Positions 1-64,000 of a stretch of DNA of 64,000 bases are shown piece by piece. The translations under genes were made by a program, and so were the position numbers. Source of the stretch: an uncultured Fusobacterium sp. Lineage in GTDB: Bacteria > Bacillota > Clostridia > Lachnospirales > Lachnospiraceae. The DNA is taken from NCBI GenBank assembly GCA_963540885.1, contig CAUTRK010000009.1, positions 26 through 64,025 on the forward strand. The letters run 5' to 3'. Numbering within the stretch: position 1 is the first letter of the stretch; the number at the start of each line of letters is the position of its first letter. The notes beneath the pieces are model-generated. The model did no database searches, was not told the origin of the DNA, and saw only the letters and a list, made by a program, of their open reading frames with translations.

Positions 1-77
1 ACTCAACTGGGTCTATCCGACCCACAATTATTTATCGCCGGGCGGTTTCGTTTCCTCCGCCGCCCGTCGGCTATAAC

Positions 78-181
78 AGGACGGGAGCCGTAGTTCGCGT
101 TCGAGTTCGAGAACCCATTGTTGCAGTTCCGATAGCGCGGAGACACGTTCGAGCCATTGTTCAAGTTGCCGCCGAAGAACG
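78..181 (-). repeat. DGR template repeat (TR)
   Basis: 104-nt copy of 321-424 that differs at 12 positions. All 12 are T on the plus strand (A on the coding strand) in this copy. In frame it reads as an AAC(Asn)-rich version of the fibre C-terminus. Confidence 0.85.
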
Positions 182-268
182 CAGACCGACTCAAGTGCTC
201 TTCCGAAGCCCTGAAGGTTTATAGTTACATTGGTTACTAAAGTTTTTACGCTGTGGCTATGCAGCATT

Positions 269-290
269 CGCGGGGGAGAAATCCCCCGCG
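269..290 (-). promoter_or_regulatory. GC-rich hairpin just downstream of the VR/stop codon (DGR target-recognition type hairpin)
   Basis: cgcggggga-gaaa-tcccccgcg forms a 9-bp stem with a 4-nt loop, 19 nt past the stop codon at 309-311. No U-run follows it on the minus strand. Confidence 0.55.
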
Positions 291-308
291 TGCCCTCTTA
301 AATGGTGT

Positions 309-2282
309 TCATCGCTTAAGAGGACGGGAGCCGTAGTACGCGTGCGAGCGCGAGAACCCATCGTTGCAGGACCGAGAGCGCGGAGACACGATCGAGCCAT
401 CGTTCAAGGCGCCGCCGAAGAACGGCCGCTGGCCGTTTTTATTCTTCCAGCAATACGCCGCCTCGTAGGTTTCCGAACCACCCGATACATCATCCGGCAT
501 CTGCAGGATCGGATAATCACGGAAGAAATATTCCTTCTTGATGTATCCGTTGAAGCTGTAATTTGCATCTCCGTCGCCGTTCAGTTTCAGCACTTCCGGA
601 AGCAGCACATAGCCGTCTCCGTAGGCATCCGAGTATTTGGACGGATCCTTGCAGACGTACATCTCCAGACCCATCTTGTCCTCGTTGAACTTAAGGTTCA
701 TGCCGTCAACGCCGGTGTGCAGCATTCCCCAGAAATCCTCGACCCACAGCGCACGGACGGAATGAACGCCGTCGTTCGGGCCGCAGGTTCCGTTCGGGCT
801 TGCCATGGATACGGTCGCGCCGGTCTTCTGTGCGCATCTCCATACCATCGACGTTCCCGCAGTGATATTGACCGCTGCGCCGTCGAAGGTGATGTCCGCG
901 GCATTGTCATAGCCTGCGCTTTCCGCGATCGCGGTGATAACCCGGTCACGCGCAATGGAAAAATTCCACATACCCGTGCCGATGCATACGGTCATGCCGA
1001 CGCGCATCTTTGTGGCATTTCCCTTGCTGATCGTGATCGTGTTCGTTCCGGTCGCGGTGTTGAGTGCCGCATAAGCTGTGCTGCCCGAATCACAGAAGCC
1101 ACGGCCAAATGTGGTGCGGAAGTTGGCGTTTGCGCTCATGATCTCCATAAGATAGGTCATGACTTCCCATGCCCACACATCAATGATCTGCCAGTCGGAG
1201 CCGTTTGTCTTGACAGAAGTTCTGTCCGCCGTGACGGTTCTGCTGTGGGCCGGGAACATGCCCGCCGCCGACACGAAATGCCCTGCGCCGTTCAGTGCGC
1301 CAAGGAAGATCGGGAAATAGAAGTGATCTGTTTCCGTCCCGTCTGCCCGCTTCATCAGTTCCCGGACGCTCACGCTGTGCGGATAGCGCGGCGAATCGGC
1401 GATGATCTTGTATTCCCAGTTCTGGCCGCTCTCGTCCTTCTGGAAGAAATGCGAGATATACATATCCGTCGGCACTTCATCCATGAGGGAAGTATCCTCC
1501 GCCGCCGTCCCTTCGGTCGCGTACCAGTCAAAGTCCGCGTCCCCGAGATAGGCAAGCACCGTGCCGTCCATTTTCAGGTTGCACGGCTTGATCTGGTTGT
1601 ACGGCCACATCTCCATGAGGTCATTCTGCACGGACTCGTCGCCCCGTGCGTACTCCACGGTTGCCCCGGTCGCCTGGCCGATCCTGGTCCATGTGGTCGT
1701 GCTCTGCGGCGTGCCGTCTGCCGTGCACTTCCGCTTGATGCCGACCATGCCCGCGCTTGCTTCTTCGAGCGCCGTCACCCTTACTTCCAGGTCTTCAAAA
1801 TCCTCGATGGATACCAGGCCGCCCGGGCTTACCTTGATCGTGATGCTCGTCGCATTGCCGACTGACATGTAGTCGATATACCGGAGAGAACCGGGTGCGA
1901 CATTGTTGTAGGCGGGCATCCAGTCCGGATGCTCCGGATCCGCAACGGTAATGGAATAAAGGATTTCCGCGCCGTCGCTTCCTTTTGCGAAGACGCCGAC
2001 CTCCGTTACATAGAAGCCCTCCGTCACTTCCAGGTTGGAAGCGTTCAGCGTCAGCTTGCAGGTCGCGTCGTTGACGACTTCCGCTTTCGTGACCGGATAA
2101 GTGGTCTTCGGAGATTTCAGCGCAGTCCTTGCGGCCAGTGCTTCCGTAGACTCGCTGCCCGTATAGGAACCGTTGCCAAGCTGGAACCGTGTAAATTCAA
2201 TGGAGCTGGATGTGCCCGCAAGGCATTTCGCATGGAGCGCCGAGCCTGCTGCCGTCAGCACCTTTTTATAATTTCCAAGCAT
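309..2282 (-). CDS. Tail fibre / receptor-binding protein, DGR target (C-terminal variable lectin-like region)
   Basis: 657-aa ORF that is last in the tail module. Its N-terminal ~170 aa are homologous to the 372-aa fibre protein at 3688-4806. The C-terminus contains the VR. Confidence 0.8.
   Translation of the reverse strand: MLGNYKKVLTAAGSALHAKCLAGTSSSIEFTRFQLGNGSYTGSESTEALAARTALKSPKTTYPVTKAEVVNDATCKLTLNASNLEVTEGFYVTEVGVFAKGSDGAEILYSITVADPEHPDWMPAYNNVAPGSLRYIDYMSVGNATSITIKVSPGGLVSIEDFEDLEVRVTALEEASAGMVGIKRKCTADGTPQSTTTWTRIGQATGATVEYARGDESVQNDLMEMWPYNQIKPCNLKMDGTVLAYLGDADFDWYATEGTAAEDTSLMDEVPTDMYISHFFQKDESGQNWEYKIIADSPRYPHSVSVRELMKRADGTETDHFYFPIFLGALNGAGHFVSAAGMFPAHSRTVTADRTSVKTNGSDWQIIDVWAWEVMTYLMEIMSANANFRTTFGRGFCDSGSTAYAALNTATGTNTITISKGNATKMRVGMTVCIGTGMWNFSIARDRVITAIAESAGYDNAADITFDGAAVNITAGTSMVWRCAQKTGATVSMASPNGTCGPNDGVHSVRALWVEDFWGMLHTGVDGMNLKFNEDKMGLEMYVCKDPSKYSDAYGDGYVLLPEVLKLNGDGDANYSFNGYIKKEYFFRDYPILQMPDDVSGGSETYEAAYCWKNKNGQRPFFGGALNDGSIVSPRSRSCNDGFSRSHAYYGSRPLKR
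321..424 (-). repeat. DGR variable repeat (VR) inside the 3' end of the fibre gene
   Basis: Offset by 243 nt from the TR. The 12 mismatches all fall at TR adenines. It encodes ..FFGGALNDGSIVSPRSRSCNDGFSRSHAYYGSRP. Confidence 0.85.
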
Positions 2283-2338
2283 GTTTTATCCTCCTGATGA
2301 TATTCTTCAAGCGCCGCCCCCTGGCGCGTGAATTTGGT

Positions 2339-3691
2339 TTAATAAACAATGACTGCCTGAATGAAGCAAAGTGTCGCGGCTCCGCTGTCGGCTGTGCACT
2401 GTACTTTGATCACATCGCCTTTTTTTACCGCGAACGATTTGTTGAACATAGTGTTTCGCCAATAGTAACTCGTTCCGGTAAGGTCTCTGTTATCCACAAC
2501 ACTGCCGTTCTTCATGATCCGGCACAGTCCGTTTCCGCTTGCGTTATACTTTGCGGCAATTCCGCCGTAGTATACCGTTCCGTCCTCCGGCATGGTGAAT
2601 TCCTGTGTTTCGTCAATGTCGGTCTGGCCTGAACCAAATCCGCGAATCGCCTGTGCTGCGATAACCTTCTTGTTCCCGTACCATGTTCCGGTAATGCCTG
2701 CAAACGTCGTTCCTTTTTTGATGGTTGCGGCAGTCAGCGCCATGGTCCCCGTGATCTTTCCGTCTTTTCCATACGCTGTTTTGCTTTTCAATATCTGGTC
2801 TGCGGTTGCTGTCGCGTCAGATCCATAGGTGCCTTTGAGTCCGGCAATGGTCGTGCCGTTCTTAATGACCGACGCGACAATGCCGAGTGCTTCACGCACC
2901 TGCGCAAATGTCCTGGAAAGATAGTTCCCTTTCGTATACCGCCCCGTCTCCGGCACGGTATAGCGGAGCTGTGAGCTGCCAGTGTCGGCTGTGCAGGCGC
3001 TGGCCGCTACGTTGCCTTTGTCCGGCATGGCTCCGTCCCGGTATGCGCCGTTTACCCATGCGCCGTATCCGTCAAGAATCTGCGCCGCCGCTGCCGCGCT
3101 GTCCCCGGACTTCGGCTGTGTCTGCGAGGATAATGTCGCCGCCTTGACGCTGCCTGCCTGGTGGAAACCTTTTTGTATCTTGTATTCCTCCCCGCAGTTC
3201 AGCGTTGCCGCTGCCGCCGCAAAATCTCCCGCTTCTCCGATCTGCCTCCCGTCCTTGTCGTAATAAACTTTGCCGTCTCTTACGTCCGCTGTGGTGGCTG
3301 TCGAATCGTTCCCGTAGGTTCCCGCGATTCCCCCGGCCTCTTCCCCGTTGGCAATCACTCCCGGTTCAATCCCGATTTCTGCTGGATACACGCCGACATA
3401 AGCAGTGTTGTCTCCCGGATACTTTCCATCCGGCGGGATAATGGCGATCTGCTTGTCTCCGTTGGTATCCGTCGTAACAGAGACGCCGACAGACTGATGG
3501 ACCGGCACATTCGGACGGGACGCAGAATACCCCGGCGCTCCGTACTGCTTCTGCCGGTCGATCATGGTTCCTTCCTGCGGTTCTTCGTCCCCGGCTCCGA
3601 TGAATGCTTTCCCTTCCAGTACGTCCGCCGGTTCTGCTGTCAGCGCGTCATAATCCACCGTGTCGCCGCCCGGTATCATTCTGAGGATCAT
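2339..3691 (-). CDS. Tail fibre-associated protein with internal repeats
   Basis: The motif A(D/A)x(I/V)LxGKxxY..G...G(T/A) recurs about 5 times (ADVLEGKAF, ADVRDGKVYY, AAQILDGYGAW, ADQILKSKTAY, TIKKGTTFAG). The start at 3691 forms an ATGA overlap with the upstream stop. Confidence 0.6.
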   Translation of the reverse strand: MILRMIPGGDTVDYDALTAEPADVLEGKAFIGAGDEEPQEGTMIDRQKQYGAPGYSASRPNVPVHQSVGVSVTTDTNGDKQIAIIPPDGKYPGDNTAYVGVYPAEIGIEPGVIANGEEAGGIAGTYGNDSTATTADVRDGKVYYDKDGRQIGEAGDFAAAAATLNCGEEYKIQKGFHQAGSVKAATLSSQTQPKSGDSAAAAAQILDGYGAWVNGAYRDGAMPDKGNVAASACTADTGSSQLRYTVPETGRYTKGNYLSRTFAQVREALGIVASVIKNGTTIAGLKGTYGSDATATADQILKSKTAYGKDGKITGTMALTAATIKKGTTFAGITGTWYGNKKVIAAQAIRGFGSGQTDIDETQEFTMPEDGTVYYGGIAAKYNASGNGLCRIMKNGSVVDNRDLTGTSYYWRNTMFNKSFAVKKGDVIKVQCTADSGAATLCFIQAVIVY

Positions 3692-4806
3692 GCGCTCACC
3701 CCCTTGATTTTCAGGCCGAAATCCGCCTGCGGGCATCTCTCACAGCATATCAGCCTGATCTTTCCCGCCATTCCTTCCGCATATCCTTTCCCAAAGAACA
3801 AGGATGCTGCTTTCTTCTCTGCCAGGATTCCCGCCGCCGTTTCAGCAATGATGTTCTGCCACACTTCCGCGTCCGTGCTTTCTGTCATGTCCGAAACGGT
3901 AATCTCCTGCGTAAAGATCGTAATACCGCCGGAGCTTCCTTCCGTCCAGCTTGCCGCTCTTGCGGTCACGGCAACTTCGGAAAGTTTTTTCTCCACATTC
4001 TCTGTTCTGATTTTCAGCGCCGCTATGGCGTTTTTGTTTTCCGTGATCTGCTGCTGCAGGGTGGCTGATGCTTCCGAGCCAAGCGGGAGTTTGAAGTATC
4101 CATACTCCCCGGACTGCAATAGCTGCCATACATAGATTTCCGAACTGTCGGTATCCACATAGATTGCATCGGCCTGTCCCGTCTCCGGGAAGTCGGCAAG
4201 CGACCTTGATACCACATTGGTATCCGCCCATCCATATTCGTTTTCGATGGACGATGATTTTTTCAGGTATTGCCCGCCGCTGCCGCCTGAAAGCCCCGCA
4301 ATGATCCGCAGCACACTGTTTCGGAATGCGGTATACTCTGCCGCCGACACATGCGCACCGTCCATGTTGATCGTCACGGAGGAGGAATTGGCGACTTCCA
4401 GATTGATTCTCTGAACGATATTGCTGTATCCCACGCCGTTGTAAGCGGGAACGTAGGTTGACTGCGACTCCGCCGCAAGGACGGCATAAAGAATCGTTCC
4501 TTCGTCCGGATCCTGCGCCATGATCCCGGCCTCGTTGAGATAATAAAGCTCCGTCAGGCTTTCGTTCGTGATGTTCACCGTCACGACCACTGTTGACGGG
4601 TTGCCGTCCGGGATGGAGATGTCGGAAAACGCGAACTGCTGCCTCGGTTCCTTCAGGGCGTTTGCATACTCCAAGTCTTCATCCGCCGCCCAAAGCCCGG
4701 AGCCTGTGACAAATCCCGTAAACTCAATGTTCGTGAGATCCGCCTGTGCCTTTGCGATAAGCTGCTGCCCCTTCCTTGTCAGGGCATACCGTGTAAATAT
4801 TGCCAT
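3688..4806 (-). CDS. Tail fibre protein (tail-collar fibre N-terminal domain)
   Basis: 372 aa. The N-terminus (..IEFTGFVTGSG.., ..EAGIMAQDPDEGTILYAV..) is paralogous to the N-terminus of 309-2282. It follows the baseplate genes. Confidence 0.65.
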   Translation of the reverse strand: MAIFTRYALTRKGQQLIAKAQADLTNIEFTGFVTGSGLWAADEDLEYANALKEPRQQFAFSDISIPDGNPSTVVVTVNITNESLTELYYLNEAGIMAQDPDEGTILYAVLAAESQSTYVPAYNGVGYSNIVQRINLEVANSSSVTINMDGAHVSAAEYTAFRNSVLRIIAGLSGGSGGQYLKKSSSIENEYGWADTNVVSRSLADFPETGQADAIYVDTDSSEIYVWQLLQSGEYGYFKLPLGSEASATLQQQITENKNAIAALKIRTENVEKKLSEVAVTARAASWTEGSSGGITIFTQEITVSDMTESTDAEVWQNIIAETAAGILAEKKAASLFFGKGYAEGMAGKIRLICCERCPQADFGLKIKGVSA

Positions 4807-4819
4807 GCCAAAACGCCTC

Positions 4820-5632
4820 CTACATTAGTACCGACAAAGTGTCCTGAACGACCGCAAGGCCGGTATAGATTCCTTCCGGCCACTCGTATTCCCCTATGGT
4901 TTCCACGGTCACGGAAAGAGAGTCATAAGCCACGCCTATTGCAAGATGAAGCGGAACCTCCGTCTCCTGCTCCCGCTCCTTGCGAAACAGCGCGATATCT
5001 TCCACCAGCTCCGAGACTTCCCCGAGCGCGAAATATTCTCCAATCGGATATCCCTGTCCCGGGTCGTTCACATTGATATCGTTCGTGAGCATGGTCTTTT
5101 CATCCCACGCCGTCCCGAACAGATGCTTCCAGTCCGCGTCCACATCCCGGATTCCGGTAATAGACGCAAGGACGGAGCGGACATTTTTCACGCTGCGGAT
5201 GATCTGCTCAATCCTTGCCGCTGTCGTTGGTGAAAACTGCGCCGTCGTCTCGATCTCGAACATGTACGGATCCAGTCCGTTCTCGAACCACTCCGTCACC
5301 TTTCCGCTTCCGAAAACCGTATTGACCATTCTCTCGACGGCTGCCGTCGTGCCGGACTGCATTTCATTGATGATCGCATCTTTCAGCATTTGCCGTCTGG
5401 TTGCTTCGTCTGCGGTATCGTCGTAATACGGCGCGTCGATCTCTGCCGCCAGCGCGTCCACCACCTCGATATCCAGGCTGTCAACATCCGTGTTGACCAT
5501 GGATTTCAGCGTCCAGTCCCGCAGTCTTTGCGACGCGGCCCGCAGCGCCCAGGACAAAGCCCGTACTTTCGGCAGCTTCCTCATTGGTTCCGGGCAGAGT
5601 TCGTAAAACATGACATCGAATAAATCAGTCAT
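4820..5632 (-). CDS. Baseplate protein (P2 gpI / XkdU-like position)
   Basis: 270 aa, immediately downstream of and overlapping the baseplate J-like gene. It ends in a TAG stop. Confidence 0.5.
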   Translation of the reverse strand: MTDLFDVMFYELCPEPMRKLPKVRALSWALRAASQRLRDWTLKSMVNTDVDSLDIEVVDALAAEIDAPYYDDTADEATRRQMLKDAIINEMQSGTTAAVERMVNTVFGSGKVTEWFENGLDPYMFEIETTAQFSPTTAARIEQIIRSVKNVRSVLASITGIRDVDADWKHLFGTAWDEKTMLTNDINVNDPGQGYPIGEYFALGEVSELVEDIALFRKEREQETEVPLHLAIGVAYDSLSVTVETIGEYEWPEGIYTGLAVVQDTLSVLM

Positions 5633-6770
5633 TTTCCACGCCTCCGTAAGTAATGGTCTTCGTCCCGAATGTCGGCACTGCTCCCGCCGGAACGACGGTA
5701 AATGCCGGAGCGCTCAATACGACTCGCTTTGCACCCGCTGCCATGACGAGACGGACAAGGTAATCCGGAACGATATCCCGCCCGATTACCCCGGTCTGCC
5801 ATGCGATATAATCCTCGACCGCCTGCGCTACCTGTGACTGTATCGCCGCCGCCTGGTTCCGCTCCGAATAGTTGATGTAGTAGGTGAAGCTGATATTGAA
5901 TGTCACCTGCCCCACCGGCTCGATCTGCACGGTATCCGTCAGCGGCCTGCGCGTCTTTTCTGACAGGAAGCTGACCAACCCTTCCAGGAATGCCGCGTCC
6001 GGTGTGCTCTTATCCTTCATCAGCAGATATATCTTGACCACGCCCGGCGTTCCGTCTTCTATATAGGCATCTTCTATCAGGCTCGAATAGCTCATGATCC
6101 AGAACTTGTAGGCATCTTCCGAACCGGCTGTGTTCCACTCTGCCCGGGCGGAATAAATCCGCTGCCGCAGCTCGTCGTCTGTCTCCGCGTCCGTGCCGCC
6201 CTGCGTCTCTGATATGTTTGCCACGCTTGCCACATAACCGATGCGGTCAACGAGTGTGTTCAGCTTTCCGGTTTCTATGCCATTCTTGCCGCTTCCGACT
6301 TCCGTGCATGTGCAGGACACATCAATATAGGTGCTGCCTATAGGAATCTCCGCGTACTCGTCTGTCGCAAAGTATGTCCCGCTGCCGTCTGATACCCGCG
6401 TGCCTGCAGGTATGGCGATAACAGAGCTTTGCGCCGCCTGGAGCGTGAATCGAACCGTCGTTACTGCCGCGTCGCCCTCTGACCGCGTAATACCGAACCG
6501 CGCCGCGTAGTTATCCAGATACGCCCCGGTCGCATATTTGAGCATGTTCATCTTGCCCATATTGTCGATCCAGAGCGCCTGCTGATATGTCCGGTCTGAA
6601 TTGACCATGATCAGGATTTTCCACGGCGACGCATCCGGGAGAACGAGAGTGTTCCCCGTGATCTCCTTATACTTTGCCTGGAAGTCTGCCAGCTCATAGG
6701 CGTATTCCTGTTCCAGTGTCAGATTTTCTATGAAACTGACCTCTGGTATCTTGTCAAATACTGTTGCCAT
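5625..6770 (-). CDS. Baseplate J-like protein
   Basis: 381 aa with size, position and sequence character typical of gpJ/XkdT baseplate wedge proteins. Confidence 0.75.
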   Translation of the reverse strand: MATVFDKIPEVSFIENLTLEQEYAYELADFQAKYKEITGNTLVLPDASPWKILIMVNSDRTYQQALWIDNMGKMNMLKYATGAYLDNYAARFGITRSEGDAAVTTVRFTLQAAQSSVIAIPAGTRVSDGSGTYFATDEYAEIPIGSTYIDVSCTCTEVGSGKNGIETGKLNTLVDRIGYVASVANISETQGGTDAETDDELRQRIYSARAEWNTAGSEDAYKFWIMSYSSLIEDAYIEDGTPGVVKIYLLMKDKSTPDAAFLEGLVSFLSEKTRRPLTDTVQIEPVGQVTFNISFTYYINYSERNQAAAIQSQVAQAVEDYIAWQTGVIGRDIVPDYLVRLVMAAGAKRVVLSAPAFTVVPAGAVPTFGTKTITYGGVEND

Positions 6771-6771
6771 A

Positions 6772-7140
6772 TCATCCCTCCAGCTCGTTCACCCAGAAAT
6801 CGTACATGTGACCGTCGTCCTCCACGGTCGTTGCTTCCCCTTCGTATCCGTCGTTTTCCGAAACACTGATAACCGGCGTAAGAATGCCCTGCGCGAAATC
6901 GGACTTATCCCATGTCACCTCGTCCACAATGACGCGAGGCTCGTATCTGTCCACCTTCTCCGTCGCTTCCACGGAAAACTCATTCATGGCAATCTCCATC
7001 GGAAGCGAAAGCATGTTGGTTGCAATGCCAAAATCCCGGTCCAGGACCACCGTCCCGGCGGTGATGGAAAACAGCGTCCGCAGGCTTTGCAGGATATCCT
7101 TACTGTATGCTCCCTGAAATATCGGTGCGTTGATCTGCAT
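6772..7140 (-). CDS. Baseplate wedge protein (gpW/gp25-like)
   Basis: 122 aa from the ATG at 7140, preceded by AAGGAGG. Sits between the gpU-like and J-like genes. Confidence 0.5.
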   Translation of the reverse strand: MQINAPIFQGAYSKDILQSLRTLFSITAGTVVLDRDFGIATNMLSLPMEIAMNEFSVEATEKVDRYEPRVIVDEVTWDKSDFAQGILTPVISVSENDGYEGEATTVEDDGHMYDFWVNELEG

Positions 7141-7151
7141 ATCCCGCCTCC

Positions 7152-7550
7152 TTAGTAAACGTATTCCCGGAACGTAAGCTGCAGGTTCGCCTGATAGATT
7201 CCGCCGTCCCACATCACAACATTGTATGCTTCGGACATGGATTCAATCGCCATACGGTACTGACTCATTCTTCTGCCGCCAATGACCAGGTGCGCCGTCT
7301 TTCCGGTTCGTACGGCCCGCTCGATCTTCCGTATCATGGTTGCCGGGCGCACGCCAAGCGACGCGTCAAGCGTGATCTCCAGCGACGCCTCATCCAGATC
7401 CGGGCCTTGAAAATAACTGATTGGCTTCCCGTATACCGGCGTAAGCGTGCCCCATCTCCCTTTGACGGTCTTCTGCATGTTTCGGAAGGTAAGCACGCGG
7501 TCGTCCGATACTCTGAATCGTATGATCGATCCGAAATTGCCGATAGCCAT
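7152..7550 (-). CDS. Phage tail protein, P2 GpU-like
   Basis: 132 aa. The pattern IGNFG..F......GKP.S.FQGPDLDE.SLEI.L......HLVIGG..... resembles the GpU family layout. Confidence 0.45.
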   Translation of the reverse strand: MAIGNFGSIIRFRVSDDRVLTFRNMQKTVKGRWGTLTPVYGKPISYFQGPDLDEASLEITLDASLGVRPATMIRKIERAVRTGKTAHLVIGGRRMSQYRMAIESMSEAYNVVMWDGGIYQANLQLTFREYVY

Positions 7551-7562
7551 ATGCTCCCCTCC

Positions 7563-7925
7563 TTACGTTCCGACTTTTGCTTCCAGCGCTTCGATGCGCT
7601 TTAAGATATTCCCTACGGTATCGCTGCCCCCGGAGTCCCTAAGAAGCAGGCTTCCGTTTGAGAAATCGAGGACGGCCTGTGAGATTCCAGCTCCGGCCAT
7701 CTTCTGCGCTTCGTTGTGCAGGATCCCCAGCACCACGCCCTCCTCGCTGCCGTTTCCCATGTGGGCGACGGCTACCATGTCGCCGACCTGCGGCGCTCTG
7801 TACAGCCCGTTTGCCAGCACTGGGAGCGGTGTTGTTGCCCCGGTTCCTCTGTCCGGATATGTGACCGCCACCATGCCGGAAGCATCTACCGAGGACACCC
7901 TGCCGATTCTTACTATGTCGTCCAT
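7563..7925 (-). CDS. Baseplate spike / gpV-like (XkdR-like) protein
   Basis: 120 aa. The N-terminal OB-like segment RIGRVSSVD...VGDMVAVAH..G..EGVVLG is typical of baseplate assembly protein V. Confidence 0.55.
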   Translation of the reverse strand: MDDIVRIGRVSSVDASGMVAVTYPDRGTGATTPLPVLANGLYRAPQVGDMVAVAHMGNGSEEGVVLGILHNEAQKMAGAGISQAVLDFSNGSLLLRDSGGSDTVGNILKRIEALEAKVGT

Positions 7926-7934
7926 ATCCTTCTC

Positions 7935-8993
7935 CTACTGTATAAGCGTCGGTATCTTGTAGGCTTCAATGCTCTCCGAGAAGTTCCCGTTGCTTACCGA
8001 GTAGGTAACTTTCTTCACGAAGTACCGCCCGTCCACCCGTCCGCCGAACAGCTCCAATGTCACGACGGAAGATGCCGCGATAAAGCGCGGGACCGTCAGC
8101 CCAAAAGTCACGGTTGCCGCATCCCGGTTCGCATCATTCAGTGCGTTCCTGGCTTTTTCCAGTGCCTCCGCTTCCGTCTTAACAGACTGGTTCAGCGTGA
8201 GCAGCCGTTCCGGCGTGCCTACAGATACGTCAATGGTTGTTTTCTTCTTTGAGTCCGTATAGGCCAGCCGTGCCCCCGTATAGCTGCCCTGTGCCGTCGA
8301 TGTGAAATGGCAGTCTGTGCAGATATCGCCGTTCACCGTCAGCACGGATTCCTTCGCTTCATATGTGGCAAGGTCATAGATGATCACCTTGTCGGCATAG
8401 ACCTTGATTTTCTTTCCGTAGTCGTCGCAGAGCTTTTTCAGGAAGTCAGAGTCCGTCTGTTTGGACTGCTCCACGGATTCAATGATTGCCGTGTCCGCAG
8501 CATCGAACAAAAGCGCAAGCCCGGCATTCCCGACCATTTCCTCCGCGATCTTTTTCAGCGTAACGGCCTGCCATATCTTCGACTTCTCCGTTACCGTAAA
8601 GTCCTGGAAAATAGGTTTGGAGACCGCTTCAAAATCAATCACTCTGGATGGCCATGTCAGATCCACGGTATCCACATAGAACGCGCCGCATGGATATTCC
8701 ATATCCGGCCAGTTGTCCGGCGTGTAAATCAATGTCGGCTCTATGCGGTCATAGGGATCCGGATACCAGTTGTTCCCCCATCGTCCGTCTATGTTGTCGC
8801 ACTGCATGGATATCCGGTCGGAATTGCTGTGCGCTTCATCCGTATAGGAGAAGGAAGCGAGTGCACTGCTGAAAACCTTCGTCGCGTCCACCGCCATGTA
8901 TTTAATCCCGACATTGACGCGTCTCGTCCCCCGTATCGGCGCGACATAAAATCCCCCGCCTGGTCCGTAACCGTATGCCATCACTGCCTCCAT
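7935..8993 (-). CDS. Late control gene D-like tail/baseplate hub protein
   Basis: 352 aa located between the gpX-like and gpV-like genes, as in P2-type tails. Confidence 0.6.
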   Translation of the reverse strand: MEAVMAYGYGPGGGFYVAPIRGTRRVNVGIKYMAVDATKVFSSALASFSYTDEAHSNSDRISMQCDNIDGRWGNNWYPDPYDRIEPTLIYTPDNWPDMEYPCGAFYVDTVDLTWPSRVIDFEAVSKPIFQDFTVTEKSKIWQAVTLKKIAEEMVGNAGLALLFDAADTAIIESVEQSKQTDSDFLKKLCDDYGKKIKVYADKVIIYDLATYEAKESVLTVNGDICTDCHFTSTAQGSYTGARLAYTDSKKKTTIDVSVGTPERLLTLNQSVKTEAEALEKARNALNDANRDAATVTFGLTVPRFIAASSVVTLELFGGRVDGRYFVKKVTYSVSNGNFSESIEAYKIPTLIQ

Positions 8994-9181
8994 ATCGGGA
9001 GTGAGATATCCGAGCCGAATGTGATCTCCGGGCAGGAAAGCTCTGCTCCCGCGCTGAAAATGATTGTGCGGAGATATTCCGGATTGGCTGCCATCAGAAT
9101 GTCTGCCTTCATCTCATCCCCGTATACTTCCTTCGCGATCTGGTCCCACATGTCCCCGGATTTCGTAATGTATGTCGTCAT
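8981..9181 (-). CDS. Tail protein X (LysM-like)
   Basis: 66 aa reading YITKSGDMWDQIAKEVYGDE....ANPE....F.AG..L..P, which matches the gpX pattern. Lies directly after the tape measure gene. Confidence 0.7.
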   Translation of the reverse strand: MTTYITKSGDMWDQIAKEVYGDEMKADILMAANPEYLRTIIFSAGAELSCPEITFGSDISLPIWRQ

Positions 9182-9239
9182 ATCTCACCCCATAAAAGAT
9201 TTGCGGGTGACATCTCTGCCGCCCGCAAACCCTGCTGCC

Positions 9240-12200
9240 TTATTCTGTTGCAAAACCGTAGCGCTTTTTCCGCTGCATCATCCGGTCGTACATCTTCTCG
9301 AACTCGTCCATAGCCATCTGTAACCCGGCCTGCACTTCGTTCCTGTCCGCATTCCCCATGATAGTGATCTGCGGCGAGAAGATAATGTCTCCGCCTCCGC
9401 CAAATCCGGCACCGCCGATATCCGCAAGCTCCCGTTCCTTGATGCCGAGCATCTTTCCGGCCTGCTGCCACAGCGCGATATTCTCCCGCCTTGCCGACCG
9501 CTGGAAGGAGATAACCGCTTCTGTCCCGGCTTCGCCCGCGATAGACGGGCCGTTGGTAAAGCCGCCTTTTGCAAGCATCGGTATATTCAGCGGGCCGAAA
9601 GTCTTGCCGCCAACCATCGGCACCCAGTCAGGTATATTGACCTGAATGCTGTTGATCTTTCCGATTATGCCGTTGATAATCGCCTTGATTGCTTCAATCG
9701 GCGTGGATACAAGCCCGACCATTGCTTCAAATGCTCCGCCGAGCATTGTCTTGCAGCCTTCCCATACCTGCCCCCAGTTGCCGGTAAAGACTCCCGTAAG
9801 GAAATCAATAAGACCCTGGAAGAATGTCTGGATTCCCTGAACTATCGTCAGGATTCCTTCGGAAAGCACCTGGAACCCGGCAAGCACCGCAGGCACTACC
9901 ACGCTTCCTACGTTCAACAGTGCCGTCGCAATCGCACCGATGATCGGTTCCGCCGCCTGAATCACCTGTGCTATTGTCGTAAATACCGTCATGACCGCAG
10001 TTCCGAGCGCGGTAAAAATCGCCGCTATGGTCGGTGCTGCTGCCGTAAATGTCTGCATCAGGATCGGTACGACCGTCTGCGTGATGAAGTTGAAAATGTC
10101 TAATATGATCGGCTTCACGTAGGTTGTGGCGAAAGTAACGATCTGCCCTACCACTCCCATGATGGATTGCAGTATCGTTACCAGCCCGCCGAATGCCGCA
10201 CCGGCATCATCGCCAAACATTCCGGTAATGGCCTGCTGAACCGGTGCAAGTGCTTTCGCTACTCCGCCATCAGCAAACAGTCCTGTGATAAAATCACCGA
10301 CCGCTGCCAGCTTCCCGGTAAACTTATCAAAGACGGCCACGCCTTTTTCACCGAACACATTCCCGATGATTGTCCGGATGTCCTCCAGATGATCCCCGAG
10401 AATGCTGACCACGGCTATGATGCCCGAGATAGCCAGCACGACCGGCGCTGCTCCCGTCACAAGGCTCCCGAACCCGGAGGCAATCGGCCCCCAGAATGCC
10501 CCGCCCAGGTTCGCTGCCGCGCCGCCAAATTCAAGCCCGGCTCCCAACGCTCCTTTTCCGAGGTTCAGCATCCCGCCGCCGATTTGCGCGGCTTTACCCG
10601 CTGCGCCGCCGATAAACTGCCCGGCTTTGCTGTTTTGCAGCATGGCAAGCCCGGCTCCGGCTTTTGTCTTTAGCGCATCAACTCCCATTCCGCCGAGCAT
10701 AAGCCCGCCGTCTACCAGGTCTTTGAATGTCGCGCCGTAAATGCCGGAAAGAATCTGTCCTGTGACGCTTGCGGTTCCTTTTGCCGCTCCGATCAGTCCG
10801 CCGCCGATCTTCGTACCACCAAGGCCCTTGATTCCGCCGAGGATGTTTCCTCCCCACGCCTTTCCTGAACCGAGCATTCCGCCGAGCATATTTGAAATGC
10901 CCGGTATCATGCCGCCCTTGACGCCGCCGTTTTTCAGTTTATGTCCAAACAGCATTGTCGAAAGCATTCCCGGTGCTCCGGTAATGCCTTTGATCAGGCC
11001 GCCGCTTCTTCCGCCGAATGCTGACTTTGAGCCAAACAATAAGTCCGCGCCGCCGCCGAGCAGTCCCTCGATGGCCGGGGCGAACTTCATACCGACGAAT
11101 GCCGCCGCGATCTTCCCGATAGTCGCCGCCACCTGCGGGCCGTTGTCGTTCACATAGTCCAGCGCCTTAGTGATGTACGGCAGATACTTTTCGATCATAT
11201 CTCCGACTTTGGAGATTCCCTTCGATGCCAGCTCCGCCAGCGTCCCGGAAAGCTCCTGGAGCTGCGGCATGTTGTCGTTGAGCCGCAGGAACAGTTGCCG
11301 GATGGAATCATCCCACTGCGTCTGCAATGGGACAAAACTCTTTCCTATGTTCACTTTGAACATGTCTATGGCGCTGTTCCGCATCTGCCGCACGGCTTCC
11401 GGCGTCGCAGTCTTAATGTCGAACTCCCGCTGCATACTGTTCATGTATGCCTGTTCATCCGCCACCATTTCAAGCGCGTGCTGGTATACGTCCAGATTGT
11501 TGACGATCTTCGCTCCGCCCTCTGCGGCCCATACGCCGAATAATTGTCCGACGGCATTCAGCCGACGTTCTTCCGGGAGATTGGCGATTCCTTTAAAGAG
11601 CGTGTTCAGAGTTCCTACGCTGTCCTTCGTCATGGACTTCGAGACTTCTTCCGCAGTCAGGCCCATTTCCGCAAGCACGCCCTTCTGCTTCTTTGTCATG
11701 TCCGAACCTTTGGAAAGATTCAGCGCCATACGCTTAATGCTTGTACCGACGCGATCCGATGCAACGCCCGTTGCCAGCATGGCGTCAGCCAACGCGACCG
11801 TTGTTGACGGGTCGATGCCCGCAAGCTGTCCCAGCGCTGCCGACTGATTGACCGCGTTTGCAATCTCCGCCGCCGTCGTTGCAGAGTTCGCGCCCAGGTA
11901 ATTGATCTGGTTTGCCAGAGTCATTACCTCTTCGTGGGACATGTTGAATGCGTTTTCCCACTTTGCGCCGTACTCTGCGGCTTCCTTCGCTTCAATGTCC
12001 CATGCTGACGCCATCACAGCCGCATCTTTTACCAGTCCGCCGATATTCCCTTTTTCGTCAACCTGGAACATCTGCTCGATGGTTTTGCCAGACTGTCCCA
12101 TGGCTGCGGTCATTTCGGCAAGATATTCGCGCGTCAAAGGAACCTGCGTGCTTACCTTCTGGATGGCGTCATAGACATATTCATAGTTTTCTGCGTATGT

Positions 12201-12530
12201 CTTTCCGTTCGATGCGGTTTTCAGCGTGCCGTCAAGGTTCTTCGCCGCAGAGCCGATATTCCCCAGCTCGTCAGCCATACCGTCCACGTACTTGATAACA
12301 TCGCCAAGCTCGTTCTTGTACTTTACGGCTTCGTTGGCGCATGCCTTTAATCCCGCCACCGTCGCCGTTGTCATGGCTCCCATGGCCGCAAGACCGACCG
12401 TGCCGATCCGGCTTAGTGTCCGCGAGAATCCGCTGATCTGCCGCTGTGACGAATTGAGTGCGGACAAGAGGCTTTTGTCCATCTTGCCCGCGATTTTTAT
12501 TGTCAGAGCTAATGTTTTGTCTTTCGCCAT
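9240..12530 (-). CDS. Tail tape measure protein
   Basis: 1096 aa, Gly/Ala-rich with helical repeats, positioned after the chaperone gene. Confidence 0.9.
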   Translation of the reverse strand: MAKDKTLALTIKIAGKMDKSLLSALNSSQRQISGFSRTLSRIGTVGLAAMGAMTTATVAGLKACANEAVKYKNELGDVIKYVDGMADELGNIGSAAKNLDGTLKTASNGKTYAENYEYVYDAIQKVSTQVPLTREYLAEMTAAMGQSGKTIEQMFQVDEKGNIGGLVKDAAVMASAWDIEAKEAAEYGAKWENAFNMSHEEVMTLANQINYLGANSATTAAEIANAVNQSAALGQLAGIDPSTTVALADAMLATGVASDRVGTSIKRMALNLSKGSDMTKKQKGVLAEMGLTAEEVSKSMTKDSVGTLNTLFKGIANLPEERRLNAVGQLFGVWAAEGGAKIVNNLDVYQHALEMVADEQAYMNSMQREFDIKTATPEAVRQMRNSAIDMFKVNIGKSFVPLQTQWDDSIRQLFLRLNDNMPQLQELSGTLAELASKGISKVGDMIEKYLPYITKALDYVNDNGPQVAATIGKIAAAFVGMKFAPAIEGLLGGGADLLFGSKSAFGGRSGGLIKGITGAPGMLSTMLFGHKLKNGGVKGGMIPGISNMLGGMLGSGKAWGGNILGGIKGLGGTKIGGGLIGAAKGTASVTGQILSGIYGATFKDLVDGGLMLGGMGVDALKTKAGAGLAMLQNSKAGQFIGGAAGKAAQIGGGMLNLGKGALGAGLEFGGAAANLGGAFWGPIASGFGSLVTGAAPVVLAISGIIAVVSILGDHLEDIRTIIGNVFGEKGVAVFDKFTGKLAAVGDFITGLFADGGVAKALAPVQQAITGMFGDDAGAAFGGLVTILQSIMGVVGQIVTFATTYVKPIILDIFNFITQTVVPILMQTFTAAAPTIAAIFTALGTAVMTVFTTIAQVIQAAEPIIGAIATALLNVGSVVVPAVLAGFQVLSEGILTIVQGIQTFFQGLIDFLTGVFTGNWGQVWEGCKTMLGGAFEAMVGLVSTPIEAIKAIINGIIGKINSIQVNIPDWVPMVGGKTFGPLNIPMLAKGGFTNGPSIAGEAGTEAVISFQRSARRENIALWQQAGKMLGIKERELADIGGAGFGGGGDIIFSPQITIMGNADRNEVQAGLQMAMDEFEKMYDRMMQRKKRYGFATE

Positions 12531-12657
12531 TCCTCTGCCACCTCGTTATTGATTTCCAAAAACTCCCGGACTGGCAGATTCAGATAGAAGTCAACTCCTG
12601 TATTGGTAGCTGCGGAAAGCCGGATAGCGGCTCTCCTTAACTCCTTCGCTCCGCCCT

Positions 12658-13311
12658 TTACTCGAAAAAACTTGAATCATTCACCGCCGATTTCAGCTTC
12701 ATAACTTCCCGGAGCGGAAGCCCGGTAAAGAAATTCTCCGGCAGTCCTGTCGCCATGGAGGCCATAGCGCACGCATAGACAAAGTTCTGTGATGCATTCG
12801 CCGCCGCGAACCCTTCCTCTGCCATGCGGTTTTCCGCGCGAGACTCGTTCATGCTGGTGAGGTCCCCGACCCCCGAAAGGTCAATCTCCGTGTAGGCTTT
12901 CCCCTCGTAGTCGTAAGGCTCATTCAGCGTAATAACGTGGTTCTTCGCGCCGCCGTTCAGGTTCATGGTTCCCATGATTACCTGCTTTACCGCCCGGGAG
13001 ATATCCAGCCGCGCCAGCTTGAAGAACTCCACCGGAAGCCCCGTTGCCTTTGCGGCAATGATCCGCGCGAATGACGTGCTCGTTTCCGTGAGCACTACCG
13101 CTGCGATATCCTCGCCGTTGAATAATGCGCTCTGGGCTTCGATGCCATCCCGGATTGTCAGTTTCTTTACTCCGTTCAGGTCGATCTCTGTATACTCTTT
13201 TCCTTCAAAGGCATACGGTTTTTTCAGCTTAATGACATATTCTTCATCCCTTGCCGCTTCTTTTATTTCGATCACATTTTTCTCTGCGGCTACGCTCATT
13301 TCTTCTGCCAT
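12658..13311 (-). CDS. Tail assembly chaperone (two tandem gpE-like domains)
   Basis: 217 aa lying between the tube and tape measure genes. It carries an internal duplication: VIKLKKPYAFEGKEYTEIDLNGVKKLT... and VITLNEPYDYEGKAYTEIDLSGVGDLT... Confidence 0.6.
   Translation of the reverse strand: MAEEMSVAAEKNVIEIKEAARDEEYVIKLKKPYAFEGKEYTEIDLNGVKKLTIRDGIEAQSALFNGEDIAAVVLTETSTSFARIIAAKATGLPVEFFKLARLDISRAVKQVIMGTMNLNGGAKNHVITLNEPYDYEGKAYTEIDLSGVGDLTSMNESRAENRMAEEGFAAANASQNFVYACAMASMATGLPENFFTGLPLREVMKLKSAVNDSSFFE
12664..12670 (-). promoter_or_regulatory. Candidate -1 programmed ribosomal frameshift site (T TTT TTC) of the tail assembly chaperone
   Basis: The slippery heptamer lies 1 codon before the stop (agt ttt ttc gag taa). 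The -1 frame stays open for about 50 codons to the TAG at 12509-12511, overlapping the tape measure start. Confidence 0.55.
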
Positions 13312-13350
13312 GTCGGCTCCTTTCGATTCTGTTTTTGTCCTTTAAGCACC

Positions 13351-13400
13351 AAAAAGCACAGCCCCGGCGGGATGTTCCCGGCCGTAAGCCGTGCTTTTCT
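13351..13400 (-). terminator. Hairpin plus U-run after the tail tube gene
   Basis: The minus strand reads AAAAGCACGGC...GCUGUGCUUUUU, an imperfect GC-rich stem followed by a T-run, lying between the tube and chaperone genes. Confidence 0.45.
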
Positions 13401-13418
13401 GATTACCCGATGGGTAAT

Positions 13419-13943
13419 TTATGTGAGTGCGTTGATCTCCGCCAGCATGTCCACGCCGTTGACCTTGTAAACGGAGTTGAGCTTATCCACCTCGATAAGC
13501 TGCTTGCCGTCCACTTCGATCATGATGTAGGTCAGCTCCAGGGTGACTTCCGCCTCCATGGTCTCGCCCTTCTCCACCTTTCCGGGCTTAAAGGACTTGA
13601 CGCGGCCAACCTCCACGACACGGAGTCCCTTGTGCGTGTATCCGCCGGTCTTGTCATAGACCTGCTGTGCGGCGCGGAAAGTCAGGTTGACGGTTTTCGT
13701 CGGGGACAACATGTCCATAGCGGAGCTGTAAAGGGTGTTGAACGGTACGACCTGCTCCATGCTCTCGAACTGGCCGATAGTGGGGCTATCGATCTCGCCG
13801 CTGATGCCGCCGCCCTCAATGGTGCTGGTCTTCATGTTGATCTCCGGCAGATCCATGGATGCGCCGTTGCCAATCATCTTCGTGCCGTCAAGATAAACAT
13901 TGAAGTCATTGATCTTCTCGGGTACGTAATTATTTCCGATCAT
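13419..13943 (-). CDS. Tail tube protein (P2 FII-like)
   Basis: 174 aa directly downstream of the sheath gene, with N-terminus ..EKINDFNVYLDG. Confidence 0.8.
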   Translation of the reverse strand: MIGNNYVPEKINDFNVYLDGTKMIGNGASMDLPEINMKTSTIEGGGISGEIDSPTIGQFESMEQVVPFNTLYSSAMDMLSPTKTVNLTFRAAQQVYDKTGGYTHKGLRVVEVGRVKSFKPGKVEKGETMEAEVTLELTYIMIEVDGKQLIEVDKLNSVYKVNGVDMLAEINALT

Positions 13944-13956
13944 TTCTCATTCCTCC

Positions 13957-15411
13957 TTATGCCGTGAGCGCAGTCGCAAGGGCGTTCGGGTCGAACTCGA
14001 TCACGTCCTCGATATCCTCTGCCGGGGTATACGGCGTAATGTACTGATGGAAGGTCAGCTTTCCGTCGAGAAGGTCTGCGGTGGTGTTCTCATCCTCGTT
14101 GAAGGTGATTTCATACCGTGCGCAGACTCCACGGGCGACAAAGCCATTTCCGCGTACATTCTCCGAATCCACGATAGCCTCAATCAGCCGCTTATTTGCC
14201 GGGGAGTCTACTTTCTGGAAATAAGTCAGGATAAAGGTATTTGCCGCCCAGCTCATGAAACGCCGCACGGAGAACCATCTGTCCTTCGGGTCAGTGTTGC
14301 CCGGATAAGCCGCCGTGTTATTGCCCCACAGGCGGAAGCCGTTCATGTTGAGCCACGTCGCCACGCCGAAGCTGTTGACGGTGTTCGCCTGCTCCTGGTC
14401 CAGAAGAACCTCCGTGCCGTCCGCAAGGCAGGCTGCGGAAATGGAGATGGTCTTGTTGGACGGGGAGACATTGGGGGTGTCGTCGTTCGCCGCATCGGTG
14501 TATGCGGTCAGAGCGCCCGCCAGGGAGGATCCGCTGTATACGGTGTCGCCAACCTTGCCGTACAGCCATACGTCATAGGCGTTTTCAGAAGTAGCGCCCT
14601 GCGCTTCCTTCTTCGTCTTTACGTCGGTGTACTTCTTGGCTCCGGTCGATCCACAGTCGATGTCGATGATGCAGACGGACTTGAACACGCCGTTCAGTTC
14701 CTTGGTCTTTGCCTGCAGGGCTGCTGCCACGGTTGCGTCTGTAGACCATCTCGGGGCAAGCAGAATGCCCGGGGTCATGCCCAGCTTCGGATATACCTGC
14801 CGCACGACTTCAATGCCGGTCTCTGCGCCCGTAGAGGCGTTCACGCCCCCAACGATATGCGCCGCCGTCACAGCGTCCGGGTTCAGCTTATTGCCGGAAA
14901 CCTTGACTGCGGTTGCGCCGTTGCCATTTCCGCCAGCGATCAGCACGATATCCGCGCTGCCGTCCTCCTCGAATGTCACGGTGTAATCCGTGTCCTTCGT
15001 GAGCGTGGTACTGTCCTTCTTGACGGTAAGGCCGTCCAGGATCAGACCGACAATGCCGGTCTTCGCCACACCGTCAGTCACGGTAACGTTGGTCTCCGCA
15101 ACAGCGGTCTTATGCGTCGCGGGATCCAGCACGTTGATCAGGATGATCGGGCCGTTGCCGACGACCTGGAAGTTTGCCGCAATCGCTTCACACAGCGTAT
15201 ACTTCTCAAAGTCCGGCACAAAGCCCACCGCTTCGACTGCCTCCTTGTAGTTGTATGCGATGATCGGAGTATTCACCGCCGCTGACGGATCCGCCGCCAT
15301 ATTGACCGGAGCCGTGCCAACGATCACCTGCAGGCCAGCCGTTCCCGTAACCGGGGCAACGAGGCTGGTTGCTACTTCGCTGGTGTATACTCCATGCTTG
15401 TAAGTTGCCAT
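13957..15411 (-). CDS. Contractile tail sheath protein
   Basis: 484 aa with N-terminus MATYKHGVYTSEVATSLVAP.. typical of FI-like sheath proteins. Confidence 0.85.
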   Translation of the reverse strand: MATYKHGVYTSEVATSLVAPVTGTAGLQVIVGTAPVNMAADPSAAVNTPIIAYNYKEAVEAVGFVPDFEKYTLCEAIAANFQVVGNGPIILINVLDPATHKTAVAETNVTVTDGVAKTGIVGLILDGLTVKKDSTTLTKDTDYTVTFEEDGSADIVLIAGGNGNGATAVKVSGNKLNPDAVTAAHIVGGVNASTGAETGIEVVRQVYPKLGMTPGILLAPRWSTDATVAAALQAKTKELNGVFKSVCIIDIDCGSTGAKKYTDVKTKKEAQGATSENAYDVWLYGKVGDTVYSGSSLAGALTAYTDAANDDTPNVSPSNKTISISAACLADGTEVLLDQEQANTVNSFGVATWLNMNGFRLWGNNTAAYPGNTDPKDRWFSVRRFMSWAANTFILTYFQKVDSPANKRLIEAIVDSENVRGNGFVARGVCARYEITFNEDENTTADLLDGKLTFHQYITPYTPAEDIEDVIEFDPNALATALTA

Positions 15412-15425
15412 AGTCCTTTCTCTCC

Positions 15426-15749
15426 TTAAAGTTCAGACTTTAATTTCCCGTAGAGAAGTGCCTCTGCCGTGCCCTTGGTTTCAAGTTTCGTTCTCATTTC
15501 TGCGAATCTCTCCACCGGCACGATCATTGTCCTCGCGATAGGGTGCTTTTCTGCGAAATCTCTGACATAATCCGGGATGCCGCCGTTAAAGACAGTGTAT
15601 TGCCTTGCCACGCCACGGATAGACGGTCCGCAGTAAACGAATAACCCGGATTCTTCCGGGTCGTTCTTCTCTGCTTCCATCTGCTCCATGACTGCAGGCT
15701 CCTGTTGCCGTTCTTCCGCAGTCTGCTCTTTGCTTATTCTTTTCGTCAT
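15426..15749 (-). CDS. Hypothetical phage protein
   Basis: 107-aa ORF in the operon, with a 4-nt overlap with the upstream gene. Confidence 0.45.
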   Translation of the reverse strand: MTKRISKEQTAEERQQEPAVMEQMEAEKNDPEESGLFVYCGPSIRGVARQYTVFNGGIPDYVRDFAEKHPIARTMIVPVERFAEMRTKLETKGTAEALLYGKLKSEL

Positions 15750-16276
15750 AAAAGCTCCTCCAACTCTGTATCCTGCGTCATGGCCGGGGCCGTACAGTCA
15801 AATGTGATTGCGCCGTAGAAATACGGCCTTGTGTCCTGAATCTGCAAAGCCCATGAAATCGGTTTCAGCACGGTAAACGCGCCGCCAAAATACGGATGTG
15901 AGCACAAGCGCTGAATGATATCTTCTTTGATGTTTGCCACATCCTGATATCCTTCCCGCTTCACACCCTCGTCGTAACAGCAGATAACCAGTGCAAAGCT
16001 CACGATCTGCGGGCTGTCCTCCCTCGGGATTTCTCCCTCGGTCATTTGCACGAGAATGTAGGGGCAGGGCGCGTCTGCCGAATCGGCGTCCACATCGTTA
16101 TCCTCCGGAACCGGCAAGTCCTGTTTGTAGAACGTGAGCAGTTCCCTTCCCTGCTGCCCGACATACTTCCTGCCGTCGAACAGTTCTTTCAGTTCATCGA
16201 TCAATGCATCCTGGCAAAGCTGCGGCGTCCGTCCGATACCGGCGGCTTCGACCATGCTTATATAGTTTTTTGCCAT
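15746..16276 (-). CDS. Neck / tail completion protein (positional call)
   Basis: 176 aa lying between the head-tail connector genes and the sheath gene. Confidence 0.4.
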   Translation of the reverse strand: MAKNYISMVEAAGIGRTPQLCQDALIDELKELFDGRKYVGQQGRELLTFYKQDLPVPEDNDVDADSADAPCPYILVQMTEGEIPREDSPQIVSFALVICCYDEGVKREGYQDVANIKEDIIQRLCSHPYFGGAFTVLKPISWALQIQDTRPYFYGAITFDCTAPAMTQDTELEELL

Positions 16277-16279
16277 GCC

Positions 16280-16975
16280 TTATCTTCCTTTCGCCTGTTG
16301 CAGCTCCAATACCCGGTACGCTCTGGTTATCAGCGCGTCCATGAGAAAATCCTCTGCTCCCGGCTCAACTTCCGGCCAGATGGTGTGATGCATTGCGGTA
16401 GCCGACGGGGATCCCATCGTCATAAGTTTTTCTACTCTGCCGTCCTTCGTGGTCCATCTCGGGACTTTGCTCCGGAATGTCACTTTGTTCTTGGAGTTGG
16501 AACCGATCACTCTCTGCACCATGCCGACATGCCCGGACTTAAACGGGAGGAGGAAACCTTTGCTCAGTCTCCCTGCTCCCGTCAGCGCTTTCATGGCGCT
16601 TGATTTCAGGACTTTGCCCTTGAAATAATCCGGGGCATTGGCTGCATTGCCCCCGATATAAAATGTCCCCGGCTGACTCTTGAAGTAGCCGAGGTCGTTT
16701 CTCATGGTTGCAATATGCAGCTCTGCGCTGATGTCCTTATTGCTTGCGCTCTTGGTCTTTTTCAGGTCGTTCAGGTGCCTTGCTCCGGCGGCATTGACTG
16801 CATACCTTGCTTTGGCGTGCTTGATCATCTCCCGGCGCGTATATCTTGCCGTGGAGTTGACTGCCACCTTCGCGACTGCCGGAGTCTTTGCTTTCAGGTT
16901 CCCGAGGATCCGTTCTACTTCATTGATCCCCTCCAGCCCAATCACGATATTGTTTCCTTCGTAGACGATGCTCAT
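16280..16975 (-). CDS. Head-tail connector protein (HK97 gp10-like, positional call)
   Basis: The start at 16975 (MSIVYEG..) forms an ATGA overlap with the upstream stop. Confidence 0.45.
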   Translation of the reverse strand: MSIVYEGNNIVIGLEGINEVERILGNLKAKTPAVAKVAVNSTARYTRREMIKHAKARYAVNAAGARHLNDLKKTKSASNKDISAELHIATMRNDLGYFKSQPGTFYIGGNAANAPDYFKGKVLKSSAMKALTGAGRLSKGFLLPFKSGHVGMVQRVIGSNSKNKVTFRSKVPRWTTKDGRVEKLMTMGSPSATAMHHTIWPEVEPGAEDFLMDALITRAYRVLELQQAKGR

Positions 16976-17382
16976 TGCCGTACCCTCTGCATGGTCATTC
17001 GGTATACGCCGTCCTCTTCTCTGCACTGTAGGATTGTGAAGGTGCGCTGCTGACTGGTTCCCTTGTCAACAACAAGGTCTTTGCCGATCTTCGGTCTCGG
17101 CCCGTAGTCCGCTGCCTTAATGTAGAGAATCGTGTGTGACGTATACAGTCCGGTATCGAAGTTCTGCTTTGCTCCTGCTTCCCAATGCGCGGAATGCTCC
17201 CGGAGTGTGCTTTCCTCGATGATCACCGGCGCTTCCTTGCCGTCTATCGTGTGAGTCTCGGCGTGCTCGTCCAGATTGAAGAATGCAAGGCTGATATCCG
17301 CTTTTGCGCAGTCTTTGAAGGTCGGGCGCTTCCATTCGCTTTCCGCATTCTCATAATCCTGTGTCACTTCAAACAGCGCCAT
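16972..17382 (-). CDS. Head-tail adaptor / head closure protein (positional call)
   Basis: 136 aa and the first gene after the capsid terminator. Confidence 0.4.
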   Translation of the reverse strand: MALFEVTQDYENAESEWKRPTFKDCAKADISLAFFNLDEHAETHTIDGKEAPVIIEESTLREHSAHWEAGAKQNFDTGLYTSHTILYIKAADYGPRPKIGKDLVVDKGTSQQRTFTILQCREEDGVYRMTMQRVRQ

Positions 17383-17394
17383 ATCTTAACCTCC

Positions 17395-17424
17395 AAAAAG
17401 CCCCGCCGGTCTCCCGGCGAGGCT
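17395..17424 (-). terminator. Rho-independent terminator after the major capsid gene
   Basis: The minus strand reads GCCUCGCCGG-GAGA-CCGGCGGGGC followed by UUUUU. Confidence 0.6.
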
Positions 17425-17434
17425 CCTGTCTCTA

Positions 17435-18487
17435 TCAGCACACGAAAGCTACGAACCAGCTATCCACCTTGTCCGGGATGGGAAGCGGGCGTGCCTGAAC
17501 TTCAAGCAGCCGTCTGTCGGGCTGATGCTTTACGAAGCTGCGGAATACTCTCTCGGACTGTGCTGTTACCCACTGCTGGGAAGCGTCCTCGATGTAGTTG
17601 CAAGCGCCGTATGCCATCATGAAGCCCGGGTTGGCCGGAATCAGGATAACGGCATTGTCCGGAATGAGCGGCTTGGTCTCCGGGTTCTCCGGGTCTGTCC
17701 AGTCGTCCAGATATACCTCGCCGTAGCTGTAGATATCCAGTGCCGGATTTGCCAGATGGCCGATATACTTCACGCCGTTCGGAAGGTCTCTCGGCGCGAC
17801 TTCGCCGTAGAGATATCTTCTGTTGTCTAGGCGCTTCATAACGGTTTCGTCTGCCAGGAACGCCCGGAGTGCGGACTTGCCCATGATCACAGTGTCTACG
17901 TTGGCAAAGCCGTTGATAAGCACCCTGTCGGTCCAGTCCTCCAGATTGTCGAGAATCTTTGCTGCGGACTTACCCCACTGCGCAGTCCCGGTAAGTGACT
18001 CGGTGTTGCTGAATCCGAAGCTGATTACCTCGTTCACGCCCTCGCCCACGACCGGAATCTGTCCGGTGACGATTGCCTGTACAGCCATCCACTCTTCACG
18101 ACGGGTTACAGCGTCATTCAGGCGGTTGTAATCCTCGGTGAGCTGACGCGCCGCACGCTGCGCCGGGGTCATGCCGCTGTAAAGGGTCTCGCCCGGAAGC
18201 CTGCTCATAAGGCGGTCTGCCGTGGTGATGTCGGACGGATTGATGAGCGGAGCCGCGTAGCTCTCGGTCTTATATCCCTCCGCCCGAAGCGCCTTGCCGC
18301 CGACTCTCGGATGGACGAAAGCCGCCATGCGGCGGTTGCCCTTCACGATGTCGATGTCAACGCGCTCGGTAACGAAAGTCTTCACGTTGGTGAAGAACTT
18401 GTCCTTGAAAAACGTATGAACCGGCGGTGCGGTTCTCACAACCTCTGCCAGATAGCGCGGGCTGTAGATGTTGACTTCGTTCGCCAT
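17435..18487 (-). CDS. Major capsid protein (lambda gpE-like)
   Basis: 350 aa with N-terminus ..IYSPRYLAEVVRTAPPVHTFFKDKFF.. characteristic of the phage capsid E family. Follows the decoration protein gene. Confidence 0.85.
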   Translation of the reverse strand: MANEVNIYSPRYLAEVVRTAPPVHTFFKDKFFTNVKTFVTERVDIDIVKGNRRMAAFVHPRVGGKALRAEGYKTESYAAPLINPSDITTADRLMSRLPGETLYSGMTPAQRAARQLTEDYNRLNDAVTRREEWMAVQAIVTGQIPVVGEGVNEVISFGFSNTESLTGTAQWGKSAAKILDNLEDWTDRVLINGFANVDTVIMGKSALRAFLADETVMKRLDNRRYLYGEVAPRDLPNGVKYIGHLANPALDIYSYGEVYLDDWTDPENPETKPLIPDNAVILIPANPGFMMAYGACNYIEDASQQWVTAQSERVFRSFVKHQPDRRLLEVQARPLPIPDKVDSWFVAFVC

Positions 18488-18507
18488 GTCTTATCCCTCC
18501 TCTTAAA

Positions 18508-18840
18508 TCACTTTAAGAAAATGCCGATGTTCCTGAATCCGGTTTCCAGATCCGCTGCGGTGACGCCGGTCGGCAGTGCCAGCTTGTCAGCGAAGAACTC
18601 TCCGGTAAGGTAGATAACGACAGATGCGTCCGCTACGGCGTCCTCTGCGGCGATGCCGTACAGAGTGTCACCACTTGCGGTAACTGCCGCTGCCTTGCCG
18701 TTGGAATCGAGCTTCACGGGAGCGCCCTTGCTGATTGCGCCCGCCGCCGTCTTTGCCTTGGTCTCAATGGCGACATTCGCGCCAGCAATGAGATAATCCG
18801 GCTCCGTGGAGAAGGTCTGCTTTGCTAAATCCATTGCCAT
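18508..18840 (-). CDS. Head decoration protein (lambda gpD-like)
   Basis: 110 aa with ..PDYLIAG......KAKTAAG..ISKGAPV........YGIAAEDA. Confidence 0.7.
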   Translation of the reverse strand: MAMDLAKQTFSTEPDYLIAGANVAIETKAKTAAGAISKGAPVKLDSNGKAAAVTASGDTLYGIAAEDAVADASVVIYLTGEFFADKLALPTGVTAADLETGFRNIGIFLK

Positions 18841-18853
18841 GGTCTCGTCCTCC

Positions 18854-19966
18854 TTATCTCTTGTTCTGTGCTCTGATGGCGTCCATGAACTCGTCAGGCT
18901 CGTTGCCGCCGTTCATGGGCGGTGTTGACTTCACGCCGTTTGCGCCGCCGTCCTTCGCATCTTTCTTAAGGCTGTTCAGATAGGCTTCGCCCCGGGACTT
19001 CATGTTTTTCAGCGCCGCTCTTGCGAAAGCGTCCGCGCTGACCGGATTGACGAACATTGCGTCATTGGCAATCTCCTCGCACCCGTCTACGCTGGTATCC
19101 ATGATGTCCCTGATTCTCTGACGCTCTGCGACAGTAGCCTCATTCGCCGCCGCCTCTACAAGCTGATTGCACAGCTCCGGATATGCTTTGCGCAGGTCGT
19201 CAATGGTTGTAATGGTTTCCATTCCGTCTCCCTCCTTTGTGGTGATGGTGTTTCCCGGCTTTGCTCCGGGAGCTTTATTTTCAAAACGTCCGGCGGCGGG
19301 GGCTGCTGCCAAACTGTCCTGAACAAATTTCGGTGCCGTGCTGAACGGCATATTCATGCTGACGCTGTTCACGAAAAGAACTCCGTCCCGGTTCTCATAG
19401 GCAGTGTCCTCTTCCTCGTCCACCAGCTCGTCCACGAATCCGTTTTCCTTCGCGTCCGCCGCTGTCCACCAGCTTGTCGCGTCCATGAGCGCTGCGACTT
19501 CTTCCTTGTCGCGCCCGGTTTTTTTCGCATAGAGCGTCACGATATTTTCCCGAATGGCCTCTATCGCTTCGATGCACTTTTGCAGTGTTTCCGCATCTGC
19601 GTAATCAAAGATTCCCATGCGGACCGGATGGATCATGTAGGTGGCATCCGCTGCCGCGACCACTTTGTTGCAATGGCAGGCGACAATCGTTGCCGCACTG
19701 GCGCACAGTCCGTCGATCATTGCCGTAACGGTCGCGCCGTTCTGTTCCAGCATGTTTCCGATGGTGGTTGCCGCGAACACGTCTCCGCCGCCGGAGTTGA
19801 TCCGCACCGTGATCGTGTCCACATTCCCCAGCTTGTCGAGGTCTTCCTTGAACTCCCTCGGCGTTGCTTCGTCTCCCCACCAGGAACGCTGCGAAATGTC
19901 GCCATATAAAAGCAGCTCCGCCCCGGACTCTGCCGAGTTGCGGAACTGCCAGAACTTTTTTGGCAT
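18854..19966 (-). CDS. Prohead protease (ClpP/S49 type) fused to scaffold-like C-terminus
   Basis: 370 aa with ..ITVRINSGGGDVFAATTIGNML......DGLCASAATIVA.. Lies between the portal and decoration genes. Confidence 0.8.
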   Translation of the reverse strand: MPKKFWQFRNSAESGAELLLYGDISQRSWWGDEATPREFKEDLDKLGNVDTITVRINSGGGDVFAATTIGNMLEQNGATVTAMIDGLCASAATIVACHCNKVVAAADATYMIHPVRMGIFDYADAETLQKCIEAIEAIRENIVTLYAKKTGRDKEEVAALMDATSWWTAADAKENGFVDELVDEEEDTAYENRDGVLFVNSVSMNMPFSTAPKFVQDSLAAAPAAGRFENKAPGAKPGNTITTKEGDGMETITTIDDLRKAYPELCNQLVEAAANEATVAERQRIRDIMDTSVDGCEEIANDAMFVNPVSADAFARAALKNMKSRGEAYLNSLKKDAKDGGANGVKSTPPMNGGNEPDEFMDAIRAQNKR

Positions 19967-19969
19967 ATC

Positions 19970-21589
19970 CTATTCCTCCTTTGGCTTTACCGGCGCTGCT
20001 GTCGGCTGCGGTATCAGAATCGGATTTATGATTTCATCCACCTCTTTTTTCCGCCTTGCTTCAATCACTCGCGCCCTGACATTCTTGTTAAAGTCTCCGC
20101 CCGTCATTTGTGCCGTTTCGTCTGCCGCCGTTGAGAAGCAGTTTTCTACCCGGAGCGCTGCCGCCTGGACTTCCTGAACCGGATTAAGGTTCGTCCGCGC
20201 CGGTCCGCTCCATGTGCAGGCAATATAGGTTTTCCGAATGGCGGGATCCGAGAAGAAGCCCGGAGCCTTAATCCGTCCCCTTGCTACCGCTTCCGCGAAC
20301 CATTCATCATAGATTGGCTTGCAGAAATCATCTTTGAACCAATCCCGCTGCATGGCGCATGTCCGCCAAAACTCATTGAGTGCGCCCCTGGCCGCGCTGT
20401 AGGATGCCGTAAACTGTTTGAACAGCACTTCCGGCGGAATCTCCAATGCCGCCCCGATCTGCCTTATCAGCGCATTCGTGAACTCGTCGTATCCGGTGTT
20501 CGGGTGCTTCGGGTCGATCATCTTGATATCTTCGCCCGGTGCCATATCGACAAATGCGCCCGGGCCAAGTTCAATGCTGCTCTGGTCTGCCGAATCAATC
20601 AGCATGTCCGGCGGAAGCATTTCTCCGAAAGGCCGTCCATCTGACGGATTCTGTTTCAGCACTGCTACCGTAAACATGGCGGAAAGCACCGCCGCCGTTA
20701 CTTCCGCGTCGGTGTACCTTCCGAGCTGCTTGATCGATTCAAGGACCGGCGCAAGGATCGGGACGCCGCGCCGCTGTCCTGCCCTCTCCCGGTTCATGAT
20801 GTGCAGAATATTCCGCCGCCCGGTCTCCCTTCCGAATGCTTCAACTCTCGTCCACTTCATTTCCCCGGGCTGAATCGTCGCCGTGTTGGAAAGCGGATGG
20901 CGATTACAGATCCAGTAGGCAACTACCACGCCCTCTGCGTCCGTTTCGACGCCCTGGACGATCTGGTGTACATGGATCCCGTTTACTTCGCACGGCACAA
21001 GTCTGTCAAAAAGATCAGGGCTGCACACTCTGTCCGCTTCGATGATCCTTACCCGAAGCGCATAAGGCTGTCCCGGCTCTTTCCGCATCGGCATCAGCAC
21101 AAATGCATCGCCGTTCATGAGGTAACTCAAAAATGCAAGCTGCTGTAGCTTGTAAAAGTTATCCACCTTTTCCGCGTCGCAGGCCGGTGTGTCCGCCCAA
21201 AGTGAAAACTCTCTCGTGATCTGCTGCTGCAGGCGTTCCAGCTCATCGTCGCTCATGCCGAGGAACTCTCCGTCAATCTGCGGGGACGGAATCAGTCCGC
21301 CCGCAATGACATTCGTCCGCATGGTCTTAAGGGCTGCTGCCGCCGTCGGGATCCCCATGTACGCGTCCCGGCTGCGCTGTCTTAAGATATCTATGTTGTC
21401 TTCGATATCTTCTTTCGCGCTGCCGCCTGCGAAGTCCCAGCCCCGCATGGATTTCTTTGTCAGATTCGCGCCGTAATTACCGTATCCCGTATTGATGATT
21501 TCAAGGGCGGTACGCGCCGCCATTCTCCGCATTCCGCATGTCGGAGAGATGGCAGCGATTGCTTTGTCCAATATGTTCTGCTTTACCAT
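19970..21589 (-). CDS. Portal protein (lambda family)
   Basis: 539 aa, downstream of the gpW-like gene and the terminase. Confidence 0.85.
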   Translation of the reverse strand: MVKQNILDKAIAAISPTCGMRRMAARTALEIINTGYGNYGANLTKKSMRGWDFAGGSAKEDIEDNIDILRQRSRDAYMGIPTAAAALKTMRTNVIAGGLIPSPQIDGEFLGMSDDELERLQQQITREFSLWADTPACDAEKVDNFYKLQQLAFLSYLMNGDAFVLMPMRKEPGQPYALRVRIIEADRVCSPDLFDRLVPCEVNGIHVHQIVQGVETDAEGVVVAYWICNRHPLSNTATIQPGEMKWTRVEAFGRETGRRNILHIMNRERAGQRRGVPILAPVLESIKQLGRYTDAEVTAAVLSAMFTVAVLKQNPSDGRPFGEMLPPDMLIDSADQSSIELGPGAFVDMAPGEDIKMIDPKHPNTGYDEFTNALIRQIGAALEIPPEVLFKQFTASYSAARGALNEFWRTCAMQRDWFKDDFCKPIYDEWFAEAVARGRIKAPGFFSDPAIRKTYIACTWSGPARTNLNPVQEVQAAALRVENCFSTAADETAQMTGGDFNKNVRARVIEARRKKEVDEIINPILIPQPTAAPVKPKEE

Positions 21590-21598
21590 CCTTCCTCC

Positions 21599-21835
21599 TT
21601 ACACGTCCCTCGGGACAAAGTGGTAAAGGCGATTCCTTCCGCCTGTCTTTTCTTCTGCGTCGATCTCTGCCAGCTTGCCTGCCCAATACTCCATTTCTTC
21701 CCTGACTTGTTTCAGGTCTGCCCTGGTCAGCATCCGGGTTCCGATCTGGTAGCTCTGCCCCGTGGCGATGCTTTCCTCTGCGGCAAGCCAAGTGTTCAGT
21801 TTTTCTTCGCAGATTTTTCTTGAAAACACTGCCAT
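21599..21835 (-). CDS. Head-tail joining protein (lambda gpW-like)
   Basis: 78 aa lying between the large terminase and the portal, with ..SYQIGTRMLTRADLKQV.. Confidence 0.6.
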   Translation of the reverse strand: MAVFSRKICEEKLNTWLAAEESIATGQSYQIGTRMLTRADLKQVREEMEYWAGKLAEIDAEEKTGGRNRLYHFVPRDV

Positions 21836-21836
21836 A

Positions 21837-23663
21837 TCAGATTCCTCCTGACCTTACCCGTCTTCCTCTGGCTTTCGGTGTCTGCTCCGGATTGATCATC
21901 AGTTCCGCCGGGTTCAGCACTTCCATCATTGCCTGCGCGTAGTTCCGGCAGTCCAGTGGTTCATTTCTCTTGTGAGCGCTGTCCACCAGCTCCCAGACAA
22001 TGACGCTTCGTCCCTTCCGGATCCTGACTACCATTCGCTCCGCTGTCAGCCCCTTAAAATATTCCTCTCCGTATCCTGCTTCCTCGTTCAGCGGGAAATG
22101 ACAGTAGTTCGGGCCGACCGTCTGCATTTTCAGGCGATTAAAGAGAAGTGCCTTTCCTGTGTCTACGCCAATCACAAAGAGCGGCGCTTTCTCGCGGTTG
22201 TTCTTCGTCGGATTCGAGAAGAACGGCACGTCCTGACCGCCCCGGCCTTTCAGCGCCCAGACGCGGCGTTCATATCTTTGTTTCGTGAACCGGTATACTT
22301 CATTCGCATGATGTCCGCCGGAATCGACAAATGCCCCGGCGATCCGCAGCGCTGTTCCGTCTTTCTTGAAAAACGGCTGCAATAAAAAAGCGTCCAGATC
22401 CCGCCAGACCTGTTCGCCCTCCATATATCCGAATATCTTTTGATACCGTATTCCCCAGCTTTCCTTCCCGGCTCCCCAGCCGACCACTTCCACCTCGAAG
22501 CGGTCATCCTGGACATCGACCCCGGCAGTAAGGATGAGCACGCCGTCCGGCACCTGTGCCTCGTAAATCTCCCGCCGGTTGATAAGCTCTGTCTCGTCCA
22601 TGGCGGTTCCCGGCTCGTCCCACGGCTCCCCGAGTTCCGTATTGATCCACGTTTTCAGCTTATCATGGTCGCCCTTCTTCGATAGATCGTCCGCAATGAG
22701 GAACTTCTCCGCAATCTCCTTCCATCCGCAGAAGGTGGAGGCCAGTGTGTTCAGATGGAAGCCCCGGGTTTCCGCTCCCGGATTTGCGGCGACGAAATGC
22801 CCCTGTTGCTCCATCTTCTTCCATTCGTGTTCCTGCGACTGAATGCCGCATTTCTCGCATTCATAGGTCACGCCCTTCGATAAGTCTGTTTTATCGAAAC
22901 GGATATTTCCCCAGGTAAGCGGCTGTAAATGTCCGCACTTCGGACACGGCACACACCATTCTTCCCGGGTGCTTTCTTCAAACTCCTTCGCAATCCGGCT
23001 GTTGACCTTTAATACCGGCGTGCTGACGACCACGGTCTTTTTATCCCAGAACGTCGTCTGACGCTTCATGGCGAGGAGGAGCGGGTCGCCCTCGGAACCG
23101 GCGGACGCCGGGTAACGGTCCACCTCGTCCGCAAGCAATACCTTGATCGGTCGGCTTGCAAGGCTTGCCGGGGAGTTTGCCCCGATGATCGTCACATGTC
23201 CGCCCGGAAAGTTCTTTTTCAAAATCGTGTTTCCGCTGTATCGTGACTTTGTGTCTACCAGTTCCCGGAGAACCGGTGTATCCCGCAGCATAGGCGCGAG
23301 GAAATCTTTTGAGAAGGTCTGCGCCATGTCGAGTGTCGGCTGCATAACAAGTACCGGGGCCGGGTAATAATGCATGTAATAGCCAAGCATGTTCATGAGC
23401 ATTGCGGTCTTTCCAATCTGTGCCGCGCTCATGATCACCACTTTTCTGATATGCGGATCCCCGATGGCGTCCATGATCTCCCGCTGATACGGTGCTTTGT
23501 CTGTATGCCACCGTCCCGGCTCCGCGCTGTTTTCCGCCGAAAGCATCCGGTATCTGTCCGCCCACTCGCTAAGTGTCAGCTCCGGCGGCGGTTTCAGTGC
23601 TGCTATGCACCTCGCGAACATGTCCTCCGTGTTCTTCGGTATGTCTATCGTTTTTCGTTTCAT
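21837..23663 (-). CDS. terL: Terminase large subunit (GpA type)
   Basis: 608 aa containing a Walker-A-like SAAQIGKT and a zinc-ribbon CPKCG...CEKCG, as in lambda gpA-type terminases. Confidence 0.9.
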   Translation of the reverse strand: MKRKTIDIPKNTEDMFARCIAALKPPPELTLSEWADRYRMLSAENSAEPGRWHTDKAPYQREIMDAIGDPHIRKVVIMSAAQIGKTAMLMNMLGYYMHYYPAPVLVMQPTLDMAQTFSKDFLAPMLRDTPVLRELVDTKSRYSGNTILKKNFPGGHVTIIGANSPASLASRPIKVLLADEVDRYPASAGSEGDPLLLAMKRQTTFWDKKTVVVSTPVLKVNSRIAKEFEESTREEWCVPCPKCGHLQPLTWGNIRFDKTDLSKGVTYECEKCGIQSQEHEWKKMEQQGHFVAANPGAETRGFHLNTLASTFCGWKEIAEKFLIADDLSKKGDHDKLKTWINTELGEPWDEPGTAMDETELINRREIYEAQVPDGVLILTAGVDVQDDRFEVEVVGWGAGKESWGIRYQKIFGYMEGEQVWRDLDAFLLQPFFKKDGTALRIAGAFVDSGGHHANEVYRFTKQRYERRVWALKGRGGQDVPFFSNPTKNNREKAPLFVIGVDTGKALLFNRLKMQTVGPNYCHFPLNEEAGYGEEYFKGLTAERMVVRIRKGRSVIVWELVDSAHKRNEPLDCRNYAQAMMEVLNPAELMINPEQTPKARGRRVRSGGI

Positions 23664-23779
23664 AGTTTTTCATTCCGCGCCATATCGCATCCAGAATCCT
23701 TTTTCTGCATTTCTGGTATGGGCAGAACACTATGCTGCTGCCCGTGTGGGCTTTCCATACGCAGTCCCGGCACGGCGGC

Positions 23780-24259
23780 TCATTCTTCCGTTTCATTGTC
23801 GTTGCCCGTGATTGCCATTGCGGCGTTATAGCCGCTCATTTCTTCCAGCGCCTCCGTAATGGCGGTCTTCAAAAGGTCGAAGATTGCCGCCTGATCCCGT
23901 GGCATTTCCGCCAGCGTCGGGGACAGCTTCGCCGGGATGATCAGCATTCGGCTTCTGACATTTATGCACAGTGCCTTGATCCCCTTCTCTATATCTTCCG
24001 TGCTGTGGAGATTGCCGAGGCGTTCGTCATTGTCCATCTCTGCCGCCTTGCGTTTCTCCGCCGTCAGTTTCATTCGCTCCGTCTGCAGGCTTTCCTTCCC
24101 AGTACCACCGAGATAGGTAATGTACTTGTTGACCGTCTGCTGCAGGTCGTAAAGCCCCGGCCTTGCTTCCTGGATCACTCCCTCATCCCGGAGCTGCCGC
24201 ACCCGCCGTTCCGTAAGGCACAGCCAGTTCGCAACCACCCTGCTTGTGTACAGCTTCAT
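23780..24259 (-). CDS. HTH protein, candidate Nu1-like small terminase subunit
   Basis: 159 aa from the ATG at 24259 (MKLYTSRVVANWLCLTERRVRQLRDEGVI..), with an N-terminal HTH. Lies directly upstream of terL. Confidence 0.5.
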   Translation of the reverse strand: MKLYTSRVVANWLCLTERRVRQLRDEGVIQEARPGLYDLQQTVNKYITYLGGTGKESLQTERMKLTAEKRKAAEMDNDERLGNLHSTEDIEKGIKALCINVRSRMLIIPAKLSPTLAEMPRDQAAIFDLLKTAITEALEEMSGYNAAMAITGNDNETEE

Positions 24260-24345
24260 TGTCTGCCCTCTTGCCCCGCTCCTTCCTTCGGTTCTATAAT
24301 TGATCTGCCAAAACCATTTAAGCCCGATAGGAAGGAGGTGAATGT

Positions 24346-24555
24346 ATGGGCGTAAACTACACTGCGTGGGAAGTTGATATTTCCAATCTCCCCGTACCAG
24401 ACCGCGAACCGCTTTATAAAAAATTATCCGGAGTTGGTTGGGACGCTTACTGGAACGAACCACCTTATACAACTATTAAAGTCCTGATCCCGGAAGGAAA
24501 GCAGCTTCGCGATCTTGTCTCAATACCAGATATCTGTATTGTCCGGAAGGTCTGA
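24346..24555 (+). CDS. Small protein, family A copy 1 (antisense-oriented partner of a convergent pair)
   Basis: 69 aa with a strong RBS (ggaaggaggtgaatgtATG). The C-terminal motif L..L.SIPD.C.V is shared with 30049-30258 and 35202-35423. Confidence 0.55.
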   Translation: MGVNYTAWEVDISNLPVPDREPLYKKLSGVGWDAYWNEPPYTTIKVLIPEGKQLRDLVSIPDICIVRKV

Positions 24556-24813
24556 TAGATCCTTCATTTTTTCCATTGGTTCGCGGTATGCGTGTATATT
24601 TATGGCTGCCGGGTCGTACTCAATAACGATCCGGCATTTGTTTTTCGGGACCATGAGTGGAAAGATATGTTCGCATACTACTTCTATTCCGCGCCATGTA
24701 ACGTCTTTTTCTCCAATGAGCCGCAATCCGTGCAATGCCTTTGCAAGATCGTGCAGATTTTTAAAGGCGTTCTCGTATCCTTCTCTGTTCATTGAGTTAT
24801 ATACGGCTTTCAT
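24520..24813 (-). CDS. Small protein, family B copy 1
   Basis: 97 aa with RBS gaggaaatagaacATG. The motif KCRIVIEYDPA is shared with 30249-30443 and 35404-35652. Its 3' end overlaps 24346-24555 by 36 nt. Confidence 0.55.
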   Translation of the reverse strand: MKAVYNSMNREGYENAFKNLHDLAKALHGLRLIGEKDVTWRGIEVVCEHIFPLMVPKNKCRIVIEYDPAAINIHAYREPMEKMKDLSDLPDNTDIWY

Positions 24814-24960
24814 GTTCTATTTCCTCTTTTCCGTAATTGCTCTATGCACTGTTTGATTTCCCATTCTTCCGGTGCATCGAGTCCCTTATTTGTTATCCAT
24901 CGTGTTAAGACTCTTAGGACGACATATTGTTTTATCAGCAAATATGCTATATACGCAGCT

Positions 24961-25740
24961 TCAGCTATCACTATCAGTAATAACATTTTCGCTTTCCTCT
25001 CCGTCTTCGTCCGGGCCGACTTCCACGGCTCCGGTTGCCCGCATCATCATGATTTCCAAGCGGCGCTTTTCAAGCTCTATTCTTCTGTCGCTTTCTTCTG
25101 CCGACCGCAGGGCATTCGCTATGGTAGCAATCCGTCCTTGAACCTTGTACAGCGCTTCATTCAACTTCATGACCCGGCTGAATGCGGTGTCGCTGCTGTA
25201 CATGCCCATCTGCTGCCGCCCGCCGTCCTGGCGTTCCCCGGCTTCGTCTTTTCTCCCCGGTTCCCGCATATCCATAAGGCTTGACAGATGCAGCGTGTCT
25301 TCCGGCTCTGCTTCGTACTGCGCGATCTTCGCAAGGATCCTGTGCTCCCGGACCTTCAATATCTTCATCTCGTGTTCAAGTGCCGCCCTGCTGCCCATTG
25401 GCGCATTGTCGGCTATCGCCTTTTCAGAATCCGTCAGCATATCAAAAAAGATGGTGCTGTATGCTCCATCCTTTTCCGCGTTCTTATTCCCGATTGGTGC
25501 GCCGTCATGATGCCCGGCGGCATTCTTCTTGCCCTTGCTGTTCCGGTTTCCCGGCTGACCGCCGCGCTTTTTCTTCGGCAGGCTTTCGTCCCATTTGTCC
25601 TTCTGCTTCCAATTCCGCAAAGTCTGATACGACGCGCCCAGCTCTGCGGCAAGTTCCCGGAGATTGACCTCCGCGCCCTTGCTCCTTCTCGCGATGTATT
25701 CAGACTTGGCGGTGTCGCGCATTTCGCTCCGCTTCGCCAT
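24961..25740 (-). CDS. YjcR-like HTH protein (terminase small subunit-related)
   Basis: 259 aa from the ATG at 25740, with ..LRELAAELGASYQTLRNWKQKDKW..KKKRGGQPGNRN..GAPIGNKNA.., typical of the PBSX XtmA/YjcR family. Confidence 0.6.
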   Translation of the reverse strand: MAKRSEMRDTAKSEYIARRSKGAEVNLRELAAELGASYQTLRNWKQKDKWDESLPKKKRGGQPGNRNSKGKKNAAGHHDGAPIGNKNAEKDGAYSTIFFDMLTDSEKAIADNAPMGSRAALEHEMKILKVREHRILAKIAQYEAEPEDTLHLSSLMDMREPGRKDEAGERQDGGRQQMGMYSSDTAFSRVMKLNEALYKVQGRIATIANALRSAEESDRRIELEKRRLEIMMMRATGAVEVGPDEDGEESENVITDSDS

Positions 25741-25853
25741 CCTACACCCCCAATGAAAAAGCCGGGAGCTGCTGCCCTCGGCCCAAAATTTCATGATATC
25801 AATATAGCTCGAAAACCCGGCAAAAGTCGGCAAACTTTTTCGGTTGCGAACAT

Positions 25854-26882
25854 TTATGGAAGATTTTTTATAAACTCCTTCGCGGCCTTATATGCTCCCG
25901 CTCTGCCGTCCAATCTTTCGTATCCGGGAAGCGTATACCTGATATAGTTTATCTGTTTCTTTGTAAGCTCGAATCTCGAAAATGCGCTGTCCGTATATTT
26001 CAGCTTTGTTTCTCCTGCTGTCAATCCATTCTCCTGACAATAAACCACGTAGCAGTAGAATCGCACTCTTTCTGCATCATCCATTCCTCCCCAGATATAT
26101 GATGCGATCTGTTTTTGAGATGAAAACATAGAGAAGCAGATTCGTCGCTCTTTGGCTATCTCCTTTATCCCCTCCGTTGCCCTGGTGTCGTCCCCGTCCT
26201 GGTATCGAGTCAGAAGCGCCGCCACATCTATACTGCACATCAGGTTTGGATGTGGGATTCCGGCTCCATTCAGATATTTAATCTGTTCAAACGACGGCGG
26301 GCTGTCCAAAAACTTTACGCTTTCGTATGGCGGCATGGTGTCTTTCTTTTCGGCTTCTGCTATGGCATCTTCCGCACTATTTGCATTTACAACGATTTTC
26401 GATTTTCTGTTTGTTGGCTTCCGCGTCTTTTCGCTTATGCCGTATCTTCTCCCGGTAACTTCATACTGGTAAAAACTCGCGTAACCTATCCCGGTTGGGG
26501 GTCCGTCATAATATTCCCAAAAGATCGGAATGAACTCGTCCATGGCTTCGCCGTTCTTGACGCTCTTTGGAACTGCCTTTTCAAGTTCTTTGTATCTTCC
26601 GTTTCTCAACATCAGGAATATCATATGTTTGCACGGCACATGTTTTTTCCTGAAATCTTCACAGTCGCATTCCGTAATGGATACTCTGTGAATGTTGCCG
26701 CTTTCCCGGTTCTCAACCATCGCTTCATTCTTTGAATCATTCAGATATTCCTTTATACGCAAATCATCAGACCGCGCTCTAATGAGCCTGTTTTCAAAAT
26801 CCCTGCTACGCAAATAACTCTGGCTGAATCCCGCCCCTGCTGCCGTACCCATTGAACGCAGAAAAGAAAATATTCCCATCAT
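25854..26882 (-). CDS. SWIM zinc-finger protein (moron)
   Basis: 342 aa with a CxCx10CxH signature (CDCEDFRKKHVPCKH). GC content is clearly lower than in the flanking phage genes. Confidence 0.6.
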   Translation of the reverse strand: MMGIFSFLRSMGTAAGAGFSQSYLRSRDFENRLIRARSDDLRIKEYLNDSKNEAMVENRESGNIHRVSITECDCEDFRKKHVPCKHMIFLMLRNGRYKELEKAVPKSVKNGEAMDEFIPIFWEYYDGPPTGIGYASFYQYEVTGRRYGISEKTRKPTNRKSKIVVNANSAEDAIAEAEKKDTMPPYESVKFLDSPPSFEQIKYLNGAGIPHPNLMCSIDVAALLTRYQDGDDTRATEGIKEIAKERRICFSMFSSQKQIASYIWGGMDDAERVRFYCYVVYCQENGLTAGETKLKYTDSAFSRFELTKKQINYIRYTLPGYERLDGRAGAYKAAKEFIKNLP

Positions 26883-26903
26883 ACCTCCTTTGCAAAATTT
26901 ATC

Positions 26904-26978
26904 ATTTAGTCATCTTTGGGATAATTATATGAGCGACTTCATGCTACCGTCAATTCGATTTAGTCATTTTTGGAATAA
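26904..26978. promoter_or_regulatory. Two 21-bp direct repeats (candidate operators) between the SWIM and XRE genes
   Basis: atttagtcatctttgggataa (26904-26924) and atttagtcatttttggaataa (26958-26978), with 2 mismatches. Confidence 0.5.
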
Positions 26979-26992
26979 AGGCGGATGGTGGT

Positions 26993-27238
26993 ATGAAGAT
27001 TTACAAGAGTGAATACGGCAAGTGCAATGTTGCCGGTCAAAAGATTCGTTCCCTTCGGGAAGCTGCGGAACTCTAGCAAGAGCAGCTTGCCGCAAAGATT
27101 CAGCTTGCCGGGTACAACATCAATCAGAAAGCGATAAGCAGGATTGAGACCGGGGAACGTGTGCTTGCGGATTATGAGTTGATCTGTTTTGCAAATGCTC
27201 TGTGCGTCTCTGTGAATGAATTGCTCGGCCTGGAGTAA
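26993..27238 (+). pseudogene. XRE-family HTH regulator interrupted by an in-frame TAG
   Basis: MKIYKSEYGKCNVAGQKIRSLREAAEL*QEQLAAKIQLAGYNINQKAISRIETGERVLADYELICFANALCVSVNELLGLE. The TAG at 27074-27076 sits where XRE proteins normally have Ser/Thr (..LSQEQLA..). Confidence 0.6.
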
Positions 27239-27437
27239 TCCGGGCTTTTATTTTTTTTTGAACCCGCCTCATATTTTCGCGCCCGGTCGAGGGGAAGGCG
27301 AAAAATCCCCTTATACCTAACCAAAAATTGCGCTTCCGAACCCGTGTAGGTGAAAACGCGGCTCCCAGTACCTTGCCTGGAATGGGGGCTGGGCCGGTCG
27401 AGGTCGATTTTTCGCATTATATAGGTAGAAAGTCGTT

Positions 27438-27501
27438 CCGGTGGCGGGCTGTGCTCCGGTGGCGCGGTGCTTCCGGGTGGCGCGGTGCTTCCGGGTGGCG
27501 C
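27438..27501. repeat. Tandem 17-18-bp repeat, about 3.5 copies
   Basis: ccggtggcgggctgtgct / ccggtggcgcggtgctt / ccgggtggcgcggtgctt / ccgggtggcgc. Confidence 0.7.
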
Positions 27502-27519
27502 TTTTCCTATATGGCATAG

Positions 27520-27550
27520 AAAAAGCGCGGTTTTATGGCCGCGCTTTTGT
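27520..27550. terminator. Bidirectional hairpin terminator
   Basis: aaaaagcgcgg-ttttatgg-ccgcgcttttgt. The stem is flanked by an A-run on one side and a T-run on the other. Confidence 0.5.
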
Positions 27551-27568
27551 CCTGGTATTGATCCGGCT

Positions 27569-27748
27569 TTATTCGTTGTTTAGTGCTAAATCTCTTATAT
27601 ATTGGTTTACTGACTTTCCTGCTCTTTTGGCGTTGTTTTCAATTATTGTTTTTTCCTCCGGTTTTATTCTTATTCTGATTTCTGCCTGTTTTGCTAAATA
27701 TCTTGCATTGCTTGCTTTTTTCTTTTCCGTATATCCATTGTATCCCAT
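27569..27748 (-). CDS. Ribbon-helix-helix (CopG/Arc-like) DNA-binding protein
   Basis: 59 aa (below the ORF-track cutoff): MGYNGYTEKKKASNARYLAKQAEIRIRIKPEEKTIIENNAKRAGKSVNQYIRDLALNNE, with RBS aggtgaaataATG. Confidence 0.6.
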   Translation of the reverse strand: MGYNGYTEKKKASNARYLAKQAEIRIRIKPEEKTIIENNAKRAGKSVNQYIRDLALNNE

Positions 27749-27804
27749 TATTTCACCTGCCTTTTTTATATTATTTCATGCTTATTATACTATATAAAAG
27801 CGGA

Positions 27805-27884
27805 ATGTTCCCATGTGCAAATTGCACGAAATCGCATGGGAACTTTTGTGTACGATTACATATTGACTGTCGCATGTTCCCATG
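27805..27884. promoter_or_regulatory. Operator set: three copies of GTTCCCATG (one inverted) plus the palindrome TGCAAATTGCA
   Basis: gttcccatg at 27807-27815 and 27876-27884, catgggaac at 27835-27843, and tgcaaattgca at 27816-27826. All lie in the divergent region between the RHH gene and the plus-strand island. Confidence 0.5.
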
Positions 27885-27891
27885 CTATCAT
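27863..27891 (+). promoter_or_regulatory. Sigma-A type promoter with an operator in the spacer
   Basis: TTGACT, a 17-nt spacer containing gttcccatg, then TATCAT. Confidence 0.5.
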
Positions 27892-27953
27892 AAAGCCACA
27901 ACGAACGAAGCAAGCCGCAAGGCAAGCGGAAAAGAGTTGTAGCACATTGAAAA

Positions 27954-27982
27954 TTGAATAGGGCTTGCGTCCATGGTATAAT
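27954..27982 (+). promoter_or_regulatory. Sigma-A type promoter (extended -10)
   Basis: TTGAAT, a 17-nt spacer, then tgg-TATAAT, 28 nt upstream of the ATG at 28010. Confidence 0.6.
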
Positions 27983-28009
27983 GAATCCTGAAAAGGAGGA
28001 CGTTAGAAA

Positions 28010-28177
28010 ATGGAGAACGAAGAAATGGCCGAACTTGCCACACTTGAAAGACTCATTAAAGAACGCAATCACTTAACCGATTTGTTAGAGCTTATTCAAT
28101 CCGGCGATATTGAAAAGGCCATGAAAATCCTTAATCGTGATATTGAATCAATCAATGAGGCGATAAAGGAAAAGTAA
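28010..28177 (+). CDS. Small helical protein (first gene of the plus-strand island)
   Basis: 55 aa (MENEEMAELATLERLIKERNHLTDLLELIQSGDIEKAMKILNRDIESINEAIKEK) with RBS aaaaggagga. Below the ORF-track cutoff. Confidence 0.55.
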   Translation: MENEEMAELATLERLIKERNHLTDLLELIQSGDIEKAMKILNRDIESINEAIKEK

Positions 28178-28199
28178 AAAGAACAGCAACTAACCTAAA

Positions 28200-28237
28200 G
28201 ATGCAAGCCTGATTCAATTCGAGCTTGCATCTTTTTT
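28200..28237 (+). terminator. Rho-independent terminator
   Basis: gatgcaagc-(14 nt)-gcttgcatc followed by tttttt. Confidence 0.65.
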
Positions 28238-28269
28238 ATTCAGAAAATCAAAATCAGGAGGATAAAGAA

Positions 28270-28695
28270 ATGACTAACAACGAAATCATTTATAAGGCAC
28301 TGCAGGCAAAAGGATTTTCCGAGGATCAGTTAACGCAGCTTATGCAGGCTTTTCGCGGCGATCTCCCATTTCACACTTTCGCAGAATGGAAAGCACGCGG
28401 TTATTACGTTAGAAAAGGTGAAAAGGCATTTTTGGCGGTTCCGCTTTGGAAATATACGGATCGTCCCAACATGGCAGCACGCAAGGCCGCCGAGGAGGCC
28501 GGTGAAGAAATCAATCCGGATCCGCACTATTACAAGAAAATGTCTTACATCTTCGGTTTTAACCAGGTTGAAAAGGCCGGAGCCAAAAAGAACAACGCGC
28601 CGCAGGTGGTAGCAGTCCAGGCCGTAAACGAAAACAAGCCGCTTATGCTTCCGACGGTTTACAAGCCGGAGTGCACAGCATTAGCAGTTATCTAA
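28270..28695 (+). CDS. ArdC N-terminal-like (ssDNA-binding, anti-restriction-type) protein
   Basis: 141 aa from the ATG at 28270 (RBS aggagg). ..HTFAEWKARGYYVRKGEKAFLAVPLWKY.. resembles the ArdC-N/DUF1738 core motif. Confidence 0.45.
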   Translation: MTNNEIIYKALQAKGFSEDQLTQLMQAFRGDLPFHTFAEWKARGYYVRKGEKAFLAVPLWKYTDRPNMAARKAAEEAGEEINPDPHYYKKMSYIFGFNQVEKAGAKKNNAPQVVAVQAVNENKPLMLPTVYKPECTALAVI

Positions 28696-28845
28696 CAAAA
28701 CCATCATACGAGAAGATCAACAAATTCATTAAGAGCATCCCGGACGACGCCAGGAGCATTTACGGCCTGCCCTATAGCATCCGTGTCAACTAAACAAAAC
28801 GTATCCCGCCGCCGGTCGGGCAAAACCGGCAGAAAGGACTTTGAT

Positions 28846-29019
28846 ATGTGGGAAGCATCCGCAGAATATGCCGACGGCACGACGATCACAAAGTATTTCC
28901 CGTATAATGAAAATGGCAACTATCATCTTGAAAACGAACGCCAGTACGAGCTTGAAGAATGGTTGATCGGATACCACGATGATTGTACATGGTATAGCGT
29001 TGTTTATATCGCCGCGTGA
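28846..29019 (+). CDS. Small hypothetical protein
   Basis: 57 aa (MWEASAEYADGTTITKYF..), preceded by the conserved 35-nt leader ending in the RBS agaaagga. Confidence 0.5.
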   Translation: MWEASAEYADGTTITKYFPYNENGNYHLENERQYELEEWLIGYHDDCTWYSVVYIAA

Positions 29020-29065
29020 GCAATTTCCCGTCGCCGGTCGGGCAAAGCCGGCAGAAAGGAACAAA

Positions 29066-29272
29066 ATGTATCAGGTAACAAAAAGCCAATGGTCAAGGAT
29101 CGTCCGCGAACATTCTGACTTTGTTTGTAAGGCGTTCCGCCGGTATGAGCATGACGGAAAAGTGTGTAATCCCGGCGAATGGTGCTGCTTTGAATGTCTG
29201 CTCCCCGGCGCTCCGAATAATGGCGCTGTCCTGGTCTTTGAGCACATTCATTTTGAAATTGTCCCCGGCTGA
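29066..29272 (+). CDS. Small Cys-rich hypothetical protein
   Basis: 68 aa (MYQVTKSQWSRIVREH..), preceded by the second copy of the 35-nt leader. Confidence 0.5.
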   Translation: MYQVTKSQWSRIVREHSDFVCKAFRRYEHDGKVCNPGEWCCFECLLPGAPNNGAVLVFEHIHFEIVPG

Positions 29273-29320
29273 TTATCAATGTAGCTTTGTTTATGTCTGC
29301 ACAAAAAGAAGGAGGAAGAA

Positions 29321-29404
29321 TGGCCGAACTGATTGAATACAAGGTGATCCGTGAATATATGGACGGAAAGCGCGGAAAGCGCAACAAAAAACTATATATG
29401 TAGG
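29321..29404 (+). CDS. Mini-ORF (27 codons) ending in TAG; the frame stays open 37 more codons to 29518
   Basis: Strong RBS gaaggaggaagaATG. MAELIEYKVIREYMDGKRGKRNKKLYM*DDEGQLTIGGLYMHLGPGYPGMQRIVSAKPTGTKDDW. Confidence 0.35.
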
Positions 29405-29629
29405 ACGACGAAGGGCAGCTTACTATAGGCGGGCTATATATGCACCTCGGCCCCGGCTACCCCGGGATGCAGCGCATTGTCTCCGCGAAGCCGACCGGCA
29501 CAAAAGATGATTGGTAATATATGCTTTGATCTCATCCGCAAAACGCCCGGAATAATCCGGGCGCTGTGTGCTATACTTATGTCATATCTTTGCTATAACA
29601 AAAAGCATTTACAAAAAGAAGTTGCTATC

Positions 29630-29881
29630 ATGGCTGAACAAAAAATACTTTTCTTTCCGCCTTATCGGCTTGTGGCGCAGTTTGCCGATGGAAAGCGCCT
29701 GATCTTTGACGGCATGAGTGAAACGGAAGCTATGGCCGCGATGGAATCCGCCCAGGATGAACACGGCGATATCTCATGGTATGATGGCGTGACCGATGAA
29801 CATTATGAAAACGGTGTGCTGTACCGCATGACTCCGGATCCGCCAGTGATCGACCCGGAATCCGGTAACATGCATGATTGA
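29630..29881 (+). CDS. Small hypothetical protein
   Basis: 83 aa from MAEQKILFFPPYRLVAQFADGKRLIFDG.., with a weak RBS. Confidence 0.4.
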   Translation: MAEQKILFFPPYRLVAQFADGKRLIFDGMSETEAMAAMESAQDEHGDISWYDGVTDEHYENGVLYRMTPDPPVIDPESGNMHD

Positions 29882-30048
29882 ACCAAAAATGCACGAAATC
29901 GGTTTTATTTGCCCGTTTACTCGTAAAAAATGCGCAGATAGAACAAAAAGTGATCGTTAAAACAAAAATTTGTACGTTTTGAAGCAAAAACGCCCCGGCG
30001 GCTCCCACAAGCCAGCCGGGGCAAAACCCTCGCAGAAAGGATTTTCTC

Positions 30049-30258
30049 ATGAGAAATGTAATATTGAACTGTAGTAAACTGTCGTATAATTCAAAGGTTG
30101 AACTCTTTGATAAGCTAAGAGCCTTAAATATCATTGGCGTTGGTGAATTTGTTTCTGACGAATATGATCTGTATCCGGAAGATTTTGAGCTGCAATCGCT
30201 TATAGATATCATACCGGACGGATGCAGATATACCGTCTTTCCCGAGCATCATTCCTGA
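30049..30258 (+). CDS. Small protein, family A copy 2
   Basis: 69 aa with RBS gaaaggattttctcATG. The C-terminus LQSLIDIIPDGCRYTV matches the family A motif. Confidence 0.5.
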   Translation: MRNVILNCSKLSYNSKVELFDKLRALNIIGVGEFVSDEYDLYPEDFELQSLIDIIPDGCRYTVFPEHHS

Positions 30259-30443
30259 TAAATATAATATCGTCCTTCTGCCGGATCGTACTCGAATATG
30301 ATCCGGCATTTCTGATCTTCCACTGACAACATTTCTGATAAAATTCCCATGATTTCCGCCGCCGTTTTCATGTCCTGCAACGGTCCGAAACTGCACTTTT
30401 TATTTTTTGCTATTATTTCTCTTTCTTTCTCTTTATTTCTCAC
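30249..30443 (-). CDS. Small protein, family B copy 2
   Basis: 64 aa with a GTG start and a GGAGG RBS 9 nt upstream. Contains ..QKCRIIFEYDPAEG.. Its 3' end overlaps 30049-30258 by 10 nt. Confidence 0.5.
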   Translation of the reverse strand: MRNKEKEREIIAKNKKCSFGPLQDMKTAAEIMGILSEMLSVEDQKCRIIFEYDPAEGRYYIYQE

Positions 30444-30780
30444 GACCTGCTGCCTCCATCGCTTTCTCGAATATCTTTTTGCTGATCTTGTATCCTTCTT
30501 GCCATTCCGGCGTCCCCGGTATGTGGCGCGGCGTCAAATATTTTTCCGGATCCATGCGCATAGCTTCCCATTCCTGCGTTGATATCCCCAGCTCCGCATG
30601 TTCTGCCGGATAATCACTCTTTGTCAAGTCTGCACCGATACCGCCTTTTATAAGTCTCTTGATGTCCCCGTGCGCGAAAAACAAAACAGATTTAAGCACA
30701 AGACACGCAAGGCGCAGTTCTTCATAATCCGGCCTGCCGTTATCTTCTAAATCCGCCAGAATTTCCGCTGTAGTTCTCAT
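30433..30780 (-). CDS. Hypothetical phage protein
   Basis: 115 aa from the ATG at 30780 (RBS ggaaggagag). Confidence 0.5.
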   Translation of the reverse strand: MRTTAEILADLEDNGRPDYEELRLACLVLKSVLFFAHGDIKRLIKGGIGADLTKSDYPAEHAELGISTQEWEAMRMDPEKYLTPRHIPGTPEWQEGYKISKKIFEKAMEAAGREK

Positions 30781-30967
30781 TTGCTCCGTTCTCTCCTTCC
30801 CTGATCCACATAACTGCGCCGCAATACGGGCAACTATCCCAATATCCGCGTCCCAGGTGCCCACACTTCGAGCACTTATAAATTCCCAATATTGCCCCCG
30901 TTACTGTGTTTACTCTATAGTCCGCGGCCCATTCCGCCGGTCCTTTTTTCGGTATTATCACGCCCAT
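30740..30967 (-). CDS. Zinc-ribbon protein
   Basis: CSKCGH....CPYCG. The start is uncertain (ATG at 30967 or TTG at 30991). Confidence 0.4.
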   Translation of the reverse strand: MGVIIPKKGPAEWAADYRVNTVTGAILGIYKCSKCGHLGRGYWDSCPYCGAVMWIREGENGANENYSGNSGGFRR

Positions 30968-30971
30968 TCTT

Positions 30972-31553
30972 TTATGGCTCTTTTTCGTCAAGATGCGTTG
31001 CCATCATATCCGCCAGATGCAGCATTGCTGCCAGCTTGCATTGTTTGAATGCTCTGTCCAGCTCCCGCAGATCCGACCGTGCCGCCGCGTCATAAGCTCC
31101 CATGTGCCAGCGTATAGCTATGATCTCTACCGGATCCAGCTCCATAAACGGCTGTATCATGATCACAGACTTTTCCCCGTGTCCAATCGGCAGCGCGTCC
31201 CCGCGATAAATGTACTGCTGCCCCGTCGGCACTCTTTCCAGGCTATAAACTTGCGCCTTGCAAACATCATGAAGCAGCGCCACGACCGCGATATGCTCCG
31301 CGCTGTAGCTTTGCTGCCCCTTCCGGGCTTCTTCCCCGTTCAGCCAAGCAAGCCGCCTGAAAACATTGTTGGAATGCTCCACAAGCCCGCCCGGATAGGC
31401 TCCATGATATTTCGTGCTTGCGGGTGCTTCAAAGAATCCGATCTTTTCAAGCCCTTTGAGCAGGTCTTCTGCTCCCGGCCTTTTAATTATGCTCCGGAAA
31501 TCCTCTCTATACTTTTCTCCTTCTGACAGCTTGTCCCAATCCGTTAAATCCAT
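30972..31553 (-). CDS. HD-domain phosphohydrolase
   Basis: 193 aa with ..KYHGAYPGGLVEHS..., ..LLHDVCK.., ..GHGEKS.. Confidence 0.7.
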   Translation of the reverse strand: MDLTDWDKLSEGEKYREDFRSIIKRPGAEDLLKGLEKIGFFEAPASTKYHGAYPGGLVEHSNNVFRRLAWLNGEEARKGQQSYSAEHIAVVALLHDVCKAQVYSLERVPTGQQYIYRGDALPIGHGEKSVIMIQPFMELDPVEIIAIRWHMGAYDAAARSDLRELDRAFKQCKLAAMLHLADMMATHLDEKEP

Positions 31554-31557
31554 GATC

Positions 31558-31842
31558 TTACTCCCCTTCAACAATGTTTCCCGTGAACAATCCACCTTCC
31601 GCAAGAGCCTTCTCCGCTGTTTCCTGCTCCGTAAGCTCCAACGCCTTATTGAGATACCACCTCGCCTTTTCCCAGTCTTCCTGCGGTGTCTCGTGCTTAT
31701 TCTCGCAACGATAAAGATACTTGAAAGCATTGCACTCGCAGAATGCGGCGACCTTCTCCGCGCCGAATACTTCCACCATCACGTCGATGCATTCAAACTT
31801 CCCGGTCTCATAATGTGCCGGATGATTCACATTGTCCGTCAT
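31558..31842 (-). CDS. DUF3310-like phage protein
   Basis: 94 aa reading ..NHPAHYETGKFECIDVM......NAFKYLYRCENK....EDWEKARWYL, the characteristic DUF3310 pattern. Confidence 0.6.
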   Translation of the reverse strand: MTDNVNHPAHYETGKFECIDVMVEVFGAEKVAAFCECNAFKYLYRCENKHETPQEDWEKARWYLNKALELTEQETAEKALAEGGLFTGNIVEGE

Positions 31843-31850
31843 ACATCCCC

Positions 31851-32039
31851 CTATTCCAGCTCCATGATAGCTTCGTACAGCTCTTCCGTCCGCTCCCCGG
31901 CCTCGAATCGTTCCTTTAGCGGAATAATTGCCATTGCCAGCCCGTATGCGCCCGGTAATCCGATCTCCTGATACGCCTCTTCGATAACTTTCAAATACTT
32001 TTCCGCGTTCTCCCACCTGCCGCCGTCTGCCTGCTCCAT
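31851..32039 (-). CDS. Hypothetical phage protein
   Basis: 62-aa ORF within the operon. Confidence 0.4.
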   Translation of the reverse strand: MEQADGGRWENAEKYLKVIEEAYQEIGLPGAYGLAMAIIPLKERFEAGERTEELYEAIMELE

Positions 32040-32240
32040 AAGCCCTCCTTTTTACCTATTCGCAAATTGTTTTTCCTGCGCCCCTTTACGGTTTGCAGAA
32101 ATCCCTTTTCGCGCATGAGTTCTTTCGCTTGAAAATTACCATTTTCGTTAAAATCTGCGCCCGCTGCCGCCGTCAAATTTTCGTGCCCTGGAACCGCCGC
32201 CGGACTGTTCCCCGCTTTCCGGTTTTGGAATCTGTTTCTT

Positions 32241-32726
32241 CTATTTCCGCGCGCGCGAGGCTCTCTCTAAGATTTCGTCCACCATCGGCACGTCTTCCAA
32301 GGCGTAAATCAGCCGGTCAAGAGCTTTTTCATGCCAATACCTGACGGCTCTGTCCGACGCGTGCAAGCTCATTGAAATTTTTGTCCAACTGTACTCATTC
32401 AGATACCGGAAGAAAAGCAGCTTTTTGTACCTACCGTTCAGAACGTCCAAAGAGGCCCTTATATGCCCCTTGTCCTGCTCCAAGATGCGGATATTCGTCT
32501 CGATCTCTTTCAGCCGTCCTGCTGCGTCGTTGTCGGCGGCGAGAAGCGCCATTGATTCCGTAGGCCGTCCCGGATTTGACCCGTGCGGCATCCCGTCCAT
32601 GTCAATGCCACGGATCCCATTGTAATATGCGTCCTCGATCTCCGTTTTCTGCTGCCGGAAGATTTTCAGCATATCCGGTATGCCCTTGTAGTAAATCAAG
32701 ATGAGTTTTGCTTCCTCGCGCTGCAT
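32241..32726 (-). CDS. ArpU/RinA-like late transcriptional regulator (sigma region-4-like HTH)
   Basis: 161 aa. The C-terminal ..LLFFRYLNEYSWTKISMSLHASDRAVRYWHEKALDRL resembles a sigma-70 region 4 HTH. Confidence 0.55.
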   Translation of the reverse strand: MQREEAKLILIYYKGIPDMLKIFRQQKTEIEDAYYNGIRGIDMDGMPHGSNPGRPTESMALLAADNDAAGRLKEIETNIRILEQDKGHIRASLDVLNGRYKKLLFFRYLNEYSWTKISMSLHASDRAVRYWHEKALDRLIYALEDVPMVDEILERASRARK

Positions 32727-32745
32727 CCGCCGCCCCCTCTGCCTG

Positions 32746-33255
32746 TTACGCCGCTGCTTCTTTTGCTTTCTCTCTGTAAACGTCTCCCGCCAGCCATAAA
32801 ACGCGGTCGATCTGCTCTTTCTCGAACGACAGCGCCTTATTCATTGCCAAGGCATAGAGACGCGCCACCATTTCCCCGGCCTGCCGCTGTGCCGTCAAAA
32901 TATCCCAGTCTTTATTTTTCTTCGGCGCTTTCGCTGCCGGAAGAATGAACGGACGCATGAAAAGCGGCTCTGACTTTTCTTTCAGTTCCTTCTTTGCCGC
33001 TTTCGGTCCCTGGACTCTCTGCGCATTGATGTACATAGCGGAAAATCTGTCCGCCCACTCCGCAACTTCATTCACCTTTTCTTCCTGCAGGCCGTAAGCA
33101 GTTGAAAGCGCCGTCCAGATGCAAAGATGCATCATTTCCGCCGTTCGTGTCCTTGCGTCGTCAAATATCTGCTCCGCAGTCTTTTTCCCGGACTTCTGAT
33201 ACCGTTTCTGTGCGTGTTGCGCCATCAGTCGGCGGTTGTCAAAGTAATTCCCCAT
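32746..33255 (-). CDS. Hypothetical phage protein
   Basis: 169-aa ORF within the operon. Confidence 0.5.
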   Translation of the reverse strand: MGNYFDNRRLMAQHAQKRYQKSGKKTAEQIFDDARTRTAEMMHLCIWTALSTAYGLQEEKVNEVAEWADRFSAMYINAQRVQGPKAAKKELKEKSEPLFMRPFILPAAKAPKKNKDWDILTAQRQAGEMVARLYALAMNKALSFEKEQIDRVLWLAGDVYREKAKEAAA

Positions 33256-33586
33256 CCCGTCTCCTTCCGCCCGGAAGTTTTATATGCCCCGGGCAATAAT
33301 TTCTGTCGTCGATATAGAAATCCGCACAAATCTTTCGCGGATTGTTCCCGTACTTTGCTTTCAGCTCCGGCAGATTGTCATTCACGGCGTCAAACTCCAA
33401 GCCGTGCTCCCGGCACCACAAAAGAGCCGCCTGCAGGTCTTCCTCTTCCCGGAGTGTATTCAGGATGATCTTGTCTCCCATCTGCTTTGCCGCTATCAGA
33501 AAGCGTATCAGTTCTTTGTTTGGTTCACCAATCTCCGGCCAGCACTCATGACAGAGCGTGCCGTCAAAATCTACAGCGAATACCAT
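33239..33586 (-). CDS. HAD-like hydrolase
   Basis: The start MVFAVDFDGTL.. carries the DxDGT motif I. The start overlaps the upstream stop. Confidence 0.5.
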   Translation of the reverse strand: MVFAVDFDGTLCHECWPEIGEPNKELIRFLIAAKQMGDKIILNTLREEEDLQAALLWCREHGLEFDAVNDNLPELKAKYGNNPRKICADFYIDDRNYCPGHIKLPGGRRRDGELL

Positions 33587-34074
33587 CAGCAACCCTCCTT
33601 CCAGGCTTCTGTATCCTTCTTTCTCTCGTCTGTTATTATTTCCCGGAACTTCCACCCGTTCGGCTTTGCATACTGCTCTATGAACAGACGCCGCCGCAGA
33701 GGGTAATCCCGCTGCTGTTTCCGCACAAACCGACTCTTGATTTCCACAATCTCCACGGTCCCGTCAGCATAATCAAGCCGGAAGTCCGCCGTATAGCGGA
33801 TCGCCCCCAGCTTCACGCCGCAGTATTCAGCCGCCCCGAATAGCGGGAACTCCGGATGCTCCGTGCATTCCCTGATCTTCCCGGCGCGAATGTCGGGAAC
33901 AACGGTCCCGTAATAAAACTCATACTCTCCCCGGCTGTCAAACCTTCCCCGCTCATGCTTTGCTTTCATGAGCAGATTCAACTTTTTGTTCCTGATATCT
34001 TCCTCCTGCATTGCCAGTTGCCGCATGGCCTGCGCCCGCATCCCCGGCGGCAGGTCTTTCAGCTCAAAATGCAT
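33586..34074 (-). CDS. DUF1064-like nuclease-fold protein
   Basis: 162 aa reading ..RFDSRGEYEFY......G.I........F.L........YTADF.....DG.VEIVEIKS.. Confidence 0.6.
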   Translation of the reverse strand: MHFELKDLPPGMRAQAMRQLAMQEEDIRNKKLNLLMKAKHERGRFDSRGEYEFYYGTVVPDIRAGKIRECTEHPEFPLFGAAEYCGVKLGAIRYTADFRLDYADGTVEIVEIKSRFVRKQQRDYPLRRRLFIEQYAKPNGWKFREIITDERKKDTEAWKEGC

Positions 34075-34914
34075 TCATCTTCGCCGCCTTTCCTTCACCG
34101 CGTCCCGGCGGTACATGATAATGACCGTGTGCCGCTGCCCCGTATCCGTTACCTTCGTCTCGACCCGCTCCAATGTGTACCCCGGATACTGCCGCGCCCA
34201 GAAATCCGAATCGTCTATGTAAGTCGTTGCCGCTTCCTCGAATTTCTTCCGGCTCCACTTTGTGTCATTCGGCGGCGGCGTCTTCGGCTTTTCCAGTCCC
34301 CTTGACTGCCGCCAATGCCGATCACACCGCTTGTTCTTGCCAATGTAATTAACAAGACTCTCGACGGATCCATGATTGACTTCCAGCCGGTCACAACGGC
34401 ACATGCCCATGCTCTCACCGTTTTTGTCTTTCCAAAGCTCCTCCAGAACATCCCGCGTCAACCCCTCCGTGTGCTGAATGATAGCGTGGTGATGATGCCG
34501 CCCGATATAGCTCCCGTCTTCCTGCTGTGTCGCGTACTCCGTCGCCATGACCCATTTCGGGCGGCTGACTCCGTGCCGGTCGCACCACCGATACACCCGT
34601 TTCATGTAATTCGTGAAATCTTGATCCGCCCTCTTCTGGTCTCCCGGATCCGGTAAGTGTTCGTCGTTATATGTTCCCGTCCATGAGAAGTCCCCTTCAC
34701 CAAAGTTTGTATTCACGAGCTGCACATGGTATCGTTTCGCCCTTCTGTCGTTGTATGCCTGCTGTGCCAGCTCCGTTGCCTTTTTCTTTTTCGCCCTCCG
34801 GCTCTCTCTGTGCTCCCGCTCCGATACCTGGTACAGATCCACCTCCATGTATCTTGCCGTATCGTAACTTCTCCCGCAGATATGCTTTTGCTCTCTGTAG
34901 TACACCCTGCCCAC
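34075..34914 (-). CDS. HUH-type rolling-circle replication initiator (Rep)
   Basis: 279 aa with motif I-like FSWTGTY, the HUH motif GRHHHHAII, and a Y-motif LVNYIGKN. Confidence 0.6.
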   Translation of the reverse strand: MGRVYYREQKHICGRSYDTARYMEVDLYQVSEREHRESRRAKKKKATELAQQAYNDRRAKRYHVQLVNTNFGEGDFSWTGTYNDEHLPDPGDQKRADQDFTNYMKRVYRWCDRHGVSRPKWVMATEYATQQEDGSYIGRHHHHAIIQHTEGLTRDVLEELWKDKNGESMGMCRCDRLEVNHGSVESLVNYIGKNKRCDRHWRQSRGLEKPKTPPPNDTKWSRKKFEEAATTYIDDSDFWARQYPGYTLERVETKVTDTGQRHTVIIMYRRDAVKERRRR

Positions 34915-35104
34915 ATCCAGCTCCGATCATCAACCATGCTTAACCATTTATGACTATATATCTATGTCTCTAAAGATAAGAGGGATATACAAGCCCTATA
35001 CCGCCGACTTTGCGGTTAATTTTTTGAAAGCCTTTTTCGGTATTGCTTTTAAAAAGGCTTCCGTGTCCGAAGCGGAGAACGCATTTCCTGCGCACTCCGC
35101 TTTT

Positions 35105-35150
35105 TGTTATCTGTCGTTATCTGTTGTCTTTTATTTGCGTCGATGTTATC
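35105..35150. repeat. GTTATC iterons upstream of rep (candidate origin elements)
   Basis: tgttatctgtcgttatctgttg....gatgttatcat gives three GTTATC copies in the rep upstream region. Confidence 0.3.
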
Positions 35151-35201
35151 ATTTCTGTTGCCCGACTACTCTGCCAAAACCATTGAAAGGAGGTTATTGC
35201 T

Positions 35202-35423
35202 TTGAAGCTGCTTTATTATCGCTTTGATGTTTCCGGTCTCTCGACTGAGGAGCGTCGCTCTGTCGCTTCTGCTCTTGACATGCAGGCTCATACCGGATGC
35301 ATCATTGACGCTCGCAACCGTAATATTTTCTATAGCTTTTTCCCTGAAAGCATCAATATGGACGACTTGAAGACATATTTCCCCGTTCTTTACAAGTGCC
35401 ATATCACTCTGACGACTCCGTGA
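35202..35423 (+). CDS. Small protein, family A copy 3
   Basis: 73 aa with a TTG start and RBS gaaaggaggttattgcTTG. The C-terminus MDDLKTYFPVLYKCHITL matches family A. Confidence 0.5.
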   Translation: MKLLYYRFDVSGLSTEERRSVASALDMQAHTGCIIDARNRNIFYSFFPESINMDDLKTYFPVLYKCHITLTTP

Positions 35424-35652
35424 TATCCGGAATCTGCTCCACTCTAAACATTGATCTCGGAAAGTTCGGGTCAAAATCAAGAATCACCCGGACTTTCCTG
35501 TTTCCTGTCATGTTCATATAGCTTTCAAGGTACTGGATATTCTTGTAAACATCTTCGGTTTTCCATAGCCCGATTGGCATGACTCTGTACAATATCGGAT
35601 CATATCCGTAGTGCTCTAATATTTCGTCTTTAGTTAAATGGCAGTCCTTCAT
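35404..35652 (-). CDS. Small protein, family B copy 3
   Basis: 82 aa with RBS ggaaggagtggaagATG and ..RKVRVILDFDPNFP.. Its 3' end overlaps 35202-35423 by 20 nt. Confidence 0.5.
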   Translation of the reverse strand: MKDCHLTKDEILEHYGYDPILYRVMPIGLWKTEDVYKNIQYLESYMNMTGNRKVRVILDFDPNFPRSMFRVEQIPDITESSE

Positions 35653-36139
35653 CTTCCACTCCTTCCGGAATACTCATGAACCCTTCGCCCACGTCCGACG
35701 CCTGATAGCCGCCCTGCTGCCCGGTTCCGTATCCACCGGAATAATTGCCGCCCTGCCCTCTTTGCGTCTGCTGCTGCCCGCTCTGTGCGTTTCCGCCGCC
35801 CTGCGCGTTCTTGCTCTCTGCAAACTCCGCTTCTTCGACAACAACATCTGTCGTGTAGACTTTGTTTCCGTCCCGGTTCGTATAGCTCCCGGTTGCAATC
35901 CGCCCGGTAATGGCAAGTTTCGTTCCCTGGTGCGTGTACTTCTCCATAAACTCCGCTACCCTTCCGAAAGCGATGCATGACGGAAAATCCGCCGTCTGCT
36001 GCTGGTCGTTTCCTTCCTGCCGCTTTACCCGTCTGTCTACCGCCAATGTGAAACGGGCAGTGCACTTCTGGTCCTGGCCCTGTGTCCACCGGATATCCGG
36101 GTCCCGCGTCAGCCGCCCCATGAGTATTACTTTGTTCAT
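35630..36139 (-). CDS. ssb: Single-stranded DNA-binding protein
   Basis: MNKVILMGRLTRDPDIR..., a Gly/Gln-rich linker, and an acidic tail ..EDEGLPFN. Confidence 0.9.
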   Translation of the reverse strand: MNKVILMGRLTRDPDIRWTQGQDQKCTARFTLAVDRRVKRQEGNDQQQTADFPSCIAFGRVAEFMEKYTHQGTKLAITGRIATGSYTNRDGNKVYTTDVVVEEAEFAESKNAQGGGNAQSGQQQTQRGQGGNYSGGYGTGQQGGYQASDVGEGFMSIPEGVEDEGLPFN

Positions 36140-36546
36140 TCCTTCGATTCTCCTATTGCTTCAATCATCATTGACGGCTCCGAACCGGTATGTAAACGGC
36201 TGCCCCATCTGCTCCGCCCGGTTGCGTATCTGATTGCGTCCCAGATATCCTCGGCAATCAGCATTTTCTCCGTTTTTTCCTTCAGGTATCCTTGCGGTTC
36301 AAATGTCACCCGGAACAGGTACTTCATAATCTCCCGCATATGATCCCGGCGGTTGATAAAGCTGTCGAAAGCCCGGCGGTTTTCTTCGTTGTAGATTTCC
36401 CGGCCCATGCTTGCCAGGTCGTTGCAGAAATCCATATCCTGCCCCATGCGGAGACGAAAATATTCCTCCGTGGTCTCCATAATCAGGTCTAACTGTGCTT
36501 CGGATACTGTCAGCTTATAAAATTTCCGTTCTTCCTTCTTCTTCAT
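36136..36546 (-). CDS. Hypothetical phage protein
   Basis: 136-aa ORF with a 4-nt overlap with ssb. Confidence 0.5.
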   Translation of the reverse strand: MKKKEERKFYKLTVSEAQLDLIMETTEEYFRLRMGQDMDFCNDLASMGREIYNEENRRAFDSFINRRDHMREIMKYLFRVTFEPQGYLKEKTEKMLIAEDIWDAIRYATGRSRWGSRLHTGSEPSMMIEAIGESKE

Positions 36547-36656
36547 TCTCCGTCCCGTCTGTCTCTCCTGGAGACGATCATAAGCGCCGACAGGAACACG
36601 CCCAGCGACGCCCCGATGAATAGCCCAACCCCGAAAGCGATTAAAACATCTATCAT
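36543..36656 (-). CDS. Small membrane peptide (37 aa)
   Basis: MIDVLIAFGVGLFIGASLGVFLSALMIVSRRDRRDGE. Translationally coupled at both ends (TAAATG upstream, ATGA downstream). Confidence 0.35.
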   Translation of the reverse strand: MIDVLIAFGVGLFIGASLGVFLSALMIVSRRDRRDGE

Positions 36657-37331
36657 TTACACCGCATCCTCCATGGTCTGCTGTTCGTATATCTCCCCGG
36701 TATCCGGGTCAATCTTGCGTCCGTCCTCCGTTTCCATCTTTCTGGCCTGCTCCCGGCGTTGTTCCCGAAGAAGCTGTGCATATACCTTGTCCTCGAACTT
36801 TTTCAGCTCTTTCAGATAGTCTTCCGTGACTATCGCCATCGGCATAATCCCGGCCAGCACCTCGAATCCGTCCATGACGACGATATATTTCACACCTTTT
36901 GTCGTCTCCCTGACGGCCAGACTGATGTATTCGCTCTCTTTGAAGCGATCTGACAACGGCGCAAGAAATGCCTCGTCATAGAAAATCAGCTCTCCGTCGT
37001 CCACTTCCAGTGCCTGTGCATAAATGCCCTTTACGAAAGCGGCGCTTTGAATCTTCTTTGCCCCGGTCGTCCTTTTGTCAAGTCCGTCCGTAAGATCCAT
37101 GCCGTATACATCGTCAAAACTTTCCGCGTAATCTTCTGTGATGAAGATTTTCTTTGCCTGCCCCGGCTCAATGTCCAGCACCGCCCTGATCTGTTCTTCT
37201 CCGCGCATATCCGGCAGCTCCGGCGCTTTGTAGAGTGCTGCGCTATTCCCTAAGAGGATTCCGTCGTCAGTGTGAACGACCCGGATATATCCCCGGCGCT
37301 TTGCAAGTGCCACATACTTTGATATCTTCAT
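36657..37331 (-). CDS. Hypothetical phage protein
   Basis: 224-aa ORF. Confidence 0.5.
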   Translation of the reverse strand: MKISKYVALAKRRGYIRVVHTDDGILLGNSAALYKAPELPDMRGEEQIRAVLDIEPGQAKKIFITEDYAESFDDVYGMDLTDGLDKRTTGAKKIQSAAFVKGIYAQALEVDDGELIFYDEAFLAPLSDRFKESEYISLAVRETTKGVKYIVVMDGFEVLAGIMPMAIVTEDYLKELKKFEDKVYAQLLREQRREQARKMETEDGRKIDPDTGEIYEQQTMEDAV

Positions 37332-37831
37332 TACTCGCTCCCCGTACTTCCGAAGCCGCCCCGGTCTTTGTTCCCAAGGCTTTTCACCTGGACGAACTCG
37401 ACCGGCTCATGCTTCCTGACCAAACAGAACTGACATACTCGCGTTCCCTTCGGAATGAATGTCTTCCGAATGGCTACAGCCGGGAACCCCCATACATCAT
37501 GATCGCCGCAGTAATCGTTCTCTATGATCCCCATGCTGTTTGCAAGCATGATGCCATACTTCATGCAGAGGCTTGACCTCGGTACGATCTGCGCATAATA
37601 TCCTTCCGGAAGTTCCATAGAAACGCCCAGGGAAATCAGTTTGCATTCCAGCGGTTCAAGCTCTGCGTCTTCCGCCGTTGCAAGATCGATCCACTCCCCG
37701 TGCTGCTCCGGCATTTTGTTTCCGTGCGTATTGATACGAACTTTGAGTGGTTTCTTATTGCTTTCCACCCATTCCGTCGCCGCCGCAACTGTCGCTTCGA
37801 TCTGTTGCCAATTCAAATCCGGTTTCTTCAT
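37331..37831 (-). CDS. dut: dUTP diphosphatase
   Basis: ..IENDYCGDHD.. together with the C-terminal ..KDRGGFGSTGSE (dUTPase motifs 3 and 5). Confidence 0.8.
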   Translation of the reverse strand: MKKPDLNWQQIEATVAAATEWVESNKKPLKVRINTHGNKMPEQHGEWIDLATAEDAELEPLECKLISLGVSMELPEGYYAQIVPRSSLCMKYGIMLANSMGIIENDYCGDHDVWGFPAVAIRKTFIPKGTRVCQFCLVRKHEPVEFVQVKSLGNKDRGGFGSTGSE

Positions 37832-37986
37832 GACGTTTTCTTCCCCCGCTGCCCTTTGAGCCGTCGCATATACCGATTATCGGTCGCAAACTCTGCCACC
37901 GGCTTTGACTTTCCGGTATACTGACTTGCTCCAATCAGTGCCCCGGCGGTCAATGTCTTATGCTTACTGTGCTTTGTCCACCCCAT
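37828..37986 (-). CDS. Small basic protein (52 aa)
   Basis: MGWTKHSKHKTLTAGALIGASQ... It fills the gap between neighbours, and its stop forms an ATGA overlap with the dut start. Confidence 0.35.
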   Translation of the reverse strand: MGWTKHSKHKTLTAGALIGASQYTGKSKPVAEFATDNRYMRRLKGQRGKKTS

Positions 37987-37990
37987 CGCC

Positions 37991-38461
37991 TTATCTCCCC
38001 AATACTTCCGGGAACGGAAGATACTCTCCGTATGCTCTCCTGTGTCCCTGCTCCGATACGGTCACATAGGCCGTGCCCCGACGGTTGAGCCGCATCTTGA
38101 CCATGTTCCCGCAGGTGATGCACTTATGTTCCGTTTCTTCGTCCTGCAGGTTTGTCTTGTAACGGAAATCCGCGCCGCATTTACACCGGAGATACAGTGG
38201 CCTTAAATCCTGCAATGGTGTTTCTTCTCCGCACTCGCACTTATACACATAGATTTCGCGCTTCGCATTGAACGCCCGCACCTTTCCGCAGTGTTCGCAC
38301 TGTATAATCAGAAAACCGCGCCAAGGTCCCTCGAAATTTCTTTCCCGCTGATCCCGTGCCATTTCTTCCGTATCCTGTGCGGCTGTGCCCCAGCTCTCGC
38401 GGCTTCCGAACAGGCTCTCCGCCCTGCTCCTTCCTTTCTGCTTCATCTGTCCTCCTGTCAT
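37991..38461 (-). CDS. Multi-zinc-ribbon protein
   Basis: CEHCG..CECG..CKCG..CITCG. Confidence 0.45.
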   Translation of the reverse strand: MTGGQMKQKGRSRAESLFGSRESWGTAAQDTEEMARDQRERNFEGPWRGFLIIQCEHCGKVRAFNAKREIYVYKCECGEETPLQDLRPLYLRCKCGADFRYKTNLQDEETEHKCITCGNMVKMRLNRRGTAYVTVSEQGHRRAYGEYLPFPEVLGR

Positions 38462-39192
38462 GAAAGATTGAACTGCTCCATATGAAAAAGATTCATCTGC
38501 GCCGTGTGGGCGCTGAATCGTTTTTCCTGTTTTTTGAAATAATCCTCGTCAATCTCGAAGCCGATAAACTCCAGGTCAAGCCCCGACTCCCACGCCGCAA
38601 TCCGGCTGCTCCCGCTGCCAAGATGCGTGTCCAGTATCCTGAATCCCTTCTTTGCGTACTTTTGGAATATCCAGGCATACAGCTCTATCGGCTTTTGTGT
38701 CGGATGGAACCGCCCGCCGCCCGAGCTGGAACATTTCATGATCTTTGCGTTATCGTTAAAACTGCACCATGCATATTCCGCCATTGCCATTGAGAAGTTT
38801 TCCGGAATGTTCGTTTTCTCCCAGACAAGGAAGCATCTGTTCGGAGGAAGCTGAAAGTAGTTCCCGCCCCATATGATCTGCTCTTTGCTGACTCTGAAAA
38901 GCTCCTCGAAATATTCTTCTCCCGGCGCTGTATCCCATTCGATTATCTTTGTGCCGTACTTCTCCATGTGGCCGCCGCCGCGCCTGTCAATCTTCCGAGT
39001 ACCCCCCCCGGTCAGTTTTTCGCGCTTATAACGATCGAACTTCCCGCCGAATCGGCTCTTGTCCTGCCGCTTGAAATCCTGTCCCCCGTCCCCATATGGC
39101 GGATCCACAACGGCCAGGTCAAAGAATTTATCCGGGAACTCCCGCATTCCCTCCATGCAGTCCATGTTATAGGCTTTGTTTAGTTCCAGCAT
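38458..39192 (-). CDS. DNA methyltransferase, amino-MTase beta class (N6-A or N4-C)
   Basis: 244 aa with an N-terminal DPPY motif (AVVDPPYGDG) and a C-terminal SAM motif (FHPTQKPIEL...ILDTHLGSGSS). Contains an in-frame G8 run at 39002-39009. Confidence 0.85.
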   Translation of the reverse strand: MLELNKAYNMDCMEGMREFPDKFFDLAVVDPPYGDGGQDFKRQDKSRFGGKFDRYKREKLTGGGTRKIDRRGGGHMEKYGTKIIEWDTAPGEEYFEELFRVSKEQIIWGGNYFQLPPNRCFLVWEKTNIPENFSMAMAEYAWCSFNDNAKIMKCSSSGGGRFHPTQKPIELYAWIFQKYAKKGFRILDTHLGSGSSRIAAWESGLDLEFIGFEIDEDYFKKQEKRFSAHTAQMNLFHMEQFNLS

Positions 39193-39442
39193 TTCTTTTT
39201 CTTGTGAGATTCTTTCCGCAGACCGGGCAAAATCTAAGCGGAAAATTTCCGTATGTGATTTGCCCTGCGTGATTTACTCTTCCTCCGCCCGTCCTATAGG
39301 TATGTATCTGCATAGCTGACGTGTATCGCGCTTTCAGATTGAATGTCCGCTCCGGATCCTTGTTATGCTCTTTGTGGGATTCCGCATGGCTCTTTTTCAT
39401 ATATCTGTACAGCTCACAGAATTTGCACTCGTTCGTTTTCAT
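39167..39442 (-). CDS. Zinc-ribbon protein
   Basis: CKFC....CPVCG; 91 aa. Confidence 0.4.
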   Translation of the reverse strand: MKTNECKFCELYRYMKKSHAESHKEHNKDPERTFNLKARYTSAMQIHTYRTGGGRVNHAGQITYGNFPLRFCPVCGKNLTRKRNAGTKQSL

Positions 39443-39588
39443 TTCTCCACCAGTTTTTGAAACTCTTCATCCAGGAGAAAACCTCCAACAAATACCAATA
39501 GCAGCCTTGCAATATATTCTCCCGATGTCCTGCATCCGCCTATGCACGTTGCCGTCCCCAATATGAACCACGCCAGATAACGCTTCAT
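39439..39588 (-). CDS. Small membrane protein (49 aa)
   Basis: MKRYLAWFILGTATCIGGC...LLLVFVGGFLL.. ATGA couplings at both ends. Confidence 0.3.
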   Translation of the reverse strand: MKRYLAWFILGTATCIGGCRTSGEYIARLLLVFVGGFLLDEEFQKLVEK

Positions 39589-39710
39589 TTCGCCATCTCC
39601 AATACGACTATTCCCGCAATCGCAATTATCAGCGATGCGATCCTGTCTGCTGTATCTCGTCTTCCGAACGAAACTGCAATTCCTATCAGGATTCCTCCGA
39701 GCGCATGCAT
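39585..39710 (-). CDS. Small membrane protein (41 aa)
   Basis: MHALGGILIGIAVSFGRRDTADRIASLIIAIAGIVVLEMAK. Confidence 0.3.
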   Translation of the reverse strand: MHALGGILIGIAVSFGRRDTADRIASLIIAIAGIVVLEMAK

Positions 39711-39976
39711 TTCCTTTTTCTCCTCGTTTCTGCGTGATGCTTCGCGTCGTATCTCAAATGGCACGGAGCGCAAAGCGCTTTCAGGTTTTCTGGCCGCATA
39801 TCCTCCGGCGTATGGTTCAAATGCGCTACCGTCAACGTGTTCCTGTGCGTGTCAAACGGTTCTCCCGGCCTGCGGCATTGCTTCCCGCAGAACTCACATT
39901 TCCAATCCGCTTTTTCTTTGATCGCATACGCTATCCTTTTCCAGTTCTTTGGATATCGCTTGTAATTCATCGGCAT
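39686..39976 (-). CDS. HNH endonuclease
   Basis: CEFCG...VAHLNH...NLKALCAPCHLRYD. Confidence 0.8.
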   Translation of the reverse strand: MPMNYKRYPKNWKRIAYAIKEKADWKCEFCGKQCRRPGEPFDTHRNTLTVAHLNHTPEDMRPENLKALCAPCHLRYDAKHHAETRRKRKCMRSEES

Positions 39977-40090
39977 TTCGCGCCAGTCTCCCGTTATATT
40001 CCGCTATCCTTATAAGCGTTTCCGGACCGCTGTACCCTTCCAACGCTTCCGGTATGCAATATTGCTTTCCCATGACTTCTTCCGTCGGCG

Positions 40091-40327
40091 TTATTCCAGT
40101 ACAAACCTCGCGGTATCTGCTGTCGCCACGAGCTTATCTTCCGCGTATATCCGCACATCCCTTCCCACACATCCGAAATATGGGCAGTGTGCTTCGTCGC
40201 ATATCCCCCAGCTCTCCCCTGGCGGTCTTTTCTTGCGACACACAAAGTCAAATGTTGTATGATCGTCTGGATCTGTGCACGCTATGCGCACCCACTTACA
40301 AGCTGTGGTGAACCTTTCAAAGTCCAT
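40091..40327 (-). CDS. Hypothetical phage protein
   Basis: 78 aa from the ATG at 40327 (RBS agagaggagaaaATG). The longer ORF-track version would run through the tRNA-like elements. Confidence 0.45.
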   Translation of the reverse strand: MDFERFTTACKWVRIACTDPDDHTTFDFVCRKKRPPGESWGICDEAHCPYFGCVGRDVRIYAEDKLVATADTARFVLE

Positions 40328-40382
40328 TTTCTCCTCTCTTTTAGTCCGGCGTCGTGCGGCAACCGCCCCGGACTCAGGCTCC

Positions 40383-40460
40383 CCCGAGCGGTGGGAGTCG
40401 AACCCACCATGCCGCACTAATGACCGTTGAGTGTTGCGGTGCCGGAACGGGAACGCCCGG
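40383..40460 (-). ncRNA. tRNA-like element B (tRNA 3' half or aberrant tRNA)
   Basis: Perfect T arm GUGGG-UUCGACU-CCCAC plus a 3' acceptor strand CGCUCGG-G. The only complementary 5' strand (CCGGGCG) overlaps element A. There is no D arm. A CCGCA/UGCGG stem encloses an 18-nt loop. Confidence 0.3.
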
Positions 40461-40521
40461 AATTGAACCGGAATCAAAGGTCTTACTCCCTTGCGAAGCT
40501 CTACCGTTGAGCTACATTCCC
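40448..40521 (-). tRNA. tRNA-like gene A with a non-canonical anticodon arm (isotype unassignable)
   Basis: Acceptor GGGAAUG/CGUUCCC, D arm GCUC-AACGGUA-GAGC and T arm UCCGG-UUCAAUU-CCGGG are canonical. The anticodon region folds only as a 6-bp stem CAAGGG/CCUUUG with loop AGUAAGA, which lacks U33. Confidence 0.4.
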
Positions 40522-40649
40522 GTGCGCGGTCCATCCAAAGATCGGTTCAAGCAAGACCGCCTGCGTCGGCTTATCTCCGCTCCTTTCGGTCACGACTTCT
40601 CTTGCCTTTCCTGTGAGCTGTTCTCCGCGCGGTAGTATTTCATTTCTTA

Positions 40650-40723
40650 TCGGGAATCCGGGACTCGAACCCGGGACACGCGGCTTATAAGGCCGCCGCT
40701 CTAACCGCCTGAGCTAATTCCCA
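40650..40723 (-). tRNA. tRNA-Ile (anticodon UAU)
   Basis: Full cloverleaf: acceptor UGGGAAU/AUUCCCG (U1-G72), D stem GCUC/GAGC, anticodon stem GCGGC/GCCGC, loop CUUAUAA, T arm CCGGG-UUCGAGU-CCCGG. No CCA is encoded. Confidence 0.8.
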
Positions 40724-40936
40724 AAATCGCGCCATATCCCCAAAGGCGCGTCCTACTTCTCCGAGTACCTGACTACCGGATTTTCGATTTTCTCGCTCGA
40801 CTGGATTTCAGGGTTCCAGCAGGAGGAGGATTCGTTCTGCCGCACTCCTGCATACTACAGATATCTATAGCATCGGAAATCCGCGCGTTCGGGAAACTGT
40901 AAACCCGTCTGGTTTAGCGAGGGAAGATACCTCGGC

Positions 40937-41083
40937 TGCCGTGGGCAAAGATTTGCACTTTGCATGATAATGTACACTCTCGTTCCTTGTGAGATAGGAT
41001 CTGCTATCCGCAGTTTGCGTTATTCATGCTTCACGCATTCCGCTTTTGCACAAGGACGCGTCTACCTATTCCGCCACCACGGC
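40937..41083 (-). ncRNA. Enlarged tRNA-like RNA, unit 1 (147 nt)
   Basis: 7-bp acceptor GCCGUGG/CCACGGC, a class-II-like D arm UGGCGGAAUAGGUAGACGC, and a T-like arm GCAAAG-UGCAAAU-CUUUGC. An 8-bp stem UCCUUGUG/CACAAGGA carries an insert of about 57 nt. Confidence 0.45.
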
Positions 41084-41169
41084 GCTGCGCCAATGCGTCC
41101 ACGGCACATTTCTGCATGTCCTGCGGGATAAGCGATTGAACAGGCTTTCTTCTTATCCCCTATGCATAT

Positions 41170-41352
41170 TCTGCGGGCAAGGATTTGCACCTTGCATAAA
41201 ATAGGATAGGCGTGTTGTGGACGACGCCTCGTTTTACGTCTTACCCGACCAACTTACCATACTCATCTGGTTGGTTTTGCCCGCGCCGTATCGCTTACAC
41301 CGAGCAAATTCTCCTATTTCTGATTAGCGTCTACCTATTCCGCCACCGCAGC
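41170..41352 (-). ncRNA. Enlarged tRNA-like RNA, unit 2 (183 nt)
   Basis: Acceptor CUGCGG/CCGCAG, the same 21-nt D-arm block as unit 1, and a T-like arm GCAAGG-UGCAAAU-CCUUGC whose base changes are compensatory relative to unit 1. The stem GAAAUAGG/CCUAUUUU encloses about 105 nt. Confidence 0.45.
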
Positions 41353-42042
41353 TATTCATCATTCCGGAAAGTGGAACTTCGTTACGGCTATCGGAAATTC
41401 CTCAATCTCCGACGCCCAACGCGCCGTCCCCGGTCCGTTGCATCTCTCCCAACAAAGCGGGAATCCGCCTATCCCGTCGAACAGGCTTCCCATGGTTGCC
41501 GGTCTCTCATACTGTGCCGATATTCTCCGCAGAAGGTAAAACCAGAACGGAAGCGCTATAGAGTTTCCGAGCGCCTTATACCTGGCGCTGTCCGAACTTT
41601 TGTGCTTCTTTCCCTTACTGTCCGTCCATTCCCCTATATCCGTCCATCCGTCCGGGTATCCCTGCAGGCGTTCCTCTTCCAGCGGGGTATATCTCCGCGC
41701 CACTCCATTTACTCTGCATACATTGTTCAGATTCAGGCTTTCTCCGCCGTTTGGCTTCGCCTGGAGCGTACCGTTAATGTTCGGATTTTCTGTGCCGTTC
41801 CGGCAGTCAACCGCCGTCACAATATAGGTTTTCGAATCTTCCCGGAAATCGAGATTCGCTTTTGCCTTTAGCGTGTGCGAAATCTCCGGCGCGTATATCA
41901 ACACTGCCTGTGTGTCGTGCATCGTGTCCAATGTGTTTGCTATCGGTTCCATGGTGATATTGTTCGTCTGGCCGTTGCCAATGCTGACTGCTTCTTTATG
42001 TTCCATGCTCACCACCTCCGAAATCACGCACGGGATCCGCTG

Positions 42043-42049
42043 CCCCCCC
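42043..42049 (-). repeat. Poly-G(7) tract at the second methyltransferase frameshift
   Basis: G6 would join ..SPTLNTAGG to QRIPCVISEVVSMEHK.. in frame. Confidence 0.7.
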
Positions 42050-42634
42050 GGCGGTATTCAGCGTCGGAGATATGTCATATCCGATCCTCGGCGTTCCGTC
42101 CTGGCTCCGTGGCTCAATAATCATTACTCCGTGCCGGTCCGATGTTGATAATGTCGGGCTTGGGTCTCCCGGCTTCCCGATGCCGAGTCCGTTCCCTGCT
42201 CCGTCTCCGTGTCTTGTCGGTCCGCCGCCCTGAAAGCGTGTTGCCTTGTCGTTTATCAGATACGTCTCTCGATCTTCTCCGAATCGGCAGACGGATTGCA
42301 CATAATTTGCTCTTAAAGCTGCGGACTTTTCTTCTTGAATCAGGATTCCTTTTCCTCCGCCGTCTTTTCCGCTCCGTTCCTGGAAGCTGATTGCCTGATC
42401 AGCACTTCCCGCAGCTTCTCCGGCAGTTCCTTCCCCCGTTTCTCCGCCCGTCGGAGGATACCAGCGCAAGCCCTTTCGCTCAAAGAGTACCTCTCCGGCA
42501 CAGAGTCCTCCAAAATCTGCGACAAGAGCGATCCGTTTTCTTCTCTGGGGCACTCCCCAAAACTGGGCGTCGTGTACTCGCCAAGCAACGGACCATCGGC
42601 CCATCCTGTCGTAAAGAAGCCCGCTTGCTGGCCA

Positions 42635-42643
42635 CCCCCCCCC
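42635..42643 (-). repeat. Poly-G(9) tract at the first methyltransferase frameshift
   Basis: G8 would join ..APTLHVPRGG to WPASGLLYDRMGRWSVAWRVHDAQFWGVPQRR.. in frame. Confidence 0.7.
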
Positions 42644-42982
42644 GAGGCACATGCAAAGTTGGGGCTTCCGGGCAGGCGATCCGGACTGTTTCTTCGAGGA
42701 CTGCCGCGAAGTCTTCCCCTTTGTTGGAGCTGAATGCTCCGGGGACGTTTTCCCAAACCATGAATCGTGGTCGAACATTGAAATCTGTACCGCGTCGTTT
42801 CCTGTCAACATCCCGCATCTCCTTTATTACCCTGATCTGCTCCATGAAAAGCCCCGACCTTGCCCCGGCAAGTCCCGCCCGTTTACCGGCTACGCTCAAA
42901 TCCTGGCACGGGCTGCCGCCTATGATGCAGTCCACCGGCTCGATCTCTGCGCCGTTGATCTTCGTGATATCCCCTAAATGAA

Positions 42983-43258
42983 TCATCTTATAAACCCATC
43001 TTGAATATGAATGACCGGGCTTGTCTTCGGCGCGTTCTTGTACATCTCGTTAAGCTGATGCCGCCTGACGCGCTGAATATCCGCGTTCCTGTGTCCATCC
43101 TGACACGTCTCATATTTTCTACACCTAATGCAGTTGTAACCGGCTGTGCATAGATCGCATCTGTCCGCATCGCACTGATACCGGAACCGCAGTTTATATT
43201 TGCATTCGTGCTCCGAGCAATCCTTTATGCTGCAATGCTTAATATCATTGAACAGCAT
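42983..43258 (-). CDS. Cys-rich hypothetical protein
   Basis: 91 aa with about 12 Cys residues. Its stop overlaps the start of the methyltransferase ORF. Confidence 0.45.
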   Translation of the reverse strand: MLFNDIKHCSIKDCSEHECKYKLRFRYQCDADRCDLCTAGYNCIRCRKYETCQDGHRNADIQRVRRHQLNEMYKNAPKTSPVIHIQDGFIR

Positions 43259-43493
43259 TTCTTTCCTCTTTTGCCCGCATTGTAAGCGCTGCTATCTGCT
43301 GTATGGTTTCCGCTTCCTCGGTTCCGTCCATTGCTTCTCCGCAGTATGGGCAGTACCGATATGTGCATATCTTTTTCTTGTCTGTTGATTTCTTCGGCGC
43401 TCCTATCGCTACATCCTGGACGCGCTCCCCGCACGCCGGGCAAATGAATATTCTCGACTTGATGCGCGTGTTCTCCGGTGTCCACAGTCTCAT
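43245..43493 (-). CDS. Zinc-ribbon protein
   Basis: The start MRLWTPENT.. at 43493 forms an ATGA overlap. Contains CPACG....CPYCG. Confidence 0.45.
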   Translation of the reverse strand: MRLWTPENTRIKSRIFICPACGERVQDVAIGAPKKSTDKKKICTYRYCPYCGEAMDGTEEAETIQQIAALTMRAKEERNAVQ

Positions 43494-44380
43494 AGCATGT
43501 TCCCCTTTGCTTTCTGATATGCCGCCTGCCACTTTCTGTAGTTCTCCATAACCGCCCGCGAATATTCCGTGCTGTCATACTTTGCCGAACCCATGTTGTA
43601 AGCGACGACCGCCCGCTCCGTCTCTCCGTACCTTCTGACGCAATCCCCGTATACATAGATCGCGCCCTTGATATTCAACTCATAATCAAGCATTTCGTCC
43701 ATGGAGCTGATACCGAACATTTTTTTGAATGTTCCCTGCCAGGACTTCCGGTTGAGCTGAAACAGCCCGTAATCATGCGTGTTATGATTGACCGCTGTCG
43801 TGCTGAATGTCCCACCGGTTTCCTTGTCTGCCAGCGCAAGCGCCATGATGTAGTCATATCCCGCGCCCGTCCACATGGTATAAAGTGTTTTCTGCTGCTC
43901 CCGTGTGAGCGGCACTTCTTCCAGATAGATAAACCATGCTGCCTCGTCCGGTTCCGTTTCTTCTGTCGGTGCTGCTGCCGTCTCCGCCTGCTCCGCCGTC
44001 TCGATTGGCGGTGCTTCATCGATCTCGATTACATCCCGTTCCGAATGAATCTCAATCATGATTGGTTCTTCCGCCGTCTCCATCGTCTCGACTGCTGCCA
44101 TGGCCGGGAATGTGTCCGCCGTGTTTGCCCCGATGAATACCGCGACTGTTGCCAGGACTGCTCCCGCTGCCGCGATAGTTCCCCGGCAGGCGGTTCTTCT
44201 CCGTCTTATCCTTCTGCGGATCCTTGCCGCTTTCTGGAATGTGGCTCCCGCCGCCATCATCAGCATACATGCCAGCATACCGCCGACTGTCACGCTCACC
44301 TCATTCAAATCAGCCCCGGACGCAAAGAGCATTTCCCCGAAAAATCCGATACCGATCAGAACATCCCCGACCACCTTCAT
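43490..44380 (-). CDS. Membrane-anchored lytic transglycosylase (SLT domain)
   Basis: N-terminal TM helices, an acidic linker, and a C-terminal ..ADKETGG...HDYGLFQLN....AYNMG.. Confidence 0.65.
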   Translation of the reverse strand: MKVVGDVLIGIGFFGEMLFASGADLNEVSVTVGGMLACMLMMAAGATFQKAARIRRRIRRRRTACRGTIAAAGAVLATVAVFIGANTADTFPAMAAVETMETAEEPIMIEIHSERDVIEIDEAPPIETAEQAETAAAPTEETEPDEAAWFIYLEEVPLTREQQKTLYTMWTGAGYDYIMALALADKETGGTFSTTAVNHNTHDYGLFQLNRKSWQGTFKKMFGISSMDEMLDYELNIKGAIYVYGDCVRRYGETERAVVAYNMGSAKYDSTEYSRAVMENYRKWQAAYQKAKGNML

Positions 44381-44381
44381 T

Positions 44382-44621
44382 TCACACCTCCTGCTTTAAT
44401 CTCTCCTTATTCCAGTATGTTTTTTCCTGTGCCACTTCCGCCCTGTACTCCGGTTTTCCGTTCTTGTCCACATTCCCGGTTCTTCCCCTGCGCAATTCCC
44501 TATAAATCACCGATCTGTCTGCGCCTAAGACTCTTGCAATCTCCATGACCGAGCTTCCATTCTCGTAAAGTTCTTCAATCTTCTTTCTGTTTTCCAGCGT
44601 AAGCCATGGTCTCCTGTTCAT
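44382..44621 (-). CDS. HTH DNA-binding protein
   Basis: 79 aa with ..ENRKKIEELYENGSSVMEIARVLGADRSVIYRELRRG.. (HTH_38/IS30-N-like). Confidence 0.6.
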   Translation of the reverse strand: MNRRPWLTLENRKKIEELYENGSSVMEIARVLGADRSVIYRELRRGRTGNVDKNGKPEYRAEVAQEKTYWNKERLKQEV

Positions 44622-44638
44622 TCCTTCCCTCGTCTTTC

Positions 44639-44932
44639 TTATATTTCAATCCTTCGATACACTGTCAGTTGCAGATCCGCAAAGCTATAGTCCGCCAGCT
44701 TATCCGGTTCCAACGGGTTTAACAGTCCTCGTTCCTTCCACTGCTTATGCGAAATGTCCGTTTGAATTGTCAGCCTCTTAACCGGCCTATCCTTCACTGC
44801 TTCATATTCTTGGCAATGGTTGAGCATGATCCCGCGATATCCGGCGAATATAACCCTGCTGCCCTCCGTTATCATCACACTGTCCGGATTTTCCATGAGT
44901 TCTACTATCTGACTGACTATGACCGGCTCCAT
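44639..44932 (-). CDS. Hypothetical protein (first gene at the right prophage end)
   Basis: 97-aa ORF. Confidence 0.45.
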   Translation of the reverse strand: MEPVIVSQIVELMENPDSVMITEGSRVIFAGYRGIMLNHCQEYEAVKDRPVKRLTIQTDISHKQWKERGLLNPLEPDKLADYSFADLQLTVYRRIEI

Positions 44933-44950
44933 TGTTCCTCCGATTTTTGC

Positions 44951-44992
44951 ATAAAAAATAGTGCGCCAGAAGCATTTAACTTCTGACGCACT
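44951..44992 (-). terminator. Hairpin plus U-run on the minus strand
   Basis: agtgcgtcagaag-ttaaatg-cttctggcgcact followed by attttttat on the minus strand. A 12-bp stem with one mismatch. Confidence 0.45.
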
Positions 44993-45187
44993 TCGTCATT
45001 GCTCAATCCTTATGAAGTGCTCCGTCCGTCCAGTTGGCTAACTGTTGGCTTCTGTTGCACTTAGTTTATTATCTCGGCCCTGAATGCTTGACAGCGCTTT
45101 TTCACCTGAATGGTTACCATTTAGCACAGCATCACAGCTTGAATTCTCAGGCTGGCGCCTGTCCTCAGCCCTGCGCGCAAGCCTCAT

Positions 45188-46252
45188 CTACAGGCGCCGC
45201 TCCAGCAGCACATATTCATAGCGCCGCACGATCCGGCTGCGGGCATAGTTCTGTGTGACCTTCCCGTCCCGCGCGAGTGCGGCTATGCTCGAAAGACGTT
45301 TTTCTCTCAGCTGTCTCCAGATACAGCCGGCAATCGCGCTTCCAAGTCCGGGGTGCTCCGGCGCCGCGCCAAGATACAGCAGCACATAAGCCTTTGGTTT
45401 CCGCCTCAGGCAAAGTATACGCAGAAGGTTGCGTGGATCGCCCGTGTGGTACACCCTGTTTCCGTAGTCCGGCACACCGACCAAAAAGCCGACCGCTTCT
45501 CCCTGATAATATGCTATCTTTACCATCTCCATATTCAAAATATGGCGATAGCCGTCAAACAGGGTGCGGAAATCTGCGAGGGAAATCTCCTTGTAGACAG
45601 GAAAATCCCGATAAAGCGACGTAATCAGACCATAGAGCGTCTCAAGCGCGCTGTCAAAGTCCTTCCGCTCAGGGCTCACAATATCGTAGCCCCTCTCCAG
45701 AAAAAGTTCCAAGCGCCGCTCGCACTTTTCTTTGTCCGCAGGAATATCCGCCGGATAGCCGTTGGAGACATAATGCTCCTTTACCCTGTAACCATTCTCC
45801 AGAAAAAGCTCATAGTAATACTCCCTGTTGTAGGGCTCTCCGGTGTAGGGCGTCCGCTCAAAGCCGTTGATCTTCAGACGGTAGCCAAGCCAGAAGGACG
45901 CATTTACCGGTCCGATGACGCTTTCGCAGTTCATTTTTTTCGCAAATCGCCGGACGTTTTCAAAGAGGAAGCGCGCCACCGCCGTGCTGTTCACGCACTC
46001 AAAAAAGCCAAGGTAAGCAAGCGCATCCTCCGGATAACGGACGATACAGAACCTCCCGACCGCTTCCTTCCCGTCATAGATCAAAAATGCCGTGAGCCGG
46101 AAATACCCGCTCAGAGGATGAATCCCCAGAAGAAGCTTCTTCACCTCCTCCGGGCTTTCCATATTGGTGCTTCTGCTGTAAAGCTTCTTCGGCAGTCTCA
46201 GAAAATCCCGAACACGGCGTCTCTCCAGCTCAACGCTCACTGCCCGCAGCAT
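45188..46252 (-). CDS. Two-domain GNAT-fold acyltransferase-like protein
   Basis: 354 aa with ..LGFFECVNSTAVARFLFENVRRFAKKMNCESVIGPVNASFWLGYRL.. and a second ..LYLGAAPEHPGLGSAIA.. segment. Last gene of the operon. Confidence 0.4.
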   Translation of the reverse strand: MLRAVSVELERRRVRDFLRLPKKLYSRSTNMESPEEVKKLLLGIHPLSGYFRLTAFLIYDGKEAVGRFCIVRYPEDALAYLGFFECVNSTAVARFLFENVRRFAKKMNCESVIGPVNASFWLGYRLKINGFERTPYTGEPYNREYYYELFLENGYRVKEHYVSNGYPADIPADKEKCERRLELFLERGYDIVSPERKDFDSALETLYGLITSLYRDFPVYKEISLADFRTLFDGYRHILNMEMVKIAYYQGEAVGFLVGVPDYGNRVYHTGDPRNLLRILCLRRKPKAYVLLYLGAAPEHPGLGSAIAGCIWRQLREKRLSSIAALARDGKVTQNYARSRIVRRYEYVLLERRL

Positions 46253-48554
46253 CGCTTTTCATCACCTCCAGCTCTCCCGTACTCCCGTTCATTCTAATCC
46301 GATCACCATTTCTGATCTTCTCCGTGATACCCTTCACGCCCACGACAGACGGAAGCTTCAGTTCTCTTGAAATAATTGCGGTGTGTGAGAGGAGCGAACC
46401 GCGCTCCGAGACAACGCCCTTCGCCAACATCAGAAGAAATACCCAGCCGGGATCCGTCATTTTTGTGATCAGGATTTTCCCTCTGACATCGCCGGGACGA
46501 TTCACGTCTGTCACGACAAGCGCCTCTCCCTCCGCGATTCCCGCAGCGCAGGGTGTGCCGTACAGACGGTTGTTCTCGCTCCGAAAGAAGCTCTCTGCAT
46601 TCACACTCCGATGAACCTTATCAAACTCCTCCTTTTCAAAAATCAAACGGCTGTAGGCGGGAAGCTTTTCATAGAGCCTCCACCGCTCCTTTTTCACCTC
46701 GATTCTGCCTCTGTATTCCGTGCGCAGCGTCTCACTGCCTGTCAGAGGCGCTTTTCTCTCCGCAAGCGCGAAAACCTCCGCCTCCTCCAGCCAGAAAATC
46801 TCCTCTTTCCCCTCCAAAAGCCCTTCTTCCGCGAAACGCTCTCCCAGCGCAAGAAAAATCCCCCTCACCATGCCGTAAATCCGACTCCGGTTCAATCGCG
46901 CCGTCTCGCGGCTGCGAATCCCCTTCGCGCACTTCTCCGCAAGCAGCGCAGTCAGAAAACCCTCTCCCCGAGGCGCCGTCCGCCGCGCTCCGTGCAGCCT
47001 GGTATGCAACTCCCTCAGACGCTCCGGCGCCGCCGCGTATTCCTCCACCTTCTGCTGCAGCAGCTCCGGATCGCTCCGGAAGGTTCTGCTCTCAAGCTTC
47101 AGCTCCTCCATGCTGCGGTCCCCATATTCCTCCAGATAGCTCTGAAAGGCGCTTCTGTACTCCACGCTTTCCAACGCGCCCCGTCCGCCTCCGTTTTCCA
47201 GCCAGCACAGAGCGAGCGCTGTCAGCGCCTTCAGCGGCCGCAGACTCTCAATATCGGAGATTCCTGAGATGTACCGGTGCAGTTTCTCCTCCGCATCCCC
47301 GTACCTTTTCTGAAGCCGGCGCTTCAGAAGCCCCGTGAAAATAAACGCATAGAGATCGTTCAACAGCGTGACATCCCAGACAGCGAAGAGACGTTCCTGA
47401 AGCAGACGATAGAGGGAGGCGAGCTCTGCCGCGGACATACCGGGGTCAAAGCGTTCCCTGTACAGTGTCTTCACCTCCTTGAAGGCTGCACCCAGCTCCT
47501 CCATGTGCCGCTGCACAGTCAGCAGCTCATATGCCGCGTTAAAATACGTCCCAAGCCGGAGAAGAAGCGGCAGCTTTACCGCGCGGCTGTCGTACTCCCT
47601 GCTTCTCACGCCCATCATCTCCTGCCAGACAGGAATCAGCTTTCGGTTCAGCGGCAGAAATCGGATCGCCGTGTACCAGTTGCTGATCTTGTAGTACATC
47701 CTTCCATTGACGCTGCCAACCATATTCCGGAATGTTTCCTCATGCCTCTGCAGCACCCGCTCATTTTTCAGAACTCTTGCGGAGAGCCCCCGGAAGACAC
47801 CGGCGTACACCTTCTTCACAAAGCTGCAGGTGAGCGGCAGAGAGATACCGGGATAGCTCTCTACAATGTTGCTGTTGTCCATGATCAGCGGTGCGGAAAA
47901 ATCCAGCGTCGTGATTCGGCGCGCCTGAAGAATAAAAACGCTTCCGCCCGCAATGGCAAACTCGATGTCCATGCCCTCTCCCAGCAGCGCGCAGATTCTC
48001 TCCGAGAGAGCGACCAGCTCCTCCACCCTGTCCTTTTCCAGCAGCGCCTCCCGTCCTTCACGGTAATAGACGCGGTCTGTGCGATGATAGTAATAGCTGC
48101 TGGTCTCTGTCGTACCGCTTACGACGCCCTCCCCCGGCCCTCTCCCACAGACAATGACGCTCTCATTCAGAAGCCCCTGCGGATTGGAGCTGAAGATGAC
48201 GCCGGAAAGCTCCGCCGGAACCATTTTCTGGACGATGACATGCATCCTGATTTTCCGTGAACCTTTCTGATAGGCAGCGACCGCCTTTTTCTCAGCCGAA
48301 GCAAAGCACGCCGCAATTTTCTCCTTCAGCGCCGCTCTTCCCACATTCAGAAAAGTATCGAACTGCCCCGCAAAGCTCTGCTCCGCACCGTCCTCCACGT
48401 CGGCGGAGGAACGGACAGCCGAATACTCCCATGGAAACACCGTCTTCCATTGCTCCGGTGTATTTCTCTGTTCATTCGGGATAACGCGAAACTCCGGCAC
48501 CGGAAATCCGTTTTCCAACAGCAGTGTGAGATTTTCCGCTTTTTTCCCTGTCAT
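46230..48554 (-). CDS. PEP-utilising dikinase-like protein (PPDK-N ATP-grasp plus swivel phosphohistidine domain)
   Basis: N-terminal GKKAENL...SSADVEDGAEQSFAGQFDTFLNV and C-terminal ..ILITKMTDPGWVFLL..AKGVVSERGSLLSHTAIISRELKLPSVVG. An alternative upstream start lies at 48626. Confidence 0.75.
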   Translation of the reverse strand: MTGKKAENLTLLLENGFPVPEFRVIPNEQRNTPEQWKTVFPWEYSAVRSSADVEDGAEQSFAGQFDTFLNVGRAALKEKIAACFASAEKKAVAAYQKGSRKIRMHVIVQKMVPAELSGVIFSSNPQGLLNESVIVCGRGPGEGVVSGTTETSSYYYHRTDRVYYREGREALLEKDRVEELVALSERICALLGEGMDIEFAIAGGSVFILQARRITTLDFSAPLIMDNSNIVESYPGISLPLTCSFVKKVYAGVFRGLSARVLKNERVLQRHEETFRNMVGSVNGRMYYKISNWYTAIRFLPLNRKLIPVWQEMMGVRSREYDSRAVKLPLLLRLGTYFNAAYELLTVQRHMEELGAAFKEVKTLYRERFDPGMSAAELASLYRLLQERLFAVWDVTLLNDLYAFIFTGLLKRRLQKRYGDAEEKLHRYISGISDIESLRPLKALTALALCWLENGGGRGALESVEYRSAFQSYLEEYGDRSMEELKLESRTFRSDPELLQQKVEEYAAAPERLRELHTRLHGARRTAPRGEGFLTALLAEKCAKGIRSRETARLNRSRIYGMVRGIFLALGERFAEEGLLEGKEEIFWLEEAEVFALAERKAPLTGSETLRTEYRGRIEVKKERWRLYEKLPAYSRLIFEKEEFDKVHRSVNAESFFRSENNRLYGTPCAAGIAEGEALVVTDVNRPGDVRGKILITKMTDPGWVFLLMLAKGVVSERGSLLSHTAIISRELKLPSVVGVKGITEKIRNGDRIRMNGSTGELEVMKSDAAGSER

Positions 48555-48667
48555 ATCCTCTCCCCGATGCTCCGGAGCCTCCGAAGCCTCTGACGCTGCC
48601 GACCACACTCCGGCTCCGCCGCCCATCCCTCCGCGGGAGGGCAGTCTCCTTTTTGCGGCGCTCTTAT

Positions 48668-49639
48668 CTATCCGATCTTTCCGAATACGAGATAGCCCAT
48701 GATCGTCAGGAGCATCAGCGATTCCTGAAGATAGGTATAGCGCTCCACCTGGGCGACAAGCGCAAAGCGCTCCGGATTCCGGATGAACTGCACAAAGCGC
48801 AGGCTCATCCAGCCGACCAGAAGCGCGAGCAGAAGCAGGGTGAGCTTATTCAGATTCCAGACAAGAATCATATTCGTGACAATATCTGCCAGCGTCAGGA
48901 TCAGTACAAAGCGCGTCGGGCGCACATAGCCGAAAAGCTTTGAGTAGGTGACGTAGTCATTTTCATCCTTCGGCGCTCTGATCTTTCTGGATATCTCCCA
49001 GATCAAGGCCGGAAAATACAAGGTCCAGAGCGTCATGACCGTAATCAGCGAAACTGCCGGCGTCAGACGATACTTGATCACAGTAAAGGAGATGATGTAG
49101 AGGTTTACAAACATCTGCACCGGATTGTGTGTGACAAGCGCCAACGGAAGGCTCGGCTGAATTCTTGCCCGCTGAAAGAACCACTTGCTCATAAGGTAGC
49201 CGTAGAGATACAGGATGCAGAAGAAGGGTAAATTATTCATGAAGCAGAAATTCAGTCCTGCGGCGACCGTCTGTGCGATGGCGCAGATAATCACGACATC
49301 GCTCCTTCTGGTCCTGCCGCTCGGCAGCGGGCGTTCCGGAAACAGCCGCATATCCGTCTCATAGTCCTTCAGATCATCCGCGATGCGGAGCCAGAGAAGA
49401 AAGGCAAACACTGTATAAGCGCCCGTGATTTCCTGTACACCGATCCGGAACTCCGTCACCCCGTAATTCAGCAGAACAATGAAATGAATCTCCAGAAATA
49501 TGATAAGTCCGAGCAGAAGACGCGCGAATACAGGATAGCGCTCCCGAAAATAGATATACAGTCGTCCTCCCACAGCTCCCCCGTTCCTTCTCCGCTCTTT
49601 TTCGCGACACACTCTGTTCCTTCTCAGTCCCGGCGGCAA
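48668..49639 (-). CDS. UbiA-family prenyltransferase-like membrane protein
   Basis: Polytopic membrane protein with an Asp-rich motif (LRIADDLKDYETD). The start is uncertain. Confidence 0.5.
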   Translation of the reverse strand: MPPGLRRNRVCREKERRRNGGAVGGRLYIYFRERYPVFARLLLGLIIFLEIHFIVLLNYGVTEFRIGVQEITGAYTVFAFLLWLRIADDLKDYETDMRLFPERPLPSGRTRRSDVVIICAIAQTVAAGLNFCFMNNLPFFCILYLYGYLMSKWFFQRARIQPSLPLALVTHNPVQMFVNLYIISFTVIKYRLTPAVSLITVMTLWTLYFPALIWEISRKIRAPKDENDYVTYSKLFGYVRPTRFVLILTLADIVTNMILVWNLNKLTLLLLALLVGWMSLRFVQFIRNPERFALVAQVERYTYLQESLMLLTIMGYLVFGKIG

Positions 49640-50526
49640 GACTGACGCACCGCATTCTGCGCCTCTGCCGCAGCTGTACGTCCTATCGTCTCCCTGTACC
49701 GCACCCGGATCTCCGTCTCTCTCCCGCAGAATGCCAGGATATCCTTATCAAGCACCGCTGCGTTCTTTTTCAAGAGCAGCACAATGGTGGAGCCGCCCAG
49801 CTGAAAAAAGCCCTTTTCCTCCCCCTTCCAAAAGCGACGGATGCCGTGATCCACTATGCTCCCCACCAGCAGCGCACCGACCTCGACCATGATGATTTCC
49901 CCAAAGTGCCTGCTCTTCAGGATGCTGACCAGGCGGGCATTCTCCTGATAGATCCGATATTCGTTGGAAAAATCGGACACAGTGTGCAATCTTCCCCTCA
50001 GTCTTTTCTTTCTCAGCAGCACCCCGTCGTCCGGAAAGCAGTAGCGATGATAGTCGTCCATCGACAGGCGGAAAACAAGGCAGAGCCCTCCCTCAAAGCC
50101 GCTCAGTGCAACGCCTCCGGTCAGCTGCCGCAGCGTATATTCATGTCCCTTGATGTGCAGCCTTCCGTCTCTCCGGATCGGGAACAGGCGAAGCTTTGCA
50201 TCTGCAGGAGAGATCAGCGCATCCGCCTCTCCGCGAAGGGGACGCGCCTCCTCCCTGATTTTTCGTATAAAAAAATCATTGAAGGAGCGATAGCGCGCCG
50301 TCTCATACTCCGGGAGAGCAATGTGCCAACGCCTTATAAAGGGCAGGATTTCTCTTCTGCTGAGCAGCGAGCGGTAGTACACACCGCACAGCGCGGAAAA
50401 TGCCGGATGCAGCACGAGGACAGACAGGAAACGCCCTCCGGCTGTCCCGTACAGCTTTTTCAGGAGCGCGCCGCCATACTGTCCATCCTCCTCGCAGCTC
50501 TGCTTATTTCGGTCGTAAATCCGCAT
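49624..50526 (-). CDS. psd: Phosphatidylserine decarboxylase proenzyme
   Basis: C-terminal ..FQLGGSTIVLLL (the G-S-T self-cleavage motif). Start MRIYDRN with RBS gggagag. Confidence 0.75.
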   Translation of the reverse strand: MRIYDRNKQSCEEDGQYGGALLKKLYGTAGGRFLSVLVLHPAFSALCGVYYRSLLSRREILPFIRRWHIALPEYETARYRSFNDFFIRKIREEARPLRGEADALISPADAKLRLFPIRRDGRLHIKGHEYTLRQLTGGVALSGFEGGLCLVFRLSMDDYHRYCFPDDGVLLRKKRLRGRLHTVSDFSNEYRIYQENARLVSILKSRHFGEIIMVEVGALLVGSIVDHGIRRFWKGEEKGFFQLGGSTIVLLLKKNAAVLDKDILAFCGRETEIRVRYRETIGRTAAAEAQNAVRQSCRRD

Positions 50527-50562
50527 TCTTCTCTCCCTTCTCCCCATCCTCCGATCGCGCTC

Positions 50563-51219
50563 TCATCCGCACAGCGCGGGGATCCCAATCCAGTAAAACA
50601 GAAGAAGCCCAACAAACAAAAGCCCGAACAGCAAATACGCTGCGCCCGACGGCTTCCTGACGGGAATATCCAGAATCTCAAGGACGCCGATAGCAGGAAG
50701 CGCCCAGCCGTAGAAAACTGCGAACTGCGCAGCTGTCAGCCTCCACAGAAGGGCGTAGAGGAGAGGCAGCAGCAGCGCTGTATAGGTGACCGGAAGCCCG
50801 CGATAAAAGTGGAGCGGTTCTCCGTCCATCTCCCCGACAAGAATATGAAAGTACGCGAGCCGCGCAATGCCGCAGACTGCAAAGAAAATCAGCAGGAGCA
50901 AACGATACCATGTCATCGCGCCGAGGGACAGCGCGATCACAGCAGGAAAGGCGACAAAGCTGACCGCATCCGCCAACGAGTCCAGTTCTGTCCCAAAGTG
51001 TTTTTCTTCTTCACTTCGCCTGCAGCGTCTCGCCACAGGTCCGTCCGCAAGATCGAAGACCCCTGCAAAAGCGAGGCAGCTCATTGCTGCGCGGAGGCGG
51101 AACGCCGGGAGCTCCGCCCCCGGAAGCCCTCCTGCCGCGAAGCCCATGCCAAGAATCGACGCAGCGACACCCGCGTAGGTCAGAACGACAGATCGGTTCC
51201 ATTTTCCAACTATTTTCAT
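50563..51219 (-). CDS. pssA: CDP-alcohol phosphatidyltransferase (phosphatidylserine synthase-like)
   Basis: DLADGPVARRCRRSEEEKHFGTELDSLADAVSF matches DGx2ARx8Gx3Dx3D. Confidence 0.8.
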   Translation of the reverse strand: MKIVGKWNRSVVLTYAGVAASILGMGFAAGGLPGAELPAFRLRAAMSCLAFAGVFDLADGPVARRCRRSEEEKHFGTELDSLADAVSFVAFPAVIALSLGAMTWYRLLLLIFFAVCGIARLAYFHILVGEMDGEPLHFYRGLPVTYTALLLPLLYALLWRLTAAQFAVFYGWALPAIGVLEILDIPVRKPSGAAYLLFGLLFVGLLLFYWIGIPALCG

Positions 51220-53765
51220 CTTTTCTCCGCGCGCGTCACGATTCCGCTCCCGCCATCGACTGTGACACGCTCCCCGTCCCTGATTTTTTTCATGGCGTCA
51301 TGGCAGCTGACAACTGCGGGGATGCCGTACTCCCGCGCTACGATCGCCGCGTGACAGAGTATCCCGCCGTACTCCGTGACAATGCCGGAGAGCACCGCAA
51401 ACTTCGGCGTCCAGCCGGTATCTGTGAACCTCGTCACCAGAATATCTCCCGCCTTCAATCTGTCAATTTCGGAAAAATCCCCGATGACGCGTGCCGTCCC
51501 CGTGACCACGCCGCTGTTCGCACCGAGCCCCCGAATACCCTTCGCCTCAGTCTCTCCTTTTTTCTCCTGTGCCCCTTCAAACGCCGGCCCTATCTCATTT
51601 TCACTCATGTAATTGCGGTAGGAATTGTAATATCTCCGGTTTTTTTCGATGATCCTCCGCAGCGCTTCCGCATCAAGCCGTCCATCCTGATATGCCCAGA
51701 GCTGCCTGATCTTCAAAAACCATATTTCATCGGCCTCCCGCAGAACCCCCTGTGCCACCAGAAGCTTCGCGTATTCGAGCGTATACATACGGATAATGCA
51801 GTAAAATCTGGTGGAGATATCGCGGAACTCCTCGCGCCACCAGAGCATCTCCCGCATTTCAAGCAGCTTTTTCTTCAGCGCCTCAAAACGGCTCGCCGTC
51901 ATCCTTCCTCTGATACTCTCAAGGAGCGCTGCATAGCGCTTTTTGCCCTCCGCCTGATCTCTTTCGGGGCTGTATTCATCCGAAAGCACCGCCATATCCC
52001 GCACCCCCGTGACCAGGGGCGTTATATCCTCAAAATAGTTCGGATACGCCACGTCCAGCTCATGGTCGGAGTGATAGCCGAAGCGCTCTTTCAGCTCCCT
52101 GACCTCATCAAAGAAGCGCCCGTCAGTCGCTGCACCCGCCTCCGGCTCCCCGTCCTCCTCTCCCCTGAGCTCGGAGACAATCTGCCGCGGCTCCGTGTCC
52201 CTCCAGTAAGCAAACGCCTCCGGCAGCCGCCGGATTTTTCGGGAGAGCTTCCACATCGCATAAAAGGGCAGGAGATGCGAAATGTTTTCGATGCTGCTGA
52301 GCAGTGTCAGATACTCGCTTTCCGACACATATTTCAGGAGCGCTTCCTTGTAAAGCGACTGATGCACAGTATTGATGAATATCTGCCAGAAGTAAGTGCT
52401 CTCGCTCCGGAGATAATCATCTTCCGTCAGCTTCCGCCAGGTCTTCGCGATATCTCCCGCCTGTCCTGAGCGCAGCGCGGAGAGATAGCCTTCGTAGACA
52501 TGCAGCAGTTCTTCTCTGTAGCGCTCCACGTTCCGCTTCCGCTCCCTCACAATGCGCTTCTGCGCGAGCGCCATCCGGATAATATGGAGGAGGGAAAGGA
52601 AGGAGAGCTTTGTCACCTGTCCGTCTCCCTCGTACATCATCCGGATGCCGTACTCCGAATCAAACTCCCGCTCCCTGTAGCCGATGATTTTGCTCATGGC
52701 AAGCTTCACGACAGACAAATTCCAGTAGCATCTCGCATAGAACATCTCTCCTAACTTCCGGAGCTCCCTTTCCTTCAGTATTTTAGCATCCAGAAGGAAC
52801 TTTTTCAGCGCGTACTCCCAAATATATTCGTAGAGACTCCACATATACGGATAACAGACCGCAGCGGACACGCCGCCGTCCTTAAAATCTGCCGTGCTCC
52901 AGAGATCGCGAAGCCCCGCGTAGTTCAGCCGGGTAATCTGCCTCGCCTGAAGGATCGCAAGCGCCCCACCCGCAAGCGCAAACTCGATGTCGCAGGGATA
53001 GCCGAACAGCAGCTGAATTTTCAGAAATTCCTCTCCCAGCGCCTCTATCCTCTCCCTGTCAAGCGCCGACGCGCCGTCCTCCGCCCTGCCGCTGCCCTCA
53101 TACCAGTCGTAGGAATACCGCTCCGGCTTTACTCTTCCTCCTACCAGCGCATCTCCCATGCCGGGCGCAAGTTCAATCAGCATGCTTTTGTCACAGCCTG
53201 TGATCGGATTCACCGTGAAGCAGATGCCACTGTACTCCGCCGGAACCATCTCCTGTATGACCACCGCCATGGCATAGCCCGTAAAATCTATTTTCCGATA
53301 AACAAGATAGTTCAGGATCGTCTCGCCGAACATGGACTGATAGCAGCGGACCACCTGCGCGGCGATCGCTTCCATGTCGCGTATATGCAGGAACGTGTCG
53401 TACTGTCCCGCAAAGGAGTACGCCTCCATATCCTCCTTCATCCCGCTGCTTCTGACGGCGTAGGCTTTCTCTCTGTCCAGCCGGCGTGAGAGCGTTTTCC
53501 ACGTCTCATCTGAAAGCGTCCGCCCCTCAAACAGCGCTCGCAGCTCCTTTCCGCGCTCCCGCACGTTCCGCCCGGAGAGACCGGAGAGCAGCGCATCAAT
53601 CCTGTCTTCGATTCCATTCTCCCGGACAAAGCGGAAATATTCTTCCCGGTCCAGAATCACGCCGCCGGGAACCGGAAGGCCCTCTCCCTTCATCCGGCAG
53701 AGAAAAGCGCCCTTATTGCCGAGAATTTCCGCCTCGCGGCAGCTTCCGTCAAGCTCTCTTATCAT
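51216..53765 (-). CDS. PEP-utilising dikinase-like protein, second paralog
   Basis: N-terminal GNKGAFL...VRSSGMKEDMEAYSFAGQYDTFLHI and C-terminal ..ILVTRFTDTGWTPKF..LSGIVTEYGGILCHAAIVAREYGIPAVV. Start MIRELDG at 53765 (RBS gggag). Confidence 0.75.
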   Translation of the reverse strand: MIRELDGSCREAEILGNKGAFLCRMKGEGLPVPGGVILDREEYFRFVRENGIEDRIDALLSGLSGRNVRERGKELRALFEGRTLSDETWKTLSRRLDREKAYAVRSSGMKEDMEAYSFAGQYDTFLHIRDMEAIAAQVVRCYQSMFGETILNYLVYRKIDFTGYAMAVVIQEMVPAEYSGICFTVNPITGCDKSMLIELAPGMGDALVGGRVKPERYSYDWYEGSGRAEDGASALDRERIEALGEEFLKIQLLFGYPCDIEFALAGGALAILQARQITRLNYAGLRDLWSTADFKDGGVSAAVCYPYMWSLYEYIWEYALKKFLLDAKILKERELRKLGEMFYARCYWNLSVVKLAMSKIIGYREREFDSEYGIRMMYEGDGQVTKLSFLSLLHIIRMALAQKRIVRERKRNVERYREELLHVYEGYLSALRSGQAGDIAKTWRKLTEDDYLRSESTYFWQIFINTVHQSLYKEALLKYVSESEYLTLLSSIENISHLLPFYAMWKLSRKIRRLPEAFAYWRDTEPRQIVSELRGEEDGEPEAGAATDGRFFDEVRELKERFGYHSDHELDVAYPNYFEDITPLVTGVRDMAVLSDEYSPERDQAEGKKRYAALLESIRGRMTASRFEALKKKLLEMREMLWWREEFRDISTRFYCIIRMYTLEYAKLLVAQGVLREADEIWFLKIRQLWAYQDGRLDAEALRRIIEKNRRYYNSYRNYMSENEIGPAFEGAQEKKGETEAKGIRGLGANSGVVTGTARVIGDFSEIDRLKAGDILVTRFTDTGWTPKFAVLSGIVTEYGGILCHAAIVAREYGIPAVVSCHDAMKKIRDGERVTVDGGSGIVTRAEKR

Positions 53766-53820
53766 CGCTCCGCTCCCTTCATCGCCTTCCCTGTCGGCAC
53801 AGCCTTTCTCACCCAGGCGC

Positions 53821-54408
53821 TCAGAACATGTTCCGGCGCACCCCAAGAGCATACAGGAGCATATTGAAAACAATATGCGTCAGTGCGCCGAGCATCACGT
53901 ACAGAATATACATCCCTGCCGAGAGCGGATAAAACAGACAGAGCACAAGCACGCAGCCGAAGACCGAATCCGCCTGATCCAGAAAAATAAAAAAGCCTCT
54001 CAAAAATCCGTCCGGCGCTTTTCCCGGTGCAATGCCAAGCCGCCGCTTCATAAAGCTGTTCGGCAATTCAAACAGTGCGTAGGCAAGTCCCTCCAGAATT
54101 CCGATCCGCAGATTGAACAGAGCGCTGTTCTCATGGAGGGCATAAAAAAGATTCCTCGCCGAGAGTGCCTGGCTTTTACACACCCGCCCCCACAGAACAC
54201 CAAGGGCGGCATTGAACACGATATAGCCGAAAAAGCCTTTCCAGGTCTTATGCTCGCCGAAGATCCGTCTTCCATCCCTGAGCGTCCTCCCGCCGTCCAT
54301 CGGCAGCCTCAGGCTGTCAATCAGCCCTGACTTGCAGAATGCCGAAGTGGCGACGCCTGCAAGAATCGCCGGCATCAGGCTGATATACAATGAAATAATT
54401 GCGTCCAA
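53821..54408 (-). CDS. CDP-archaeol synthase-like (CarS/DUF46) membrane protein
   Basis: GEHKTWKGFFG, ..NSFMKRRLGI.. and ..FLDQADS.. match the CarS signature motifs. Confidence 0.6.
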   Translation of the reverse strand: MDAIISLYISLMPAILAGVATSAFCKSGLIDSLRLPMDGGRTLRDGRRIFGEHKTWKGFFGYIVFNAALGVLWGRVCKSQALSARNLFYALHENSALFNLRIGILEGLAYALFELPNSFMKRRLGIAPGKAPDGFLRGFFIFLDQADSVFGCVLVLCLFYPLSAGMYILYVMLGALTHIVFNMLLYALGVRRNMF

Positions 54409-54595
54409 GCTGTCTCTCCTTTTTTCCGCAGTTCATTATAGTTCATATCCCCCTGTATGTACAGCTTTCATATACTGCCGCCGACGCCACCCTCACCGAC
54501 ATGACAGTGCTACGGCTCTCTCCCCGCTTGACCTCCCAAAAAACAGCGTGATAGAATAGGCGCGGTCCTCTATTCTGCTCCGGAAAGGAACACCT

Positions 54596-55510
54596 ATGCC
54601 CAGAGAGCTCAAGTCCTGGCAGATCGCCGAGCGCAGCATTATCAAAAAATACAGGAAACAGCTCTGGAATCCCTTCATCGCCGCGGTCAAGCGCTATGAG
54701 CTGATCCAAAAGGGAGATAAAATCGCCGTCTGCATCTCCGGCGGAAAGGACTCCATGCTCTTAGCCAAGCTGATGCAGGAGCTTCACCGCCACAGCGAAA
54801 TCCCTTTTGATGTGGAATACGTCGTCATGGATCCCGGCTACAATGCGGAAAACCGCGCCCGAATCGAGGAAAATGCCCGCCTCCTCCACATACCGATCCA
54901 GGTATTTGAAACCGATATTTTTTCTGTCGCGAATACTGTCACCCAGAATCCCTGTTATCTCTGCGCGCGCATGCGCCGCGGCTATCTCTATAAAAGAGCG
55001 CAGGAGCTCGGCTGCAACAAGATTGCGCTCGGCCATCATCTGAGCGATGTCATTGAGACCACCGTCATGGCAATGTTCTACGGCGCGCAATTACAAGGGA
55101 TGATGCCCAAGCTGCACAGCCGGAATTTTCCCGGGATGGAGCTGATCCGTCCGATGTACTGCATTCGCGAGGAAGACATCATCGCATGGAGACGCTATAA
55201 TCAGCTGGAATTTATCCAGTGCGCCTGCCGTTTTACAGAAGAAGCGGGAAGCGCCGGGAACGAAATCGGCAAAAGCAAGCGCCGGGAAATCAAAGCGCTG
55301 ATTCAGCTGCTGAAAAAAGGAAATCCCGATATCGAGAAGAGCATTTTCCGCGCCCTGCACTCCGTCTGTATCGAAACCTTCCCGGGATACAAGGAAAGCG
55401 GAGAGGATCACAGCTTTCTTGAAAGCTATGCAGGCAGAGACATCCGCAAAGGCACCTCCGCTCAACTAATACAGCAAACACAGATACCGACTGCGCCGGC
55501 GTCACCATGA
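54596..55510 (+). CDS. ttcA: PP-loop ATPase, tRNA 2-thiocytidine synthase TtcA-like
   Basis: ..KIAVCISGGKDSMLLA.. (SGGKDS PP-loop) and conserved Cys pairs. Confidence 0.75.
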   Translation: MPRELKSWQIAERSIIKKYRKQLWNPFIAAVKRYELIQKGDKIAVCISGGKDSMLLAKLMQELHRHSEIPFDVEYVVMDPGYNAENRARIEENARLLHIPIQVFETDIFSVANTVTQNPCYLCARMRRGYLYKRAQELGCNKIALGHHLSDVIETTVMAMFYGAQLQGMMPKLHSRNFPGMELIRPMYCIREEDIIAWRRYNQLEFIQCACRFTEEAGSAGNEIGKSKRREIKALIQLLKKGNPDIEKSIFRALHSVCIETFPGYKESGEDHSFLESYAGRDIRKGTSAQLIQQTQIPTAPASP

Positions 55511-55584
55511 ATTAAGCCCCCGCGCCGCTCCGCCGCTTTCAGCAGCTCCCGCAGCGCTGACAATACAATGCGTGCACCGCCCAT

Positions 55585-56322
55585 TCAGAGCAGTGCACGC
55601 ACAAAAGACTGCAGCAGGAAGCCCACTGCATTATAATGATATAAAAATCCAAGCCAACCGGAGGCATCCACCAGCGCAAGCAGCTTCCCGCCTGTCACCG
55701 TGGTCTCAAACAGCCCCAGCAGTAAAAATCCGATCCAGACAAAAATCAGCGCTTCCAGAAGCCCCAGCACTGCTCCCGCAATCTGGTTCAGTCCATGAAT
55801 CACCGGAATCTCCGTAAACATATCAAGGATCCTCAATCCAAGATGCAGCAGCAGCCAGATCAGGATAAAGAGCAGCACAAACCCGATATACCCTATAATC
55901 GTTTTCCCGAGATAGCCTGCGACATACTGCTGGAAATGCTCTGCGCCGAGCTTTTGCCACATCTCTCCGTTATTATTGTCCCGCAGCGCTTTCTGAAGAA
56001 TTTTTGAAATATCCATTCCGGCAATAATCTGTTCCTGACTCTCCCGCGTCTCTACCTGCTCTTCCTTCAGATCGTCTATCCCCGTCGCCTTAATGATATA
56101 TTCTCTCGTCGCAGCCTCAATCCCTGTGTGCTCCTTCAGAAAATCGACCGTCTTCGGAAGGACAGCGCGCGTCGCGATTAAAGTAATCACAATCGCCATG
56201 AGAGATACCGCCAGACGGACAAAGCCACGGCTGTGCCCGTACAATGCCATTCCCACAATAAACAGCCCGATCAGGAGCGCAAACCAGTTTCCATCCAGCC
56301 ACTCCGCCGCAGTTTCAAGCAT
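55585..56322 (-). CDS. CvpA-like integral membrane protein
   Basis: 245 aa with several TM helices and a CvpA-like N-terminus. Confidence 0.45.
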   Translation of the reverse strand: MLETAAEWLDGNWFALLIGLFIVGMALYGHSRGFVRLAVSLMAIVITLIATRAVLPKTVDFLKEHTGIEAATREYIIKATGIDDLKEEQVETRESQEQIIAGMDISKILQKALRDNNNGEMWQKLGAEHFQQYVAGYLGKTIIGYIGFVLLFILIWLLLHLGLRILDMFTEIPVIHGLNQIAGAVLGLLEALIFVWIGFLLLGLFETTVTGGKLLALVDASGWLGFLYHYNAVGFLLQSFVRALL

Positions 56323-56344
56323 TCATAAGCCCTCTCTGTCTCCT

Positions 56345-58471
56345 TCAGGAAATAAAGTCATCTTCCTTCAGGATCAGCATCCCTTCCTTATCATATTTAC
56401 GGGAGAACATTCCCCCGATGCGTTTTAAGAGCGGCGGCTTTTCCGCTCTGTCTGCCACCTCCTCGATCAGGGCTTCCGCATTCTTCCGGCTCAGGCGAAC
56501 GCCGTCCTCCTGCATGATTTCGATCCGCTCGTAAAGAGCCAGCATGCTCTTTCCGGTGATCACGCAGTCTATCTTTTTCGCATAATCGCCGGCATAGTGC
56601 GCAAAAGCATCAATATCCAGCTCCTCTTCCTCATACGCCCGCTCCGCCGCACTCTGCCGTCTGCTTTCCGCTGCCTCCCCGGAGCGGGACAGCTCTGTGC
56701 GCTGCGTTTTTTCAGACGCTTCAGCGCGAGTCTCCGTCCCCGCGTCTAAAGCCTGATCCGATCCCCCGATCTCTGCCGCCGCCTTCGCATCCTGCCCTCC
56801 GCAAAATGCAGCTTCCAGCATCGGATAACGCTCCACCAGCCGGGAGAGCTGAAGCGGATTATCCACTAAAAGAATGGTTCTCTTTCCTTCGTCCGCCGCA
56901 ATCAGCTCCAGCAGCTCCGTGATGCTCTCCGGAGACAGATCTCCCGCCTCTTCAACAATCAGATCCTTACCCGCTATCTTCTCCGCGGAATTCTGCACTC
57001 CGCGCACGTTCAGCCTGCCAGCCCTGATTTTTGCCGCCGTATTCCGGATCCCTGTCGCTGTGTGGATCTCTTTCAGCCTGCTGATCGCCGCGTTCAGTCC
57101 CTCCCCTGCCGTTTTTCCCTCGATCAGGCAATTGAAAGAACCCGGATTTTTCGCTTGCTCCACAGCTCTTGTCTCTTCCGCTGCCTCAGATTGTATTTCC
57201 GGCTGTGTTTGTGTCGCATCTGCTGCCTTCACCGCTTCTTCGGCCGCTCTTCCACGCATCTCGTCTGCTTTTTGCTCCATTTTGGCATTCTTCAGCCGCG
57301 GAAGAATTCTGGTCTCTCCCATATTCTCCTCTGCAGCCTTCTTTTCCAGCGCTTTCCGGACATCCGGCAGAACGCGGGTGATATCTTCCGCTTCTGCCGT
57401 TTCCGGGATCTTTACATTTTTTTCGCTCTCCACAGCTTCGACATCTGCCGGTTGCTCCGCTGTATCCTCGCCCGCCGCTTCCAAGGGCTTCACAGCTTCT
57501 TCACGCGCTGCCTTTTCAGACACCTCTCCGGCTATTTCTCCCGCCTCTTCTTCCGTGGCTTCTTTGACCGCTTCCGATGCGCGTTCCCGCTCCTCCGGCA
57601 GCTCTGGCGCTTCTGTCCGCGCCACTGCTCCGACCGTCCGGGGGGGCGCCGTCTCTGTTTCAAGCGCCGCGCGCGCGCGTTCCGCTCTTACAACCGCCGC
57701 AGCCGCTTCATTTTGCCTCGCGTCCCGCAGCATTTCCGAGCGCTCTGTTTCCAGCTGCTCCAGATGTGCTTCGATCTCCGCATCAATTTCATCCCGTGCC
57801 GCCGACGCTTCATCCTTACCTGTTTCTGTACGGAACTCAGCCGCTTCCTCTGTCGCCTCCCGATTATCCAGAAGATTCTGCTGATATTCCGTCAAGGGCT
57901 GTCCCTCGCCCTCCAGCTTCAGCAGCAGCGCCTTCTCTACCCACTGCCCCATCCCGAACAGCACCGCAATCCTGTCACACAGCTCCACGCACTCGGCATG
58001 TCTACCCGCCTCATGGTACAGCTCTGCCAGCTCATACATCCTCTCTTCATCCAGTTCTTCTGAAATATAGCGCTCCAACGGCGGTATCTTCTGTGTCGCC
58101 GCGGCTCCCTTCTCCTTCAGAATGCTGTAGCGAAGAACATATTGTCTCGAATCTTCAGGTGCAAGCTCCAGAAATTCGTGATAATACTTCTCCGCCGCGG
58201 CACTGTCATGCTCCATCAGAACAAGCTCGATCAGATGAGCCAGAATTCCCCGCGCCATAGGCGCGCGCTCAAGCGCAAGCAGGAGGATCTCCTGCGCCTC
58301 CCTGTACTCGCCGTTCTTTTCATAGATCTCCGCGACCCGTGTGAGCTGAATCACATTCGGAACGCGCCGCCAGTCGATTTTATCGGCAATTTTCATCGCC
58401 GTCTCATAATCGCCGCGCTCCGCCTGCTTCTCCATCTGTTCGACCTTTATGCTGAACTCTCGCTTATCCAT
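56345..58471 (-). CDS. TPR-repeat protein with a long Glu/Ala-rich low-complexity centre
   Basis: 708 aa with an N-terminal TPR-like region (..GDYETAMKIADKI...IYEKNGEYREAQ..). Confidence 0.5.
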   Translation of the reverse strand: MDKREFSIKVEQMEKQAERGDYETAMKIADKIDWRRVPNVIQLTRVAEIYEKNGEYREAQEILLLALERAPMARGILAHLIELVLMEHDSAAAEKYYHEFLELAPEDSRQYVLRYSILKEKGAAATQKIPPLERYISEELDEERMYELAELYHEAGRHAECVELCDRIAVLFGMGQWVEKALLLKLEGEGQPLTEYQQNLLDNREATEEAAEFRTETGKDEASAARDEIDAEIEAHLEQLETERSEMLRDARQNEAAAAVVRAERARAALETETAPPRTVGAVARTEAPELPEERERASEAVKEATEEEAGEIAGEVSEKAAREEAVKPLEAAGEDTAEQPADVEAVESEKNVKIPETAEAEDITRVLPDVRKALEKKAAEENMGETRILPRLKNAKMEQKADEMRGRAAEEAVKAADATQTQPEIQSEAAEETRAVEQAKNPGSFNCLIEGKTAGEGLNAAISRLKEIHTATGIRNTAAKIRAGRLNVRGVQNSAEKIAGKDLIVEEAGDLSPESITELLELIAADEGKRTILLVDNPLQLSRLVERYPMLEAAFCGGQDAKAAAEIGGSDQALDAGTETRAEASEKTQRTELSRSGEAAESRRQSAAERAYEEEELDIDAFAHYAGDYAKKIDCVITGKSMLALYERIEIMQEDGVRLSRKNAEALIEEVADRAEKPPLLKRIGGMFSRKYDKEGMLILKEDDFIS

Positions 58472-58626
58472 CTGTTATCCTCTTCACCGTATAGGTCCGT
58501 GGCAGTCGCCGGACGCGATACAGACTTCGTCTCTTTCGCCTGCAAGCAGCACACGGCTCCAGCCGCGCACTTGTCGCCGGACGTGATACAGACTTCGTCC
58601 CCTCCGCTTAAAGCCGCGCCGCCTGC

Positions 58627-59223
58627 CTAAAGCTGTGTTCTTCCCTCTAATGCCCTGAGAAGCGTCACCTCATCGATATATTCAAGATCCCCGCCGACCG
58701 GAACGCCACTCGCAATCCTCGACACGCGGATGCCCGTCGGTTTTACGAGCTTCGCGATATACATCGCGGTCGTCTCTCCCTCAAGACTGGAGTTCGTCGC
58801 AATAATCACCTCATCCACATCGCCCTCGAGCCGCTGCATCAGCTCCTTCAGACGGATATCTGCCGGTCCGATGCCGAGCATTGGCGAGATGGCGCCGTGC
58901 AGCACATGGTAGACGCCCTCATACTTGCCGGTTTTTTCATACGCCGCCAGATCCCTGGTGTTCTCTACCACCATAATAACATGATGATCCCTCGACGGGC
59001 TCTTGCAGATCGGGCACAGCGCGTCATCTGTCAGTGTACAGCACTCCCTGCAGTAGCGAATGTTTCTCTTTGCGCCCAAAATCGTGTCGGTCAGCGCGGT
59101 CACACGCTCCTCCGGCATATTGATGATATGAAAGGCAAGACGCTGTGCGCTCTTTCTCCCCACGCCGGGCAGCGCGGAGAGCTCCTCGATCAGCCTTGTA
59201 ATCTGTTTGCTGTAATAATCCAT
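58627..59223 (-). CDS. recR: Recombination protein RecR
   Basis: ..LPGVGRKSAQRLAFH.., a CxxC..CxxC zinc finger, and a Toprim segment. Confidence 0.9.
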   Translation of the reverse strand: MDYYSKQITRLIEELSALPGVGRKSAQRLAFHIINMPEERVTALTDTILGAKRNIRYCRECCTLTDDALCPICKSPSRDHHVIMVVENTRDLAAYEKTGKYEGVYHVLHGAISPMLGIGPADIRLKELMQRLEGDVDEVIIATNSSLEGETTAMYIAKLVKPTGIRVSRIASGVPVGGDLEYIDEVTLLRALEGRTQL

Positions 59224-59227
59224 CCGG

Positions 59228-59575
59228 TCAGAACGGCAGTGCGCCGCCAAGCCCTCCGGTCAGCTTTCCCATGATCACCTGATTTTCCGCCTCCATCTGG
59301 CGCAGAGCCTCATTTGCCGCCGCAACAATCATGTCCTGAAGCAGCTCGACATCCTCCGGGTCCACAGCCTCCGGCTTAATAAGCACTTCGGTCAGCTCCC
59401 GCTTCCCTGAGACTGTCACGCTCACCGCGCCGCCGCCCGCCGTCGCAGTAAATTTTCTTGTCTCAAACTCCTTCGCCTGATCCGCCATCTGCTTCTGCAT
59501 TTTCTGCGCCTGCTTCATCAGATTACTCATATTGCCGGGAATCCCTCCGCCCGGAAATCCTCCGTGCCTTGCCAT
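59228..59575 (-). CDS. ybaB: Nucleoid-associated protein YbaB/EbfC
   Basis: ..MSNLMKQAQKMQKQMADQAKE....AGGGAVSVTVSGKRE. Confidence 0.85.
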   Translation of the reverse strand: MARHGGFPGGGIPGNMSNLMKQAQKMQKQMADQAKEFETRKFTATAGGGAVSVTVSGKRELTEVLIKPEAVDPEDVELLQDMIVAAANEALRQMEAENQVIMGKLTGGLGGALPF

Positions 59576-59622
59576 TGCTTTATCCTCCGTATCCTCTGAA
59601 CTTGTATTTTTCCTGCCTGCGT

Positions 59623-61209
59623 CTATTCTGTCTCCACCGGGAAATGAACCGCTTCTCTGAGCTCCTCCTTTGTCACAACATAGCTGTTTACAGGTTCTCC
59701 CCCGCCTTTCAGGACGCGCGTGCGAAAGGCAATATCCTTTTTATAGGTTTCGCGGACATAGTCTGTCAATTCCCTGATTGCGCCATCCTGTGCCCCAAAG
59801 CGCTGCAAGCCAATATTCGGAAATACCACGCACATCGCGCCGCTTCCGGCTGGCTCGACCGAGGTCCCGCGCAGCGCTGCGCCGTAGGCTCCGCCGATCG
59901 CATTGGTTATCTTTCCCCAGTCGTTCCGGATCGCCATGAAATCCTCGTACTCCGCCTTTGGCAGAGCGATGGTCCTCGCCTTCTCCGGCGCTTCTTCACG
60001 CCGCAAAGACGATGGCTCCGCCCCACCTTCCGCCCTCCGGATGCCGCCGGCTTTCAGTGCCTTCAGCTCCCGCTCCAGACCGGTGATCCGCTCCAGCAGC
60101 GCGTCGTTGGTATCGTCCATCTCCGGCGCTGTCAGCCGGATCAGCGCAAGCTCCGTCATCACTCTTTTCTGCGAGGAATAGCGCAGCCGGTTGGAAAGCT
60201 CGGACAGCGTCCGGATATAGCGCATCAGAACTACTGTAGAAGCCGATGCGGCGTCCTGCTTCATGAGCGCCAGCTTTTCCCCTGCGCTGTCAATCATCCG
60301 CTCCGCATTTTCCGCTGTCTTCAGGATCAGAAGATTGCGGAGATACCAGAGAAAATCATTGACAAGCTGTCCCAGCTCTCTTCCATCCTCAAACGCCCGG
60401 TCCAGAAGCCGCAGCGCCTCGCCGGTTCTTCCTCCTGAAACCGCGCGGAACAGCTCCGCAAATGCCGCGGCATCAACCGCGCCGAGAATTTCCAGGACCT
60501 CCTCATAGCTGATCTGCTCATCCGGATGAAATGCCACGCATTCATCCAGGAGACTGAGCGCGTCACGCATCGCGCCGTCTGCCTGCCTCGCAATATAAGA
60601 AAGCGCTTTGTCCTCGATCAGGATCCCTTCCGCCTCTGTGAGCTCTCTCAGCCTGTCAGTGATAATTTCTGCCTTGATTCTGTGAAAATCATAGCGCTGA
60701 CAGCGGGACAGCACCGTCACCGGAATTTTATTTGCTTCCGTGGTCGCAAGAATAAATATAACATACGCGGGAGGCTCCTCCAGTGTTTTCAGAAGCGCAT
60801 TAAAGGCGCCCGTCGAAAGCATGTGGACCTCATCTATAATAAATACCCTGTATCGCCCTTCCGCCGGAGGGTACTGAACCCGCTCCCGAATATCCCGTAT
60901 GTCATCCACACCGTTATTCGATGCCGCGTCGATTTCCTGTACGTTCATCGAATGATCCTCTGCGATGGCTCTGCACATGGCACATTCCCCGCAGGGATTT
61001 CCATTGACCGGACGCTCACAGTTTACCGCCCTTGCCATGATTTTTGCAACACTGGTTTTACCTGTTCCGCGTGTGCCGCAGAACAGGTAGGCATGTCCGA
61101 TCCTGCCGGAAATGATCTGATTTTTCAGCGTCACGCAAATAGCATCCTGTCCCCTGACCTCATCGAAGCTTCGGGGGCGCCACTTACGATACAGTGCCAC
61201 ATACGACAT
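59623..61209 (-). CDS. dnaX: DNA polymerase III subunit gamma/tau
   Basis: MSYVALYRKWRPRSFDEV.GQ....L......GRIGHAYLFCGTRGTGKTS. Confidence 0.9.
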   Translation of the reverse strand: MSYVALYRKWRPRSFDEVRGQDAICVTLKNQIISGRIGHAYLFCGTRGTGKTSVAKIMARAVNCERPVNGNPCGECAMCRAIAEDHSMNVQEIDAASNNGVDDIRDIRERVQYPPAEGRYRVFIIDEVHMLSTGAFNALLKTLEEPPAYVIFILATTEANKIPVTVLSRCQRYDFHRIKAEIITDRLRELTEAEGILIEDKALSYIARQADGAMRDALSLLDECVAFHPDEQISYEEVLEILGAVDAAAFAELFRAVSGGRTGEALRLLDRAFEDGRELGQLVNDFLWYLRNLLILKTAENAERMIDSAGEKLALMKQDAASASTVVLMRYIRTLSELSNRLRYSSQKRVMTELALIRLTAPEMDDTNDALLERITGLERELKALKAGGIRRAEGGAEPSSLRREEAPEKARTIALPKAEYEDFMAIRNDWGKITNAIGGAYGAALRGTSVEPAGSGAMCVVFPNIGLQRFGAQDGAIRELTDYVRETYKKDIAFRTRVLKGGGEPVNSYVVTKEELREAVHFPVETE

Positions 61210-61217
61210 AGTTCACC

Positions 61218-62399
61218 TTATCTGTCTCCGAAGGAAAGCCCCAGAAGTCGGGCTTCTTCAACAATTGACGCGTTCGGGTCCACTGTCTTGAGTTTCCCCG
61301 CCGATTCCTCCAGCGCTATGCTGGTCACTTCATTATTGCGTACAACCACCATGCGTCCGAAGCGCCCCTCCGCAATCAGCCTTGCCGCTCTTGCGCCCAG
61401 ACGGGTCGACAGCACGCGATCGTATGGATTCGGCGCTCCGCCGCGCTGTGTGTGTCCGGGAACTGTGACGCGGACCTCCCGTCCCGTCAGCTCCGAAATC
61501 TGCGCACCGATTTCATAAGCCACGGAAGGATATTTCCTGGCATTGTTTTTTCCCTTCTGCTCCTTCTTGCTGCGCGCCGCCAGCTCCTTGGAGCGCGCGC
61601 CCTCCGCAACCGCGATAATCGAAAATTTACTGCCCGCCTTTTCACGCTTCTTCAGCGCCTCTATCACCACATTGATGTCATAAGGAATTTCAGGAATCAG
61701 GATGATATCCGCCCCGCCTGCCATTCCCGCATACAGGGTGAGCCAGCCGACCTTATGTCCCATGACCTCTACAATAAACACTCTCCCGTGAGAGGCCGCG
61801 GTCGTGTGGATGCGGTCAATCGCATCCGACGCCACCTCAATGGCGCTCTGAAAACCAAAGGTCACATCGGTCCCGTACAGATCGTTGTCTATCGTTTTCG
61901 GCAGCGATACGATATTCAGTCCCTCCTGCCGCAGCAGGTTCGCGGTCTTCTGACTTCCGTTCCCGCCAAGCACACAGAGACAGTCCAGCTGCAGCTTCCG
62001 GTAGGTCGCCTTCATCAGCTCAACCTTATTGTTTCCGTTCTCATCCGGAACCGTCATCAGCTTGAACGGCTGACGACTGGTCCCCAACAGGGTCCCTCCC
62101 CGCGTCAGTATGCCTGAAAAATCGCTCTTCAGCATCAGACGATATTGCTCGTACATCAGCCCGCGGTATCCGTCCAGAAAGCCTATGATTTCCACATTTT
62201 CGCAGAGATTGTAAAGCGTTTTTGCAATGCCCCGCATGGTCGCGTTCAGCGCCTGACAGTCTCCCCCGCTCGTCAGCATTCCGACGCGGAGCTTTCTCGT
62301 TCCAAGCCGCTCTCTTCCCGCCTCATCCGACACTTTTTTTACCGTCCTTCTGCCTCGCTCCGCTTTTCCGTTCTTTTCCATTTTTGTTGTTTCCGCCAT
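61218..62399 (-). CDS. pfkA: 6-phosphofructokinase
   Basis: ..VGMLTSGGDCQALNA.., ..LPKTIDNDL.., ..GHTQRGG.. Start at 62399 with RBS ggaggga. Confidence 0.85.
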   Translation of the reverse strand: MAETTKMEKNGKAERGRRTVKKVSDEAGRERLGTRKLRVGMLTSGGDCQALNATMRGIAKTLYNLCENVEIIGFLDGYRGLMYEQYRLMLKSDFSGILTRGGTLLGTSRQPFKLMTVPDENGNNKVELMKATYRKLQLDCLCVLGGNGSQKTANLLRQEGLNIVSLPKTIDNDLYGTDVTFGFQSAIEVASDAIDRIHTTAASHGRVFIVEVMGHKVGWLTLYAGMAGGADIILIPEIPYDINVVIEALKKREKAGSKFSIIAVAEGARSKELAARSKKEQKGKNNARKYPSVAYEIGAQISELTGREVRVTVPGHTQRGGAPNPYDRVLSTRLGARAARLIAEGRFGRMVVVRNNEVTSIALEESAGKLKTVDPNASIVEEARLLGLSFGDR

Positions 62400-62629
62400 T
62401 TTACAGCTCCCTCCGCTCTCCAGAGCGGGTCTCATATTTCCAAAGACTGCCGACAGCGCTCTCCGCGTGCCATATTCGTTAAAAGTATACGACAGAATGC
62501 CGCATTCGGCAACTTTGATACCAGAAAATCGGTCCGTCTTTGATGCCAGAAAAGCGGTCCGTCTGACGACGCACCGCCTCACCATTTTTTTCATCCGCAC
62601 ATCCCGCTTTGAATGAGAACCATGAACGT

Positions 62630-62864
62630 TACCGCGGCAGCAAGCTCGGTGACGGTGATCCCGCATCACCCGTACGCATTCGCTTAGTGCTGCTGCATTC
62701 CTGCCCTGACACGGTTCGCGAAGGTCCGCCGCGCGGGGACCCTCACGTCAACACCGCTTTCCGCGGGCTGCTTCACAGTTCACGCACCCGAGGCGGGATA
62801 TCACCCCTGCTGTGGCGGGTTGCAGGTGCAGGGAACCGCCATCTCCCCGGCTGTGCGGACCTTC
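62630..62864 (-). ncRNA. ffs: Signal recognition particle RNA (large Bacillus-type, with Alu domain)
   Basis: The minus strand reads GGGGAGAUGGCGGUUCCCUGCACCUGCAACCCGCC...GGUGUUGACGU.AGGGUCC...GAACCGUGUCAGG...GCAGCACUAAGCG. This matches, block for block, my recollection of the B. subtilis scRNA. A TATACT -10 lies just upstream. The ends are approximate. Confidence 0.65.
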
Positions 62865-62934
62865 AGTATAAAATGACGCCTATCTGTTGTCAATCAGTTC
62901 TTCTGCGTCTTCTTTTCCTTTTCAGGAACTGTCA

Positions 62935-63169
62935 AGCAAATTTCTGTAAGGATGTTCCTGGACAGTTCGGGTATGCCAAAGTTGTGTACTGTGGCATAAC
63001 AAAGGAGCAAATGCCGCTCTGGAAGAGCGGCGACACTGCCCCCTACGCCCGTATTCTCGATTTTCGCAGAGACTCCGCCGAGCTGCTCTCCGTATTGAAG
63101 GAGCACGCTTCCATACCTATCATAAGCAAGGCGGCATCGGCACCCCGAACCTCTATGAATATCAGATAG
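62935..63169 (+). pseudogene. Possible remnant of a TmcAL/YlbM-type nucleotidyltransferase gene
   Basis: ..APYARILDFRRDSAELLSVLKEHASIPIISKAASA.. resembles an internal segment of that family. Only about 75 codons are present. Confidence 0.25.
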
Positions 63170-63227
63170 TGATTGTATGAGAGATTGTAAACAGCGAGAT
63201 CATTTATAACTCGCTTCTCTGGGTCTT

Positions 63228-64000
63228 TTATACTCGTCCCAGAATTAATCTTGGCAGCCATAAAGATAGCTCCGGAAAAAACGTAGTCAGAATTAAAGCC
63301 GGCAGCCACGCAAAAAGAATATATTGCAGCGTCGGTTTTATGGCTTCAATGGCGCTGGTTTTTGCAACCTGAGCACCCAGATAAAGCATGGGAGCGCAAG
63401 GAGGCGTAACCAATCCCATGCCAAGATTAACTCCCATAATTGCAGCATAATGTACAGAATTCACTCCAACACTGGTAGCAATAGGTAATAACAACGGTGT
63501 TGAAAGCACGATGGCTGATCCATCATCCATTAACATTCCTAAAACGATCATGACAATATTAATCATGACTAAGATCAGAGTTTTATTAGTTGTAATCCTC
63601 ATAGTTATGTCAACCAGCATATCCGGTACTCGCTCTGTCGTAAATATACGAGAAAGAATACCGCAGCTCATCAGCATCATCATAATTGCCCCGGAATTAT
63701 ATGCTGATTCTACTAAACTTGATCCCAACTCGTTGATTTGCATTCCCTTATAAAACAGGACCGCTATTGGCACGCAATAAAACACTGCGACCGCTGCTGC
63801 CTCCATTGTTGTCATAACACCACCATAGATACTTCCCAAAACTATTATGGGCATCAGTAATGCGGGAATTGCGTGTGCACTGCGCTTAATAATAGCGTTA
63901 AAACTCATATCCATCTTTTCCGGAGTGTTATCCTGAATGCTTTTTAATTTTCTCACCTGAAAATATTGAATGATGCAAAAAAAAGTCGCTACAATTATAC
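63228..64000 (-). CDS. dctM: TRAP transporter large permease DctM (C-terminal part; gene continues past the window)
   Basis: The polytopic sequence ..MLMDDGSAIVLSTPLLLPI....GVNSVHYAAIMGVNLGMGLVTPP.. is typical of DctM. GC content is lower than in neighbouring genes. Confidence 0.7.
   Translation of the reverse strand, partial: IIVATFFCIIQYFQVRKLKSIQDNTPEKMDMSFNAIIKRSAHAIPALLMPIIVLGSIYGGVMTTMEAAAVAVFYCVPIAVLFYKGMQINELGSSLVESAYNSGAIMMMLMSCGILSRIFTTERVPDMLVDITMRITTNKTLILVMINIVMIVLGMLMDDGSAIVLSTPLLLPIATSVGVNSVHYAAIMGVNLGMGLVTPPCAPMLYLGAQVAKTSAIEAIKPTLQYILFAWLPALILTTFFPELSLWLPRLILGRV

What the first reader, a model, noticed from the sequence alone, without database searches (positions are those of the whole stretch)
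40328..41358. 1-kb non-coding, highly structured tRNA/tRNA-like block: possible large ornate phage ncRNA
This is by far the largest gene-free stretch in an otherwise tightly packed prophage, where most neighbouring genes are translationally coupled. It holds one canonical tRNA and four tRNA-like elements. It also holds further strong hairpins: GGGAUAAG-19 nt-CUUAUCCC at ~41125-41160, GCAGGAG...CUCCUGC at ~40824-40856, and GCGGUC...GACCGC at ~40523-40559. Large ornate RNAs such as ROOL and GOLLD are known to reside in Firmicutes prophages next to tRNA genes. The ~635-nt stretch at 40724-41358 is in the ROOL size range. I cannot verify the consensus from memory.
Basis: partly seen in the sequence, partly recalled or inferred. 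Interest (0 to 1): 0.7.

Follow-up and report, generated by a model that had tools for sequence, protein, structure and literature searches.

The report
Phage tRNA and tRNA-mimic RNA array
The 1-kb gene-free stretch is not one giant ROOL/GOLLD-type RNA but a row of separate tRNA genes and tRNA-shaped RNAs, one of which belongs to a widespread, pseudoknotted, apparently unnamed RNA family found in phages of several bacterial phyla.

Summary
Window 40328-41358 is the largest gene-free gap in the prophage, and every element in it reads on the minus strand. The ROOL/GOLLD interpretation does not hold: Rfam 15 finds only two tRNAs there, even at E<=10. The block is modular. It contains element A (41169-41352), a hairpin or duplication scar, element B (40937-41083), about 210 nt that I could not assign, tRNA-Ile(UAU), an aberrant tRNA (40447-40522), and a further tRNA-like fold (40345-40446).

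Element A is the real find. It has a tRNA-Leu-like acceptor, D arm and T arm, but a 130-nt pseudoknotted domain replaces the anticodon arm. A covariance model built from 24 other phage sequences, without the window, hits it at 124 bits (E=5.5e-32). Relatives occur in at least 78 IMG/VR contigs. They also occur in Listeria phage B025, coliphage CUS-3 (between Q and the holin gene S), Klebsiella phages and E. coli prophages. None is annotated and none matches Rfam 15. All helices covary, as does a 4-bp pseudoknot. About a third of the loci have tRNAs nested or adjacent, always on the same strand.

The most likely mechanism is a natural tRNA scaffold. The host tRNA-processing enzymes cut out and stabilise a trans-acting structured RNA. 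Its partner is unknown.

The parts
41169..41352 (-). Element A, a tRNA-scaffolded pseudoknotted RNA of 184 nt. Acceptor strands: 41346-41352 with 41170-41176. tRNA-Leu-like D arm: 41327-41343. Linker UAAUCAG: 41320-41326. Anticodon-like stem P2: 41312-41320 with 41198-41206. Pb: 41301-41308 with 41276-41283. Pc hairpin with the conserved loop AGAUGAGUAUGGUAA: 41249-41274. Junction strand UAAAAC: 41231-41236. Invariant hairpin P3: 41208-41230. T arm (6-bp stem, loop UGCAAAU): 41177-41195.
   Evidence: Model R1, built without the window, scores 124.3 bits (E=5.5e-32) over 41195-41326. Scaffold covariation across 18 relatives: 93.3% of cells paired against 36-48% when slid, and 0/500 shuffles reach it. 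Core helices on 25 sequences: P2 99.5% paired with 9/9 pairs covarying, Pc with 6/6 covarying.
41284..41287 (-). 5' half of the pseudoknot: GGCG inside GAUACGGCGCGGG.
   Evidence: These four bases pair with P3 loop nt 2-5 in 23/25 class-I members, always in the same register. GAUG pairs with CAUC in 5/5 cases, and GGCG or GACG pairs with CGUC or CGUU in 7/7. 0/2000 shuffles reach the observed value. 99% of cells are paired.
41220..41223 (-). 3' half of the pseudoknot: CGUC in the loop of hairpin P3.
41125..41159 (-). Hairpin GGGAUAAG / CUUAUCCC with a 19-nt loop. It is followed by a repeat of A's 3' end (CCCGCAGGACAUGCA). Probably a duplication scar or a degenerate T arm.
   Evidence: Repeat family D3; fold; coordinates. 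No relatives were found.
40937..41083 (-). Element B, a paralogue of A's scaffold. It has a perfect 7-bp acceptor stem (GCCGUGG/CCACGGC). Its D arm is 92% identical to A's over 26 nt and its T arm 91% identical over 23 nt. Its body is class-II-like with a cryptic anticodon loop GU-GCA-AA. A 56-nt two-hairpin insert follows, closed by UCCUUGUG/CACAAGGA (41049-41056 with 40984-40991).
   Evidence: Repeat families D1 and D2; fold. R1 does not match it. No relatives were found in IMG/VR.
40725..40936 (-). Unassigned region C. It holds the hairpin 40819-40851, a long-range helix (40777-40788 with 40872-40883), and the hairpin GCGCC/GGCGC just 5' of tRNA-Ile.
   Evidence: Fold z=-1.8, matched or beaten by 8/200 shuffles. 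Inverted repeats I3 and I4. No Rfam or BLAST relatives.
40649..40724 (-). Canonical tRNA-Ile, anticodon UAU, which reads AUA.
   Evidence: ARAGORN; Rfam tRNA 63.6 bits. AUA makes up 18.3% of Ile codons in prophage ORFs against 12.8% in flanking host ORFs.
40523..40648 (-). Spacer that contains the hairpin GCGGUC...GACCGC (40526-40560).
   Evidence: Sequence. Fold z=-0.70, which is not distinctive.
40447..40522 (-). Aberrant tRNA. The acceptor, D and T arms are normal. The anticodon stem has 6 bp, the loop is AGUAAGA (G at position 33), and the D/anticodon connector is 4 nt. The anticodon reading is ambiguous (UAA by default). The body is class I with G73, so it is not a normal tRNA-Leu.
   Evidence: ARAGORN Leu-taa; Rfam 42.3 bits with an insertion in the anticodon arm; fold z=-3.17. 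ARAGORN in relaxed mode gives a 2-nt anticodon.
40345..40446 (-). Element D, a tRNA-like multibranch fold. It has a 6-bp terminal stem (UCCGGC/GCCGGA), a D-like hairpin, and a canonical T arm GGUGGG-UUCGACU-CCCACC (40390-40408).
   Evidence: Fold (z=-1.65). Neither ARAGORN nor the Rfam tRNA model calls it. The only hit is a chance-level Tymo_tRNA-like match (E=5.2).

Best explanation
The region is a phage array of tRNA and tRNA-mimic RNA genes, all on the minus strand. Two members are tRNAs. One is a canonical tRNA-Ile(UAU) that supplies AUA decoding. The other is irregular. Three members are tRNA-shaped RNAs.

Element A is the informative one. It keeps the parts of a class-II (Leu-type) tRNA that the processing enzymes read: a 7-bp acceptor stem, a D arm, a T arm and the elbow. 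The anticodon arm is replaced by a 130-nt, multi-helix, pseudoknotted domain.

Proposed mechanism, with each step marked as inferred or unknown:
1. The block is read through as part of the surrounding operon. No convincing internal promoter or terminator was found (inferred).
2. Host RNase P and the 3'-end and CCA-adding machinery cut at each acceptor-like stem. This releases the tRNAs and the tRNA-shaped RNAs as separate, stable molecules (inferred from the mimicry).
3. Mature A acts in trans through its conserved junction and pseudoknot domain. Its partner is probably a conserved host component or ligand, because no phage protein is consistently linked to it (partner unknown).

In short, A is a natural 'tRNA scaffold' that presents a structured RNA module. 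B and D are diverged or degenerate paralogues of the same design.
For: **Membership and structure of A**
- R1 scores 124.3 bits, E=5.5e-32, over the full model length.
- All scaffold helices covary. 19/31 pairs change on both sides, and 0/500 shuffles reach the observed values.
- The core helices and the pseudoknot covary.
- Frequent G-U pairs fit only the minus strand.

**tRNA-like processing logic**
- The D arm is almost identical to a tRNA-Leu D arm (my own recollection of the tRNA-Leu sequence). The acceptor stems covary.
- In proteobacterial relatives, the elbow is replaced by covarying kissing loops: GCUGA/UCAGC, UAGCGA/UCGCUA and UGAUG/CAUCA. The shape is what is conserved, not tRNA identity.
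- About 16% of members encode CCA, and about 30% encode CC, right after the discriminator.
- 31/98 loci have tRNAs nested in the element or within 300 nt of it, all on the same strand.

**Spread and context**
- At least 78 of 101 unique IMG/VR pattern hits carry the full signature.
- Members occur in B025, CUS-3, IME10, mEp460, and in Klebsiella and Aeromonas phages. One variant is found in 211 of 5426 E. coli genomes.
- True genomic members occur in Pseudomonas, Enterococcus, Clostridium and Beijerinckiaceae.
- Neighbouring proteins are not conserved.
- No promoter or terminator excess was found inside the block.
Against: - There is no expression, processing or end-mapping data for this window.
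- The T stem has 6 bp, so the acceptor/T stack is 13 bp rather than 12. In the window's copy, positions 1:72 form a G-A mismatch. RNase P cleavage is therefore plausible but not guaranteed.
- One family variant carries a 91-nt insert inside the T loop. That is hard to reconcile with a strict need for the elbow.
- B, D and region C have no detectable relatives and may be non-functional.
- The function of the conserved domain is unknown.
- The family may already be listed without a name in bulk catalogues such as PMC10690425. I could not check this because no supplements are held.
Confidence: 0.72

Rival explanations
1. One large ornate RNA of the ROOL/GOLLD type spans about 40724-41358. The tRNA-like pieces are domains of a single functional molecule.
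For: The genomic setting fits: a prophage, next to tRNAs, about 635 nt. GOLLD and ROOL are described as lying near tRNAs in prophages (PMC5737381). The MFE of the 634 nt does include some long-range pairs.
Against: No ROOL, GOLLD or other Rfam hit appears at any threshold. The fold z-score of the 634 nt is -1.64, which is not distinctive. A and B each close on their own acceptor stems. Relatives of A occur alone, or with different neighbours, in about 100 other loci. Only 41195-41326 of the window matches R1.
Confidence: 0.03
2. B, D, the spacers and region C are non-functional debris from tRNA-gene duplication and recombination. Only the two tRNAs and A are functional.
For: - The D and T arms of A and B are 91-92% identical, while their interiors are unrelated.
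- There are scars. GCCGUGG is repeated with the D loop deleted at 41099-41105, and A's 3' end is repeated after the hairpin.
- B and its interior have no relatives in IMG/VR.
- Fold z-scores run from -0.5 to -1.8.
Against: B keeps a perfect 7-bp acceptor stem, an 8-bp long-range stem and intact D and T arms. D keeps a canonical T arm and a closing stem. Lack of relatives may only reflect poor sampling of this prophage lineage: the neighbouring 78-aa protein has a single relative among 5.8 billion proteins.
Confidence: 0.35
3. A and/or B are intron-containing tRNA genes. The insert is spliced out to give a decoding tRNA, for example B giving a class-II-bodied tRNA with anticodon GCA.
For: ARAGORN, with introns allowed and the threshold relaxed, models B as tRNA-Cys(GCA) with a 56-nt insert at 39/40. 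The anticodon pairs with the 3' end of the insert, as in eukaryotic and archaeal pre-tRNAs (sequence). RtcB genes lie next to the element in a few family loci.
Against: - The same relaxed run produces clearly spurious intron-tRNAs.
- A has no anticodon loop at all. Its 'insert' is the most conserved part of the family.
- As far as I know, bacterial tRNA introns are self-splicing group I introns of about 200 nt or more. No intron model matches here.
- A GCA anticodon in a class-II body with A73 fits no known identity set.
Confidence: 0.06
4. A is an aminoacylatable tRNA mimic, working like tmRNA. It receives a CCA tail, is charged (type-1 members by LeuRS, which ignores the anticodon), and acts on the ribosome or on another system that uses aminoacyl-tRNA. 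Alternatively, it decoys defence toxins that attack tRNA acceptor ends.
For: Type-1 members have a tRNA-Leu-like D arm and mostly an A discriminator. Encoded CC or CCA is enriched after the discriminator. The overall layout matches that of tmRNA: an acceptor/T/D-like domain plus a structured insert in place of the anticodon arm.
Against: Proteobacterial members replace the D and T loops with kissing loops, so no synthetase identity set is conserved across the family. There is no G3-U70, no conserved reading frame in the insert, and no tmRNA call. The T loop is usually UGCAAAU, not the canonical sequence.
Confidence: 0.1
5. The conserved sequence acts as DNA, for example as an integration, packaging or replication site, and not as RNA.
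For: tRNA-like sequences are common integration targets. Some members lie near terminase genes.
Against: Compensatory changes preserve helices that include many G-U pairs, and these would be A-C mismatches on the other strand. The element always has the same orientation as adjacent tRNAs. Its position in phage genomes varies: between Q and S, after ArpU, inside tRNA arrays, and in an early region here.
Confidence: 0.03

Closest known systems
Phage T4 stable 'species 1' and 'species 2' RNAs (rnaC, rnaD) in the T4 tRNA cluster
   Same: These are small stable RNAs of unknown function, encoded in line with phage tRNA genes. rnaC ends in a canonical T arm plus an acceptor-like 3' strand. They appear to be matured with the tRNAs (annotation and sequence; the processing is from my own knowledge).
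   Different: No sequence or motif is shared. T4 lacks UAAUCAG, UAAAACGAGGCG...CGCCUAU and the class-I core. They are an analogue, not a homologue.
tmRNA (SsrA)
   Same: The acceptor stem, T arm and a D-like element form a tRNA-like domain. A pseudoknotted insert replaces the anticodon arm. The ends lie at the acceptor stem.
   Different: ARAGORN makes no tmRNA call. There is no G3-U70 and no conserved tag reading frame. The insert is only about 130 nt. No SmpB-related context was seen.
Bacterial Y RNAs (YrlA), which are tRNA mimics bound by Ro60/Rsr (PMC4201824)
   Same: A non-coding RNA with T-like and D-like arms. It is reported to be a substrate for RNase P and CCA addition, and it also occurs in phages.
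   Different: YrlA is permuted. The T arm precedes the D arm, the 'acceptor' is a closed stem-loop, and the RNA ends lie in the Ro-binding stem, which carries a GNCGAA motif. Here the order is D then T, and the ends lie at the acceptor stem.
ROOL and GOLLD large ornate RNAs
   Same: Phage- and prophage-associated, often beside tRNAs, elaborately folded and of unknown function. By my recollection, some GOLLD RNAs, like 11/98 members here, enclose a tRNA.
   Different: ROOL and GOLLD are about 3-4 times larger. Their covariance models do not match. Here the fold is built on a tRNA cloverleaf.
Engineered 'tRNA scaffolds' for recombinant RNA expression (Ponchon and Dardel; my own knowledge)
   Same: The design is the same: the anticodon arm of a tRNA is replaced by a cargo RNA, so that cellular tRNA-processing enzymes trim and stabilise it.
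   Different: Those are man-made. Here the design is natural and conserved. It has its own invariant junction (UAAUCAG, GAGA, UAAAAC, hairpin P3) and several alternative cargo classes.
Ordinary phage tRNA arrays
   Same: Same-strand tandem tRNA genes with short spacers in a non-coding island. tRNA-Ile(UAU) fits codon supplementation.
   Different: Three of the five modules are not decoding tRNAs.

Membership tests
ROOL (Rfam RF03087) | A match to the family covariance model. | tested here: not met
   All-Rfam cmscan found no ROOL hit at gathering score on the whole window, at E<=10 on 40200-41600, or at E<=10 on 41160-41360.
ROOL / GOLLD | One continuous RNA of about 0.5-0.8 kb with a single conserved architecture. 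| tested here: not met
   The stretch resolves into modules, each with its own closing stem. Relatives of A occur without B or C. R1 matches only 41195-41326.
GOLLD (Rfam RF01998) | A match to the family covariance model. | tested here: not met
   no hit.
tRNA (Rfam RF00005 / ARAGORN) | A cloverleaf that scores above the gathering threshold and has a 7-nt anticodon loop. | tested here: met
   40649-40724 scores 63.6 bits as Ile-UAU and is fully canonical. 40447-40522 scores 42.3 bits (threshold 29) but has an irregular anticodon arm. A, B and D are not called at default settings.
Phage tRNA-scaffolded RNA, class-I core (model R1, built here) | A full-length match to a covariance model built from 24 other phage sequences. 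| tested here: met
   Element A: 124.3 bits, E=5.5e-32, model positions 1-130. Element B and the rest of the window: no match with filters off.
Phage tRNA-scaffolded RNA (family signature) | Acceptor-like stem + D-like hairpin + UAAUCAG + P2 stem + GAGA ... UAAAACGAGGCG-loop-CGCCUAU + T-like hairpin. | tested here: met
   Every element is present in A in the family register. Covariation supports all variable helices. B lacks UAAUCAG, GAGA and UAAAACGAGGCG, so it does not meet the signature.
Phage tRNA-scaffolded RNA, class I | A pseudoknot between GAUAC-NNNN-CGG and nt 2-5 of the P3 loop. | tested here: met
   In the window, GGCG pairs with CGUC. Across the family, 23/25 members pair in the same register with compensatory changes.
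tmRNA | Detection as tmRNA, a G3-U70 alanine identity pair, and a tag reading frame. | tested here: not met
   ARAGORN finds no tmRNA. Position 3:70 is U-A in A and varies across relatives. The candidate frames are not conserved.
YrlA / bacterial Y RNA | A permuted tRNA-like domain (T, closed acceptor-like stem, D), with the RNA ends in a Ro-binding stem that carries GNCGAA. | tested here: not met
   The order here is D then T, with open ends at the acceptor stem, against the published architecture.
YrlA / bacterial Y RNA | Encoded within about 4 kb of a Ro60 (TROVE) gene on the same strand. | not tested
   Only selected prophage ORFs were scanned with Pfam. None was a TROVE protein, but the scan was not exhaustive.
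Group I intron-containing tRNA | A self-splicing group I intron (about 200 nt or more, with a P3-P9 core) in the anticodon loop. | tested here: not met
   The inserts are 56 nt (B) and about 130 nt (A). No Intron_gpI hit appears at E<=10. A has no anticodon loop.
T4 species 1/2 RNA | Sequence or motif similarity to rnaC or rnaD. | tested here: not met
   The T4 sequences carry none of the family motifs.

The most novel reading that the evidence does not exclude
Element A represents a previously undescribed, widespread class of phage RNAs. Its conserved tRNA-shaped chassis carries interchangeable pseudoknotted cargo domains: several conserved classes, some with a second, nested tRNA-like module. 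The chassis is tRNA-like in Firmicutes phages and held together by kissing loops in proteobacterial phages. The molecule is cut out by RNase P, given a CCA tail, and acts as an active tRNA mimic rather than as a merely stabilised RNA. It might engage the ribosome, EF-Tu or a synthetase. It might instead soak up or disarm host defence enzymes that attack tRNA acceptor ends, or bind an immune signalling ligand.
Probability: 0.2. Interest if true: 0.85.

Novelty: new variant of a known kind. Interest (0 to 1): 0.66.

Why it matters
Phage tRNA islands are usually read as codon-usage helpers. This one shows that they also carry highly conserved, structured RNAs that borrow the tRNA shape.

- The family reaches phages of Listeria, Enterococcus, Clostridia, E. 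coli, Klebsiella, Salmonella, Aeromonas, Pseudomonas and Alphaproteobacteria.
- In lambdoid phages it sits in the late-operon leader, between Q and the holin gene S in CUS-3.
- It is unannotated, or mis-annotated as small ORFs such as B025 gp64.
- It has several genetically tractable hosts.

If it is confirmed, three things follow. It would add a new class to the short list of natural tRNA mimics (tmRNA, Y RNAs, viral TLS). It would give a natural precedent for the tRNA-scaffold trick used in RNA engineering. It would also make a long-standing question testable again: what the non-tRNA stable RNAs in phage tRNA clusters do, a question open since T4 species 1 and 2 RNAs.

Tried and rejected
- **ROOL, GOLLD or any Rfam family:** rejected.
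- **tmRNA:** there is no ARAGORN call, no G3-U70 and no conserved frame. A sub-threshold 'tmRNA_permuted' hit lies beside, not on, the Klebsiella phage copy.
- **YrlA:** the topology differs.
- **T4 rnaC and rnaD:** no shared motif.
- **A linked protein partner:** the nearest ORFs in about 90 loci form no dominant cluster. Only ArpU-like proteins (5+2), Q (2), RtcB (2) and small terminase subunits (2) recur.
- **Close relatives of this prophage, to test whether B, C and D are conserved:**
  - The 78-aa downstream protein has no relative in viral or genome contigs and one relative overall, on a contig that lacks the block.
  - Patterns specific to B gave only a chance hit, or nothing.
  - A pattern from tRNA-Ile gave nothing.
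  - 80 metagenomic relatives of the upstream methyltransferase have no tRNA (with one exception, 1.8 kb downstream) and no family element after the gene.
- **Genome-wide pattern scan:** 18 specified bases are too few for 596 Gb. Most of the 119 hits were chance matches inside genes, and only about 5-8 are true members.
- **Sarcin-ricin-loop, k-turn, T-box and hammerhead resemblances:** I considered these by eye for the conserved ACGAGAG and GAGA motifs. I dropped them because the motif context does not fit.
- **Literature:** six full-text searches found no named description. The bulk catalogue PMC10690425 could not be checked because no supplements are held.
- **Pa versus Pb inside the core:** both alternative pairings of the 5' strand are partly supported (72.9% and 83.5% paired). 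A composite model, with outer Pa and inner Pb, was used for the covariance model. A structural switch is not excluded.
Full report
**1. Observation**

On the minus strand, the upstream ORF ends with TGA at 41361-41359. The next gene starts at ATG 40327, behind a GAGGAGA ribosome-binding site. That leaves 1,031 nt without a credible ORF. The next-largest gap between minus-strand ORFs in the prophage is 367 nt. Pfam places the block in the early/DNA-metabolism part of a siphovirus-like prophage. The small terminase, GpA-type large terminase, portal, protease and capsid genes lie 15-23 kb further along the same strand.

**2. What the standard tools see**

ARAGORN and Rfam 15 find two tRNAs and nothing else. 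One is tRNA-Ile(UAU) at 40649-40724 (63.6 bits). The other is an irregular tRNA at 40447-40522 (42.3 bits). No other family appears at E<=10 on 1.4 kb, or at E<=10 on the 201 nt around element A. ROOL, GOLLD, tmRNA and group I introns are all absent. The 634-nt stretch proposed as a ROOL-sized RNA folds no better than shuffled controls (z=-1.64).

**3. Anatomy**

Read on the minus strand, the block is a row of modules.

- **Element A (41352 to 41169).** It starts 6 nt after the stop codon. It has an acceptor stem, the D arm UGGCGGAAUAGGUAGACGC (close to a bacterial tRNA-Leu D arm, from my own recollection of the tRNA-Leu sequence), and a T arm (GCAAGG-UGCAAAU-CCUUGC). About 130 nt sit where the anticodon arm should be.
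- **A hairpin (41159 to 41125).** It is followed by a repeat of A's 3' end.
- **Element B (41083 to 40937).** Its D arm is 92% identical to A's over 26 nt and its T arm 91% identical over 23 nt. It has a perfect 7-bp acceptor stem and an 8-bp stem (UCCUUGUG/CACAAGGA) that encloses two hairpins. With introns allowed and a relaxed threshold, ARAGORN models it as a class-II-bodied tRNA(GCA) with a 56-nt insert at 39/40. The same run also gives spurious calls.
- **About 210 nt that I could not assign** (fold z=-1.8).
- **tRNA-Ile(UAU).**
- **A spacer.**
- **The irregular tRNA.** It has a 6-bp anticodon stem, G33, a 4-nt connector, and a class-I body with G73.
- **Element D (40446 to 40345).** This is a multibranch fold with a canonical T arm.

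The promoter and terminator scan shows no excess of sites inside the block.

**4. Element A has many relatives**

- BLAST against phage records matched parts of A in Listeria phage B025 and in a Klebsiella phage tRNA cluster. In B025 it lies in a non-coding gap that overlaps the annotated start of gp64.
- The pattern GGTAGACGCTAATCAG retrieved a first set of IMG/VR relatives.
Of 101 unique hits, 78 also carry AAUC(A/G) plus a complementary stem at the right distance.

The shared architecture, from 5' to 3', is:

1. acceptor-like stem;
2. D-like hairpin;
3. UAAUCAG;
4. stem P2;
5. GAGA;
6. a variable interior;
7. UAAAAC;
8. the invariant hairpin GAGGCG...CGCCU;
9. AUC plus the P2 3' strand;
10. 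T-like hairpin;
11. acceptor 3' strand.

The interiors fall into a few classes, each conserved across distant phages. Eleven of 98 loci carry a nested tRNA-like module, and most of these have abnormal anticodon loops. None of 14 loci scanned at gathering thresholds, and none of 3 scanned at E<=1, has an Rfam hit on the element.

Members are unannotated in E. coli prophages. One variant is found in 211 of 5426 complete genomes. Members also occur in CUS-3, IME10, mEp460, Klebsiella phage Magnus and an Aeromonas phage. In CUS-3 the element lies between the Q antiterminator and the holin S, in the same orientation. True genomic members include Pseudomonas, Enterococcus, Clostridium and Beijerinckiaceae. 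Most of that genome scan, however, was chance matches.

**5. Structure is supported by covariation**

- **Scaffold.** I aligned 18 tRNA-like ('type 1') members with the interior masked. 93.3% of cells pair, against 36-48% when the 3' partners are slid. 19 of 31 pairs change on both sides. No shuffle out of 500 reaches any measure.
- **Core.** I aligned 25 class-I cores. P2 is 99.5% paired with all 9 pairs covarying. Pc has all 6 pairs covarying. P3 is invariant.
- **Pseudoknot.** The four bases after GAUAC pair with P3 loop positions 2-5 in 23/25 members, in one register. GAUG goes with CAUC (5/5). GGCG or GACG goes with CGUC or CGUU (7/7). GGUG goes with CACC or CAUC. 0/2000 shuffles reach this.
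- **An unresolved point.** The 5' strand after GAGA can pair with two alternative partners (Pa 72.9% paired, Pb 83.5%). A composite fits best. A structural switch cannot be excluded.
- **Strand.** G-U pairs are frequent, so the fold exists only on the window's minus strand.
- **Membership.** A covariance model built from 24 cores, excluding the window, hits 41195-41326 at 124.3 bits (E=5.5e-32) and nothing else in 64 kb. With filters off, B is not matched.

**6. Why a tRNA-processing mechanism is the best reading**

What the family conserves is the tRNA outline, not a tRNA identity.

- In proteobacterial members, the D and T loops are replaced by complementary kissing loops that covary (GCUGA/UCAGC, UAGCGA/UCGCUA, UGAUG/CAUCA). 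22 of 67 members have runs of 5 bp or more, against 7.3 expected.
- Acceptor stems covary and are followed by a free tail. About 16% of members encode CCA and about 30% encode CC after the discriminator.
- 31 of 98 loci have tRNAs nested in the element or within 300 nt, every one on the same strand.
- No neighbouring protein family recurs. The partner of the conserved junction is therefore more likely a host component or a ligand.

Taken together, these findings fit a natural tRNA scaffold. RNase P and the 3'-end and CCA enzymes would excise and stabilise the RNA, and the pseudoknotted domain would do the work. These processing steps are inferred, not shown.

**7. Limits**

- The window's lineage is poorly sampled. 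The downstream 78-aa protein has one relative among 5.8 billion proteins.
- 80 relatives of the upstream methyltransferase lack any RNA block after the gene. The block therefore behaves as a sporadic cargo insertion. Conservation of B, D and region C could not be tested, and they may be duplication debris.
- AUA usage is modestly higher in the prophage: 18.3% of Ile codons against 12.8% in flanking host ORFs. This fits a decoding role for tRNA-Ile(UAU).
- Six literature searches found no named description. The closest leads were YrlA (different topology), a bulk catalogue of phage RNAs, and rliG. rliG lies immediately upstream of the element in B025. In another Listeria phage it is expressed in lysogeny and dispensable for virion production.

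**8. Verdict**

What is there is a phage tRNA and tRNA-mimic array. Its first member belongs to a widespread, strongly covarying, pseudoknotted RNA family that is absent from Rfam 15 and from the literature I could search. Its function is unknown. The most likely mode of action is a tRNA-scaffolded, trans-acting structured RNA.

Noticed in passing
window 41359-42986 (-): The C5 cytosine DNA methyltransferase upstream of the block is spread over three overlapping reading frames, so it has apparent frameshifts. It also looks circularly permuted. Pfam PF00145 positions 46-129 come first and 253-323 later. Motif I (MGSLFDGIGGF...FHFPE), normally at the N-terminus, sits at the extreme C-terminus. 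80 metagenomic relatives match through residues 220-222, so the C-terminal motif I is conserved.
   Followed up: partly
L018 6433-6705 (identical in L026 and L033): One family member carries a 91-nt insertion inside the T loop (UG | insert | CAAAU). The insert is closed by its own stem, ACGAGUA/UACUCGU. It appears in three independent metagenomes. It could be intron-like or an expansion domain.
   Followed up: no
IMG/VR loci such as L036, L059, L065, L081, L100, L104, L109, L112, L117: 11 of 98 family members enclose a complete tRNA-like module inside the variable domain. Most of these have 2-nt or 4-nt 'anticodons' according to ARAGORN, so they are mimics rather than decoding tRNAs.
   Followed up: partly
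L355 (phage CUS-3) 2501-2728; L151 (E. coli prophage) 5001-5220: In CUS-3 the element fills the Q-to-S late-leader region, between two annotated 'boundary sequences'. In an E. coli prophage it lies between the terminase and portal genes, on the strand opposite to them.
   Followed up: partly
L001 (Listeria phage B025) 417-990 (-): The B025 copy is flanked 5' by sub-threshold rliG and rli62 matches and 3' by an mcrA RNA motif (78 bits). The annotated gp64 ORF overlaps the element's 3' part and may be spurious.
   Followed up: no
L044 11480-11534 (-): A type-P5 twister ribozyme (58.5 bits) lies about 1.3 kb from a family member. Proteo-phage-1 RNA lies just upstream of a family member in L143, and isrJ RNA does so in L123.
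   Followed up: no
window 41099-41105 and 41113-41127: These look like recombination scars between A and B. B's acceptor 5' strand GCCGUGG is repeated and followed directly by ACGC, as if the D loop had been deleted. A's 3' end is repeated after the 41125-41159 hairpin.
   Followed up: partly
window 62595-62858 (-): A bacterial large SRP RNA (159.5 bits). Sequence to the right of about 45.1 kb is host chromosome.
   Followed up: no
window 40447-40522 (-): This tRNA has G at position 33, a 6-bp anticodon stem and an ambiguous anticodon. It might be an anticodon-loop variant of the kind proposed to evade tRNA-targeting defences, or a frameshift or decoy tRNA.
   Followed up: partly
window 34075-34914 (-): A Rep ORF2/G2P-like replication protein (PF23343) and an SLT transglycosylase (43490-44380) lie in the early region of a prophage that has a GpA-type terminase.
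   Followed up: no

What the first reader, a model, noticed from the sequence alone, without database searches (positions are those of the whole stretch)
40937..41352. Two enlarged tRNA-like scaffolds with covarying acceptor and T stems and different internal cargo
Read on the minus strand, both units start with an acceptor strand followed by the same 21-nt class-II-type D-arm block (GGUGGCGGAAUAGGUAGACGC; plus-strand copies at 41058-41078 and 41326-41346). Both end with a 6-bp T-like hairpin, a CC dinucleotide and the complementary acceptor strand. The variable parts covary. The acceptor is GCCGUGG/CCACGGC in unit 1 and CUGCGG/CCGCAG in unit 2. The T stem is GCAAAG/CUUUGC in unit 1 and GCAAGG/CCUUGC in unit 2 (A-U changed to G-C), with an identical loop UGCAAAU. 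Between the D and T arms each unit has a long 8-bp stem carrying unrelated inserts of about 57 and 105 nt. In unit 1 the stem and loop start (UCCUU-GUGCAA...) would give a canonical U33-GCA-A37 anticodon loop if the ~55-nt insert were removed after position 37. Unit 2 starts 7 nt after the methyltransferase stop codon. I know of no bacterial or phage RNA class with this architecture. Possibilities are tRNAs with novel intervening sequences, tRNA-scaffolded small RNAs released by RNase P/Z, or domains of a larger RNA.
Basis: seen in the sequence. Interest (0 to 1): 0.75.

Follow-up and report, generated by a model that had tools for sequence, protein, structure and literature searches.

The report
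Phage tRNA-shaped RNAs carrying structured cargo
A prophage in this window encodes two RNAs that have the acceptor, D and T arms of a leucine tRNA but carry a folded 'cargo' domain where the anticodon arm should be. They belong to large phage RNA families that are unannotated and absent from Rfam, and their function is unknown.

Summary
On the minus strand, unit 2 (41352-41170) and unit 1 (41083-40937) share a 21-nt D arm that matches tRNA-Leu, a 6-bp T hairpin and a complementary acceptor stem. Neither has an anticodon arm. Neither is a decoding tRNA or an intron-containing tRNA.

Unit 2 belongs to a widespread phage RNA family (more than 120 IMG/VR contigs, hosts from at least 9 phyla, E. 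coli P22-like prophages, Listeria phage B025). Its helix P1 leads to an invariant three-way junction (..GA / UAAAACGA / GGCGU-loop-ACGCC / UA). The cargo arm is exchangeable and is sometimes a whole tRNA. A covarying pseudoknot joins the cargo to the P3 loop.

Unit 1 belongs to a Firmicutes-phage superfamily with the same scaffold and many different cargos.

Acceptor, D, P1 and T stems covary strongly (0 of 500 shuffles reach the observed score). G-U pairs greatly outnumber A-C, so these are RNAs made from this strand. Rfam 15, GenBank/RefSeq annotation and literature searches give no name for them.

Best reading: these are stable, non-decoding tRNA mimics cut out by tRNA-processing enzymes, and the cargo is the effector. 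The effector's function is unknown; a decoy, a ligand binder or a ribozyme are all possible.

The parts
41170..41352 (-). Unit 2: complete tRNA-like scaffolded RNA gene (183 nt including position 72). Member of the widespread phage three-way-junction family, cargo type A.
41346..41352 (-). Unit 2 acceptor 5' strand GCUGCGG.
   Evidence: Pairs with 41170-41176 (6 Watson-Crick pairs plus G1-A72). All 7 acceptor positions show changes on both sides in 43 relatives.
41327..41343 (-). Unit 2 D arm GCGGAAUAGGUAGACGC (tRNA-Leu type).
   Evidence: D-stem pairs covary.
41320..41326 (-). Unit 2 linker UAAUCAG. The AAUC in it is invariant. It replaces the anticodon arm and is present only when the module sits in a tRNA-like scaffold.
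41312..41319 (-). Unit 2 P1 5' strand AAAUAGGA, followed by the junction GA (41311-41310).
   Evidence: Pairs with 41199-41206. 7 of 8 P1 pairs covary.
41237..41309 (-). Unit 2 cargo arm (type A). It contains hairpin P2a (41308-41276, with a GCGA tetraloop) and hairpin P2b (41274-41249, loop AGAUGAGUAUGGUAA).
   Evidence: Alifold with covariation. Same cargo in Klebsiella phage phi1_146050 and 60+ IMG/VR contigs.
41284..41287 (-). Unit 2 pseudoknot strand GGCG, in the P2a internal loop.
   Evidence: Pairs with the first 4 nt of the P3 loop, CGUC (41223-41220). 60 of 65 relatives pair 4/4, with combinations GGUG:CACC, GAUG:CAUC, GACG:CGUC, GAAG:CUUC.
41207..41236 (-). Unit 2 invariant junction core: J23 UAAAACGA (41236-41229), P3 hairpin GGCGU-CGUCCACAAC-ACGCC (41228-41209), J31 UA (41208-41207).
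   Evidence: Anchor of the family. P3 covaries in relatives found through an independent anchor (GGCGC/GCGCC, GGGCG/CGCCC).
41199..41206 (-). Unit 2 P1 3' strand UCCUAUUU.
41177..41195 (-). Unit 2 T arm GCAAGG-UGCAAAU-CCUUGC.
41170..41176 (-). Unit 2 acceptor 3' strand CCGCAGA.
40937..41083 (-). Unit 1: complete tRNA-like scaffolded RNA gene (147 nt including discriminator A40937). Member of the Firmicutes-phage scaffold superfamily. Close relatives are L129, L244 and L245.
41077..41083 (-). Unit 1 acceptor 5' strand GCCGUGG.
   Evidence: Pairs 7/7 with 40938-40944.
41058..41074 (-). Unit 1 D arm, identical to that of unit 2.
40984..41056 (-). Unit 1 long stem UCCUUGUG (41056-41049) / CACAAGGA (40991-40984), enclosing a 57-nt cargo (41048-40992) that folds as a small three-way junction.
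   Evidence: stem and inner hairpins covary among the 4 relatives.
40964..40983 (-). Unit 1 'variable region' ACGAGAGUGUACAUUAUCAU. CGAGAGUGUACAUNAUCAU is invariant in the four relatives.
40945..40963 (-). Unit 1 T arm GCAAAG-UGCAAAU-CUUUGC.
40938..40944 (-). Unit 1 acceptor 3' strand CCACGGC.
40447..40724 (-). Two tRNA genes on the same strand downstream: Ile-UAU at 40649-40724 and an atypical 'Leu-UAA' at 40447-40522. They are the likely co-transcribed tRNA cluster.

Best explanation
Units 1 and 2 are genes for two non-decoding, tRNA-shaped stable RNAs of a myovirus-like prophage.

What they are built from. Each uses the acceptor stem, D arm and T arm of a class-II tRNA (tRNA-Leu type). This is shown by sequence and covariation. 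The anticodon arm is missing or reduced to a short linker, and a long helix in the variable-arm position carries a structured cargo.

How they are probably made (inferred). They are transcribed with the neighbouring tRNA genes. RNase P cuts the 5' end, the tRNA 3'-end enzymes trim the 3' end, and CCA may be added. The L-shaped scaffold therefore gives the cargo defined ends and stability, as tmRNA does naturally and as engineered 'tRNA scaffolds' do.

Unit 2's cargo (shown). It is a member of a widespread phage module. Helices P1, P2 and P3 meet at an almost invariant three-way junction (GA / (U)AAAACGA / GGCG..CGCC / UA). The P3 loop forms a covarying pseudoknot with the exchangeable P2 domain. 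The module also exists without the scaffold and in permuted form inside tRNA arrays.

What the cargo does (inferred, weak). The compact junction acts in trans on something universal in bacteria. It could be a decoy or sponge for a conserved host or defence factor, or a binder of a small ligand. It is an accessory phage function rather than an essential one.
For: Structure
- Two exact copies each of the D-arm and T-arm blocks.
- The D arm matches tRNA-Leu at 22 of 23 bases.
- Covariation of acceptor, D, P1 and T stems in 43 relatives.
- Covariation of acceptor and T stems in 78 scaffolds not selected for pairing. The acceptor is 7/7 paired in 74 of 88, against 1.9% with shuffled partners.
- The strand is RNA-like: G-U 47 versus A-C 5 and 30 versus 4.

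Not a tRNA
- ARAGORN and the Rfam tRNA model are silent on both units.

Family
- 27 species genomes from at least 9 phyla carry the core.
- 119 of 5426 E. coli genomes carry one, between Q and the holin.
- Members occur in Listeria B025 and Klebsiella phi1_146050.

Modularity
- There are several conserved cargo types. Some are real tRNAs.
- Permuted forms are flanked by tRNAs. Scaffold-less forms exist.

Pseudoknots
- Cargo A: 60 of 65 units pair 4/4, with compensating combinations.
- Cargo B: CUGG:CCAG, CGGG:CCCG, CCGG:CCGG.

Processing signals
- U at -1 in 31 of 49; discriminator A in 28 of 49; 'CC' after the discriminator in 14 of 49.
- 36 of 92 and 21 of 113 units have a tRNA within 500 nt, always on the same strand.

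Accessory nature
- The family is patchy among related prophages.
- No protein family is shared by the neighbourhoods of more than 18 of about 120 loci.

Late expression in CUS-3
- A PR'-like promoter (11 of 12 matches) and a hairpin with a U6 tract precede the unit.
Against: - There are no expression or end-mapping data, so processing by RNase P/Z is inferred only from shape and end signals.
- The Firmicutes scaffold has 7+6 = 13 stacked base pairs and G in place of U55 in the T loop. It departs from a canonical RNase P/TruB substrate.
- Unit 2 has a G1-A72 mismatch.
- The discriminator is not conserved, and CCA is mostly not encoded.
- Nothing here identifies the target of the cargo. No significant antisense complementarity to the rest of the window was found.
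- An invariant junction, tolerance of circular permutation and a nearby twister ribozyme in one locus fit a self-cleaving ribozyme as well as a binder.
- In this window the units lie in the DNA-metabolism module, not at the head of the late operon as in CUS-3 and B025. Timing of expression is therefore not uniform.
- The family could already be among the 10,006 unnamed candidate phage RNAs of PMC10690425, whose alignments I could not read.
Confidence: 0.6

Rival explanations
1. The junction core of unit 2 (and perhaps unit 1's cargo) is a new self-cleaving ribozyme or a small-molecule aptamer. The tRNA-like scaffold or flanking tRNAs only supply the context. The RNA acts by cutting itself or its transcript, or by binding a metabolite or second messenger.
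For: - The junction nucleotides are nearly invariant across phages of at least 9 host phyla, while all helices vary.
- The fold is compact and pseudoknotted.
- Natural circular permutation exists: ends in P1 or in P2. From background knowledge this is typical of hammerhead and twister ribozymes.
- The context is phage and tRNA islands, where small ribozymes are common. A twister-P5 lies 1.3 kb from the L010 unit.
Against: - There is no match to any Rfam ribozyme or riboswitch, even at E<=10.
- No cleavage site can be named.
- Embedding in a stabilising tRNA scaffold fits a long-lived trans-acting RNA better than a self-destroying one.
- A cis-acting riboswitch would not tolerate permutation or trans release.
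Confidence: 0.2
2. They are aminoacylatable tRNA mimics that work like tmRNA or another charged tRNA-like RNA. LeuRS, which does not read the anticodon, would charge them with leucine, and they would act on ribosomes or in aminoacyl-transfer reactions.
For: - The topology is the same as tmRNA: 5' acceptor strand, D region, long helix, cargo, helix, T arm, 3' acceptor strand.
- The D arm is tRNA-Leu type.
- A is the commonest discriminator (28 of 49 and 56 of 88).
- From background knowledge, bacterial LeuRS identity rests on A73 and D/T tertiary elements.
Against: - ARAGORN finds no tmRNA and Rfam finds no tmRNA match.
- There is no G3-U70 pair. Position 3:70 is UA, GC, AU or CG and never GU.
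- The discriminator varies among A, U, C and G.
- Proteobacterial members have a completely different D arm and T loop (GCUGAU pairing with AUCAGC).
- The module works without any acceptor stem in scaffold-less and permuted members.
- The T loop has G55, and the acceptor/T stack is 13 bp.
Confidence: 0.07
3. They are genuine decoding tRNAs interrupted by a new kind of intron. Unit 1 would be tRNA-Cys(GCA) with a ~56-nt intron after position 37/38.
For: - With introns allowed and the score threshold lowered to 80%, ARAGORN reports unit 1 as tRNA-Cys(gca) with a 56-nt intron and unit 2 as tRNA-Asp(atc) with a 106-nt intron.
- Unit 1 has UCCUU-GUGCAAA...AAGGA.
Against: - ARAGORN reports nothing at default thresholds, even with introns allowed.
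- The three close relatives would have anticodon AUA (GUAUAAA).
- The 'loop' bases are paired, and the pairs are kept through change (G-C to A-U).
- A class-II body with a 20-nt invariant variable region does not fit tRNA-Cys.
- Most superfamily members have no 5-bp anticodon stem after the D arm.
- From background knowledge, bacterial tRNA introns are group I introns of about 200 nt or more, and Rfam finds no Intron_gpI here.
Confidence: 0.04
4. They are not functional RNAs. They would be decayed tRNA-Leu pseudogenes with insertions, DNA-level sites (attP-like or recombination sites), or terminators for the opposite strand.
For: - The reverse complement of J23+P3 scores as a terminator-like hairpin followed by CGUUUUAC in both the window and CUS-3.
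- Truncated copies of unit ends lie just upstream of units in the window (41105-41095) and in L245.
- L. plantarum phages share identical scaffold ends around different middles, which hints at recombination.
Against: - Compensatory changes occur in five helices and two pseudoknots.
- G-U pairs greatly outnumber A-C on the sense strand. This argues against a DNA-level or opposite-strand function.
- The junction is conserved across phyla.
- The opposite-strand U tract is only 4 U long.
Confidence: 0.04

Closest known systems
tmRNA (SsrA)
   Same: The topology is identical: a tRNA-like domain formed by the two ends (acceptor plus T arm, reduced D region), with a long helix in place of the anticodon arm leading to a large pseudoknotted insert. 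tmRNA is made by tRNA-processing enzymes.
   Different: There is no sequence or model match (ARAGORN and Rfam). There is no G3-U70 alanine identity pair. No tag reading frame was looked for. The units have a full tRNA-Leu-type D arm. The insert is 57-155 nt with an invariant three-way junction. The family is phage-borne and patchy rather than universal.
Bacterial Y RNAs of the YrlA type (PMC4201824)
   Same: A non-coding RNA in which one module closely mimics tRNA (D and T arms, tertiary pairs) and a second module does something else. YrlA is found in bacteria and some phages, and at least one is an RNase P substrate.
   Different: YrlA is permuted relative to these units: T arm, then a closed 'acceptor' stem-loop, then D arm, with the ends in the Ro60-binding stem. 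It carries the GNCGAAN0-1G motif and lies within about 4 kb of a Ro60 gene. None of this holds here.
GOLLD and ROOL RNAs (Rfam RF01998, RF03087 from memory; PMC12286853)
   Same: Structured RNAs of unknown function encoded by phages and prophages, often beside tRNA islands. GOLLD sometimes carries tRNAs inside a variable region, as unit-2-type RNAs do in their P2 arm.
   Different: GOLLD and ROOL are 500-800+ nt and have unrelated sequence and structure. Rfam finds no hit here. They have no tRNA-like scaffold of their own.
Phage T4 stable RNAs species 1 and 2 (rnaC, rnaD)
   Same: Small stable RNAs of unknown function inside a phage tRNA gene cluster. rnaC ends in a canonical T arm and acceptor-like 3' end.
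   Different: The shared motifs are absent: no UAAAACGAGG junction, no tRNA-Leu D arm, no UGCAAAU loop. Homology is not detectable.
Engineered 'tRNA scaffolds' for recombinant RNA, and the tRNA-linked small RNAs (TMERs) of murine gammaherpesvirus 68 (both from background knowledge)
   Same: A tRNA body gives a passenger RNA correct processing and nuclease resistance. In the engineered version the passenger replaces the anticodon stem-loop, as here.
   Different: One is artificial and the other is eukaryotic, with the passenger lying 3' of the tRNA. Neither has a conserved junction module.

Membership tests
tRNA (Rfam RF00005 / ARAGORN) | Cloverleaf with a 5-bp anticodon stem and a 7-nt loop, detectable by tRNA models. 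| tested here: not met
   No call over 40937-41352 by ARAGORN or by Rfam at gathering threshold or E<=10. The only calls are sub-threshold, with an allowed 56- or 106-nt 'intron'.
tRNA (Rfam RF00005 / ARAGORN) | Acceptor stem, D arm and T arm with elbow-forming loops. | tested here: met
   7-bp acceptor, tRNA-Leu D arm with GG, T hairpin with U54...A58-type loop. Covariation.
Intron-containing bacterial tRNA (group I intron in the anticodon loop) | A group I intron core (about 200 nt or more, P3-P9) interrupting a normal anticodon loop. | tested here: not met
   The inserts are 57 and 105 nt. Rfam finds no Intron_gpI. Homologues give an implausible anticodon and keep the 'loop' paired.
tmRNA | Detection by tmRNA models. 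| tested here: not met
   ARAGORN -m finds none, even at a relaxed threshold. Rfam tmRNA families find none.
tmRNA | G3-U70 alanine identity pair. | tested here: not met
   Unit 1 has C3-G70 and unit 2 has U3-A70. Across 43 relatives, position 3:70 is UA, GC, AU or CG and never GU.
tmRNA | tRNA-like domain formed by the 5' and 3' ends, with a large insert between the D region and the T arm. | tested here: met
tmRNA | Internal tag-peptide reading frame with a resume codon; SmpB dependence. | not tested
   The cargos are 57-105 nt of conserved helices. No reading-frame analysis was done, and SmpB binding is not testable here.
YrlA / bacterial Y RNA | Order T arm, closed acceptor-like stem-loop, D arm, with the RNA ends in a Ro60-binding stem (PMC4201824). 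| tested here: not met
   The order here is acceptor 5' strand, D arm, cargo, T arm, acceptor 3' strand, with the ends in the acceptor stem.
YrlA / bacterial Y RNA | GNCGAAN0-1G motif near the 5' end. | tested here: not met
   By inspection of both unit sequences, no G-N-C-G-A-A occurs. The nearest is GCGGAA.
YrlA / bacterial Y RNA | Encoded within about 4 kb of a Ro60 (TROVE) gene on the same strand. | tested here: not met
   Pfam on the 10 flanking ORFs (35.6-46.3 kb) gives DNA methylases, SLT, dUTPase and SSB, and no TROVE. Small ORFs were not all scanned.
GOLLD / ROOL | Match to the Rfam covariance models. | tested here: not met
   No hit in the window or in 14 related loci.
GOLLD / ROOL | Phage or prophage location next to tRNA islands, with tRNAs sometimes embedded. 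| tested here: met
   The family description is from PMC12286853.
Unit-2 family (tRNA-scaffolded three-way-junction RNA; defined here) | [U/G]AAUCR linker, P1, GA, cargo, (U)AAAACGA, GGCGN-loop-NCGCC, UA, P1', inside acceptor/D/T scaffold. | tested here: met
   Unit 2 has every element and aligns with 43 relatives. It also has the cargo-A pseudoknot GGCG:CGUC.
Firmicutes-phage tRNA-Leu-like scaffold superfamily (defined here) | 7-bp acceptor, UG, GCGGAAUAGGUAGACGC-type D arm, ..AUCAU, 6-bp T stem, loop UGCAAAU, directly followed by the acceptor 3' strand. | tested here: met
   Units 1 and 2 both fit.

The most novel reading that the evidence does not exclude
The invariant, pseudoknotted three-way junction carried by unit 2 is the active centre of an undescribed class of phage RNA: a new small ribozyme, or an RNA decoy or sponge aimed at a universally conserved host or defence component. 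This module can stand alone, be circularly permuted inside tRNA arrays, host a tRNA, or be plugged into a tRNA body. Under this reading, phages have evolved a general 'tRNA-scaffold expression system' that delivers many different structured RNA payloads, unit 1's among them.
Probability: 0.35. Interest if true: 0.9.

Novelty: new variant of a known kind. Interest (0 to 1): 0.72.

Why it matters
- If the reading holds, phages of many bacterial phyla carry a modular family of stable RNAs that has gone unannotated. This includes well-studied genomes: E. coli P22-like prophages such as CUS-3, between Q and the holin, and Listeria phage B025.
- It would be a natural counterpart of the engineered tRNA scaffold, and a third kind of structured RNA linked to phage tRNA islands, beside GOLLD and ROOL.
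- The junction is conserved at the sequence level from Bacillota phages to Pseudomonadota phages. That points to a universal target or to intrinsic chemistry, and either would be new biology.
- Practically, these loci are a source of false or missed tRNA calls, and of compact scaffolded RNA folds for structural and synthetic biology.
- E. coli and Listeria hosts with cultured phages make the question directly testable.

Tried and rejected
- Known RNA families: Rfam 15 at gathering threshold on the window and on 14 loci, and at E<=10 on three short stretches. It found only ordinary tRNAs, SRP RNA, the mcrA motif and a twister-P5 nearby.
- YrlA: I read the defining paper. Topology, motif and Ro60 linkage all fail.
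- T4 rnaC/rnaD: fetched and read. No shared motifs.
- Antisense-regulator idea (c4/CI-like): I searched the window for complements of both units. Only chance-level 11-12-mers turned up.
- Conserved protein partner: all-against-all clustering of 3215 flanking ORFs from about 120 loci. No family is shared by more than 18 loci, and the top clusters are the lysis genes of near-identical E. coli prophages. One locus has RtcB downstream; I did not pursue it.
- Intron-tRNA reading: tested with ARAGORN intron mode and with homologues, and rejected.
- UAAUCAG as an anticodon or specifier-like element: AAUC is invariant, but the linker is absent from scaffold-less members. It therefore belongs to the scaffold junction, not to the core.
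- Direct MAFFT alignment of whole units misaligned the 5' ends. I replaced it with fixed-register extracts.
- Literature: four concept searches and one search for the literal sequence motifs found no description. The supplements of the 10,006-candidate phage RNA survey were not available.
Full report
**1. The observation.**
Read on the minus strand, the interval contains two units.
- Unit 2 runs from 41352 to 41170, starting 7 nt after the TGA of a C5-methylase ORF.
- Unit 1 runs from 41083 to 40937.
- The 21-nt block GGUGGCGGAAUAGGUAGACGC and the T hairpin GCAARGUGCAAAUCYUUGCCC each occur exactly twice in the 64-kb window, with none in shuffles.
- The block matches annotated E. coli tRNA-Leu genes at 22 of 23 positions, so 'class-II D arm' is correct.
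- Acceptor stems (GCCGUGG/CCACGGC; CUGCGG/CCGCAG), T stems (one A-U to G-C swap), the identical loop UGCAAAU and the two 8-bp stems enclosing 57 and 105 nt are as described.
- Minor corrections: one copy of the block is at 41327-41347; the 'CC' is part of the acceptor 3' strand; as a 7-bp stem, unit 2's acceptor has a G1-A72 mismatch.
- MFE folds recover the acceptor closing stem and the long stem in both units, and the T hairpin in unit 2, with modest z-scores of -2.2 and -2.1.

**2. Not ordinary tRNAs.**
- ARAGORN and Rfam find only two tRNAs downstream on the same strand: Ile-UAU at 40649-40724 and an atypical Leu-UAA at 40447-40522.
- They find nothing over the units, even at E<=10.
- Run locally, ARAGORN calls the units as intron-containing tRNAs only when introns up to 250 nt are allowed and the threshold is dropped to 80%. 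It then gives unit 1 as Cys-GCA with a 56-nt intron and unit 2 as Asp-AUC with a 106-nt intron.

**3. Unit 2 has many relatives.**
- blastn against cultured phages hit Listeria phage B025 and Klebsiella phage phi1_146050 inside unit 2.
- B025 has the whole architecture, with a different acceptor (AUACUCG/CGAGUAU) and a different P1 (AUAUAAGA/UCUUAUAU).
- Parsing these loci gives a common plan, in this order:
  1. acceptor 5' strand (7 nt)
  2. D-like hairpin
  3. linker [U/G]AAUCR
  4. P1 5' strand
  5. GA
  6. a variable arm P2 of 57-155 nt
  7. UAAAACGA
  8. hairpin P3 (GGCGU..ACGCC)
  9. UA(U)
  10. P1 3' strand
  11. 2-4 nt
  12. T-like hairpin
  13. acceptor 3' strand
- Proteobacterial members use a different D arm (GCGC-AGGCUGAU-GCGC). 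Its loop is complementary to their T loop (AGAUCAGCA), so the tRNA 'elbow' is kept by Watson-Crick pairing.
- The P2 arm falls into several conserved types. Unit 2 has type A, with CCGGUGUAGCGAUACGGNGCGGG and AGAUGAGUAUGG.
- In some members the P2 arm is a complete tRNA, as called by ARAGORN or the Rfam tRNA model in L027, L056, L041 and L121.

**4. Covariation in the unit-2 family.**
- I cut out loops and cargo so that 43 distinct members align in fixed register.
- The five-helix structure is 98% paired against 69% in shuffles. The covariation score is 0.725 against 0.163, reached by 0 of 500 shuffles. Structures slid by 1-3 columns pair at 31-42%.
- All 7 acceptor pairs, 4 D pairs, 7 of 8 P1 pairs and 5 T pairs show changes on both sides.
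- These members had been chosen for a perfect acceptor and T stem, so the percentage paired is partly by construction. P1 and D were not so chosen.
- G-U pairs (30) far outnumber A-C (4), which places the RNA on this strand.
- P3 was invariant only because it was the search anchor. Re-sampling through the cargo-A motif GGTGTAGCGATACGNNGCGG shows P3 variants that keep pairing: GGCGC/GCGCC, and AGGCG../..CGCCU becoming GGGCG../..CGCCC.
- The same re-sampling reduces the truly constant part to (U/G)(A)AAACGA, GGCG..CGCC and UA.

**5. A pseudoknot, and autonomy of the module.**
- P3 loop sequences track the cargo type.
- For cargo A, the four bases G-N-N-G in GAUAC-GNNG-CGG pair with the first four bases of the P3 loop in 60 of 65 distinct units. 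The remaining five pair 3/4.
- The combinations are GGUG:CACC/CAUC, GGCG:CGUC, GAUG:CAUC, GACG:CGUC and GAAG:CUUC.
- On the 17 distinct combinations, 94% of cells pair against 85% in shuffles (0 of 500 reach it), and slid controls pair at 28-38% for -3 to +1.
- In the window this pseudoknot is 41287-41284 with 41223-41220.
- Cargo B has an equivalent contact: CUGG:CCAG, CGGG:CCCG, CCGG:CCGG.
- The same junction plus cargo A also occurs on a plain long hairpin stem, with no acceptor, D or T arms and no AAUCAG linker (L273, L276, L277, L278, L287, L314, L315).
- In the tRNA arrays of large phages the module is circularly permuted. P1 is capped by a small D-like pseudoknotted hairpin plus UAAUCAG, and the RNA ends lie in P2 between flanking tRNAs (L007, L043, L069, L113).
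- The three-way junction with its P3-cargo pseudoknot is therefore the conserved functional unit. The tRNA body is one of several ways of presenting it.

**6. Unit 1 and the Firmicutes scaffold superfamily.**
- I fixed positions by the D-arm and T-loop motifs only, with no selection for pairing.
- The 7 nt before the D arm then pair 7/7 with the 7 nt after the T stem in 74 of 88 distinct units, against 1.9% with shuffled partners. There are 62 different acceptor sequences, and G-U 47 against A-C 5.
- The counting tool gives 97% paired against 68%, and a score of 0.80 against 0.20, reached by 0 of 500 shuffles.
- Units are 81-233 nt long with very diverse middles.
- The usual plan is: D arm, about 10-nt linker (UA.....UAA), a GAU... 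stem, cargo, an ...AUC stem, AU, T arm.
- This reads best as a class-II tRNA whose anticodon arm has shrunk to a linker and whose variable arm has been expanded. That is my inference.
- Firmicutes unit-2-type RNAs are one branch of this superfamily (UAAUCA-GAUAUAAGA...UCUUAUAUC-AU).
- Unit 1 has three close relatives, found through its invariant 3' segment CGAGAGUGUACAUNAUCAU (L129, L244, L245).
- Their consensus fold keeps the acceptor, D stem, the 8-bp stem, two inner hairpins and the T arm. 19 of 38 pairs show compensatory change.
This argues against an intron-containing tRNA-Cys.
- L. plantarum phages carry identical scaffold ends around different cargos. L041 carries a unit-1-like and a unit-2-like gene in tandem, as the window does.

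**7. Context.**
- The window holds a myovirus-like prophage, all on the minus strand. It encodes large terminase, portal, major head protein, sheath, tape measure and tail fibres between 23.7 kb and 0.3 kb.
- The units lie in the DNA-metabolism module, after a C5 methylase and before the tRNAs, an N6/N4 methylase, dUTPase and SSB.
- An SRP RNA at 62.6 kb marks host DNA.
- Elsewhere the family sits where phages keep tRNAs and morons.
- In 119 of 5426 complete E. coli genomes, and in phages CUS-3, IME10 and Huey, a unit lies between the Q antiterminator and the holin. It is unannotated or labelled 'boundary sequence'.
- In CUS-3 it follows a PR'-like promoter (11 of 12 matches) and a hairpin with a U6 tract. 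By inference it would be made only under Q antitermination.
- In B025 it lies between gp63 and gp64 near the right end of the genome. gp65, downstream, looks like an HNH endonuclease by inspection of its sequence. An Rfam mcrA motif follows about 90 nt downstream.
- A canonical tRNA lies within 500 nt of 36 of 92 unit-2-type units and 21 of 113 Firmicutes-type units, always on the same strand.
- Only 27 of 185,579 species genomes carry the exact core. They span Pseudomonadota, Bacillota, Bacteroidota, Chloroflexota, Deinococcota, Acidobacteriota, Planctomycetota and Patescibacteria bins. The distribution is phage-borne, sparse and very broad.
- No neighbouring protein family is shared across the loci.

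**8. How it most likely works.**
- Shown: the RNAs fold as L-shaped tRNA mimics without an anticodon arm, and unit 2 carries a conserved pseudoknotted junction module.
- Inferred: biogenesis by the tRNA-processing machinery.
  - U at -1 in 31 of 49 units.
  - 'CC' after the discriminator in 14 of 49.
  - Co-orientation with tRNAs.
  - Permuted forms whose ends would be defined by processing of the flanking tRNAs.
- Weakly inferred: an accessory, trans-acting role of the junction on a universal target. This rests on its patchy distribution, the cross-phylum sequence constancy and the lack of a linked protein.
- I cannot distinguish a binder or decoy from a ribozyme or aptamer. No antisense target was found in the window.

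**9. Comparison with what is known.**
- tmRNA is the closest in topology, but the model match and the G3-U70 pair fail.
- YrlA Y RNAs are the closest in concept (tRNA mimic plus second module), but they are permuted, carry GNCGAAN0-1G and sit next to Ro60. None of these holds here.
- GOLLD and ROOL are the closest in context: phage RNAs at tRNA islands, with tRNAs sometimes embedded. They are unrelated in size and sequence.
- T4 rnaC and rnaD share only the setting.
- Literature searches by concept and by literal sequence found no description.
- The family may lie unnamed among the candidate RNAs of PMC10690425.

**10. Verdict.**
The two units are members of large, covariation-supported, unannotated phage RNA families built on a tRNA body.
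- The intron-tRNA reading is rejected, and the scaffolded-RNA reading is favoured.
- I class it as a new variant of a known kind (tRNA-mimic chimeric RNAs).
- There is a substantial chance that the junction module is a new functional RNA class.

Noticed in passing
window 40447-40522 (-): The tRNA that ARAGORN calls Leu(taa) has a class-I body and an over-long anticodon arm. Rfam aligns 21 nt where 18 are expected. The best fold is a 6-bp stem CAAGGG/CCUUUG with loop AGUAAGA, so G rather than U precedes the anticodon. It is not a normal tRNA-Leu.
   Followed up: partly
window ~40370-40440 (-): Directly after that tRNA lies a tRNA-like remnant. It has a canonical T arm GGUGGGUUCGACUCCCACC preceded by stem CCGCA/UGCGG with an 18-nt loop, and no recognisable 5' acceptor or D arm. 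Rfam gives only a chance-level Tymo_tRNA-like hit.
   Followed up: no
window 41095-41105 and 41121-41127 (-); L245 upstream of its unit: The spacer between the units contains GCCGUGG-ACGC. This is unit 1's acceptor 5' strand fused to the end of the D arm, i.e. a deletion copy, 11 nt upstream of the real start. It also repeats CCCGCAG from unit 2's 3' end. L245 has an analogous fused fragment, GCGGUGGCGG-GCCGCAGA. These may be scars of recombination between scaffold halves.
   Followed up: partly
window 41125-41160 (-): An 8-bp hairpin GGGAUAAG...CUUAUCCC lies in the spacer right after unit 2. It has no U tract, and its role is unknown.
   Followed up: no
window 41359-42811 (-): The C5 cytosine methylase is split into two overlapping ORFs, 41996-42811 and 41359-42027. 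Each matches a different part of Pfam DNA_methylase. This could be a frameshift, a pseudogene or a sequencing error.
   Followed up: no
window 41209-41236 (+ strand view); L123 3170-3187: The reverse complement of the invariant J23+P3 element scores as a terminator-like hairpin followed by CGUUUUAC, both in the window and in CUS-3. It is probably incidental, but it could act as a weak terminator for antisense transcription.
   Followed up: partly
L041 5318-5567: A unit-2-type RNA has a tRNA in its P2 arm (Rfam tRNA 33 bits, 109 nt). That tRNA carries its own expanded anticodon arm, so the architecture is nested.
   Followed up: partly
L001 (Listeria phage B025) 1657-1707; L010 11480-11534: An Rfam mcrA RNA motif lies about 90 nt downstream of the B025 unit. 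A twister-P5 ribozyme lies 1.3 kb from the L010 unit.
   Followed up: no
L230 2462-2605: A member of the Firmicutes superfamily has a perfect internal tandem duplication of its cargo (GCGUAAGAUAAUUCCAUUACAACGCAGUUGGGUAGAUUAUC, twice).
   Followed up: no
window 46233-48626 and 51219-53873 (-): Two large ORFs of 798 and 885 aa match the same PHROG 'kinase' family (phrog_18609) through their C-termini.
   Followed up: no
window 40964-40983 vs 41046-41051 (-): In unit 1 the invariant UGUAC of the variable region can pair with GUGCA (GUAUA in the relatives). These are the same bases that form the top of the 8-bp stem, so two mutually exclusive pairings both survive the sequence change. This suggests a possible pseudoknot or switch.
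   Followed up: partly
One IMG/VR locus of the unit-2 family (downstream ORF listed): The first ORF downstream of one unit-2-type RNA looks like an RtcB RNA ligase, judged by inspection of its sequence. This recalls the Rsr-Y RNA-RtcB operons. It was seen only once.
   Followed up: no
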